From: Dysidea avara
Lineage: Eukaryota
Assembly (NCBI RefSeq): GCF_963678975.1
Contig: NC_089281.1
Location: forward strand, 27,793,151-27,857,150
DNA: 64,000 bases
Reading direction: 5' to 3'
Shown: one piece after another, positions 1 through 64,000 of the stretch
How positions within the stretch are numbered: the stretch's first letter is position 1
Layout of the letters: every line of letters starts with the position of its first letter
The notes under the pieces: generated by a model
Database searches by the model: none
The model's input: the letters and a program-made list of their open reading frames with translations, nothing else
What the model was told of the DNA's origin: nothing
Program-made: the position numbers and the translations under genes

Positions 1-1030
1 TGGCTGTTGTATTAGAGTATCTCGAGTCAGACAAGGAGTGTGCATCTAGCTACACCAATAAGGTCTTGTTTTCTGCTATGTAAATAGCTAGATTGTGAAG
101 AGGTGTGGTCTCTGTACTCTATCGCTTTTGCATGGCATCGCCAGATAAATTGCGAACAGGATCCCAATCATGAAGTTGCAGATATCTAGCTAGTAAGGAC
201 TGAAGTGCTTCAAAAATCCATAACTCTGTGGTGTCTAAATATGCTACTGAAAGAAAGTGTTGATACGGAAAATTAATGCCTTGAAGTATTATTGTTTATC
301 CTCTAGGTAATCGGCATAAGTCGTTCTTCCTTACCAGATCAGTTGATACATATACAACACAAAGAGCAAAGTAGAAACAAATACAAAACACAGAACAAAA
401 AGTACATTAGTTCTAAAATAATAATAACTACACTACACATAAATAGCTACAAGCAGGACACGCACAAATTTAACACTCGTAATTACTTAAGTACACAGAT
501 TTGGCATAATTGACAAATACAGGACAAGTTAACTTTAAGTTACTAGGAAATGATGCTGTTGAATTGATATAAGTAGAGGCACTACAACAAAAATACTTCC
601 TAGTTCTGGAGAGTTTAGATCTACTAGGATTTGCAAAATAGTCACCACAAGAAGAAGACAAGCAGCTTGATTGGAGATAAAAGAAAAGACAAAGCGCAGA
701 GAGCCTACACTCATCGGAACCCCAAAAGGCACATCCCACTGGTGAGTTTGTTATTGTGGCATAAAATGGTGACCATGTGCTGCTTTGTTTAGGCTCTAGC
801 CTTGCAACTGTGGTCAGTGAGGTAGTAAGACTAAAATTCAAGTTTTGGCATTTTTAAAAAATTCTATATCCGCCACCTGTAAGTGTTTTGTTATATATTA
901 TATACCAGTACTATCCTGTAAAGGTGATTTTTGCCGTGTAAGATGTCCCTAGGGTGATTTTCAAAGGCAGAATTTTGGGCGGTGCATGAAATTTTAAAGG
1001 TGATCCCTACTTAAACAGTACTACTGTACC
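1..1030. mobile_element. Copy A of a ~1-kb non-coding dispersed repeat (window starts inside it). It is ~85-90% identical to 38080-38848 and carries a ~360-bp internal insertion (about 295-655) absent from copy B.
   Basis: Direct alignment by eye. Shared blocks include ...gttgtattagagtatctcgagtcag...ccaataagg...agctagattgt(g/t)aagaggtgtggtctctgta..., ...gaaagaaagtgttgatac(g/a)gaaaattaa..., ...ccccaaaaggcacatcc(c/g)actggtgagtttgttattgtggcataaaatggt..., ...ggccacctgtaagtgttttgttata..., ...ggcagaattttgggcgg.... ORFs 470-841 and 535-732 inside it have no recognisable content. Confidence 0.7.
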
Positions 1031-2395
1031 GTTTGATACTATAGTATTGTAATTGTGGACAATACCAGCAATCCACAATATCAGAATCCCATATAATTAT
1101 ACTACATTTAATACACTTGCACTATCAAACCATTATCTGAGCGATAAACATACCTCATAAAATGTACATTTTAACCTGCATTCTCCATGGTGAATTGGTT
1201 ATTATTCAACCAAGCTGAACTGTATGGCACAGTGGTGGATATAGGGACCACAGAAACTCATTTAGTTCAGTGGGCACTGGAGGAGAAGAAGGTGACAAAT
1301 TGCCCAAAAAACCAAGTGCTGAAAACAATGGAAACATATATAGCCTCAAGATTTATAGATTCATACAATTGTGAAAAAACCTGAAACATGTCTAATTGAT
1401 AAGTTGGAGTGGCTGCTCCAAATGCACCTTGTTCACTCTTGTAATTAACTGGCAAAAAACAGTCAGGTTAATCTGTTTAGTCAAAGAAGGTTAATTAAAA
1501 ACTCAGTTTAAAGACTTGTAGTTTTCATTGTTGTTGAATTGTGAAGATGGTATTATTATTAAACTAGTTATGGTTATATTTCGCATTCCAATCGCACAGT
1601 TGATTTGAAACTTAGTGGGCATGTAGCTACATTATTACACACTGAATTGTATCATATATGGCAGAGTTTACAGATGCAGTGATATCGTATAGCAACTGGT
1701 CGATAACTTATACGTATATGGAAAATATACGTGTGGTCAATAACAAATACCAGTGGTCGATATAATTCCTGTTTTTCCTGTTCAACAGCGCTGGTCAGGT
1801 TTATGAGAGGAAACAAAGGTATGTGGGTTACTTTATGGGCTGAATTTTCACAGCCTATAGCACAGTTCGACATTCTCCCTACCCTATAACTGACCCTGGC
1901 ACTATCCAGTGCCTTGTGAATAGCAGATTCAATGATTTCCAACATTCACCAAACTACCAAAGGAGTTGTTGATTACCAGGTCATTGCAGCTGGCAGAACC
2001 AGTGAATACTTGTGACTCCATCGATTTTGCAAAAACACTTCTTTAGACAACTTAGCTGCTGCATGCATGCAATGCAAAACCATATAAGTTTACATTCTAT
2101 TGTGTACTCAGACACTTCACTACACTCATCACAGTTGTATATACCCAGCCTGATCATTTCTAGTTCATATCAAAAAAGTATCAATGATTAACTGTAAATT
2201 AAACATTTAACGAATTTAAAATAACAGAAAATAACAGTCTTTCAAACAACTTCCAATTTATGGGGTTTAGTTTATCGGCAGAATCTTTGATGAAATGTGA
2301 ATCCAGTGATATACAAAATTTTGCATAGCAACGAGTGGAAAAGAAAAGAAAGAGCCTTGTATCGCAACCTTACACATCCAGGTAAAAAATAACAT

Positions 2396-3010
2396 GGTGA
2401 AAAACCTTGTTTTTCATGATAAAATGTAAAATGTTGCTGGGGATCAAATCACCACTGGGTCTGGGATTTTTTTCTCCATTCTTCACATTTTAGTTACATG
2501 TTTCTGACTCCCTGTATTCACAGGCTTTAAGCCTTTTTAGTGGGATAGCATTCACAGAACAAATGGCCTGGTGGATTCTTAATCAGTATGCTCCAACTCA
2601 TAGAATGAGACCAAGTATATAGGATAAGGGCACCCAGTGCACTTTTGAGGTTTGCATTGCAATACTGAGGTAACTAATTTTTCCAATAGAAAATTGTATG
2701 GAGCATGCATTATGGCAGAGTCAACTGTGAACAACTGCCAATATAACAATGTTACAACAAAAGTTCAATTTAAGGGCTTTGTTTTATGTATGGTTTGTCA
2801 GGCAAATTATGGATTCTAATGGGCACACTTCTGCATTTTTGTATATAACATAATATTTTGTGAATGCTATCCCACTAGGGACCTGTGAGAAGGCTAAAGC
2901 CTGTGAATACAGGGAGTCAGAAACATGTAACTGAAACGTTGAAGAATGCAGAAAAAAATCCCAGACCCAGTGGTGACTTGATCCCCAGCAACATGCAGTC
3001 TAGGCATGTG
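2396..3010. mobile_element. Foldback/MITE-like element: ~150-bp inverted arms (2396-2560 and 2870-3010) around a ~300-bp core; a partial extra arm copy at about 3075-3150.
   Basis: The left arm ...ggatcaaatcaccactgggtctgggatttttttctccattcttcacattttagttacatgtttctgactccctgtattcacaggctttaagcc... is the reverse complement of the right arm ...ggctaaagcctgtgaatacagggagtcagaaacatgtaactgaaacgttgaagaatgcagaaaaaaatcccagacccagtggtgacttgatcc.... Confidence 0.65.
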
Positions 3011-5260
3011 GCAAAGGAGCCACAACAGTTGGGATCTCTGCATTCAACCTGCACTTAAACATCTACTTCTTGCCAGCAAATGGTTTTATTCTGCGAATGC
3101 TGTCCTACTAGGGACCTGTCAGAAGGCTCAAGCCTGTGAATATATGTGGTATTTTCCATAGGGCAAAAACAATGGCTGTTGACAAGATTTTAAAACTGAT
3201 TAGTGGGACCAAGCTAAGACTACAAAAAGGACATGGCGTAGTTAGTGCTGTATTAAGTTGACAGTTTCCAATAGCCTTTTTTGATATGTTGACCCATACA
3301 CCAGGGTAATAATACATTGGGAACAAGTGCTAAAATAGCTAGTGTAACAATGTCATAACATAATGTACATACTGTCTCAAGTCAAGTACAGCAAGCTACC
3401 TGATAGCCCACGTTAATCTTAAGAAGCCAATAAGTAACCACAAACAGATTTGCGCCTTTCCATGAATAAATTAGTGGTAAAAGGAAAAGTAGCATAACTA
3501 GCTTTTTGAAAGGATTGCTGCAGCGATTTTGTGATATAAAGTGCTTATAACCAAGTATATAGAATGTGGTAAGCCACGAATCCATACACCGGTGTCCAGT
3601 TGCAATGATTCACTATGGCACTTGTATGTCTTCATTAATTAGTGGGCGCCTATTCTATTGCTGTTAACATGATAGGCTAAATAATTTTCCAAAACAATAT
3701 GCTAGGCGATCAAAATTTTGACTTATAACAGGTACAAAAATATCTCTACAACCCTATGGATCAGAGAATTGTCATGGATCGTAAATAAGATACCATGTTC
3801 TAATGATAGACTTTAATCCATACAGTTAGTAAGAATGATGAAACTAGGCCTTAGGAAAACTTCAAAGTCCAACTAGTGTGGTTGGCGTATTATTTCAGTA
3901 GAACAGTTCTGATTAAATTCCTTTGTAGCTCAGTACTGTGATAGTAGTGCCTAGGTTTGCTTGATAACTCAATCACTTACTATAATGCTATATCTTACAA
4001 TGGTACAGTGAAACAAAACAATTTCCTATCCTGTGAAAAACAAGATCCAATATTTGCACTGATGGGTTATGGGGTAGCCTCCACCTTAAACTCTGACCTT
4101 ATAAGCTTTCAAAATGAAGCTTCACAAATAAAATGTAATACTGGAAACTTGGTTATGAATACATTTTTACACTTTCGACTGAGTAGGCTGCCTCAAAGTT
4201 TATGTAATCAACAAATTAATTAAATAAATACTACATAAGGCTTGCAATAAAGTTGACCAGACCAAACTGAAGACTCCAGGTGCGTGCAACAACATTTGCT
4301 GCATTACATCATCATCCTACTCATTGCACACTGAATACCTTAAATCATGCACTTCAGTTGCAGACAAACACAGCTACAAATGAAAGCACTTTTGAAATCC
4401 AGATAGTTTTACTCTCATGCTGTTATAAGAGTAGCTTAGACTGTATAACTATATATACCATAATACACTAAGTTCACGATGTATACTCAGTGTAAATAAA
4501 TAAGGTGTCTGATCATGAAAACATGCTTCCGGCAGATACTCTTTGTGGTTTTAGAAGCTCTGACATTGGATTGTATCAACCATATATAGTAAATCTGATG
4601 CTTTAAACTAACTAACTAACTATAGAGCAAGATTCAGCTGCAGCTGTGATACTTGATTGCTATATTTCAATGTTTGAACAGTAAAGTGCTGCTGACAATT
4701 GTCACCGTGAAATTGGTTTGCAGGGTCACATGCCTGGTAAAGCACCACACCTCAGTTGTGGCATCCATGCAGTGTGCTCTCGATGGCCCATGAAAATCTG
4801 AGGGAGCAGATGATTATCATGTCCAGCTGTACTCATAACCACAGCAGGTCTCCAAGGTGAACAGCCTCTAATTGATGGAACAATGAAAGTATAAAGGAAG
4901 TTTTGATAGGTATTACAATGAATGTTGATACTGAAATGCATACAGTGGTAACATAGTTATTTTGCTACAATCAGTTGTCAATGCAACTATAGTAAACCTC
5001 CAACTCATGGAAGAGCTCAGGTATCATTTCTGTTGAAACCACAGAAACTCATAATATATGCCTTCTAGCTATACTTTTAGTGAAAGCCCATGTATTAGTG
5101 TAAGCTCAACTCTTTAATACTTAGGAGTGACATTGATAAATTAAAATGCAGTGCACAACTATTTGGTTGACTAGTCATTCTTATACAACACACTGTATCC
5201 ATGCAATTAACTAGTCTCACGTGGCCAGACCACTTTTTCTCCATGCAGCGTTTATCAATT

Positions 5261-5575
5261 GGAAATTATAAGCACCTGCTCCAAAAAGGGTCTGGAATGG
5301 TTAGCATAGGTAACTCGTTTAGCATAGGTAACACAAGATATGTTTACCCGTTAGGCATAGTGTCAGTCACTTTTGTCAGTAAATCCATGCCTCACTTCAA
5401 GTGGCACACGAAACAAGTGTTGAAAAAGATTTAGAACTCGAGTTGTGGGTCAAGTTGTGGACAAAGACTTGTTGGAATTCATTAACACCCTCCACAGTGG
5501 TTGGGGGTTAGAAACAAGTTGCCTATGCTCACTGTTTCAGATCCTTTTTTGGAGCAGGTGTTTATAATTTCCAAT
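5261..5575. mobile_element. MITE-like element with ~33-bp terminal inverted repeats.
   Basis: 5' end attggaaattataagcacctgctccaaaaaggg; 3' end cctttttttggagcaggtgtttataatttccaat (reverse complement of the 5' end). Internal sequence is non-coding. Confidence 0.6.
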
Positions 5576-5847
5576 CAAGAAGTACTGTGCTGAGAAAAAG
5601 CGATCAAGCCATGCAAGACTAGCAATTAACATTATTTATAACAGAATTTAGCTAATATATAACAGATCTGGATCACCCCTACATGCAACTAGTGATGTTA
5701 GAAACCACCTTGATAATCTATGCCAGGACACACAAACAATCTGCCATCCACTTGTCAACTCCCTGCCTCAAATATGATGCTTGGTTATAAGTGATGATAC
5801 TCTACATGACTACTTTACCAACATGAGTATAATATTCTATTAACCAC

Positions 5848-6115
5848 TCAAAAACAGCCAAGCTATAAAAAAATAGTGCGGCCTTCAAAAGCCTGGGTGA
5901 AAAAAGTTGTGAAATCAAAGATGGCGGCCAAGAAATGGCTGCAATGATGTTAATGCTAATAAATTTTAATAATGGCTGTGTCAGCATTGTTAAAATATAG
6001 TATCACTAACATCATTGCAGCCGTTTCTTGGTAGCCACCTTTGATTTCACAAATTTTTTCACCCAGACTTTTGAAGGCCGCACTTTTTTTTACAGCTTGG
6101 CTATTTTGAGTGGAT
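5848..6115. mobile_element. Foldback element with ~100-bp inverted arms.
   Basis: ...gccttcaaaagcctgggtgaaaaaagttgtgaaatcaaagatggcggccaagaaatggctgcaatgatgtta... is mirrored by ...taacatcattgcagccgtttcttggtagccacctttgatttcacaaattttttcacccagacttttgaaggc.... Confidence 0.6.
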
Positions 6116-6939
6116 TTTACTTCTTTTTGTATTTTCAAAATCAAGGCTTTGAGGCTTACTATTCCTTCTTATCTACAGATCATAACTGCTACAGGAACAA
6201 TGATGATCATACAAGTGATAGAGAAAATTACCTACTCATCCCGGACAGCTACCAACAAAGAGAGAAAACCATCAGTATTATTGATGATGAAAAAACAAAC
6301 AGTTGAGATAAGGGTGTCCTCGGACACATGCTACCAACTTTGCTTGTTCATGTATGTATGATGACCATAATATAAAGTTGTATTATATGTATTTATTTCC
6401 ACTATAGTGATTTATATGAAAATGAAGGTACGCATAATTGTAGGATATTTTATTTTGCAGTGATTGTTCTATTAGAGTATCTCGATTTTTCATCGTGCAA
6501 ACATGAAAATTAAGATGCAGTTGCTCAACTTTAAACAAAGCAAATCCTGCACCTTTTTTATTGGGATGTGATTTTCAGTCTGTTGTATCACAAGTTTTGC
6601 TAGCATAGCACTTATTATGATGATTATGATGATGATGATTGGTGAGAGTCGGTCATACTAGTCTGCTTGCAGACCACCTGGGGGCAAGACTAAGTTAATA
6701 CTACCAATATACCACTGATCGATACGAAAATGGCTCCGATTTGATGAAATAACTACTAGACTGAACCTCAAAGTGATACAACAATAGTATGGTGTTAATG
6801 CTCTAATAGAGTGCACAGTTTTGCTCTAATAGAACACACATAGAATGTTCTATATTAGATTTTCTATTGGTAGATCTAAGTTTTACTTATAGAGTAGATT
6901 TAAGCTAGAATTTTCATTTATAAGGTAGAAATTAAATGA

Positions 6940-7680
6940 AGTGATCAGCCAAGATAGCAGTGGTTCAGTGGTTAAGGATGCAGGTGTTAGGTATGAGGTC
7001 CTTGGTTCGAACTCTGGTAAGTTTTTATTATTTTCGACATTTTTTTGCACCTTTTTTCTGCTCTATTAGAGTATCTTGATCCCATGATTTTACACTCATT
7101 TGGTTTTGCTTTATAACTCTGTAGCTGTAAGTCTGTAGCCGTTCTAACCACCAAAAGGTACCGCTATGAAAATCAGCCTTTGTACACACGAATTTTTAAG
7201 TTATTCCTCTACTCAGTTTACCCTGTAGGCATGACAACAAATTGATTTTGTTTTATGTGAATAATTGGTCATAACTCATGAACTGCTCATCAAATTTGCA
7301 CAAAACTTGGTACTAGAATTCACCCTTAGACCTCTTTGAGTGTGCCAAGTTTCAAGGTGATCAGTTAACACATTTGTGTTTTATAGCAAATTTTCAAAGT
7401 GTACGAAAACACAAAGAAAGAAAAAAAACGAAGAAATCAAAATGAAATTTTGGCCACCCATATCTCGAAAATGGCTGGGGTGATTTCCTTAAAATTTGGT
7501 ATGTGGGGTAGCCTACCTGGTGGGCACCTCTGCAGTGAAACTGGTTTCAATCAGATGAGGGATCATGGAGCTACAAAGGTGTGAAAATCGCACTTTCTTT
7601 CTTCCTGTCAATACTCACAGTGTGGCGTGCTGGTTTCTTGGGCTGCACGACACACTACTGTGTGTCTTGATACAACATCA
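6940..7680 (+). mobile_element. tRNA-derived SINE-like element or 5' LINE fragment. It has a tRNA-like head (about 6950-7030, A-box-like TTCAGTGGTTAAGG and B-box GGTTCGAACTC). Its 3' ~120 bp (7560-7680) is homologous to 19010-18890 on the minus strand.
   Basis: Head gcagtggttcagtggttaaggatgcaggtgttaggtatgaggtccttggttcgaactctgg. It does not fold into a clean cloverleaf (T-stem mismatches), so it is not called a tRNA gene. Shared segment gagctacaaaggtgtgaaaatc(g/a)c(a/g)(c/t)tttctttcttcctgtcaata(t)actcacagtgtgg...cacactac(t/a)gtgtgtcttgat. Confidence 0.4.
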
Positions 7681-8174
7681 ATGTCATGTCCTGTACAAAA
7701 ACTCCTAGCTTGTCATATATTTTGACATACTACAGCAAACTAGCCAATAGAATTAGTATATCACTTGTACATTTGATATACACATCTGATTGGCTAAAAT
7801 TTTTTTGATATAGTTTAGCTGTTTTACCAGTTAAGCATGTCCGACTTGACAACTGCTGCTACCATAGTAACCAATACCTGTCACTCAGCAACAACAATGT
7901 TGCCTAGCAACCGTTGCTAGGCAACCACTACTAATTCTAAAAATATATTTTGACACTACAGTAACAATTGCTAAGCTACCACCAACTAGGTCAGGTTTTA
8001 CCTAGCAACAGTTGCTATGGATTGTTGGAACAATTTTCAAGAAGATTGCAGGCTGCAACACATGTGCATACTCCTTAAATATGCTAATCACAAGGAATTA
8101 CTTACTAGCACTAATAATGGTGTAGAAATTGCTGTTACTGCTTCCAGGTGGGAGACAATTAAGATGTTGTATTA

Positions 8175-8345
8175 ACACATAATATACTGCAGATATCATG
8201 GTATTCAAAATATATACCAAAAAAATATACATATTTAGGAAACGGTGCTATAGTGCATGGCTTCACCCCACACTATAACATCTTTTCTAAATTTGTATAT
8301 CTTTTAGTATATATTTTGAATTCCATGATATCTATAGTATAACAT
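8175..8345. repeat. Long hairpin/foldback (inverted arms of ~70 bp).
   Basis: gatatcatggtattcaaaatatatac ... gtatatattttgaattccatgatatc, with an outer extension tatactgcag.../...ctatagtata. Confidence 0.5.
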
Positions 8346-10029
8346 ATACTGTATGACAATTAAGGAATTTCATGCAGGAATACAATGAACTACCAGCATC
8401 TGGTAACAACATAATTTTTGTGCATTTGTAAAAACAGTAATTTTGAGACATGATTGTCATCACACACTCCAAATACAAACACACATTTGCATGCAGTACA
8501 CCGTTTTATTGTAACCACATTACAAAATGAGGTCATTACATCTTATTGATGACTATGATGAGAACAATCATAGACACAATCTGCATGTGATTTCAGATTT
8601 TCGGTTTACTAAATAATGATGACGTACTTTACAATAATGATTTCACATTAACACACACATTGACATGCACACAGTTGCTCAGCCTGCTGTGCTGGTGACG
8701 AGTGAACTCAGCAATAAATTCTGCTACTCCCATGGTTAAAGAAAAAAACCATAAACACACAGAGATCATCTATTCAATATTGTTGTTCAACAACTCTTAA
8801 TGACATGATTTTCTTTTCATCTGGCCAAGGGACGCTCAATAACCAATAGGAGTTTTGAACTCAGCCAAAGGAGTGGATAGATGTTTGCACTAGTGAACAG
8901 CCAGTATGAGATAAGCATGTAACCACATTTGCAAACTGAATCATGTCAACTGCTTGAATCATGTAGGACAGTACACACCCATGTGTATGTGGTTGCATGA
9001 TACATCAACAAAAGCTTTAAATCACAACAATATACCTGTGTATGGCTTCAGTATTCAGTGCTGAAGGATTTTAGTAATATCCATCAAAGAAATATCCATA
9101 AGGAAATATCCATCAAATTATTTAACTGTCTTTCATTCAGCTACTCAGAGATCTAGTTAGCAATGATTCTTGATCCAAGAAGAAATTGCTCCAAGTAATT
9201 TGCATTCCACTGTTAACATTGAACACTATTGATTATAATCTTTGCGCTATTGTTAAGGGGACCACAATTTCTAAAAATTCGATAGCTGGTAGCTATTCAA
9301 TAAAGGGCTGTGTAAATGTATGGCATATAATTCGTTATCAATTTTCAGTTCGTATATGACCATACCCACTTGTTTGATTGTGCAAACCTTGCACAAGATT
9401 TCACCTTTAGTAATTCTGCCGCATTGTTGTAGTCAACTTTTCGCTCATCATCCTTCAATCTTTGTAAAGCTTTAGAGTGTGCAGGAGTTTTACTAAGTAG
9501 CTATACTGTGTTAGCATGCACAAACTAAGTCAGAAGGAATTCACTTGAGTTTTCATGTATTTCTTTTCACCATTTTGGAACTTTAGAAGAGAAGCCAAGA
9601 ACACTTCACTTCTCCAAGAGTACTATTGTAAAACTGATGCAAATATTCTCGTATATAGTCTAATTGTCGTGTGTGGATGTGACGTTATTAGATTGCACCT
9701 TTATGGCTGAATAGCGGCTATATAAACAATGCAGAGCCGCACTTTTACAGTTTAAGAACTTTTTCACCAGGAAAAGAACTATTGAATTGTGCGTGTAGCA
9801 TGTGGATTAACAGTACAGAATAGAAGATAGAAAATTATGGGCCTACATTTTTGTACACTGATAAATCAGCAAAAAAGAAAGTGAAGAAAGAGCGCCTACC
9901 AATTAAGATATATGCTTCTAACAAGACCTTCTAGCTGTGAGGCATCTCACCAAAAGTATTGCTTGAAGCCTAGAAAAAAGAAACCACCTAACTATGGATA
10001 AATCATGTTCTCCCACAATAAATAAATAA

Positions 10030-10275
10030 ATACAAGAAGTAGAAAGAAAAATTAGGAATCTTAAGTTGGATTAGGGATGAAAAAAAGAAGTGAAACAATA
10101 AAGGAATAGCTAAACAGTTGTGAGGTTGTCCTATACCTGCAGTTACAGACTGAACTAGAATAAGGATTAAATATATCTGCAGGTAGAGACAACCCCTCTA
10201 GTTTCACAACTTTCCCTCTTGTTTCACTACTTTTTTGCTTTGGTTCCTAATCCAACTTAAAACTCCTACTACTTG
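10030..10275. mobile_element. MITE with a palindromic core (ctgcagttacagactgaactagaataaggattaaatatatctgcaggtagagac). Same family as 29490-29670, and possibly 45050-45585.
   Basis: TIR-like ends aaattaggaatcttaagttggattagggatgaaaaaaagaagtgaaacaa / ttgtttcactacttttttgctttggttcctaatccaacttaa. 29505-29560 carries the related ttagggatcatagcaaaagaagtagtgaaacaa. Confidence 0.55.
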
Positions 10276-10552
10276 TTTGTTTACTTCATATAAGCTAATT
10301 ACGACTATGAACTCATGGATACAAAGTGATGTCAAACAATGAATCAAACCCGTAGCTTTAATTATTAATGTACAAACTCAGCGTGAGTATCACGTATATA
10401 TTACAATAATTATTGCAGTTGACCTATGTAGTGATTACAAAATGATGATTTAGTCTGTCTTTGAAAATTTCAATGTCAGGTGATAAAACAATGTCCATTG
10501 GTAAAGCATTCCATTATCCATTGTCTATATAGTTATGCTTGGCTGGAGGCAC

Positions 10553-10600
10553 CAGTCAGTCAGTCAGTCAGTCAGTCAATCAGCCAGCCAGCTAATAGAA
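10553..10600. repeat. (CAGT)n / (CAGC)n microsatellite.
   Basis: cagtcagtcagtcagtcagtcagtcaatcagccagccagc. Confidence 0.9.
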
Positions 10601-13600
10601 AATTCAGCTAAAGTGCCAAGCTGCATTCATGAAGGAAAAGTGAGGCTGGTTTCTGGGTGATATTTTTGGACAAGAAAGCCCAAATCTCCATGATCCCTAG
10701 TGAATATACCGTACTGTATGATTCAGAAACTGCCTTGCCTCATGCTAAGGCACTCGGCATTTAGCTATTATTAATCATGCAGTTAGTTACCATATGCATA
10801 CATACATTGCTTGAGTGTGGGTATACAGACACAACAATTCACCAAAATTAATGGTATCTATAGCCTATATGTACACAATCACTACATAAATAACTTACTG
10901 CTGGTTTCTCTTCAGTTTAGCAAGCTTCTCTTGTGCTTTGCTTTTGTTTGGTGCTATCACTTTGAAAGCAGCCACTGCAAAAAAAAAATTATCGAAATTT
11001 ATCCATCATCAGCAACATTGAAGTTGTCATTTAACCTACTTCGCAAGTCTGGAATGTTTGGATCATCTGGAGATATCACCGGAAGCACCGACAACGTTAA
11101 GTGTTCCGAGCTACAATTGAACACAAATAGCGCATGACTAATTATGCGGATGATAATATGGCTACCGCGGCTACGAAACTTTACTGTGACCCCCCGGCAG
11201 TACGAACGGTATTGCATGTTGCTAAACTGACAGACCTGCAAAACACGTAGCCTTTTCCTTCCTTCGAATGTAGGAATATTATATCCCCAATGCGCAACGA
11301 TTGTTGTTGCTGCTCCCGCACAGCCATGAGCTACTAGCTACTAGGAGTCGCTGGAGTTTAGACTTTGACTGTCGTACACACCAGATGCTTGTTTCAAAGG
11401 ATGAAGCCAGAATTATTGAGGATTTCCCACGAAACTAAAGCGGAAAAACATGAGACATTGCACCACTTGTGATTCAACAGACTCTAGCCTGAGTTAATTA
11501 CAATGTGTGGGTTCCTCAGACAGCACTACTCATCAACCACTCATACTACTGCTCCAGCTTTACTTATTCTTAATTTACTAGGCAGGCAGCACAGCTGGTT
11601 TGCCCGCTAGGATATAAAATCAACAATATTACAGTGCATATGTTAGAGTATAAAGCTAGCTAATTGTGACATCAAGAGTTCTCCCTTACTTTTATTATGA
11701 ACTCTTGGTAACATTGATGCTGGACTCAATGAGTCAAACACGGATCCTGGAATGTATCTGTGTAAGCTATGCATTATAAAAGATGGGATTATGGGCCTGA
11801 TATTGGTGCTCCGTAAATAGATTCAGCTGACACCAAAGCCTGCAGGACATTACCCTTGGGCAATTGTCTGCTTGCATATTAGCAAGCATGTCTGTCCTCT
11901 TATTGTTTCCGGCTTGAGTGCTTCCTGAAAAAAAAACACATCGGTTAGTTTTCCTCTGCATTTTGGGGATAACCCACCCAATTTCCTCTGAAACAAAAGA
12001 GCACCGCCCATGTCACATTAACTATTTTGTAGTTAAAGGAAACAGGGGGGTTCAAAGGGTTCCATGGAACCCCCCTTTTGAAAGAGCCTCTTTTACTGGA
12101 GATACTCTAATAGAGCATGCAGTCAAGATCGAGATACTCTAATAGAACAGTCACAGTATTCTTAAGAGGAGCAGTGTAGCAGGCTACGTGTGGAGTTATA
12201 AAGAAAGTAATATAGTTGGTGAGGAGCAGCTATTGTCAGCAGGTGATGACTTTTTTTTTTAATTTTAGTCTTCGACTTAGGTGCACCTTTGACTTACAGC
12301 TAGGCTGAAGTTGCAATTCCAGAGTGGAACCCCCCTTTTAAAAATAAAGTCTGGATCCGCCCCTGGAAAGAAGAGATTGAGGAGGAGGGAAAGATAACGA
12401 CTCGCGAACTGTTTACTGCAAAAATACTGGAATGTCAGACTGGCCCCCCTTATAGACCTCTTTGAAGTGCACACCTAAATTATTGGAATGTGCTAGGCGG
12501 TTGGGTCAAAACCTGCATGACTAGTGTGACAATTTAATCCAGGCAAGCTCGTCCTGCTAGTTAACCCTGTTTAACCTGCTGTTAAACTTGTAATAAACAA
12601 TCAATAAGTTACAGTGCGGTCTAGCTACTCAACAACACTGAAACTCCATCATTGCATACAGCAGCTGCTACTCAGCTACCTGACTCCGGCCTACATCAGT
12701 TGGTCAGGGAACTAATAATGAACTGGACAAGAAAGTGAAGAAATGGTCAATAACTATATTGTCTTATAAGTTGGTGTCTAGCTAATACATACTGAGGATT
12801 TCCAAATCTTTGCAACACCTAAATATGTATGGCTGAATAAAGTTTTGCTGAATGAATCCACAAGTTTAATACACCATGCAGGCAAGGTGTTGGTAAACAA
12901 CTAACAATAGGGTTAGCTTGGTCACTATGCATTGTGGTATTCATTAGAAGGTATCAACAACAGGTTTGAGATGGTACCATATGTAGCAGCCTGCCTGTTC
13001 TAGATCATTCTGTGCTATAACAGGGAAGCAGTGGCAGCTAAGGAACAGCAGTATCACTATTATGTTTGCAGTGCTGGAAAAGTTTTATTGAGTTGATATT
13101 AAAGCTTAATACAGGAACTTATCAAGTATGAATCCTACTACAACATTATCATCAATCCCCATGGAGCTACAAGACCATCCATCCCAGGATGCCATCATGG
13201 AGATAATGTGGCTGTGGTAGGCATGCACTTTCAGCTGGCCATTTAGATGCTATTGTAGCAGCAAGTATATCTTATTTCTGAGTCACAACTACAGCAGTTT
13301 GTTTGGCTCCACAGCTGACAATCATGTATGTACGCTAATGCAGGTAAGTAGGGTACTATTAAGCTCTTTAGTTAGTTACAAGGCTTGGCACGCCACAGCC
13401 ACAAGCTTGTTGCCAAGGAGATCCAGCATAGGGAATCCACCATAGGGGAGACAGCAGACTGATAATACACCTGGACACTGCATGCATTTCATGGAAGATA
13501 GCATAAGAAATACATTCTGTAGAGGGGTTTAGCACAGGCTGAGATAACACCTCACTTCCTGTTTGAACAGGATGGTTAGTTCTGTGATGTGATAATTAAA

Positions 13601-14389
13601 TTTCTGGGGAAATGTGGAAGTAGGTACACTTGGCTTAGGACTCTGAAGTGAGGCATCTCTCCTGGTGCCCCCTTATGCTAGAGAGATGTACCTACCAATT
13701 AATTTGCTGTATGGTAGGGATGTACCTACTGATTAATTTGTTGTATAGTAGCTACAGCTGTATGTAGAGGTGGTACTGTACCTTCCTGGTGATCAGGGGT
13801 AAACTTAGACTCATGGTAAACACACAGAATTCTAGATCTTATATTTTTTTTTAAGTTGCAGAACATCAGGATAACTTTACTTTTAAAGAAAAAAATTTGA
13901 CAGAGCAGCAAATGAATATTTTCACCACTCTACTAAGAATTTCTTAGATTAAACAGCCTGAGGCTAACTATAGTACACACTCTTAAACTGTGGAAATTAT
14001 AGAATTTTGCTGCAATATATATTTCACAGGTACAAACGCATTTAAGTATGTTGGAGTTTTTCATTGTATTATTGTTTGCAAAACATAGTTTAGTGTGGGG
14101 TCAATTTCACTCAATAATCACAGAATGAGAACCATGATTTATAGACATTTTTGGCTTAGAATTATGAAGTTGTTTTTTTTTTAAATCAGATATTTAAGCA
14201 TAAAAGTATTTAATGTAAACAAGCACCCAAATGTTGCATCTTAGAAGTGTTGTTTACCCTTGACCAGTGCGATTTTTATGGGAGGAACTCTCATTATTAG
14301 TCAACAACATTCGTTGTGAACACCTTGTGCACTTCTGTGTTTGCCCTTCAGGGCTCAACTAGTAAAGTACATTACTGACCAGGTGTACA

Positions 14390-14880
14390 ACTTATAAATT
14401 TGCTGTATGGTAGGGGTGCACTGCCAACTTGCTGTATGGTAGGGGTGTAACTATTGGCTTGCTGTATCTACCAGCTTGGTGTATGGTAGGGGTGTACCTA
14501 CCGGCGTGCGGTTTGGTATGAGTGTACCTACCGGCTTGCTGTATGGTAGGGGTGTACTTACTGGCTTGCTGTGTACCTACTGGCCTGCTGTATGGTAAGG
14601 GTGTAATTACCAGCTTGCTGTATGGTAGGGGTATACCTACTGGCCTGCTGTATGGTAAGGGTGTAACTACCGACCTGCTGTATGGTAGGAGTGTACCTAC
14701 CGGCTTGCTGTATGGTAGGGGTATACTTACCGGCCTGCTGTATGGTAAGGGTGTAACTACCGACCTGCTGTATGGTAGGAGTGTACCTACCGGCTTGCTG
14801 TATGGTAGGGGTATACTTACCAGCCTGCTGTATGGTAGGGGTGTACCTACTAGCTTGTAGGGGTGTACCTCCAGTGTTGC
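14390..14880. repeat. Minisatellite of ~30-bp units (consensus ttgctgtatggtaggggtgtacctaccggc), about 16 copies. It contains an exact 90-bp (3-unit) higher-order duplication (14642-14731 = 14732-14821).
   Basis: Units are read directly; related degenerate units at 13690-13745. ORF-track entries 14392-14997(-) and 14522-14860(+) are repeat-driven open frames (PLPYSRPVG.. / LLYGRGV..), not genes. Confidence 0.9.
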
Positions 14881-15167
14881 CTGGCAGTTAGGGGCTTGTA
14901 GCAAGCTATACAATTCATGAATAAGTTGGCAGCAACAAATACTGGTGTTCTCTGTCAGCACATACACCAACCTGTTATTTGGGTTATCAAAAATCACAGT
15001 TTAACTTCTGCTGCTGCAAGCTTTAATTTTCTGGTAATAGCTGACTCAACAAATCAGTACAGGAATCCCTGTCTCATTGTTCATTGACACTTGGTAAATC
15101 TGTGGGTACCTCAGGTCTCATCAATTGTATGATTACCCGAGATAATTCCATACCCAACTGGTCCTGG

Positions 15168-15195
15168 CTGTTTGTTTGTTTGTTTGTTTGTTTTA
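15168..15195. repeat. (TTTG)n microsatellite.
   Basis: gtttgtttgtttgtttgtttgtttt. Confidence 0.9.
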
Positions 15196-17764
15196 TTAGC
15201 TACCAGATCAGATGGGTAAATCTTCAGGACTAGTAGGGTATGGCGTCAGGGAGAGGTCTGGCTTTCCACCTTATGGTGTGTAATTAATCAAGCCTCTCCT
15301 GGCTTATCTTGGATGCCATATTCTCTCAAAAGAAATGCCATGAATCACCTATGAGTATTGGACAGTAAATAGGGCTACAGCCACTGATTCCTATATCATG
15401 GGATGTCTACCCTCACTCTGTTTGGAGCAGTGGATATGGGAACTATCAGATCATGGATATCTCAGTTGCTAATTATATCCCAGACAGTAGTCATAAAAGT
15501 TATTTGGATGCACAAGAGTCATCTACCACAAATATTGACTGCAACATATCAAAGCGAAGTGATTGGCTATCTAGCAAGACTTGTGGCACTATAAAGAAGG
15601 CAAAAGTGTTTTGTGGGTGTAATGCCAAAGAGTTGTCTCCTTGAGGATAATACCAGAAAAATGGTAACTGATTGCTGATTTCCTTGTGTGGGAGTATAAT
15701 AACAGAGCTCCTGATAATTTTTTTTTAGCATACTGTCAAACTGTCAGTACAACAAGGATTTTGTCTGGACATAGCAAAAAGTGTACTGATGTACTTCTGA
15801 GTTTTTCAGTGTGCAAACCAGAAGTAGCGTAACAATGTCATAACATAATGTACATAGTGTTTGTAGTCCAAGTAGGAAAACAGGTGCTTTAAGCTATTAA
15901 AGCGAAGTTTCAACATGTTTCATAGCTGACAAGCACAAGTAGGCTGGTGTACAAACCTCAAAAATTGGCTTGAGATAAAGTTTGTGTGGTCACATTAGAT
16001 ATTATGCCTTGGTAAGGCTGTTCTCCAGCAATAAAATAACAGAACTGTCTGATTGTGGAATGTTATTTGAGCAGTGAAAATGGTAGAAGCACAGCTGTCT
16101 TACACACATTGATAAATGACATGGCTATTCTAGTAGCTCCTGGAATCTCTTTTACGTATAGTAAAAGCTGACATTCAAGAAGAACACATTATGATCCCAG
16201 GCTTCCCAGCTCAGTATTCACTAGGTATCGAAACAATCTATATGAACAAGGTTGGCCTTTGCCCTACCCTTATAATGTCTGGCATAGTGTGCTTCTATGG
16301 ATATTAAGCAAAAGGGCTGGACACTATTGATGATTTTTTACTGCAGCTAGTAGCAAGGGACCTGCACACAGCATCAAGGCAAGAACAGAAACTACTGCAT
16401 GTCCACAATCTACAGCCTCCTGGTCTTACTAGACCAGTCACAGTTAAATTAAAGGTGTCCACTACCTGCCTGGCATTTCTAGGGAGCAAGATAGACTTGG
16501 AGTGACTACAGCTACACCAGCCACAGAAGATATTGACATCTTCTCTAACTGTTAACATCTATTTGTAGTTCATCCTTCAATTTCAAAAATAAGTAGTGAG
16601 CCTTGCTTCACAACGTGTATAGCCAGGAAGACAATTACTCTATCCAACATAAGGTTGGCACCCACCCTAAACCCTTAAAGAGACTAAGCATATCAGCAAT
16701 GGCAGACATCCTCATGTGGCACTTTTGTGGAAAGGTGGAACAGTCACTGTTGTGGGATTGAGCATTAGGCACCAGCATATTAATTTTGTGCATAATAGGT
16801 GCCTGAAAGCATCAAGCGTAATGCTAGCATAATAGACAGAAAAATGTTGTCATATTGTAAGCAATAATGCATGCCACAGAAAAAGGTTGACTTACACTAA
16901 TAGAACAGTCGATGCCACTGATATGGCATTAAGTAGTTATCTGACACGACTGTTATATATAGTTAACAATGCAGTCAAATTCTTAATGCACAACGAGTAC
17001 TTTTTTACATTTAGCCAGTTGTTCATAAGCCAAAGTTTATCATTATCCATAGAAAGTAACAAAACATTGGAACTGTGGCAAAAAATTTGAGCATAATTAT
17101 GCACATATTGGGAAAAATTTTTGAGCACTGCAGCATAGCATAATAGGCAAAATTAAAAGCATAATAGGCTAGTGACTATTGAGCATGTTTAAGTGTAACT
17201 TTCAGATGTGTCAGGCTCATGTACATGTAACTTTCCAATGCCCACATTGGTTCCAGCTTTACTGGACCTCCCACAAAAGTCACCTGTCCATTACAGTTAA
17301 TACACTTATTTTAGTGATTATGGAAGGGTTAGGGTCTGGGAAGATGACGCAATTGGCACATGGTTGCAGTGATAAATGTTCTCACTGTAATTCTTCACTG
17401 ACTCACAAATGGTAGAGCTACTTTTACACAGGCAAATGTTTTCATTTATAGCCGTTAACAGTTCTGGGAAGAGATATACAATGGCACTGCATGTGTGTGT
17501 GTGTGTATGTAGGATTAATGCATGAGAAATGTGAATACATTGCATCCCGTTTACGTTAGTTTTGATATTAGAGCACAGTCGATCTAAATTAATGCAATTG
17601 TCCAGTTGCTTTGGTGGGTGAATGGACCGGAGTCATGGTATATTTGGTGGCATGTAATGGCTAGTCTTCTGGAAGACTAGCTTGTATGGGTAAGTTGGCA
17701 TACCACCAAATATAACAGCCAGAGCCTTATCATAGATGTTGGGGTACACATTTACCATGACCCA

Positions 17765-17790
17765 ATCTTGGAGGGTCACGTGATCTCACG
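17765..17790. promoter_or_regulatory. Perfect 20-bp palindrome containing two E-box CACGTG hexamers: gtcacgtgatctcacgtgac.
   Basis: Seen directly in the sequence. It lies next to the 3' end of the decayed LINE at 17900-19010, so it may be a TE terminal structure rather than a host regulatory site. Confidence 0.3.
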
Positions 17791-17899
17791 TGACACAACA
17801 AGAGTCAGGTCTCAAGGCTACAGTGCTCCAGCCCATTCTCCCAATCTTGATGTCTTATTGTATATGGTCACTGGTACACGCTGGTATACAGAGGTACAC

Positions 17900-19010
17900 C
17901 TGGGAACAAGTTAAAAGGGGAAGCACTATTACATGGACTGGACTGGATTCTGGACTGGACTTTTTCTTTAAGTATGATGAGATTTTTCCCCCGGGGTTAC
18001 CAGCTTGCCACCACCCCTAACACTAAAGATGTTTAAAGTGCTAGACAAAAAACTAGAATCAATTTGCAGTCAATGAACTAGAGCCACCTGACACCTGACC
18101 CTAATACAGCCAAACTGGCAAAGCAAACAGGGCACGTTCTTGTTCATGATCAGTTAAGGCTGGAATAAACTGGTGAGACAACTCCTCCTCCAGTGGAATA
18201 AGAAGAACAGATTAGTTGGTGCACATGAAATATGTCACAAAAGCACAGTAACCAGCATGAGGGTGAACCTTTGCAATTTCACTGAGCTGATGAACAGACT
18301 TCAGCCAGTAGTCCATCTTCTCCTTCATGTATTGTGAAAGAACGACTCCCCAATGCTGTACCGAGATTGCGTCTCCCATCTACTGTCACACTGACTCCAG
18401 TTCCATTGAAAACCTTCCGAGTAATAGGAAGGAATTCTAGTCAACCAGGTCTTAGAAGCATTAGGGAAGTAACCATAAGCCGTACCTAAGGACTGGATCT
18501 TAGTCCACCATTCATGTAATCCAGACAAGGAGCCCCCAGCAGTGGTATCATCAGCAAACCGAACCTGACAGATACAAGGAGTATTCAGGGTCTCTATCAG
18601 TGGAGTGACGCTCACAGAATACATTGCTATAGCCAAAGGGTCCCCCTGGGTAGTGCCTTCTGATGAAAGCAGCTGACGGCCATCAATGAAGAGGAGAACA
18701 TCCTTATGATATGTGTTTATAAGTATGGTGGCTAATGGTGGTCAGAAGGATTGCATGTTATGAAGAGCCATCTTGCAATTTAAGCAATTAGAGCATCGAC
18801 AAGCAGGACAGCTTCAGTAGAAGAATCAGAATATATTGATCGCATTGCATGAACAGCTTCACTACCAGCATCCTTCCCACACACAACTGGAGAGATCCAG
18901 CTGTCTCCAGAATCAAGACACACTGTAGTGTGTCATGCGGCTCAAGAAGCTGGTGCACCACACTGTGAGTATATTGACAGGAAGAAAGAAAACGTGATTT
19001 TCACACCTTT
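17900..19010 (-). mobile_element. Decayed non-LTR (LINE-like) retrotransposon fragment encoding reverse-transcriptase motifs. It contains an in-frame stop and a frameshift, and has a (TGGAC)-type microsatellite tail.
   Basis: Minus-strand translation gives ...LLVDALNCLN...EGTTQGDPLAIAMYSVSV...RFADDTTAGGSL...GYFPNASKTWL... (ORF track 18325-18636-). These correspond to RT blocks QGDPLS, FADD and the K(T/S) block. A downstream frame-shifted HPHAGYCAF thumb-like segment follows, and the 3' end carries ctggactggattctggactggac (17920-17950). The 5' ~120 bp matches 7560-7680. Confidence 0.6.
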
Positions 19011-19467
19011 GTAGCTCTGTGATCACTATGATGATAATAATTTTATGCATGTTTTATATATAGCTAACTGCTTCAGTAAACAGCAAAGCAATAATACAAA
19101 TTGATATAACTGATATGTCACCCGCTCAGGAAAGTTTTTTTTCATTTCTGTACCAGGTAGTACATCAAGCACATGTGAGTTACATGTGTTATTTTATGAT
19201 GTAATAAAAGTTCATCATCATTTCTAAGCTTCTTGCTTGTAAGCATGGGTGGATTTACTGATTTTCCAGTTCATGGTGAACACAATAAGCCAAGTTACAA
19301 CTCCATTGCATTGACTGTTGCACTCGTAAATTATTGGTGGTTAAATAAGTGCTTGGTATATATAGTCACTGTATAAATGTACAGTTTTTCTGTTCCTGCT
19401 CTCTACTCCAACATGTAAGGCTGAAACTTTAGCAGCCAATTGATGTTCCCCTCTAGACAAACAAAGA

Positions 19468-19515
19468 TCAGCTGGTCATATAATCAGCTGGTCATATAAT
19501 CAGCTGGTCATATAC
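19468..19515. repeat. 20-bp tandem repeat x2.5 (cagctggtcatataat).
   Basis: cagctggtcatataatcagctggtcatataatcagctggtcatatact. Confidence 0.85.
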
Positions 19516-22500
19516 TGTATGGCAATTAAAGGCAGTAAACACTGAACTAGAAGTCAGTGCAATTTATGTAATGGATATTGGGCCAATGGTCACATGGTAC
19601 TTACCAAATTGACTATTATTGAGAATCAAGGACCAAATTCAAACAGTAAAGTAGTGCTGAGCAATACATCGATTAGTTAGTTAAACCGCAGTATCTGTTT
19701 ACCATCTAATTTCTTAACACTGCAATACCATGGATATTTTTTAAAAATATATCTTTTATACATTGCCAGTATTATTGTGGGTGAAAATTGTACTGTACAG
19801 GAATACATACTTGGTGTGCACATGGTACGTTTGTATGTTCAGTTGAGGTATTTGACATTAAATTTCTGTGTCTGCATTTAATGATAATTTATTTTTCATG
19901 AGTTAGTTCTATATGTGGGTAAGGATTATCATAAGGGTATTCAACACTGGTAAGGACTACTAAGGATGGTAGCACTAGCCTGGCAATGCCTGACCTTTCA
20001 TGTGGATGTTCAATGATATTAGCTCAACAATAAATTCACCAAACCTTCATCTACCAACCCACTTCGGATGCTGATTCACCAAACTTAAGTCACCCCAAAC
20101 TTTCATTGTTTATGGTACATGACTTGTAGTTAAAGAATCCTTTAGCTCTTCAGTTATCATGTGGTCAGTACAAGCACATGCATTCATACTGAGCTTTTTC
20201 AAAGACTATGGTTGTACTGAAAGGCCTCTTTCAATTAGTGCATGATGTTGCTACAACACAAGTCATGTATGCTATGACCCTTACATTCACACAAAGAGTT
20301 TGGTGCATCTACCACCAATAAATATTGCATCTTGTGGTGTAACCATGTGTGTTGGGTGAGGTGATCTGTTAAAGAAGTAGTCTTTTTTGTGATACTAAGG
20401 TTGTGGATGCATGGATGGTGTACATGTCCTGACATAAATATAGGGTGGGGATCAATGCTTGCATTTGTAGTTATTCTGTATATCTGGAAAACAGCCATAA
20501 CATTTGAAAGGCATACTACAAAAAGGCTGTTACTGCTTGGCATGTATTATTTTCAACCACTTGGTTTAGTAATCCCTGCTAGGTGCACTAATCTAGAGGT
20601 CTCACAGTGAGTATTGAAAACCTACCCCTACTGTGCAATTACAGCAGAGGTTGCAAGTGTAGGGATAATTTAACAATGAAACTAACACAGTGGCTTCTTA
20701 GGCTAACCCTGCTGTTATGCATGCCAGTAAGAGTATTATGATATTAGAAGCTCTAATGGATTATGTGTGTTGACGTGAATAATGCATTGAGCACATAATT
20801 ATATTTGATGATGCATTTCATGTAGAAAATAGTTGAAGTCCTCAAGCTAATAAAATTTTGTACAGAATCACACTTTAATATATAATCACACAATGCACAA
20901 TAGTTGTGCTACACAGTTTTACTATTACATTCCATTAATACTTTCAATTAGCAACCAGTCAATTGAATTCTAAAGAAGTGCACAAGTCTATCCATATAAC
21001 TCTCCAATGTCATGATGAAATTTGAACATTGCCTTGCAGTTTTAAAGAAAACCACATTCATATAATCATATAATTGACTAATCATATAATTAATTCATAT
21101 AATGCTGTTTAATTTGCTGATTGTAATTAGCTAGCCCTTCTCATAGCCTGTAAATGTTTACTGATTTTACAAGTGTCATGTGACTGTCCCCGGTGTTATT
21201 GCACCGACTTTCAGTTCAGTAACCACTACCTTTTTTAAAAATAGAAGAACCTGTCCTAATGGCATGCCCATCCACCACACTGTAACTTAAGCTAAGATGT
21301 TCTATTTAAAGTGTTTTGCCTATACCTACATTACAGAACTAGAAAACAGAACCTACAGAACAAAAAGAATAGAAGAGAGAGGTGAAAGGGAGCCCACTAG
21401 GGGAGTAAATTACAAACAGTGGACACCCTAGACTCAGAAATTATAACCAGAGCAGGGAAGGTGGTGCCCAAGCTTGATCTGGAGTCACGAATGTGCATAA
21501 TGGAAGACTTAAGTAGTGCCAAATTCATCACATCACATATTGCAGGTATTGAACATTTCACGATGGATGAGCACATGATGCAATCTGAACACCTGCCTGC
21601 AGATCAGTAGAAACCAACCAGTTAAACTGACAGCTATAGTGGCAGAGCCAGGAAGGTTCAAGGATTAGCTACATGAGACAATGAATAAATTAACTGTATT
21701 TATTTATTTATTAAAGATTTTGCTGCAGTTACAGCGTGTATACATACTTATATAATTACAAAAAGAAAAATGATTATATACTACAGCTGGTATGCTGGTA
21801 CATATAGCTATGGACACACAACTTTAAGCCATGAAATTGGTTTTTGTAATTATATATTTAACCTTCCTCTTATGATAGGTTAGTTGTACTTTTCTCTGTA
21901 TGGGGAGGATGTTATTTAGGTGATGTAATATTTAGGCACACTAAAAAATATTGTGTACCTGTGTGCAGTGGGGATCAATTAGAATATGAAAATCTTTTAA
22001 CATGTGCCAGGTGTACCTTAACACTGCACAAATTTGTAGTGTTAATACTAAAATGTAGTGATAAATGTGCAGTGTTAATAAAAGTAATCAAGGCAATCCA
22101 CACCATAACTGTATATCACTAAGTATGATCACAATCATATACTAAGTCAGATTGTAATTAACTTATTTGTTTCTTTTCTTTTTGAATCCTCCTGGATCAG
22201 CCATACCTAAGCTAGCTGTCTTACCAGTAACTATCTAATCATTACCATATGTTTTGAATCTTGATTCATAATACATATAGCAGGGGGCGGGGACAATAGG
22301 GCTATAGCCCCTGTAAAATGTACAAAAGAGACTTATTAAAAATACTCATTGAACATCAACAACTGTATTACATATTCTCTATGTAACTAAGCAATGGCAG
22401 TACATCTGTATAAGCATTATGGATGATGATATTGTGCACACGAAGCAGATAACAGATTTAACATTGCAAACATGATGTATGTCAACTTAATCATGATGGA

Positions 22501-22869
22501 TGTTACAGTATGAGAATGTAAAATTGGAAACACCATGATACCTTCCATATGACTTAGTCCCACCATGCACATTAGTAACATCCATCTCTACACTAAAGCA
22601 ACTAAGAGTCTCAACTTTCTAAAATGAAATCTGATGAAAAACTGAGAAGTGCTCAACTAGTGTACCCTGCAGGGAGAGAGAATAACGTACATGGATTGAG
22701 TCCAGTCCAAGGGAAGTTTCATCAGCCAGTTCCTTCTAAACAAACTTGGTCCATTTCCCCAGGCCACTGCTAACTGCAACTGTTCACATGATCTTTGTGC
22801 TGCACCTCTACTGTAATCACTCCCTTCACAGTCAGCTGCTTGCCACTGTAGGTTTTCAACTTTACCAGG

Positions 22870-23055
22870 GACTCTTGCAGTGGCGGATCTAGGAATTTAT
22901 AAAGGGGATTTCCAGTTTAGAAGGTGGACATGTACACTGACATGGGTGAGCACGCTCACCATGCATGTGTAGGGGGTCTGGGGGCATGCCCCCCAGGAAA
23001 TTTTTGAAATTTAGATGTTCTGAGACTGCATTTGGAAGCAATTGTAGTGTGAAAT
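22870..23055. repeat. One of about five copies of a dispersed repeat family built around GGGGCATGCCCCCCAGGAAATTTT...GCATTTGGAAGCAATT.
   Basis: Other members: 29735-29830, 39955-40050, 43795-43875, 63925-63990. Shared strings are ggggcatg(c/t)cccccaggaaattt, tttggaagcaatt and ccctttggattttacac.ctacttgaa. The poly-G tract at 45643-45675 (ggggggggggggggggcatgcccccctcccccc) is related. Confidence 0.5.
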
Positions 23056-23599
23056 TATCTGTAAAATAAATATACCAATAAAAACATTTATATAAAGTAT
23101 ATACGTAGCTACATTGTAATTATTGCCATGATCCATCCATCATGTGGTTGTAAGTTATAATATTATACAATGTGACAGTATTAAAATATATAGCTAGCAT
23201 TTAAATGATCCAACATGCAATGAACTAACTGTAGCATAATACATAATTGCATGCATGTGTCTATAAATGGTAGCTTCATTCTGCGAGGGTGTAATTGCTC
23301 AAATGTCTGTACAAGTTCTCCAATTTTATCCTTGTACAGTTTGTCACATGGTTGGCAGTTCATTTTCAGGCAATCTAGTCTTTCCGTTGTCATTGTTGAT
23401 CGATGGGCTGTTTTGATTAGCCTCAGCTGGCTAAAATTCTCACAGGATGTGATAGGAAGTGTTAATGCTATCTGCAAAAGAATGTGGATATTAGGAAAGC
23501 CAGCAGGATCACAGGATTGGTATACATCAATAAGTTTCTTGGGTACATTGTTTTCTACATTTCTTTGTTAACTCAAATGTAATATATACTCAGTAGGGA

Positions 23600-25260
23600 A
23601 CATTAATGGGTGTGGTAAATCATTCTGATAAAAATGTGCAGTTTGCATTAGATCTGATTCAAAACAAAGGTGTCACCATGAAGGTCTCTACCTAACTGAC
23701 AGGCACTAATAAAATATGTTGTGAAATTCTCTTACAGAATTTTCTCTTGATTTCTTAAGAGCTTCTACCACACGATTCACTTCCTTGTATGCATATAAAA
23801 CATCAATGGTTTGCATCTGTAACTTTAAAGTTAATGTTCTAGGGGATGATAATACTTCAAGCAGTATTTTGAAACTTATTTAAAATGAGGAAGATCCAGC
23901 TGATACAAAAACCCATTGGCTTTTGTGATAGTTTCCCCATCCCAATGTCCCTAGTTCTGTAAATTGACTATATTGATGGCTTGCAAGGTCGTATGTACAG
24001 ATGGTAGGAGTTCTAAAATCATCTTGCAGGACCTCGTCAGTCTCTGCTCAAAAGTAAACTAACTCAATGAAATTACCTTGATTGATATTACAATCTTCAA
24101 ATCAAACAATATTGTCATCTCTATGGCCACGAAATGCAATGCCGTGCTTTCCACAAAATAAGACAATTTTAAAGAGATTTCAACACATTCTGGTTTTTTA
24201 TAAACGTTTCTTGCAATCTTTGGTCATGCTGGACATTTATAGCCAAAGCAGAGTTTTGATATTGAATTAAAAATTCATTCATTTGTACCATGACTGTCAT
24301 ATGGTATGCAGACCTAGCATAAGCATTCATTTTTTGTGATTGCACTACCCAATTTTTAAAGGCAAGGAAGTAAATTGACCTGGAGATTGACCAGCTAACT
24401 CGCTTCCTGCAAAGAGTGTGCATGCATGGCAATACACACTATCTATATGATGGCTGTAGTGAATCCATGAATATTTATTCATTCACGTTGGTTGAAACTG
24501 TTGGAAGGACCCATTATTGTAGCAGCGTGTGCGTGGATACAATGAAGCATTTGTATTTGGCTCATGCTTTAAAATATGGTACTTGCTTTCTCTACTTAGC
24601 CTGTGCAAATTAATCCCATCTGCAAGTAACTTACCAATGTCCCATTCATAGAAGAGGCTGAAGCACCAGTTACTCATTGAAGTAAGGCTGTACTAGCTTT
24701 TTCTGCCATGGTAATAATGTTGAGGTTTACTACCATTGTCTATTGCATTCTGATCAGCTACATGTTCTATCAAGTACTTTGCAACATCTAAGTCATCCAT
24801 GCCACTTGCAATGCTGTGCCACCCGTAATATGGTTCATACTGATTGTTTGGTTCACATCAACTTTACACTAAAAATTTGAGAACTTTGAAAGATTACCAC
24901 AGAACAGCACAGTTAATTTGCTAACTTGATTCGACCACAAATATTGACATCAAGCTTCAAGTCTTTGATGGCATTGATAAGCAAGATTTGGCAGGCTTCA
25001 GAGGAATCAGCACCAGAAACTAACCTGAGAAAGTGCAGATCTCCATCCCCATTCAAACAATTAGGATCCATGTCGTATTCATAAACTAATATTTGTGCAA
25101 TTCCAATTTATCTCGCTAAGAAAATGAAGGAAATTATAGGATCACCATCAGCTACTTTAATATGTTTTATAACAGACTTGTCATACTGATTTAGTATGCT
25201 TCTCAGATGATCACTATTTGCATCTCGCGGTTATGTTCTGGAGGCACAAACATCCTTTAT
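23600..25260 (-). pseudogene. Ankyrin-repeat coding remnant (degenerate, interrupted by stops).
   Basis: The minus-strand translation gives YEPYYGWHSIASGMDDLDVAKYLIEHVADQNAIDNGSKPQHYY from about 24860 down to 24725 (compare the ANK consensus G.TALH.AA..GHLDVVKYLIEHGADVNA.D..G.TPLH.A). It gives MDPNCLNGDGDLHFL from about 25040 down to 24985. These pieces are not joined into a clean ORF; ORF-track pieces 24483-24677(-), 24169-24432(-) and 23181-23477(-) overlap the region. Confidence 0.35.
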
Positions 25261-25744
25261 TGCTGAACTGAGTGTTGTATGCATGTGTTCAAGCATTTAG
25301 GTACCGTAGGTAGCCAGTTTATACATCATTATGTAGCTGTAAAAGTATTGTTCACTCAGTAACTAGAAGTTGAGCACTATATACACCAGCACATAATTAA
25401 TGCAAAAACACTGTAGGTACTTCTGAAAGACATGTAGTGGATGATTAAATTGCCACTGTAGAGAATGATGAAATTGTCACTGCAGAGGCCACTGTAGATT
25501 CTGAAGTTATTTACATGAGAGCGATGCCATGTCTGATAGCAGAAATACTGATCAACATGTCACCGACTATGGGGACCACACTATGTTAGAGGTTGTTAAG
25601 ATATCAGAGGGTGATGATGACTCCATGCCTGGTGATAGTGATAATCAGGTGCAGCTGCCACACAATTTGGTAACCTGGATAATCCAGTGCCTATGAGTAT
25701 TACCCTCACCCCAAATTGTAAACGATGATATTCAGGGTTGTGAT

Positions 25745-26290
25745 GTGAACAATGCTCCCACTGTTGAGGATGAAGATGGTACCTCAGTTCAGCACAGCAC
25801 TGTTACTAGCATATGCAGCATAGCTAACGAGAAATCAATTACTTTATTAACTATAGCAAAAGATTTCATGATATGGCAAGTCAGTAAGGAACGCCATTAT
25901 TTTTCAGATTTATGTGGCAAAGGGATTGAATCTTATTATGCTACTGACCTTACCATTAAGAAATTTTCTAAGTTAATGGAAGATGGCTATGCTAATCCTC
26001 GAGGCTACTCCAACCACTACATCACTGATATGGCACCATCTTATTATGCTATTGGGTTGGAGCTTGATATCCGAACTGAAAGTGATTAGGGCTGATTCCA
26101 GTCTGGGTGACCTCAAGGAGAAATGTCGTAAGATATTAGAAGTGTGGCTGACACCTCAGCAAGCTGGAGGAAGTTGTGTGATGCTTTACAAGATCCTGAC
26201 GTGGGATTACGTGTTCTTGCTGAACAGATTAAGAAATCTCTTTATTCTCTTGTGCAACTACTTTGTTCATGTCTTCATGTATGAGCCATT
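25745..26290 (+). pseudogene. Death-domain coding remnant split over three reading frames (two apparent frameshifts at about 26088 and about 26185).
   Basis: Frame 1 (ORF 25745-26089): ...ITDMAPSYYAIGLELDIRTESD*. Frame +1 (ORF 25983-26327): ..LKVIRADSSLGDLKEKCRKILEVWLTPQQAGGS... Frame +2: CDALQDPDVGLRVLAEQIKKSLYSLVQLL. Together these reproduce the helix pattern of a death domain (..LA..LGL....I..I.......L.E....ML..W....G..AT...L..AL...G..D). There are no GT..AG pairs of plausible intron size at the frame switches. Confidence 0.45.
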
Positions 26291-27238
26291 TATTGTTTCT
26301 TCCCTGTTATATAACTATGTTGCCTAAAACTTGTCTTTAAGGTGGCTTTTGTAACAAAAATTAATGATTTATGAAGTGCTCATCACCTGGGATTAGAATT
26401 GTACCAGTGCTAGTAGCCAGTACTGTATAACAGGAAATTTTGACGAAAGGAAAGTTAACTAATCTACACTACATCAATATTGACAAAGACTGTTGACGAA
26501 AATCATAAATCTAAACACCTACTTTCAGGGGACATTTGACAAATTAAAATTTACTGATTCATCCATTTTTTTTTCTTTTCATCTGTTGTATGGTATATCA
26601 TATTGCTTGGTTACTATAAACTTTACATAATCTTCAGCCCTATTATATACACACAATCATCAAGCAAGCAACACCAATTGCAATCCATCACAGGTTTGCT
26701 AAGGCTCACTCCAATAGTATCATTATTACATCCTCCACTGTTAAAAAGGTAATAAAAGACGAGTATACCTAGGTATACAAATGCCAGCATGTGTCTAGTC
26801 ACACAGCCGAGTTCTTTATTTGGTCATTTAGAGACTCACAATCATGCATGCATATGTTGATGTGATACTACTGGAAGGCTAGTTCACACACGTAAGCAAT
26901 AGAATAGCTATGTTGACAAAATTCTGCAATTAGAATGGTAACTTATCAATAATGTTGAGAACGCAAATTTCAATTAACCCGAGAAGATAAAACACTGAAA
27001 TGTTTTACCATGTGAAGCCAGTGACTGACCAAGTATGATGAAAACACCAAGCCAATAACATGTTTCTAATTGCATGGTCTCTAAATGACTTAGAAAATGC
27101 CATGGTGGCGTGTCCTCAAATGATTTGTTAAACAAATTGTCAAGCTACCAAAATGCATACAACACACACAAAATATAATTCAATCAAAAAATATAGTTCG
27201 TTATTAAAATGTTACCAAATCCTGTCACCTAAAATCCT

Positions 27239-36790
<9,552 letters not shown>

Positions 36791-36915
36791 CTTCGGTGCT
36801 TGTGAGAACTGCCGATCTAACTCCAAAAGGTATTAACTGGTGGGCGGAGCAAGAGACAGGTCATTCTGCGCATGCGTAAAAATAGCACACGCTCCTTAGC
36901 AACGTTAACGCAGTC
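36791..36915. promoter_or_regulatory. Putative bidirectional promoter between divergently transcribed MVP (ATG at 36790, minus) and the FN3 membrane-protein gene (ATG at 36916, plus).
   Basis: Only 125 bp separate the two start codons. The interval holds a GC-rich tgggcggagc and the palindromic tctgcgcatgcgta, which is close to an NRF1-type GCGCATGCGC site. Confidence 0.4.
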
Positions 36916-39900
36916 ATGCACTTAGCTGCAGCTATCTTCGCTTTCTTATTCTTTGGACCTTACACGGGTATGCTAGTATATAGACAGAATGTGGTAGTTA
37001 ATCCTGTATATTGGTGTCTGCTTGCTTTTCCTGCAGTAGTGACCGCAAACAACTACAAAGAGATACGAGTTACCCATCAACGTGTGACGTCAAGTACCAT
37101 ATATTTGCGATGGAAGAGACATTTAAGTGATGGAGAGCCTCTAACCACCTTTAAGGTACAACTATTAATGTATTTGAACAAGGTGTTTCATTTACTGTAG
37201 TGTAGGTGGAATACGTGGGTCACACAGATTATTACGATGACACTGGTGCCATACAGAACATGGTTTCACAAGGAATGGAAACTACACAGACAGATTATAT
37301 AATCCTATCCAATTTAGTACCTTGTACCAAGTACACCATTACTATCACCGGATGGAATACTGTGACAACCATTACAAGCAAACCTCAGAACCTCCAGACT
37401 TTAGCCAATGGTAACTATCACCAGCTTCACGCTGCATTTAGTTATGACAATTTGGTTTGTTCTTGCCACAGTGGTGGGGCCAGCAGCAACTCCATCTGTT
37501 GCTACTCAGATGAGGTCAGATGGTCATTCTCATGCTGTGATCACTATTGACCCAGTTGCTGAAAACATGGGCTGCAAAAAGTGAGTGCACTAATATGGCC
37601 ACAAACTTTTAACCCAATTATCAAATTCATTTTGGCAAATAAGTGCTGTTTACAATGACATTTGGTAAATGTGCATGGCTGAGTGCCAACTATGATCCAT
37701 TGAGTAATTCAAGTATAGCGTTTAATTATTCAAAAAAAGCATTTGTCAAGCATGTTACAGTACTTTTAAAAACTGTAAATTTAAAAATGAAGTAGGAATC
37801 TATGCAACAAAAAAGAGAGATGGTATAGCAGCATAGCTCAGTGGGAAAGTTCTACTTTGGCATTAAGCAAAATAATTGTTATGTCAATGTGCTAAAGTAG
37901 GAACTTTCCCACTGAGCTATGCTGCTATACCATCATTCATCTCTCTTTTTGTTGCATAGATCCCTACTTCATTTTTAAATTTACAATACTAGTTTGTTTA
38001 GTTTTTTGTTGTGTAGCACAGCTAGCTACAATGTAACTTGTGACTGTTCTATTAGAATATCATACATGACTGTTGTATTAGAGTGACTGTTGTATTAGAG
38101 TGACTGTTGTATTAGAGTATCTTGAGTCAGCCAAAAGGTGTGCAGCTAGCTAGACCAATAAGGGGTAAGGTCATTTTATTTACTGTTAAGTAAACAGCTA
38201 GATTGTTAAGAGGTGTGGTCTCTGTATTCCATCGCTATTAGTCCACCTAGATTTTTAATTAATGGGCGTGGTCGCGAACCTATTGCGAACGGGATCCCAA
38301 TCGCAAACTTGCACATATCTAGTCTTATAGTAGTGCCAGGACTGAAGTGCTTCTGAAATCCAGCTCTGAAATAATTCTGTGGCATCTATATATTGTTGCT
38401 GAAAGAAAGTGTTGATACAGAAAATTAACGCCTCGATATGGTTTCATTGGATGAAGAAGAAGACAAACAGCCTGATTGAAGATAAAAGACAAGCCGCAGA
38501 GGGCCTACACTCGTCAGAACCCCAAAAGGCACATCCGACTGGTGAGTTTGTTATTGTGGCATAAAATGGTAGTCGTACACTGCTTCGTTTGGCCTCTAGC
38601 CTTGTGACTGTGGTCAGTGAGTAGTCAGTGAGGCAGTGAGACTAAAATTCGAGTTTTGGCAATTTTAAAATTCTATATTCGGCCACCTGTAAGTGTTTTG
38701 TTATATTTTATGCTGTTTTATATATTATATGGACTAGTACTGTTCTGTAAAGGTGATTTTCGTTACGTAAAATGTCTCTAGGATGATTTTTAAAGGCAGA
38801 ATTTTGGGCGGAGTGCGACATTTTCAAGGCGATCCCTACTTAAGGTTACAGTATAGTCACGGGCAATCATTCAAAATTTTGAACTATCGATACTTTTGAG
38901 AAGTCCATAAAACCAGGCTAGCAGCGTGAAAAGTTTTAAATGAAGGTGAAGTCCTTCATATTTAATGTTTTTATGTAGCTACAGTGTAGTTTGAGGCAGG
39001 TGGAACACTACAATTTGTTGTAGTAACACATGTAAGCCATCCCGTACATCGCTCAGCTCCAGCTGTCACTACCATGTTTTTCCGCCACCAAATACAGCAA
39101 AAGCTGTAGGCTCTATTGGCATTTCTGGGGCATAGTGATACGTATATTACATTTATTAGGTCCTGTGGAAGCGTTTTTGGCATGTTTCTTCCCAGTGACT
39201 CAGATACAAACCTTCAAAGAGCTTGTTTCATTCGAAAAAAGTACTAAAAGTTCAATAAAACGCCTATACAACCAGTAACTTAAAAAATCGCTTCCACAGG
39301 ACCTATTTTTTTTTTTTTGACAGGACCTAAATATTTTAGTTGTCATGGTAACTTGTGATGAAATTATAAGGATTTTTTGTTTGTAATTACCTGGGTCAAT
39401 TATCAGCTGTGCTGTCTCGACCCAGTATATAATCATAATTCAGTAATCTGTTCGTCTGGTTTTTGGCGGGGCGTTTTTATTAAACATCGCTCTATTGTGG
39501 ACCACACACCCAAGAACAGTCGTTCTGTAGTAAAAACAAACAAGCACAATTAGTTGTATTGCTAACACCATAGATAGTATAGACTCTGGAGTCTATACTA
39601 TATATGCTTACACAACACAGTTTTTGAAATTATTTATCCCTGCTTGGGTTAAAGCAGGTTTTGTAATTTGTTCCGCCCACGCATTTTAAACTATTCCGTA
39701 ACCTTAAACGGTACTACCGTACCATTTGATACTGTCCACACAAATTTACTTCTTTGCATCAATGAGTGTTAGAGTGAAATACACACTGCAATCAGGGACA
39801 GGGGTGGAGCTACCAGTCTGTGTTGATCAGGGTTCAACCTGACCACTTATGTCCATTACCTTCTTTCTGGGATGGAGTATGCCCCCAGACTTTCCTAGGT

Positions 39901-41702
39901 GTAGCATACTACACATGCTGTGTATGCTCTGTGCATTTTGTCCTACAAAGCACCCACTGTACAATAATTGCTTAATGCCAGGTATACCAGAAATCCCTTT
40001 GGATTTTACACACTACTTGAACTTTGAAAAATTAGATATCCAGAATCTAGAATCTGTCATGAAGTAGGACACATTTTTAATCCTTTATCAGTAATGGTTT
40101 CTCACATGATGGCAACACTTGCAGTTTGGTGAAAGATTGACATACTCTAATAAAGCAGCCAGGCAATATAAACTACTCTAATAATATAACAGTCACTTAG
40201 CTGTGGTAAAAACCTCTTTTCAAAATTCCTGCGTAAGTCTCTGGTAGCTACAATCAAATTATTACCTTGTGTGTAACTCTAGTCTGATGTCTGTTTTGTA
40301 TAATGAACCATGCCAACATTCACTGTAGACACTATTAGTTGCAGTATATGCATACTTTCTAGGGAGGGGAAAATTTTTGCTTTTACACCTCCTGAAATTG
40401 ATCTTTGCCCTTCTGAAAATGTCTATTGTCTTGGTTAAAATTAAAAAGACATACAAACTATTAGTCAAAATTGGGTTTTTGAGGTTTCCAGGAACCAGTC
40501 AACTCTAATAGAGCAGTCAAACACTCTTATAAAGCAGTCACAGTGTTCTGAGCAGCAGCTATGTAGGGATTTTTATGTACTTTATCAGTGATAATACTTT
40601 TAATATAGTTAGTTGAGGGCAGTTGTTCTCAGCATGCAGTTAGCTACCTTTTTTTTGGTCTTCACCTTCTTGATCAGAAACCAGTCATCAAAAATCCTAG
40701 AACCGTCCTTGAAATTTTCTGCAGCACCATAACTGGTTACTTAACCTCTCAACTTCAAAAAACCTTATTTTGTCCCCTCTAAATGGAAGTTGTAGAAAAA
40801 TCATTGTCTTTACGGCACTGAACATTAGAATTTATCATAAAATATTATATAATAATATACACACTCATAGGTATCAAGTGATTGTAATGATGACCAGCTA
40901 CCTTAGTAGTGTTAATGAGTCACATGATACCAACCTAGAGGTAGCTCTGGCCAGTCAGCAGAATAACACCTACATCACTGCTGAATTTTCTGACTCACAC
41001 ATACCCACTACATTTGAGCTAGGAGATGGCAAGTGGTATGGAAATTATATGAACCAACCCCTAGAGCCTGGAATGTGTTACCAAACAGCAATCAGAATAG
41101 CATTCATCGAAGTACGTCATCTCTTAAACTATTAAATATAATTCCTGCACTCTGCATACAGGAAAACAGCAGGTCAGAGAATACATATAGTCCACTATCA
41201 GAACCATGGTGTTCAGGTAACTATCATGCAAACTATAACTCCCAATTATCTTATTATATTTACAGATCTACTTGTGCCAACACTGACAGCAGCTCTTGAA
41301 GGAGTCAAAAAGGGTACAGCTGTGAAGTCCCTTGCCCTAGCTGTTGGGATCATGATTTCATTGTTTGCAATTACTTTTATTGGATGGGGGATCTACCTTG
41401 TATGTCGTAAAAGAGGATTAATATTTTACTCTGACAAGTAAGAGCTCCCTTACTGTAAAAATGTTTACTTCTAAACTGTTCATAGAATAATTAAGGGTCC
41501 ATCACTGTGGAAAGTCATCAGAGGAAAAAAGGGTCCAACAATTATAGAACAGCTGGTCAAAGTCAATTACCATGATGCTCAGGATTATGATTACTGGAAT
41601 GATGAAGCTGATTTGTCTCCTGGAATTAATGAAAGCCCACATAGAAATTCTGAAACTTCACTAGAACATTTATATGATGCTCCAACAACTGATTCAGAAT
41701 AA
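36916..41702 (+). CDS. Type-I single-pass membrane protein with N-terminal signal peptide, fibronectin type III domain(s), one TM helix and a short Tyr-rich cytoplasmic tail; 7 coding exons.
   Basis: Exons, +/- 3 nt: 36916-37155 (MHLAAAIFAFLFFGPYTG...ITVTHQRVTSSTIYLRWKRHLSDGEPLTTFK); 37206-37410 (VEYVGHTDYYDDTGAIQNMVSQGMETTQTDYIILSNLVPCTKYTITITGWNTVTTITSKPQNLQTLAN; W..Y/LxxLxPxTxY FN3 pattern); 37472-37580; 40871-41111 (..FELGDGKWYGNYMNQPLEPGMCYQTAIRIAFIE); 41162-41216; 41266-41437 (TM: SLALAVGIMISLFAITFIGWGIYLVCRKRG); 41486-41702 (..YHDAQDYDYWNDEADLSPGINESPHRNSETSLEHLYDAPTTDSE*). Phases are consistent across all junctions. The 3.3-kb intron 3 (37581-40870) holds repeat copy B and other TEs. 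No kinase or phosphatase domain. Confidence 0.6.
37765..37985. repeat. Near-perfect ~95-bp-arm palindrome/foldback. The inner arms contain a tRNA A-box-like TAGCTCAGTGGG.
   Basis: ...aaatttaaaaatgaagtaggaatctatgcaacaaaaaagagagatggtatagcagcatagctcagtgggaaagttctactttggc [loop] gctaaagtaggaactttcccactgagctatgctgctataccatcattcatctctctttttgttgcatagatccctacttcatttttaaattt... Confidence 0.6.
38080..38848. mobile_element. Copy B of the ~1-kb repeat seen at 1-1030. It begins with 21-bp terminal tandem repeats (gactgttgtattagagt x3) and is interrupted near its 3' end by a nested insertion.
   Basis: Aligns to copy A block by block but lacks A's 295-655 insertion. Its 3' tail resumes at about 39706-39730 (ccttaaacggtactaccgtaccatttgatact = copy A cttaaacagtactactgtaccgtttgatact). 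Confidence 0.7.
38849..39705. mobile_element. Nested ~857-bp non-autonomous DNA-transposon-like insertion flanked by TTAA, with ~14-bp imperfect TIRs (ggttacagtatagt / actattccgtaacc).
   Basis: In copy B the sequence runs ccctacTTAA|ggttacag ... ccgtaacc|TTAAacggtact, while copy A has the uninterrupted ccctacTTAAacagtact. This is a filled versus empty site with an apparent TTAA duplication (piggyBac-like target preference). The insert also carries an internal 15-bp stem, ggtcctgtggaagcg / cgcttccacaggacc. Confidence 0.55.
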
Positions 41703-42184
41703 GCTAAGTATATTGTACAGGTATCTATGCAATTTCACACATTGTGTTCAATATTTCATAATTAAAATCTCCAAAATATATTCAAAATCAAAAATTGAAT
41801 TACAAAATATATTCAGTCATTACATACAGCTGATAAATAGTTTGTATAGCTACTGTATAAGCATTTGTATAACAAAATTCTAATTAATACACACTTTAAA
41901 TATACAAACAAGTACATATAAATACTCCATTTTTTACTGATACGTCACTCACATACAAAAGTACGTAAATAGTTAGCAATGAAATGAAAAAAGTATTAAA
42001 ATAATAAACTACATGATCTATGTGTGTTGTTAGGCCCCATCCGGTCACAATGAGCTACTTGCCTAAATAATGAACAAGAAAATATTAATACACTGATCCA
42101 GCATAATATAACTCTATTGTGAAGGTAAAATATTAGTCATCAGCTAAGAACAAGGACAACTATGATATTGCCTGAGGGTACTAG

Positions 42185-42262
42185 CTAGGACTTTTATATC
42201 CTAGTATAGTATTAGTATCCTAGTATAGTGTTAGTATCCTAGTATAGTCTAGTATAGTATTC
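42185..42262. repeat. ~21-bp tandem repeat (tcctagtatagtattagta), 3-4 copies.
   Basis: tcctagtatagtattagtatcctagtatagtgttagtatcctagtatagtctagtatagtattcc. Confidence 0.85.
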
Positions 42263-42599
42263 CACTCATTCATGGCAGCAACTTCCATAAAGCAGATCAT
42301 TGTTATAAAGCATGACCTGAGTACCATTTCACCATGCTATAACTTGTATTGTGTGTAAAATAAACATGTTCACAGAAATCCTGTTTCTCAAATAACCAGA
42401 TCCATTGTACACTATCCTATGTACAGTAAAGCCTTTTCTGAAGTTGATACTTTTTTTCAAATATTGAGCTAAGTAGCCAAAGAAGAAAATACAGCAGTGT
42501 TACATTAGCACATCTCACTCATATAATCACAATTTTAACTTTAGGTCTTTTATGCCCTCGTCTAATTGTCAAATTTTGCTAAGAAAATGTTGCTCAGTA

Positions 42600-48844
<6,245 letters not shown>

Positions 48845-51800
48845 CGCTATATCTGACGATACATCGTCGTCAAATAACCCCAAAGATTTAGGGCCCTACA
48901 ACAATAAAGAACAGTCAGGAAATAGCCACAGTACAGTAAATCTTAGTCACTACTGAAGGTGAGCAGGTCATCTTCTACACTTGTAAATGATACATTTAGA
49001 TTTGGTGGGTTTAGCCAGATGACCTTATTTGTACCAAGTTTGTTTAATGAAACCCTCTTAAAGGGCACGTACATACAACGGACATACATGGACTTAACAT
49101 CTTTACCATACACAAAGGGTAACTAGGGGCTATCTCACATGCACACACACTAAAAAATTTTATCACCTAGTACACAGAATTGTTACAGTATGCAACACAC
49201 ATTAGACTGAATATTCCAACAAAAGATGTGCACAGAAAGTTGTCAAGAATGTGCCACGTCACCACAACATTATTAACAATACAATGAATATAATACAGTA
49301 TACCTAACAACACCAATACTTCCTATTAAGGACTTGAGGTTATTTAGAACCTTATTCTTATCAAAACAAAAGTCAGGCTTCTTCATTAATACGTCACTGA
49401 TCATCCATAAACATTGTGAGGTATGAGGTTTTGTGCTTTGCAAGCATTTATCCTTTGTGGTTATGAACCATTCCCAGTATTAGGATTAGCTTCATCACTC
49501 TACCATAAGATATTTACGTACTTTCGGGAAGCATATTTCACTGCTAGTCTCATACATAAGCTCTACTCTTAGGAGATTCATTATACTTCTCCACATATGT
49601 GAAAATTAAATAGCCACAAAAAATGGCAGCAAGTTACCATTGAGACATTTCGCTGAGACACTTGTGATTGTTGTTTCAGACAGCAACTTGTTTTTTTCCC
49701 CTCGTACTTATCCTTTCTTTATACCAACAAAAACATTAACTTGATTTTAAAAACTTTCAATGATCTATAATAGTATTTCATTATTGTGAGCTACTTTTTT
49801 TGCAAAGCTTGAGGAATTGTAGTCTGTTAATGTCCAAAGGGCTCTACCACACATTGCTTCTGGCTATATGGACTCTCATGAATTTCGGATCGTCTGTTCA
49901 ACGTTTAACTAAACATTATACAGCAGGGTAACCATCCATATGCTACCAGATGCTATTAATTTGATTGGCTCAATTTCTGGCTGATTTAGAGTAAATTATA
50001 ATAAATTAAATATGCAACCACCTACAAATTTGCTACCTCCCAAGGCTTCAAATCTGGAAATCAACATACATTCAGTGGAACTAGCTCTTGAAGAATGAAG
50101 TCACATAACAGTAGTACAGTCCACATACACTCAGCTAAGTCACCGAATGTAGTCAATGTATGTTACCGAGGTGTCGACATTAGTTCAACTGCACAGAACA
50201 CTTCACATTTTGATGTTAATAATGTACCTTACATAAACCTACAGACTTTGTGCTGAAATCAGTACCAACATGAAGGTAGTAGTCATGGAAACATAAATTA
50301 GTGCAATTTAATTTCATTAAACTTCAAGCTACATACTATAAATATGGGTTATCTAATCTTTTTTCACACTCAGTATGACAGACGTAAATTTGAGAACTAA
50401 AAATTTACATGGACAATCACTGCACAAAAAAAATATCATAAAATGTATGCCCTACAAAAACTTGTGTGCATATTGCTTGTGTGCATATTGCTTGTGTACA
50501 TTCTCAGGTAACACTCAGTAGAATACACTACGTGGGTCTGTTAATGTACTGGGATATTTATAACAATGTGTTTGGAATTGACACTATTCTTGATATCCAA
50601 ACAGCATCATCATCTTGCAGTACATGTCTTCAGCACTAACTTGAATGATAGCTGTTTAGACTTTAGGACTATTACGTCTGTGGATGACCAACACACACAC
50701 AAAAAATAGTTTGCGAGTGTCTGTAATTATTTCACTCATTGGACGATCTTGTAATTGTCCAGTCAGAAGCTATATCAAATGGGAAAAAGAGTTCTTGAGA
50801 TGCATTACAGGAATTTACTTAAAAACAGCAGAAGACAGTCCAGAAGATAAGTCGTAAATATCAACTCTTGTGTTAACTTCATAAGACTTACAAAGACACA
50901 AGACTGCCTTCCAAGTGTCCAGGCAGCACACATACACATCAGTGGTCGTTTCTTTAATAATAGTGAGACCATCTCTTTATAGTGACCATGTTGAGTAGGC
51001 CTTAAATAAGACCACCCAAGGTCATACACCCAAATAAATCTGCAGTACATACGCTTACAAACATACTTCATAGCAGGATATTTTCGAGGGGGGATATATC
51101 ACGGATGACCACCATTCAAAATTTCAAGAGGGAAAATTTTTTCACTTCAAGATATTCATTAAACAATGCAGTTTTGACCAAGGTGCACATTTCAAATCTA
51201 CCAATCGTGAAACTCCCCCCCCCCCAAGAAAAACCCACCATACCACAACAAGTTATTATCAATGGAATTTTATTTTGCAAAATCGTTGGTATCAACAGCC
51301 TATAATTGAGCAATGAATATAACAACTTGGCTAGCAATTCACAAGCATAATCGTCACCATTGGTAGATCAGTTGCAAACAAATGTGAACCTTTTCTCCCT
51401 CAAAAAATTCCATTTTATGGTTATCTATACAAAGCCAAGAGATGAGACAAGCTGGACAACACATAGCTGTATCTCGTGACCAGAGACCTTGCTCAGCCTA
51501 ACACAAAACGGAAGATATCATATGCAAAGCCTTACACATGTTGAAGCTGAAGAAGTAACAGTAGAAGACCATTTTTACATTTGAGTCCAGAAATAAGAAC
51601 CCGTATCAAATTTGGTACATCACTTTGTAGCTTTCAGTAAAGACTTGTATCCCAGAATAACTTCATGTAGAAAACCTCACTACGCTCAATACACAAACAT
51701 TATCGCTAATGAATACACCAAGTAAAATCTCATTAAAAATGGCTGCTGTGGGATAGTGATGCACTGATTAATCGGTAAATAATCAGAAATCGGTTTATTG

Positions 51801-54800
51801 GCCAAATTTCAGTAATAAACCAATCAAATTTCAGCAATATCGATATTGGTAATTATTAGCAGATAATTTAGCCGATTAATTTTACTGACCCTGATGTTAT
51901 TGTTGTCATAACAAGACAAAAATAAAGTTCTACAATGGCAATTACACGTGAAACACATAACATCAAATCGGTTATCGGTATCACCCAGTATGTGAATTTC
52001 AATATCGGCTAATTGGATAATTGCAAAATCTCTTATTAGTGTATCAATACAATGAAAATATGGCTACTAAAATGACCTGGTCATAAAGAACACCTTAGCT
52101 GTTCTACGTACTTGACATGGCCACTATAATTTTTAAAAGTAGCTTGGCCACCAAATAAGCCAATATTCTTCACTTATACCAATGTAGCCAACAGCTATAA
52201 TTTGAATAACATGGAACAGTGACAGTATTAAAAGATTTACATGCATCTTAACCAATTATAAGCTTTGGAGATAGAGGAGTACTGATGACCATCCCTAGCT
52301 TGATACGCAAGAAGATATACAAGGTCGTAAGTATATCGAAGTTAAATGTGGTGGCAGAACAGATGTGCTGGCTAGGATAGAATAAAATTTTGTTTCACTA
52401 CAGTTGATTTCAAGTTGCTTGAAATGTTTCACACACGTGATTATGTGAACGTTTAAGTGTAGATTTAAATGTGTAAATAACTAACTCAGTATGCCTCTGG
52501 TGTTGTCTAACAACTTGAGGTGGCAAGTAAGCTGGTTGTGTTATTACAAGGAGCTTGGTTGTAAAGAAATAACTCACATGTGCTCCCAGACTAGGTGTGT
52601 ACATATTTGCCATGTGATCACACAAGACTGTTGTTGTTAAAATATGTGAACTAACAAACCATTGTTTGAGTTGAAAACTAACCAAGACATTGTTATACAT
52701 TGATGAAAACAGCTGGAGACAGTAGTCAGTTGTTTTACTCCAGGCATAATATGGTAGACAAGTCCATTGTGCATGCAAAACGTTGAAAATGGAATAAATC
52801 GTACAGAAAGCAGTCGAGAAATGAATCAGACAGCAATCAAACTAAATAGAATAATATTGAGTCTTCTTTGTGAAGAGTTAGTTAGGAACTCTACCGTGTA
52901 AATGAACCATAAACAATACAACAGTAGAGTTCCCTACTTTATAAGGAGCATATGGTTACTAAATAATAAAAGTTTCATATGATCACGGCCACTGGGAACT
53001 CAAGTCCATACATTGGACTGGACTTTTCACATTGAATAAATTCCACAGAAATCAGTTTAACATATCATAAAACTTGTATTACACCAGCAACATTAGTGGT
53101 TCACAGTTTTGGTGTACAATTGTTCAATTATTAATGGTTCATTTGGCAACAGCTCAATTGTCTAGGCAACAGCTCAATTGTCTAGGCAACATACAATCAG
53201 CAAACGCTATCTTATTGGGCCGCTACAATTCCAGACACACTATACAAGTACCACCAGGCCTTCTGACTACTGGTAGCAAAATATGAAGCTACAAGTTGTA
53301 TAAGACACAATTGTTACAGATGGATGGTGTTAAATTATATTGCCAAAGAATTCTTAAACGCCCTCCAACTAAACACAGAACACTTTAAAGTACAAACTAC
53401 ATTGGATACGGACACTAAGCACTAAGAATCCATTTTTGCAGCAATACAGAGCATGTGTAGAGCCAGGGTTGCTAAGTCCAAAACTTTTGTCCTTATTATG
53501 AAGGCTTTTATATTGTGTCTTATTTGGAGAGCCTTCCACAAACCCAAGGAACTGTTGTTGTTATTTAAACAAGCTATGGGTTTTACAAGCTGCAGTAAGC
53601 CATGCTGTACAACTAGTGTAACTTAGTACAACAACTTGTAATGAACTAGCTCTCCCTTGTCATTCTAGTAGCACAAATACTCCCTAATAAATAGCTATTA
53701 CAAGGGGGAAGCCATTGGTACTTGTACTTAAAGAGATCGATCAATAGTAACTAGATAACTTTAGAAGGTACTAAGTGCTTGCACTTACACCAGAAATTTC
53801 TCTCCATTCACTAACCAAAGGATGCTCTAAAAAAGTAGCTTGGTTTCAGAATTATATTTTTATAGCTCTATTTTAAATGAGTTATTAGTTTTATGGTAAA
53901 AGTGTCAAAAAGAACATCTGCAATGATGGGGTCTTACTATTATTATTATTACCACATTGAAAGCCTAGTCATTCGTGGCTCAAAATAAGTAAAAACCAGA
54001 CATCATCAATTGTTTCTGTAACAGCAAGACAAGTATCGCTTTACATAATGTATGTGGATTTATATAGCGACCAAAACTTATCATATACAAACACTTACAT
54101 CAGACTTTATGAATTCAGCATAGATTTTCTTTGCGGTCTCATTGTGTTTATCAGCCACCATCATGCGAAAATTATTCTACAGAACAATAAACTAAGTTGC
54201 CTGGTTATACAAACATGATCACCAATATCAAGTGAATAAAATGTTAAAAAACACGACAGATCAAATGTTATGCAAATGGCAGATTGATAAAGTACAAACA
54301 AAACTGTATCCCCACAACTCACTAAAGCTTGCAGGAATTCCATACAGAACATTAACTCAATCGTCTTCTGACAATACAACTTAAACAAGTTCTCCCCGAT
54401 CGGCTGGGAATCCACAATATACGTAAAATCTTTGTCTACAAATAAATACAAACACCACAATGAGTTAAAATAGAGACGCAACTGTTTATAACAAAATATA
54501 ACATTGAAATACTGTAGCTCAAATAATGGGTGCCTTCATTATAGTAACTGCATTACAGCAAAGCATTGCAGGCTACACAAGCCTCTTAGCTATATAGCTA
54601 TCTCTTAGATGCATCTATTTTTACATAGTAGCAACCTTATGGTTCATATTGAAACTTCTATATAGTAGCTGTAACATTTAAAACATGACACAGTGGACAC
54701 AACCATTTTTGACACCATTTATGTGCACTGTAATATGGGGATAAGATAGCCTGTAAAACCTACTGATACAAGGTTATAAACTTCACTATTTAACATAGAG

Positions 54801-56694
54801 CTGATAGTTATTAAAGGAAATTGCATTCCAGAAACCTCCATAATGTTGAAGCCCACAATACAATGTTAAAAAACAACTTCTACACTACAGCCAACAAGTC
54901 TTGGGCCAGTGGTCCTACTATAAACCTCTCAATACAGGAAATACAACTGGTACATGTTATACACAAGTACATGCTATTTTATAACAACTAACTGATCTCT
55001 CTGTCAAGACTCATTGCTTGAGCAACGCCAGGAAACTTTAGCATCTCCTTCCATTTTCTACTCCTTCCCTTTGCCTTGCTGCCTTCACCTACACCACAAC
55101 GTGCACACAACACAATCAACATGGTATACTAAAACGAACATACAAAGGCAATGATTCAAATTGTACAATCGTGTCACAGAGGTTATATTAGCTTTATGGC
55201 CACCGCTATTTGCAGAACTTGTAAATTTTACAGGTGCAGTTATCATTAAAAAAATGACAATTGAAGAAGTGCTTGCTCTTAAAATTCTTGAACCTTTACT
55301 CAAAAACACTATAGCTTCCATATAGGACAGCACTTGTCTTGTATGTTGAAACTAATGAAGGGGAACTGCAAATAGATAATAGGATATTACTTGGAAAGTG
55401 ATTTCACATAATTGCTGCTTGTAATAAAGTGTGTGTGTCATTTCCTATTATCTGAAAAACAACTGATTATAATAAAATATCACAGGAATTATGAACCATA
55501 AACAATTCAATAGTTCCGATAATCCAGCAGTACTAACAGACTGTGTATCTGTGTGACCACTGAATTGTGTCACTTGTTACCTTGAGCCTTTGACACCATG
55601 TGTGTGTTCTGATATTCTCCCAAAATTTAGGGGGCTTTAGCTTTAGGAATTTATGAGAAGCCTATATACTAACACACATACTCCTGATTTCAATAAATTA
55701 TTGGCTTACTTTTTAGTGTATAAACTTCAGCAAGTTCTATTAACACCTTAAAACCAAGTCATACCAATGTAGTTAACAGGTTTGTAATAGTATTATGTGG
55801 GGAGTCTCCAAATTGGAGCTTCAAAAACGGCAACTTGTAAAACAAATCACACATCAACCCAAAATTTCTCATGGTACTACTTATCAACAAATACATTATT
55901 GATTGGTCTTTAATCACACTTTAGCATATAATAGCAGGAAGTATGCAGATTTTCATAAAATGCTAAAATACTCTATTTGGTTCACAGTGTACTTACCATG
56001 CAATCTTGCCTTTACCAGTGACCGGTCTGCAGCAATGCTTTCCAGTTCCAACATCTTCACAGTAGAACTACAAAAATATTTTATTCTCTTTTCCTTATTT
56101 GTTAATCTAAACATTCACACAGATTGGAAATAATAAACAGGAAGCCACACTTGGCAGGAAGTGTGCAGTTACGACACACACTAATAAGACCATATATAGA
56201 CCTTGGTACAATTCTAGGGGTGTAGCAAGACGAAAACAGCTGTAATCTTATCAAAATTTGTGTGTTGTGACATGTCTAAAATGGGTAACATAACACACAA
56301 TGTTAGCCACACACGAAAGAAATCATTCGCTGAACAGCGAGTAACGCATGGAGCTTCGCATGGAACAAATCACACGGTTTCCCCCCAAGTAAACAAACAG
56401 TCAGCACGCGGATGCTGAACATTTACGTTTAACAGCACACAAAAACACTGCCAAACGACCTTAAAGGTTTCCTTAAACTCTGTGATGTAAGCGTTTCACA
56501 CCATCGTGACAACAAACAATAAACAGCTACACCTATTAAAGCTACACACAATACACACTAGCTGTACCTAACAGCGTCAGTTGACGGCCGTATTATTCGC
56601 CTTGATCCTTTCCGTCTGTAGCGCGTGCTAAAATTTTTGTGACTTTTATAATAGGATCACGTGGTTGTAGAATCCGGTGTTACGTTATCCGACC

Positions 56695-56975
56695 ATGCCC
56701 TCGAAGCGTCAAGCTGGTCCGAGTTGTTTCGACAAAATGAAAACTGGTGCATTAATGGGATGTGCTGTGGGGCTAAGTGCCGGAGCACTTTTTGGCACCG
56801 TAGGAGCACTAAGGTATTGCTAATTTTCGCGTAACTATCCGGAGTTATACTGACAAACGTTAGATACGGATTAAGAGGCAGAGAATTAGTCAATCAAGTT
56901 GGAAGAAGCATGCTGGAGATGGGTGGAACATTTGGAGTATTGTTAGCAATTGGTACTGCAATTAGATCATGTTAA
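56695..56975 (+). CDS. ROMO1: Reactive oxygen species modulator 1 (ROMO1/MGR2 family), 76 aa, 2 exons (56695-56813; 56864-56975), phase-2 intron with GT..AG.
   Basis: MPSKRQAGPSCFDKMKTGALMGCAVGLSAGALFGTVGAL|RYGLRGRELVNQVGRSMLEMGGTFGVLLAIGTAIRSC*. Near-collinear with vertebrate ROMO1 (..[27 protein letters not shown]...RIGMRGREL...GGTFGTFMAIGMGIRC) as recalled. Confidence 0.85.
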
Positions 56976-57044
56976 AAAACACTTTTAACAAATAAGGATT
57001 AAATTTTGTCATACATCTAGTGCAAGGTTACATCACCCCGTGTG

Positions 57045-58292
57045 TCATCTTTGTGTGCAAGTCTGATGTGATCTCTTTGTCAAACAGTGATGCCTACACA
57101 TGTCAAAAACAACTTGACACTTGTCATCACATAACAAGCTATACGTCACCTTATCAAAGTACATCTTTGCTTTCTCTTCCGACCGTTCAATTCCCTGGCC
57201 CAGTTGAAGACACCTGGCTAATACAAAACAAGAAATGGCTATCCCTCTGTGCACTAGGTGAGGTATGAATTGTTCTTGAAGAGTCTGTGCTGCTTCTTTG
57301 TCCAAATCACAGATTCTAGTAACATTGAAGTTTTCTTACAGGTCTCATGTGATATGTACATACTTCAAGGCATTTTCTACAGCCCGTGAGTAGAGTTTAC
57401 TGTTGAAATATTCACAACTGAGCAACCCATTGGCGTACATGCAGCCTCTTATAGATGATTTCTTTAGCCATTTTATTCCAGTAGTTTTATCAGTGGTACA
57501 ACCATGCCCACTTAACATCATTTGACCTAGTGCAGCTGTGTAAAATAAACTGGATGTTATTGTAACAAAAATAATGACTCTTTACCCATTGATTCTAGGT
57601 GTCCACTTTCTGCAGCCTTTTGGTGCCAGTGAAAAGCCTGTTAAATGCATAATTTTAGTATTAAGTGATACATTTTTCCTACCTGCTGGAGGTTTAAGCT
57701 GTCTTTTCTTGAGAATAACATCCCAAGAGCATTCTGGGCTTTGATGCAGCCAACATTTTGCTGGTTGGAAGCATTTGCTGCCAGTATGTACCATTGAATG
57801 GCTTCTTCATCTGACTGATTGATACCAAATCCTTGGAAGTAAGCCTGTCCTATGCTGAACTGGGCACTAGGAACTAAGTGGTAGTGTTCCTTCTTTGTTG
57901 CCTGAGCAACTGCCTTCATATACTGCATTCCTTTATGCTAGGCAGTAAAACAAAACTTCAAAAAAGAAAAATGATTTGTTACGTACTTGATCTTCAGCCA
58001 CTCCAAGACCATCATAGTGCATGACTGCTAGTTGGTAGGTAGCTTGCAAGTTACCTTTTTTGTCAGCCATGTTAAAATAGTTGAGAGCATTGGGATAGTC
58101 TTTCTTCTCAAAGTAGTATTGACCAAGTGAGAAGTGTGCATAGGCGTTACCTCTCTCACTTCTATCCACCATACAATCCAGCCATTCCTGACTGCCAATC
58201 ACATAACTGGTCTGTTTCTCATCACCACTGGGAGGAGAAGTGGTCTCGTGAGCACTATCATCCCTAGGAACCGCTTCAGAGTCTGTTGACAT
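57045..58292 (-). CDS. LRP2BP: Sel1-like-repeat protein orthologous to LRP2-binding protein; 4 coding exons as modelled, with the 3' end uncertain.
   Basis: Minus-strand exons: 57987-58292 (MSTDSEAVPRDD...GNAYAHFSLGQYYFEKKDYPNALNYFNMADKKGNLQATYQLAVMHYDGLGVAEDQ, then GTACGT); about 57672/57683-57937 (HKGMQYMKAVAQATKKEHYHLVPSAQFSIGQAYFQGFGINQSDEEAIQWYILAANASNQQNVGCIKAQNALGMLFSRKDSLNLQQ...); about 57365-57560 (..ALGQMMLSGHGCTTDKTTGIKWLKKSSIRGCMYANGLLSCEYFNSKLYSRAVENALK); about 57045/57150-57315 (..EAAQTLQEQFIPHLVHRGIAISCFVLARCLQLGQGIERSEEKAKMYFDKV..). Matches my recollection of vertebrate LRP2BP (..HQATYQLGVMYYDGLG.., ..[27 protein letters not shown]..). Coordinates in the 57300-57700 region are uncertain by up to about 10 nt. 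The stop may be at 57045 or in an unseen terminal micro-exon after a GTGACG donor at about 57149. Confidence 0.65.
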
Positions 58293-58719
58293 GGCAACAA
58301 AACTCTAAAGAGAAAAACATTAAACATACACATTCCTATTATAGCTGATACAATGTATTAGTGGGGTGGTTTATTCGATAAATGTCTACATGGACTGTGA
58401 AGCGACCTTCAGTATATAGTCACGCTACTATCTAAGGTGTGACCATAGATGTGTATCTATGGTGTGACTACTATCTATGATTTAAAGGCGGGGCTGTGTC
58501 TTTATTCGTAGCTATAGTAAAAATCTCCCTCCCACATTGCCAATATCACAGCCACCTTACCTTTCGTAGTAACCTTAGTCGTAGGCTGGGTCGGAGGTGT
58601 CTAGTAGGTGTAGCAACATCACTGCGCGTTAATTAGATCCGAAAGAAATGGTTGTGGGAATAAATCTGACAGCAGTGGAACACGCTGGACCTGATATAAG
58701 CTTAATTCAGTTATAAAAA
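58293..58719. promoter_or_regulatory. 427-bp divergent intergenic region between the LRP2BP-like gene (minus, ATG 58292) and the FHA-UBZ gene (plus, ATG 58720); candidate bidirectional promoter.
   Basis: The start codons face away from each other, and the interval carries no ORF-track entry or recognisable coding sequence. Confidence 0.35.
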
Positions 58720-61700
58720 ATGGTAGATAGCACGTTTACGACTCTTGTTCCTGGAAAGTTTATTTTAATCGGTAGAAAATCGTGTGACATAACTATCAAT
58801 GATGTTCGCATCTCCAGTGTGCACTGCGAGGTCGGATCGGTCAAGATGTACGAATGGGACATGTTCCCAGCTTGTACTGTATACGTTGAAGACAAGAGTA
58901 GCAATGGAACGTGGATATGTCGTAAGATTGGTCTGTCATCTTGGGGAGCCTACTGCAAACTAACAAAGGGATTAAAAATGAGTTTTAGTCCAGGAGATTT
59001 TATCTTGTTACTACCACCAAGTGTCTCTGCACCAGATTACTGTGCTTTCTCACTGGAAGCTGATGAAACTTCTAATGTGTTTGGTTTAAAGCATCTTACA
59101 GCTGCTGATGTTAAAATTAGAGTTGATGCTAAGGCTGACACTAGTCTGGGAACTGTATCAATAAAGAGAACTTATTCTAGAGGTGAAACATCACCGGATG
59201 GATGTGCTACTAAGAAACCATGTTTATCATCACCCTTACCACCTGCTGTAACTAGTGATAAAGGCAGATCCTCAAAGCATGCAGTAGCAGTACCTGTATC
59301 AATGAGTACACATGGCTCAATGGAACAGTGTCCCATCTGTCTTGGTCTTTTCCCTGTAAGTGAACTAGTGGCACACTCAGAATTGTGTTGCTCGTCAGAG
59401 GTGTCACTGGTTGACGGTACTGATGGGATAGATAGATCTTCACATGATGTGCTTTTAGCTGTTCCTAGTAGCTCTTCTGGAGTTATTGAACTTGAGCAAT
59501 GTATCCACTGCCTGCAGGATTACACTGTTGCTGAATTGGTCGATCATGTAAATATCTGTCCAAAGAAATCAAAATCAACAGTATGGGTTTTATGTTTGTA
59601 GAGTGTGTGTATGTGGCATCATTGTTAATTTCACATGTACACAGGCGGATGTGACAGAAGTAGAACATTGTCAACATTGTCTTGGTCTATTTCCATTGGA
59701 TGAAATAGTCAGTCACTCATTGACGTGTTCCCACAGGGCCACGTCCACAACTGTTAGCTATTACCTCATAAACCATTACATCATGTGAGCTATTGTTAGG
59801 ATAGTACAATGGGTGGTGATAAGGAGGAGCTATTGGAGAGATGTATGCACTGTTTTAGGGATTTCCCTATTAGCGAACTGGTCCGACACATGCCAGAGTG
59901 TACTGGCGATATGTGTGGACCAAAGGAACGATTTAAAGGCTTCGTCCCATCTGTTCATGATGTATGTTGACAAAGTAACAGTACAATTTTGTGGTGTATC
60001 CATTCACTGGATTGGACTACTGGACTGGACTGGACTACTGGACTGGACTACTGGACTCACATAAAGTTTGCTCAAATACCTTTTCCAACCACTAAAAGTG
60101 ATTAGCCATATGATCATTACTTTGTATACCACACACTCAGGGTTCTCAGTGATTTGTCTTGCGTTTAGAGGCACATACAAGAACTGTAATCTAGTTTTAG
60201 TGGTCTAATGGTATGATAAATTTGTAATCAATGTACAGTGTAGGTTGAATTCTTAAAAATTTGTACATTACATATGGTTTTTCTTACCTGCCTGTTAGAT
60301 GGTGTGTGCATGCATTGAGAAGCATTTCTCTCACTAACTGAACACTGCACACTCGTTGCTATTTACAAGCGTTATAAACCAAGGAGCTTGCCAATCTACA
60401 GGGTATATGCTGAAAGGTGAGGGAATGCTACATTATTTCAATATACTTGCAAATATAAAACTGACTGAATTTTATGTCAATGTGTGCTATTTCAAAACAC
60501 TGACAGATACATTTAGCAGTGTTAACAGTGCACAGTGCTTGTGTTGTTGCTAGCGGTAGGCAATTTATTTTTGATAACGAGCCATGCTGAGGTCTTAGTG
60601 TAGTTTTTGTAAATAATGTGCAAGTTTTTATGTCTTGTGTGCAAGTCTTGTCTTGTAGTGAATGGTATGATTTCTAAAATACTTCTATGGTAAAGTGTAG
60701 CTATAAAAGGCAAGAAAACAAAGAAAAGTTTGAGTCCAGTAGTCATCCAGTCCAGTGAATGGATATACCCACGATTTTGCACTACCACAAACTGTAAAGT
60801 TCTTTGGATGCTTAAAAAGCATTTGTGGTATACTTGTTTTTATTATTCATATTTTGTGTACACAGATTGATGCCATGGCAATGTCAGTACTAACAGATAC
60901 ACAAAGAGAAGCTGTTGACTATGTGCTGCAGCGGTCAGAGGCCGACTCTCGGAAAGTGTTTCCAAAACTTCTGAAGAGGGTGAAAGGCTTGGGATATGAT
61001 GAGAAAGATCTAGAAAAGTATGACACTAACAATTTGGGTTTGTAGTTGGTGTATGTAGCGTTCACCCTAGAGTTACTTTTTGTATGTAACACCAATCAAG
61101 TACTGTAATATATATTATATCACTAAGATCCTTCAGATCTTTATTATCTTGTCTGAACTCATTAACTGTCTAGTGTAAAAATGACCAGAGTATTTCACAC
61201 TTGTGTCCATTAGTATTACAGAAGTATATGTTTTATTAGAACAATTGAATGGACTAAATGGGCTTACCCAATTTACTAGCTCTAGGAACGCTAGTGTATA
61301 AGATTCACCATGCTGTCTCATTTCCAATCCACAGGACATTACTTTGGGTGAGGCTCAGTGCCCCAATAATCATTCATATCCACCTTGATCGAGTACTCAG
61401 CTTCCTAGTCAAGGACACTCATTATCGTAACTTATTTGAGACCAGGACTGGTAGTGGGTGTCTGGATACTTCAGCGAGGTCCTCATGGGAGGTGTGTCTT
61501 GTGTAGTATGTTCTTGGTAATGCTCACTTCATTTTATAGGACAGAATATTTAACAATGTTTATCATGATAGTGAACCATTTGAGAGAGTGAAGTATGGCG
61601 TCTTAAACATTGGTCTGTGTGTGTGTGTCTGTGTGCGTGTAGTGAGTGTGTGTGTCTATGTTGTGTTTCTGCTTGATAAGTTTGCGGTACTGTAAAAGTT

Positions 61701-62385
61701 TTTTTTGTTTTTTTTGCAGTTGGAGATTTACGTGGTGTACGTTCCTGTTATTCATATGGTGACTCCTTCCTTCAGGTACGTGTGTATGTCAACTGCTTTA
61801 TATGATACGGCCATGTTCCCATCATTGATTAGTTGAAGAAGGTCCGTCTACGTACTACATTTGCATCCATGGACACATCAAGTGGAGCAGTGAAGTTGTC
61901 TTGTTGTGAACACTATGGCAACGTCTTACATGAGTACTCTGATCCTGAGCTGAGGGCGGTAAGGGGTGGTGTGTATTCTAATGATTTGGAGTACCTTTTT
62001 CTTTTGCAGATAATTGATGTTGCCACCAGAAGAGAAGATCACTTAAAATCTGATATGATTTCTAATTACAAAGAGGTAAATTATTATGGGGCAGGTCTCC
62101 CTACAGGATACAGTGTAATAGTAGTTGTCACCATAGATACAGATACATGGTCCAGTCTGCTTATCAGAAAATGTTGAATGCATTGTTGTCAATGAGAGAT
62201 TTCGAGGGGACTCAGTGATTGAGAGACAACTTGAGGAATTTGTAACAAATAACAAGTGCAATTTGATATGGATGGAACCAGATGATGCTACTACTTCCAG
62301 GGCAACACCGACAGCAATGGCACCACATTTCGCTCCAATGACACCACTTTTTGCTCCTAGAAGGCGTGGAAGAAGAAGATACTGA
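58720..62385 (+). CDS. FHA-domain protein with four tandem UBZ4-type (C-x2-C-x12-H-x3-C) zinc fingers and an unrecognised ~260-aa C-terminal region. Provisional 8-exon model, about 600 aa.
   Basis: Exon 1, 58720-59580 (ORF track 58720-59601), has an FHA core ..FILIGRKSCDITINDVRISSVHCEV.....YVEDKSSNGTWI.. and the fingers CPICLGLFPVSELVAHSELC and CIHCLQDYTVAELVDHVNIC; a GT donor follows immediately at 59581. Exon 2, 59645-59784, has CQHCLGLFPLDEIVSHSLTC. Exon 3, 59805-59961, has CMHCFRDFPISELVRHMPEC and a GTATGT donor. Then 60866-61037 (IDAMAMSVLTDTQREAVDYVLQRSEADSRKVFPKLLKRVKGLGYDEKDLEKYDTNNL), 61720-61775, 61830-61958 (LKKVRLRTTFASMDTSSGAVKLSCCEHYGNVLHEYSDPELRA), 62010-62075 and 62137-about 62385 (..NLIWMEPDD..APRRRGRRRY*). 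Phases are consistent for all junctions. The exon 2-to-3 join needs either a 20-nt GTGAGC..ATAG mini-intron (59785-59804) or a 1-nt frame change; otherwise there is a stop at 59786-59788. Confidence 0.55.
59990..60770. mobile_element. ~780-bp foldback/TIR element whose arms end in (TGGAC)-type microsatellite, lying in an intron of the FHA-UBZ gene.
   Basis: Left end ccattcactggattggactactggactggactggactactggactggactactggact (59993-60057). Right end ...gagtccagtagtcatccagtccagtgaatgg (60731-60762) is its reverse complement. Internal ORF 60356-60553 is junk. Confidence 0.5.
61615..61675. repeat. Imperfect (GT)n microsatellite.
   Basis: tgtgtgtgtgtgtctgtgtgcgtgtagtgagtgtgtgtgtctatgttgtg. Confidence 0.85.
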
Positions 62386-64000
62386 CTTTGTATTAAATGC
62401 TCTTTTCTACTTTACTATATAAGTTGATTCATTATCCTTGTGAGACAACAGAAACGGTTACTAAGCTTCCACTTTGATTTTTAGTTGCAAAATAATAAAA
62501 TAGTTGGCTAGACACTTTGATGTGCACAAACCTGCAGCGCCTGCTTTCTAATAGTATGGTAAGTTAAAAAATAGTAGTGGAAAAACCAGCCGTTCCCTAT
62601 TAAGTAATGCTCCAATAATAAATTCAGCCAAAAGTTTTCTGCAACTTATAAAACTATACATACACGTAGACACTGATAAATCAAAGTATGACAAGTCCTG
62701 TGGGTAGCTATATAGGTGATATGAAATATGGAGCAATAAGTCTTGTCCCCTAGACAACTTGTAGTAGATTATAAACTGTAACTGATGGGCTGAATGGAGT
62801 AGAAGTGATTTCTGAGGAGTACAAATTGACATCAGTATTGCAAAGGAGTCATAAAAACTCTTGCAGTTGTAGCAGTATATATGCCACAGCATTCTTACTA
62901 GGAAAGTAAGTTGGTGCTGCGTGTGACAAATGCTCTTGACTGTTCTATTAAAGTTTTCAATTTATACACGTATTTGTAGGATATAATGGAGGACCCTAAT
63001 CTGTATCTTTTTGGTCGGTTGAGCATTACACATGTATATATATATTTTTTGTATAAGTGATGTGTACAGGATATTCTTATATACTCTCAACCTGGATGAT
63101 AAAAGGACTAGAAAAGCCAATACCACCCCATATACTCATGTATATCAGAGAGTCAGCAGTATGTGAATCAGCTGGTTCTTTCTACCATATTCCTAAGATA
63201 AGTAACCACTAGGTATTTTTATATTCAAAGAAAATTGATAAATATTCATCATGACACAGACACGACATATTTACAAAATGTTTTAATTATTATCATCACT
63301 AGTGCCATCCTAACACGGAATATAAAAATAGAGATGTATCTGGCAAATTGGAAATTGTGGAGAAGCAGAGTTTTGCAGTGGGTGTGTCTCAACTTCTGGG
63401 TATGCATGTGAGTGGAGTGGACCCTCCACTCTTTAGCAACAAGGGAGTTTTCTTGTGATGTTTGATCAAATCTGCTACGGAGTCAAATGGCTAGACAAAA
63501 AAAAAACTACTAATAGTATTACTGTATACCAACCAGTCTAAAAAGTGGCATGGAATTTAATTGGTTGGTTGGTGAAATAATATCCCACCAATATTGTCAT
63601 GATTTTAGAATTCTTGGTGGCTAACAGGAAACCCAATTACCAAACTGTATTGATTCCCAATATATAGAAATCCCCACTGGTATACCATACCAGCTTCTTC
63701 CAACACGCTATAGTGCTTGTACAAAAGGAATGTGTATTAAACCCTCTAATAAAGTGCATATTGCAATATTATGGATCATCAATATTGGTGCAGCAAACAG
63801 TGTCAAATTATAGAGAACACACGGGAGTACCTCATCTGGCTATGAATCTAGGAAGGAATACTGACTGAACAGTGTTTGACTTAAGCACACTCCAAAACGT
63901 GAAGCATAAGCCTGCCAAGACAGTCTGGGGGGCACCCCTGGAAATTTTAGCTCTATTTGGAAGCAATTCTAACTGACAATACCAATGCAAGTTGTTAACT

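Follow-up and report, generated by a model that had tools for sequence, protein, structure and literature searches.

The window, the whole 64-kb stretch of DNA that was analysed, has a GC content of 38% and is nuclear DNA of the sponge Dysidea avara. By exact protein match it lies on contig ctg11850l (2.1 Mb) of ENA assembly ERZ25068803, and two of its open reading frames share 90%-identity clusters with the D. avara RefSeq proteins XP_065921051.1 and XP_065921055.1. Two related copies of a host repeat lie on its plus strand: copy A at 1-1040, where it is cut by the start of the window, and copy B, which is divided by an insertion into a left part (38041-38843) and a right part (39704-39733). 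The inserted element, delimited by comparison of the filled and empty sites, occupies 38844-39703 on the plus strand and is a non-coding, non-autonomous transposon of 860 bp and 37% GC with terminal inverted repeats (TIRs). Direct reading places the left copy of its putative TTAA target-site duplication at 38840-38843 and the right copy at 39704-39707, and the counterpart in the empty site is the single TTAA at 1011-1014 of copy A, located by reading and by alignment of the two repeat copies.

Across the junctions, copy B reads cgatccctac-TTAA(38840-43)-GGTTACAGTATAGT...ACTATTCCGTAACC(38844-39703)-TTAA(39704-07)-acggtactacc, and copy A reads tgatccctac-TTAA(1011-14)-acagtactact with TTAA present only once. 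Deletion in silico of 38844-39707, which removes the insert together with one TTAA, leaves copies B and A aligned as one block through the junction (423 columns, 79.7%, E 1.9e-108). The sequence-only reading of this DNA had proposed a filled and empty site pair with exact boundaries, TTAA on either side of the insert and short (~14-bp) imperfect TIRs; the unbroken alignment after deletion, the TTAA copies at 38840-43 and 39704-07 and the TIR comparison bear it out on all of these points, and its insert length of ~857 bp is corrected to 860 bp.

A repeat search places the 5′ TIR, GGTTACAGTATAGT, at 38844-38857 on the plus strand and the 3′ TIR, with the reverse complement GGTTACGGAATAGT, at 39690-39703 on the minus strand. 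The two match at 12 of 14 positions with the outermost six bases perfect, and a match of 12/14 or better is expected by chance with a probability of ~5e-6 at fixed boundaries. The TIR consensus of the element is GGTTAC[A/G]G[T/A]ATAGT, and its outer termini, taken over the first 11 or more bases, are GGTTACAGTAT and GGTTACGGAAT. Taken together, these data make it very probable that the insert is a class II, cut-and-paste TIR-transposon insertion in the D. avara nuclear genome. With its 14-bp TIRs, two flanking TTAA copies and non-coding sequence, the element has the structural features of a miniature inverted-repeat transposable element (MITE). Its 860 bp make it longer than a typical MITE and bring it to the upper size limit of the class or past it.

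The duplicated TTAA had also been presented as an established target duplication. TTAA does stand on both sides of the insert and once in the empty site; the claim was overstated, since TTAA is palindromic and, with one insertion available, a duplication of TA or of 3 bp (TTA or TAA) fits the same filled and empty sequences. A duplication of 4 bp is inferred here in preference to one of 2 or 3 bp.

The element shows no coding capacity. None of its open reading frames (ORFs) contains a Pfam domain, which classifies the insert as a non-autonomous cut-and-paste DNA transposon, and tblastn searches with Kolobok and piggyBac queries detected no transposase remnant anywhere in the 64-kb window, in agreement with the earlier description of the element as non-autonomous. 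The concatenated six-frame ORFs of the element gave no match among 5.8 billion proteins; as none of the element ORFs tested by exact look-up is present in the protein collection, this null result says little about copy number. The window likewise contains no tRNA gene and no Rfam match at the gathering score. Within the element, a repeat search combined with a TA scan identified a TA-flanked inverted repeat at 39157-39305 with 22-nt arms that are 95% complementary and 105 nt apart, and this may represent a small MITE nested within the element, or else belong to the element's own structure. A palindrome of 38 bp (89%) at 39569-39606, found by the repeat search, has the TIR-like motif AGTATAGAC in each of its arms and may be a subterminal transposase-binding repeat.

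The repeat that received the element is itself composite. The left part of copy B opens with three to four tandem copies of TGACTGTTGTATTAGAG, and the right part is a tail containing the hairpin AAACGGTAC..GTACCATTT and the end of the repeat. BLAST resolves the homology between the copies into three blocks: A 1-284 with B 38101-38436 (71.5%), A 649-1014 with B 38454-38843 (79%) and A 1010-1040 with B 39703-39733 (28/31). Copy A carries an extra 365 bp relative to copy B at 285-648, and the two copies are ~20-28% diverged. The homology to the right of the insertion extends for only ~30 bp because the host repeat ends there, its 3′ end lying ~26 bp past the TTAA. Two tail modules on the minus strand, C (28991-29028) and D (44066-44099), are relatives of the same family; both stop at the same point as the A/B tail, and both have TATA at the position of the A/B TTAA. 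The host repeat has the head motif GTGACTGTTNTATTAGAGTATCTYGA, and its tail reads GATCCCTAC-TWWA-CAGTACTACTGTACYGTWTGATA. The head motif is 25 bp long; its core has nine occurrences in the window, where 0.1 would be expected, often in two to four tandem copies and in both orientations. The region 29752-29972 is also homologous to 39990-40204, which adjoins copy B. Copies A and B thus belong to a modular family of dispersed repeats and are not the products of a simple two-copy duplication. A Helitron reading of the host-repeat tail, considered on account of the hairpin near the 3′ end, was rejected, as the tail has no CTRR end.

The bases adjoining the TTAA copies bear most directly on the superfamily of the inserted element. 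TTAA duplications combined with 5′-RR...YY-3′ termini define the Kolobok superfamily (PMC9587614; PMC6004289), which differs from piggyBac in these termini and has been recorded in sponges (PMC9587614). With ends of the form TTAA-GG...CC-TTAA the D. avara element follows the Kolobok rule for termini, and on balance it is probably of Kolobok type, an assignment held with modest confidence. The Repbase rule for assigning non-autonomous elements aligns the termini over positions 1-11 with at most one mismatch (PMC4455052), and the D. avara termini exceed this limit against every Kolobok element obtained, the TIRs being unlike past GGT. The Xenopus T2-MITEs (Kolobok, e.g., Xmix; PMC6004289) resemble the element in having TTAA on each side, RR 5′ and YY 3′ termini, short TIRs and non-coding sequence. 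They differ in their start, AGGRR rather than the GGTTAC of the D. avara element, and in size, 860 bp exceeding the typical MITE; a TTAA-AG... start is found in the T2-MITEs and in full-length Kolobok elements alike (PMC6004289).

Autonomous Kolobok elements provide a further comparison at the extreme termini. A profile was built from Kolobok transposase core sequences given in PMC9587614 (Data S5), and its search against the protein collection returned 1349 PF20700 proteins; the 120 matches listed of these 1349 are mostly insect, spider, cnidarian or unnamed, and none of the 120 is named Dysidea. Three of these loci, situated on long ENA contigs in sister holobiont assemblies of other samples, were fetched as examples of Kolobok termini only, and their Kolobok-type transposase genes (PF20700) match the profile with E values of ~1e-66 to 1e-69. 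In L002 (6949-9975, ENA assembly ERZ25070530) the element around the transposase gene has the ends TTAA-GGTGGTGTCCCACCCTCA...TGAGGGTGGGACACCACC-TTAA with an 18/18 TIR, and in L003 (6958-9776, ENA assembly ERZ25066852) the corresponding ends are TTAA-GGTAGAAACCCC...GGGGTTTCTACC-TTAA. The third locus, L004, contains an element of the form TTAA-GGTGGTACTACCC...-TTAA (225-4004) and a 566-bp MITE beginning TTAA-AGGGATTCC. A TTAA followed by a purine-purine start is common to all of the elements fetched from these loci, and three of them share the GGT start of the D. avara element, namely the two complete Kolobok-transposase elements of L002 and L003 and a third element adjoining such a gene. The L002 and L003 elements have the same TTAA-GGT...ACC-TTAA arrangement as the D. 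avara element, with the first and last three bases identical. They differ from it in their length of 2.8-3.0 kb, their transposase gene, their perfect 14-18-bp TIRs and their host organisms, and past GGT their TIRs are unrelated to those of the D. avara element.

Among the alternatives, an element of a TA-targeting group (Tc1/mariner/pogo, Stowaway-like) accounts for the filled and empty sequences exactly. Such an element would have duplicated TA only, its TIR would be AGGTTAC...GTAACCT, one base longer and matching at 13/15, and the outer T and A would belong to T-TA-A flanks. TA-flanked inverted repeats are common in the window, and one of them, at 39157-39305, lies inside the element; at two other seeming TTAA-flanked pairs (10061 and 37781) the TTAA is itself included in the inverted repeat or in the homology. 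This account needs a coincidence, a TA target situated within TTAA, which base composition makes ~1-in-10, and the GG...CC termini beside TTAA match those of the retrieved Kolobok elements. The termini presumably also differ from the starts typical of Tc1 (CAGT) or mariner elements, which counts further against it. Stowaway-like and Tc1-mariner MITEs are similar in being small non-coding TIR elements whose TA duplication is formally compatible with the site; they would require the coincidental TTAA context. A TA-targeting origin is on these grounds considered unlikely.

Assignment to another or undescribed TTAA-duplicating superfamily, e.g., Sola, or to a type with a 3-bp TWA duplication (PIF/Harbinger, Tourist-like) is similarly unlikely. 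Some Sola groups are TTAA-specific, and a single copy without a transposase does not fix the superfamily. A 3-bp duplication of TTA or TAA reproduces both sites if a terminal asymmetry of 1 nt is allowed, at the cost of breaking the perfect symmetry of the first six TIR bases. Less probable again is a sponge-specific TTAA-targeting lineage that is neither canonical Kolobok nor piggyBac and that perhaps prefers to insert in the tail, with its hairpin, of a second dispersed repeat family; were this so, element and host repeat together would make up a nested transposon-in-transposon system found in Dysidea alone.

The comparison of repeat copies also bears on the timing of the insertion. The sequence-only reading had placed the insertion after the duplication of the host repeat. 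The insertion does most simply postdate the divergence of A and B; the dating was overstated in assuming a two-copy duplication, as the copies belong to a dispersed family. The reverse history, in which the common ancestor of the two copies already carried the element and A later lost it, through precise excision or a deletion from one TTAA to the other, is very improbable. In its favour, TTAA-specific piggyBac-type transposons excise seamlessly (PMC7351741), and A and B are old copies with a divergence of ~20-28%. The tail relatives C and D, with TATA at the site, are also without the element, and for this reason gain in B is the simpler history. Whether by gain in B or by loss from A, the feature is a mobile-element insertion either way.

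The name piggyBac-like, under which the insert was originally described, does not agree with its terminal bases. The TIRs of piggyBac-like elements vary apart from their first base, a strongly conserved C (C[C/A/T][C/A/T]), and excision requires the terminal G (PMC5381638); the 5′ motifs of such elements include CCCTT, CCCTC, CCCAT and CACTA (PMC10813416). The D. avara element begins GGT and ends ACC and so departs from the piggyBac rule of a first C and a last G, its G...C ends contrasting with the C...G ends of piggyBac in both surveys (PMC5381638, PMC10813416), whereas its RR...YY termini fit Kolobok. The label is accordingly changed from piggyBac-like to Kolobok-like, with the superfamily provisional. 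Mobilisation of a piggyBac-type non-autonomous element by a piggyBac transposase, with insertion at TTAA and seamless excision, would explain the TTAA on both sides and the one intact TTAA in the empty site, and short TIRs with internal palindromic or subterminal repeats are compatible with piggyBac-like architectures (PMC5381638). MITEs derived from piggyBac share the TTAA target and apparent TTAA duplication, the short TIRs and, in some cases, subterminal repeats; they differ in the C...G ends of their TIRs (PMC5381638, PMC10813416). The window also shows no similarity to a piggyBac transposase, the best tblastn hit having an E value of 6.8 (query, the T. ni piggyBac transposase), and a piggyBac origin is very improbable. 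An origin as filler DNA taken up at a break, or as an artefact of assembly, would agree with a single copy that has no homologue in the window or in the protein, JGI or GTDB searches. It is scarcely credible, as it would lead one to expect neither the exact boundaries nor the second TTAA nor TIRs that match at 12/14 (chance ~5e-6).

The search for further copies covered the surrounding DNA and several sequence collections. A second copy of the element or of its TIR is absent from the 64-kb window, and a second copy is absent from the 8.4 kb to the right of it. When the 5′ and 3′ TIRs were each sought by exact match among JGI metagenome contigs and among GTDB genomes, collections that probably do not include the sponge genome, 4/4 scans returned 0 matches. 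The host repeat and two neighbouring putative exons gave no match in a search of the protein collection, and of 11 candidate ORFs close to the start of the window 0 are present in that collection; called ORFs near the element occur on one contig only. An apparent enrichment of TTAA-flanked TIR pairs in the window, four seen against ~0.2 expected, was dropped because the three pairs other than that of the element are spurious. One of them sits inside a long inverted repeat at 45070-45578, and in the pairs at 10061 and 37781 the inverted repeat or the homology continues through the TTAA.

For the preferred interpretation, a Kolobok-like insertion into copy B, the following course of events can be proposed. 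An autonomous relative would provide the transposase in trans, and this enzyme would bind the TIRs, GGTTAC[A/G]G[T/A]ATAGT, excise the element and integrate it at TTAA through staggered cuts, the repair of which would duplicate the TTAA. The target would have been a TTAA ~26 bp from the 3′ end of copy B, as a member of the dispersed modular repeat family, with copy A keeping the unoccupied site.

The biological importance of the insertion itself is small, as it adds one more non-autonomous DNA transposon insertion of an ordinary kind. Its use lies more in annotation and classification. Curated repeats for the D. avara genome have not been found so far, and the clean filled and empty pair, which fixes the exact ends of the element, can serve as the seed for a D. 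avara family consensus. The locus is also a worked example of the principle that TTAA flanks alone do not equal piggyBac, the terminal bases being what separates Kolobok (RR...YY) from piggyBac (C...G). Finally, the occupied site in copy B indicates that cut-and-paste transposition of the TTAA type was at work in this sponge lineage once the host-repeat copies had diverged.

The TTAA targeted by the 860-bp non-autonomous transposon (the element) lies at the base of a 9-bp hairpin within the tail module of its host repeat, a dispersed modular family. This module, GATCCCTAC-TWWA-CAGTACTACTGTACYGTWTGATA, is common to four host-repeat sites, which are found at 1001-1040 in copy A with its empty site, at 38830-38843 and 39704-39733 on either side of the element in copy B, and at 28991-29028 and 44066-44099 on the minus strand. 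The right arm of the hairpin in copy A is fully complementary to the left arm in copy B, and this pairing suggests that each copy is one mutation away from a perfect ancestral stem. In addition, 365 bp at 285-648 in copy A are absent from copy B, where the corresponding stretch (38437-38453) comprises 17 unrelated bases. The edges of 285-648 show neither a clean duplication nor a TIR, and the difference could reflect either an insertion in copy A or a deletion in copy B.

Inside the element, a TA-flanked inverted repeat at 39157-39305 with perfect ends (GGTCCTGTGGAAGC on the left and GCTTCCACAGGACC on the right) is followed by T12 and then a second ACAGGACCTA, and may be a nested Stowaway-like MITE. 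Elsewhere in the window, the foldback structure at 45070-45578 has 123-nt arms that are 99% complementary and separated by 263 nt, and has the appearance of a long-TIR or foldback element of very recent origin. The motif ATCCCTACTT, carried by its arms, recurs beside the host repeat's TTAA target and once more where the 37785-37974 foldback ends. This second foldback belongs to a MITE-like palindrome about 200 bp long (37776-37983), with arms around 37785-37860 and 37900-37974. It has the look of a TTAA-flanked element, but the inverted repeat runs on through the TTAA, and a TA flank at 37776/37982 is the better fit. The loci 10061-10260 and 29500-29660 hold foldback elements that are related to each other, measure about 190 bp and have the ends GTTGGATTAGGRA and TTCGATTAGGGAT. 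Their homology extends beyond the apparent TTAA flank of the 10061 locus (gtaaacaaacaagta...), and this TTAA is thus internal to a longer repeat.

The motif GTGACTGTTNTATTAGAGTATCTYGA, of about 25 bp, is dispersed through the window, with nine occurrences of its 16-nt core compared to 0.1 expected. Five of these are on the plus strand (10-25, 6470-6485, 7064-7079, 27946-27961 and 38110-38125) and four on the minus strand (12097-12112, 12129-12144, 29908-29923 and 40137-40152), with an additional occurrence of the motif a little beyond the window end (L005 11798-11849). It is frequently found in tandem in 2-4 copies, with a period of 17 bp at 38067-38118, and forms inverted pairs spaced 2-5.7 kb apart (6470/12144, 27946/29923 and 38067/40196). 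The host repeat may belong to an uncharacterised transposon family, of which this motif would be the TIR or a subterminal repeat.

The Kolobok element of L002, a locus from another sample (ENA ERZ25070530), is enclosed in a 13.7-kb structure (L002 2558-16281) bordered by long inverted repeats of at least 400 bp, with ends of TTAA followed by TGCGGCAATAGTAA. As DEAD/Helicase_C and DUF6589 genes also lie within these borders, the structure may be a large composite transposon.

Tandem repeats in the window include a long microsatellite of the (CA/TG)n type, built on an 8-bp register (34542-34899), and a minisatellite of about 13 units with a 30-bp period (14432-14917), which gives rise to spurious LPYS-rich ORFs. 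Genuine gene fragments are present at three loci, comprising a Sel1-repeat gene (57933-58292, minus strand; RefSeq name LRP2-binding protein-like), an FHA-domain gene (58720-59601, plus strand), and, about 3 kb from the element, a kinase-like exon (42955-43314, minus strand) that on visual inspection is similar to the C-terminal portion of a GRK-type (AGC) kinase.

Follow-up and report, generated by a model that had tools for sequence, protein, structure and literature searches.

In the current study, we describe a gene of the sponge Dysidea avara whose product is probably a targeted ADP-ribosylating enzyme belonging to a large eukaryotic family, and not a passive adaptor, as judged from sequence comparison and structure prediction. 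The gene lies in the window, i.e., the whole stretch of 64,000 nucleotides of contig NC_089281.1 that was analysed, and it encodes an N-terminal FHA domain, four C2HC fingers, a C-terminal ADP-ribosyltransferase (ART) domain of the type found in the bacterial effector SopF, and a polybasic tail (Table 1).

The limits given to the gene in an earlier note on this DNA (58720-62385) are exact, the first position being that of the start ATG and the last one the end of the TGA, and the SCCEHYG motif and RRRGRRRY end that it mentioned are both present in the C-terminal part. Its eight exons have to be replaced by ten coding exons, separated by introns of 47-904 nt with GT..AG borders throughout, and the reading frames connect solely via such introns. 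The spliced protein, for which the closest database match has 61% identity, is colinear with its orthologues in the alignment, and from exon 3 on its joins are free of indels; the first two exon joins lie in a variable linker and have a gapped alignment to the orthologues. Exon 1 ends just past finger 2, in the same place as the orthologous exon-1 ORFs (P0017-P0024).

Table 1. Features of the FHA-finger-ART gene and its neighbour, in positions of the window.
Feature	Residues	Position	Strand	Details and basis
Whole CDS	669 aa	58720..62385	+	10 exons; ATG at 58720, TGA ends 62385
Exons 1-5		58720-59580, 59645-59752, 59800-59961, 60866-61017, 61335-61491	+	
Exons 6-10		61540-61612, 61720-61775, 61833-61958, 62010-62075, 62137-62385	+	
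FHA domain	aa 1-126	58720..59097	+	Pfam, phmmer, AF2, Foldseek
C2HC finger 1	aa 204-223	59329..59388	+	CPICLGLFPVSELVAHSELC; pattern and shuffles, RAD18/WRNIP1 comparison, hhalign, AF2
C2HC finger 2	aa 261-280	59500..59559	+	CIHCLQDYTVAELVDHVNIC; exon 1; pattern and shuffles, AF2
C2HC finger 3	aa 296-315	59669..59728	+	CQHCLGLFPLDEIVSHSLTC; exon 2; pattern and shuffles, AF2
C2HC finger 4	aa 338-357	59842..59901	+	CMHCFRDFPISELVRHMPEC; exon 3; pattern and shuffles, orthologue alignment
SopF-type (DUF3626) ART domain	aa 363-637	59917..62286	+	Exons 3-10; Pfam, fold
ART key residues	I441/H442	61372-61377		
ART key residue	Y499	61594-61596		
ART key residue	Y517	61755-61757		
ART key residue	E587	62073-62075		
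Further ART key residues	R476, E480, K498, R530, D537, Q589			
Polybasic tail	RRRGRRRY	62359..62382	+	Basic tails kept in orthologues
Sel1-repeat neighbour gene		57150..58295	-	ORF list, tblastn with sponge Sel1 neighbour; context, outside the protein

The C-terminal ~260 amino acids, which the earlier note had left unrecognised, match the Pfam family DUF3626 (66.2 bits vs a gathering cutoff of 27) and adopt a SopF-type ART fold. DUF3626 is carried by SopF, a type III secretion effector of Salmonella (PDB 7DN8, 7DN9), and the predicted structure matches SopF over 235 of the 275 residues of the ART domain, with an identity of about 20%. Recognition of this relationship needed a family profile, as a phmmer search with the whole protein against the PDB sequences returned only weak FHA matches and missed SopF. 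In the family-profile alignment, the SopF residues Y224, Y240 and E325, involved in NAD binding and catalysis (PMC11937434; residue roles also taken from PMC10333799), correspond to Y499, Y517 and E587, which do not vary in alignments A1 and A4. The first member of the I-Y-E triad falls in a low-scoring part of the alignment, where the Ile of SopF is paired with I441 and an Asn of SopF with H442, so that the near-invariant His beside the strand-1 Ile of the eukaryotic family would be an Asn in SopF. The protein has every family-wide invariant residue, the equivalents of the SopF catalytic residues among them. In view of the ART fold and these intact catalytic residues, it most likely has an enzymatic role and is more than the adaptor that the earlier note suggested. 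Searches of NCBIfam and PADLOC gave no match for the ART domain. A macrodomain or PARG-like identity of the C-terminal domain was also considered and was rejected, every fold match being to an ART.

In Salmonella, SopF is secreted as an effector with a single domain; ARF GTPases of the host activate it and are needed for its activity, and it modifies Gln124 of ATP6V0C. In contrast, the sponge protein is the product of a eukaryotic, intron-containing gene and has an FHA domain and four C2HC fingers in front of the ART domain and a polybasic tail behind it. Aligned orthologues end in basic tails as well (RRRHRKRRRR, KRRRKRRRRRRRRRR and KRAKR). [quoted passage not shown]

FHA domains bind phospho-threonine through G-R, S-x-x-H and N-G residues. 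The presence of such a domain at the N-terminus, already noticed from the sequence, is borne out by Pfam (PF00498, aa 16-66, 32.2 bits vs a gathering cutoff of 20.7) and by the predicted fold. The canonical residues are present as G18-R19, S32-S33-V34-H35 and N62-G63-T64, and in phmmer they align with the same residues in the FHA domains of Dun1 and Mek1. AF2 models aa 1-126 as a beta-sandwich with ten strands of at least three residues and a pLDDT mostly >90, and FHA domains account for the top 18 Foldseek matches at E <= 1e-3, the best being those of Mek1, Dun1, Rad53, TIFA and APLF, with the NBS1 FHA also among the structural matches. In the predicted structure, the domain is thus nearest to the FHA domains of the checkpoint kinases Mek1, Dun1 and Rad53, and we propose that it would dock on phospho-threonine.

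The four tandem fingers described in the earlier note are real, as supported by both sequence shuffling and predicted fold: in 50,000 shuffles of the region, four matches to the finger pattern never occurred together (mean of 0.003 matches per shuffle), and AF2 models each finger as beta-beta-alpha, i.e., two short strands and a helix, with a block-mean pLDDT of about 79-94. Their spacing had been given as C-x2-C-x12-H-x3-C, which is off by one, all four having C-x2-C-x11-H-x3-C; the x12 pattern misses all fingers of the gene family, and its sole matches are two unrelated sites, located in the distant homologues P0010 and P0088. The best conserved stretch of the finger region consists of finger 4 and the linker GPKERFKGFVPSVHD, and directly adjoins the ART domain. 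[quoted passage not shown]

The assignment of these fingers to the UBZ4 type was only partly upheld. The CCHC ligands and their x11 spacing are identical in the RAD18 (5vf0, 2mre) and WRNIP1 (3vhs) chains, the predicted beta-beta-alpha fold is the same, C-P-x-C and a Pro ahead of the helix are frequent, and hhalign places a profile of the fingers in register with the RAD18 UBZ (probability of 95%). On the other hand, no Pfam model was above threshold for the fingers, and a profile of 43 family fingers did not retrieve the RAD18 or WRNIP1 UBZ chains from the PDB sequences, its marginal matches being TRIM37, FLN29/TRAFD1 and a viral Gn finger. Besides, the H-L-D-x-C-L signature of RAD18 and WRNIP1 is missing. 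RAD18 D221, two residues past the zinc-binding His, is required for ubiquitin binding (PMC3157352), and the equivalent Asp is absent from fingers 1 to 4 (E, N, L and P, respectively), including finger 1, the most RAD18-like of the four. In the 43 family fingers, Asp is outside the six commonest residues at this position, which comprise E (11), A (5), P (4), S (4), T (3) and Q (3). The UBZ4 label is unproven because of the absence of this ubiquitin-binding Asp and because the weak Pfam matches point to XAF1, TRAFD1 and C2HC fingers. UBZ4 fingers also usually occur singly, whereas the present protein has four in tandem, Ephydatia has five, and Pocillopora shows about nine matches to the pattern. 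A FAAP20-type (UBZ2) identity was rejected, as the motif D-x-H-x-A-x-C-L (PMC4267625) is absent from all four fingers.

Sponges and corals have further proteins with the FHA-finger-ART architecture, which is partly kept in a chytrid as well; in one homologue (P0002), it is encoded by one uninterrupted ORF. The combination had been described as one without a match in any well-known family, and indeed we found neither a named family with this architecture nor literature on eukaryotic DUF3626 proteins; nevertheless it is not a one-off, and the search for orthologues proposed with it was successful in both sponges and corals. DUF3626 itself comprises 878 clusters at E <= 1e-30. In protists, the ART domain has relatives with UBA, WWE, E2, RING, BRCT or EF-hand modules, the BRCT fusion being seen in one relative, and a number of homologues have one or two C2HC fingers N-terminal to DUF3626. 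A UBA lies N-terminal to the ART domain in one of them (P0032), and RanBP2-type fingers are present in two representatives. PB1 matches in protist relatives are weak and below threshold, and UIMs seen by pattern are sub-threshold in Pfam (E 0.06-3.7) and were not counted as evidence.

Based on these features, we propose, with a confidence that stays somewhat short of even, a modular recruited mono-ADP-ribosyltransferase in which the FHA domain and the fingers direct the ART domain to coinciding marks. The ART domain would most likely transfer ADP-ribose from NAD+ onto a protein substrate. The FHA domain would dock on phospho-threonine marks, and the four flexibly linked fingers would provide multivalent binding of a second mark, for which ubiquitin, single or in chains, is the most plausible candidate. 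Activity would then be restricted to sites that bear both the phosphorylation and this second mark, e.g., on damaged chromatin or another stress-signalling platform. Several observations speak against this mechanism. The ubiquitin-binding Asp of UBZ4 is replaced in all four fingers, and even Glu, the commonest residue at its position, is found in only 11 of the 43 family fingers, while the weak Pfam matches favour fingers of the XAF1, TRAFD1 and C2HC_2 types. SopF depends on an ARF GTPase, and nothing in the sponge protein indicates an activator. Finally, what points to a nuclear or DNA-damage site is confined to the type of the FHA domain, the one BRCT-fused relative and the basic tail, which could bind lipids rather than direct the protein to the nucleus.

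The properties of the fingers also bring in a second explanation, which we regard as unlikely although it deserves serious weighing: the protein would be the same enzyme, with fingers of the TRAF/XAF1/TRAFD1 or CEP104 type that bind another protein or nucleic acid, and it would act in an innate-immune or stress hub with a TIFA-like FHA domain and not in ubiquitin-coupled DNA-damage signalling. The sub-threshold Pfam matches of the 43 family fingers are mostly XAF1_C (14/43), zf-C2HC_2 (8/43), Di19 (5/43) and TRAFD1-XIAF1 (3/43), and only 2/43 touch UBZ_FAAP20 or zf_UBZ. This explanation also agrees with the retrieval of FLN29/TRAFD1, and not of the UBZ chains, by the PDB profile search, with the hhalign match to the FLN29 TRAF-type finger (88%), with the Foldseek matches of the finger array to the CEP104 finger array, TRAF6 and FLN29, with TIFA among the structural matches of the FHA domain, and with the lacking Asp. 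XAF1, TRAFD1 (FLN29) and CEP104 share with the sponge protein tandem C2HC fingers of the same ligand spacing, but none of these matches reaches its family threshold, and outside the fingers the architectures have nothing in common. On the other side, the RAD18 UBZ gives a slightly stronger profile match than FLN29, and the best FHA matches are checkpoint-kinase domains. Furthermore, the UBA and the RanBP2-type fingers of protist relatives suggest that the C2HC fingers are ubiquitin-binding equivalents of these modules.

An endogenous counterpart of SopF, to which we give a small chance, would act on subunit c of the V-ATPase, or on a different target at endomembranes, and would be recruited to ubiquitin-coated damaged compartments, tuning ATG16L1/ATG8 conjugation. 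SopF is the only characterised relative and modifies an ATPase subunit of this kind, the fold match spans most of the domain length, the ubiquitin-binding modules and weak PB1 matches of the protist proteins recall autophagy receptors, and the polybasic tail could bind acidic lipids, in line with the role of the SopF C-terminus at membranes. However, the identity to SopF is low, the PB1 matches are below threshold, FHA and BRCT partners are typical of nuclear damage signalling, and nothing links the substrate-binding surface to V-ATPase. A DarT- or Tpt1-like ART domain, acting on nucleic acid instead of protein and brought to damaged DNA by the FHA domain and the fingers, is very improbable. 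We give hardly any credence to a non-catalytic scaffold, with an ART-like domain that is inactive, or to a gene-model artefact that connects two neighbouring genes in error, since, although prokaryote-style gene calls split orthologues into separate ORFs (L003; P0017-24), the invariant residues with the SopF catalytic equivalents are all present, all splice sites are canonical, the joins from exon 3 onward are free of indels, and P0002 has the same architecture in a single ORF.

The proposed recruited transferase can be compared with other reader-effector systems. PARPs with WWE domains or zinc fingers (PARP7/11/12/13/14 type), and the DTX3L-PARP9 type with its crosstalk of ubiquitin and ADP-ribose, combine an ART domain with reader modules. 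The sponge protein would follow the same design principle of an ART catalytic domain with readers, as would the protist DUF3626 proteins with WWE, UBA, E2 or RING modules. In TIFA and in the FHA-plus-reader adaptors and ligases of DNA damage (RNF8, CHFR, APLF, NBS1), an N-terminal FHA domain also precedes a further module for recognition or effector function, but all of them are without an ART domain or tandem C2HC fingers, and the best FHA matches of the sponge protein are the kinases Mek1, Dun1 and Rad53.

To our knowledge, SopF has so far been regarded as an isolated bacterial ADP-ribosyltransferase without informative relatives. The gene described here shows that its catalytic fold and the same NAD-contacting residues are also part of larger proteins with several domains, in early-branching animals as well as in many protists, and that in eukaryotes the SopF-type ART has repeatedly been joined to ubiquitin, ADP-ribose, phospho and calcium signalling modules. 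If active, these proteins would represent a eukaryotic branch of ADP-ribosylation that is separate from the PARP family and still uncharacterised, and they would bear on the origin of SopF and on what it imitates. The FHA domain, tandem fingers and ART domain of sponges and corals provide a concrete case of a putative writer of ADP-ribose that would be phospho-gated and possibly ubiquitin-gated. A broader reading, speculative and in our opinion quite unlikely, is that DUF3626 is an ancient, widespread eukaryotic ART family tied to readers and writers of ubiquitin (C2HC fingers, UBA, E2, RING) and readers of ADP-ribose (WWE), which would write ADP-ribose onto ubiquitin or ubiquitylated targets; the FHA-gated version of sponges and corals would link this to phospho-signalling, e.g., the DNA-damage response, and SopF would be a bacterial derivative or mimic of these endogenous eukaryotic enzymes.

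The gene is arranged head-to-head with a Sel1-repeat neighbour, with the start codons ~430 bp apart, and the same gene pair is also found in Ephydatia muelleri and in contigs of SRR25073302-4.

The three forward frames join into a single reading frame that opens with the ATG at 58720 and closes with a TGA whose last base is 62385, exactly the span proposed in the earlier note, within AT-rich eukaryotic DNA (34-42% GC across the window). Nine GT..AG introns of 47-904 nt separate 10 coding exons, instead of the eight counted previously, and the product has 669 aa. Retention of intron 1 or intron 2 would lead to a stop codon after a few codons, thus the gene must be spliced. When eight related proteins are aligned with it, no indel falls at any join from exon 3 onward (e.g., SWE/DRIFN, VLNI/VGD, FLQ/LKKVRLRTTF, ELRA/IIDVAT and YKE/IQIHGPV, with the slash marking the join), and the first two joins fall in a variable linker where the alignment is gapped. 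Intron 3 contains a short tandem repeat of GGACTGGACTACT type, and intron 6 starts with a (TG)n-like run.

Positions of the gene, its domains and other features of the window
Feature	Window positions (strand)	Residues (aa)
FHA/C2HC/DUF3626 gene	58720-62385 (+)	
Intron 3	60000-60050 (tandem repeat)	
Intron 6	61613-61665 ((TG)n-like run)	
FHA (Pfam match)		16-66
C2HC finger 1		204-223
C2HC finger 2		261-280
C2HC finger 3		296-315
C2HC finger 4		338-357
DUF3626 (ART) domain		363-637
Sel1-repeat gene	57150-58295 (-)	
Pro/Tyr-rich repeat ORF	14392-14997 (-)	
(CA)n microsatellite	~34600-34850	

The C-terminal domain, in which the earlier note recognised no motif, is assigned by Pfam to DUF3626 (66.2 bits vs a gathering score of 27). 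This domain is present in the Salmonella type III effector SopF (PMC6682159), an ADP-ribosyltransferase (ART) with an I-Y-E triad, whose target is Gln124 of ATP6V0C and whose activators are ARF GTPases (structures 7DN8 and 7DN9; PMC10333799). A profile of 60 homologous domains matched the SopF chains with an E-value of 8e-14. SopF activity requires Y224 and Y240 (nicotinamide) and E325 (N-ribose), which, according to the mutagenesis primers printed in the same study, sit in PIYAAL, SAYGKS and YIEAHIHG (PMC11937434). The 60-domain profile alignment places these motifs against KYGVL, YSYGDS and YKEIQIHG, i.e., Y499, Y517 and E587, and two independent family alignments (60 and 67 sequences) show no variation at these three residues or at R476, E480, K498, R530, Q589 and G592. 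In strand 1, where the alignment is weak, the residue facing NAD may be either I441 (I-Y-E, as in SopF) or the adjoining near-invariant H442, which would give the classical H-Y-E triad. The domain belongs to the known DUF3626/SopF family, and, this first triad residue aside, every defining feature that could be tested was found in it.

The N-terminal FHA domain proposed from the sequence was confirmed by Pfam (32.2 bits vs a gathering score of 20.7), by its predicted fold and by Foldseek. The matched stretch aligns to the FHA domains of Dun1 and Mek1 in phmmer, and an AlphaFold2 model of aa 1-377, for which 18 homologues were used as input, folds aa 1-126 into a predicted beta-sandwich (pLDDT mostly >90). 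The top Foldseek matches in the PDB are all FHA domains, Mek1 (28% identity) ranking before Dun1, Rad53, TIFA, APLF and NBS1. FHA domains contact phospho-threonine through G-R, S-x-x-H and N-G-T residues, and all of these are there (G18-R19, S32-x-x-H35 and N62-G63-T64).

All four fingers are spaced C-x2-C-x11-H-x3-C, the x12 reported previously being one residue too many. When the residues of aa 191-380 were shuffled 50,000 times, this pattern arose 0.003 times per shuffle, and four were never reached. The AlphaFold2 model predicts four separate beta-beta-alpha units (block-mean pLDDT ~79-94) connected by disordered linkers. The spacing is identical to that of the UBZ4 fingers of RAD18 and WRNIP1 (PDB chains 5vf0, 2mre and 3vhs checked), and a profile of 43 fingers from the protein and its relatives aligned in register with the RAD18 UBZ (hhalign probability 95%). 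Of the earlier proposal of four tandem UBZ4 fingers, the genuine tandem array of RAD18-like C2HC fingers with UBZ4 spacing therefore stands, but the UBZ4 assignment itself is unproven: no Pfam model scored above threshold on any of the 43 fingers, UBZ chains were not recovered from the PDB by the 43-finger profile, and fingers 1-4 have E, N, L and P, respectively, in place of the aspartate that ubiquitin binding requires in RAD18 (D221, two residues past the zinc-binding His; PMC3157352). Over all 43 fingers this position is most frequently Glu (11/43), with Asp outside the six commonest residues. The FAAP20-type motif D-x-H-x-A-x-C-L (PMC4267625) does not occur in the four fingers. They may bind ubiquitin, the best candidate being finger 1, which has Glu at the Asp position. 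The alternative that they are TRAF/XAF1-type, placing the protein in an immune or stress hub, has in its favour an hhalign probability of 88% for the TRAF-type finger of FLN29/TRAFD1, nearly as good as for the RAD18 UBZ. Sub-threshold Pfam matches comprise XAF1_C (14/43), zf-C2HC_2 (8/43), zf-Di19 (5/43) and TRAFD1-XIAF1 (3/43), and UBZ_FAAP20 and zf_UBZ with two fingers each.

The closest database proteins, none of them identical, are from sponges (Ephydatia muelleri, Amphimedon and Oopsacas) and corals (Oculina, Stylophora and Pocillopora). Invertebrate orthologues with the same architecture, which the earlier note suggested looking for, were found in E. muelleri (61% identity; FHA, five fingers and DUF3626) and Pocillopora (FHA, approximately nine finger-pattern matches and DUF3626), and a protein of the chytrid Nowakowskiella combines five fingers with DUF3626. 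As the note also held, no named family matching the whole protein was found. In contigs of runs SRR25073302-4, one related protein (P0002) is encoded by an unbroken 793-aa ORF with FHA, five fingers and DUF3626, which settles for that organism, without a splicing model, that this is one protein. ENA proteins P0017-P0024 carry FHA and fingers without DUF3626 and end in junk right past the equivalent of finger 2, at the point that closes exon 1 here. They resemble ORFs of orthologues read from the first exon alone, implying that the intron has kept its place. In an ENA contig (ERZ20067936; 6610-7698 and 9974-10579), a relative's counterpart of ART aa 434-635 lies in one unbroken stretch (72% identity); here the same residues are spread over six exons with five introns, which means that the relative's gene is poor in introns. 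Besides, tblastn located two tandem copies of a finger/DUF3626 gene in Oculina patagonica (388-5416 and 9700-17068), and its annotated product of 1577 aa may combine both in one fusion.

The best-supported reading is that the protein is a recruited mono-ADP-ribosyltransferase. The FHA domain would dock on phospho-threonine, the flexible finger array would bind another mark, for which ubiquitin or its chains are the most plausible candidates, and the SopF-type domain would then use NAD+ to modify a nearby protein. The analysis shows which domains are present, their fold, and the conservation of catalytic residues and architecture; from these, enzyme activity, the ligand of the fingers, the substrate and the place in the cell are inferred. 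The C-terminal polybasic tail, conserved in the alignment with eight relatives, may be a nuclear signal or, by analogy with SopF, whose C-terminus mediates membrane association, a lipid-binding tail. Alternatively, it could be an endogenous enzyme acting like SopF at the V-ATPase or at endomembranes, or could target nucleic acid as DarT does. An inactive ART domain or a mis-joined gene is unlikely given the conserved catalytic residues, the same architecture in relatives and the single ORF of P0002. The sponge/coral architecture suggests a phospho-gated, possibly ubiquitin-gated, ADP-ribose writer, which is testable.

The gene also brings to light a large eukaryotic ART family, as yet uncharacterised, that is related to a bacterial effector. 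A DUF3626 profile search of 1.84 billion representatives retrieved 4406 proteins with E <= 1e-3, of which 878 reach E <= 1e-30; many of the proteins come from protists and one from a giant virus (Terrestrivirus P0099, 36% identity to the window domain). Full-text literature searches, with thin coverage of subscription journals, found nothing on eukaryotic DUF3626 proteins. The partner modules belong predominantly to ubiquitin, ADP-ribose, phospho and calcium signalling. In a set of 67 long representatives, Pfam detected EF-hand (16) and WWE (10), followed by E2 (UQ_con), RanBP2-type fingers and RING (two each) and FHA, Tudor/Agenet, WW and an endonuclease/phosphatase domain (one each), and further relatives carry UBA (P0032) or BRCT (P0013). 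C2HC fingers of the same spacing precede the ART domain in various members; UIM-like pattern matches, only sub-threshold in Pfam, were given no weight. EF-hand pairs are the commonest partner (representatives P0129-P0248), and the best structural neighbours of the ART domain include CopC and OspC3, two ADP-riboxanases activated by calmodulin, thus some members may be calcium-regulated.

The FHA/DUF3626 gene has a Sel1-repeat gene as its head-to-head neighbour, with ~430 bp between the start codons. The divergent pair, with an orthologous Sel1 gene, also occurs in E. muelleri and the SRR25073302-4 contigs, which points to a sponge as the origin of the window, and the two genes may share a bidirectional promoter and a functional link. 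Elsewhere in the window, Pro/Tyr-rich repeats of ~10 aa (PLPYSRPVGT...) make up a long ORF, and a long (CA)n microsatellite translates into His-Thr repeats.
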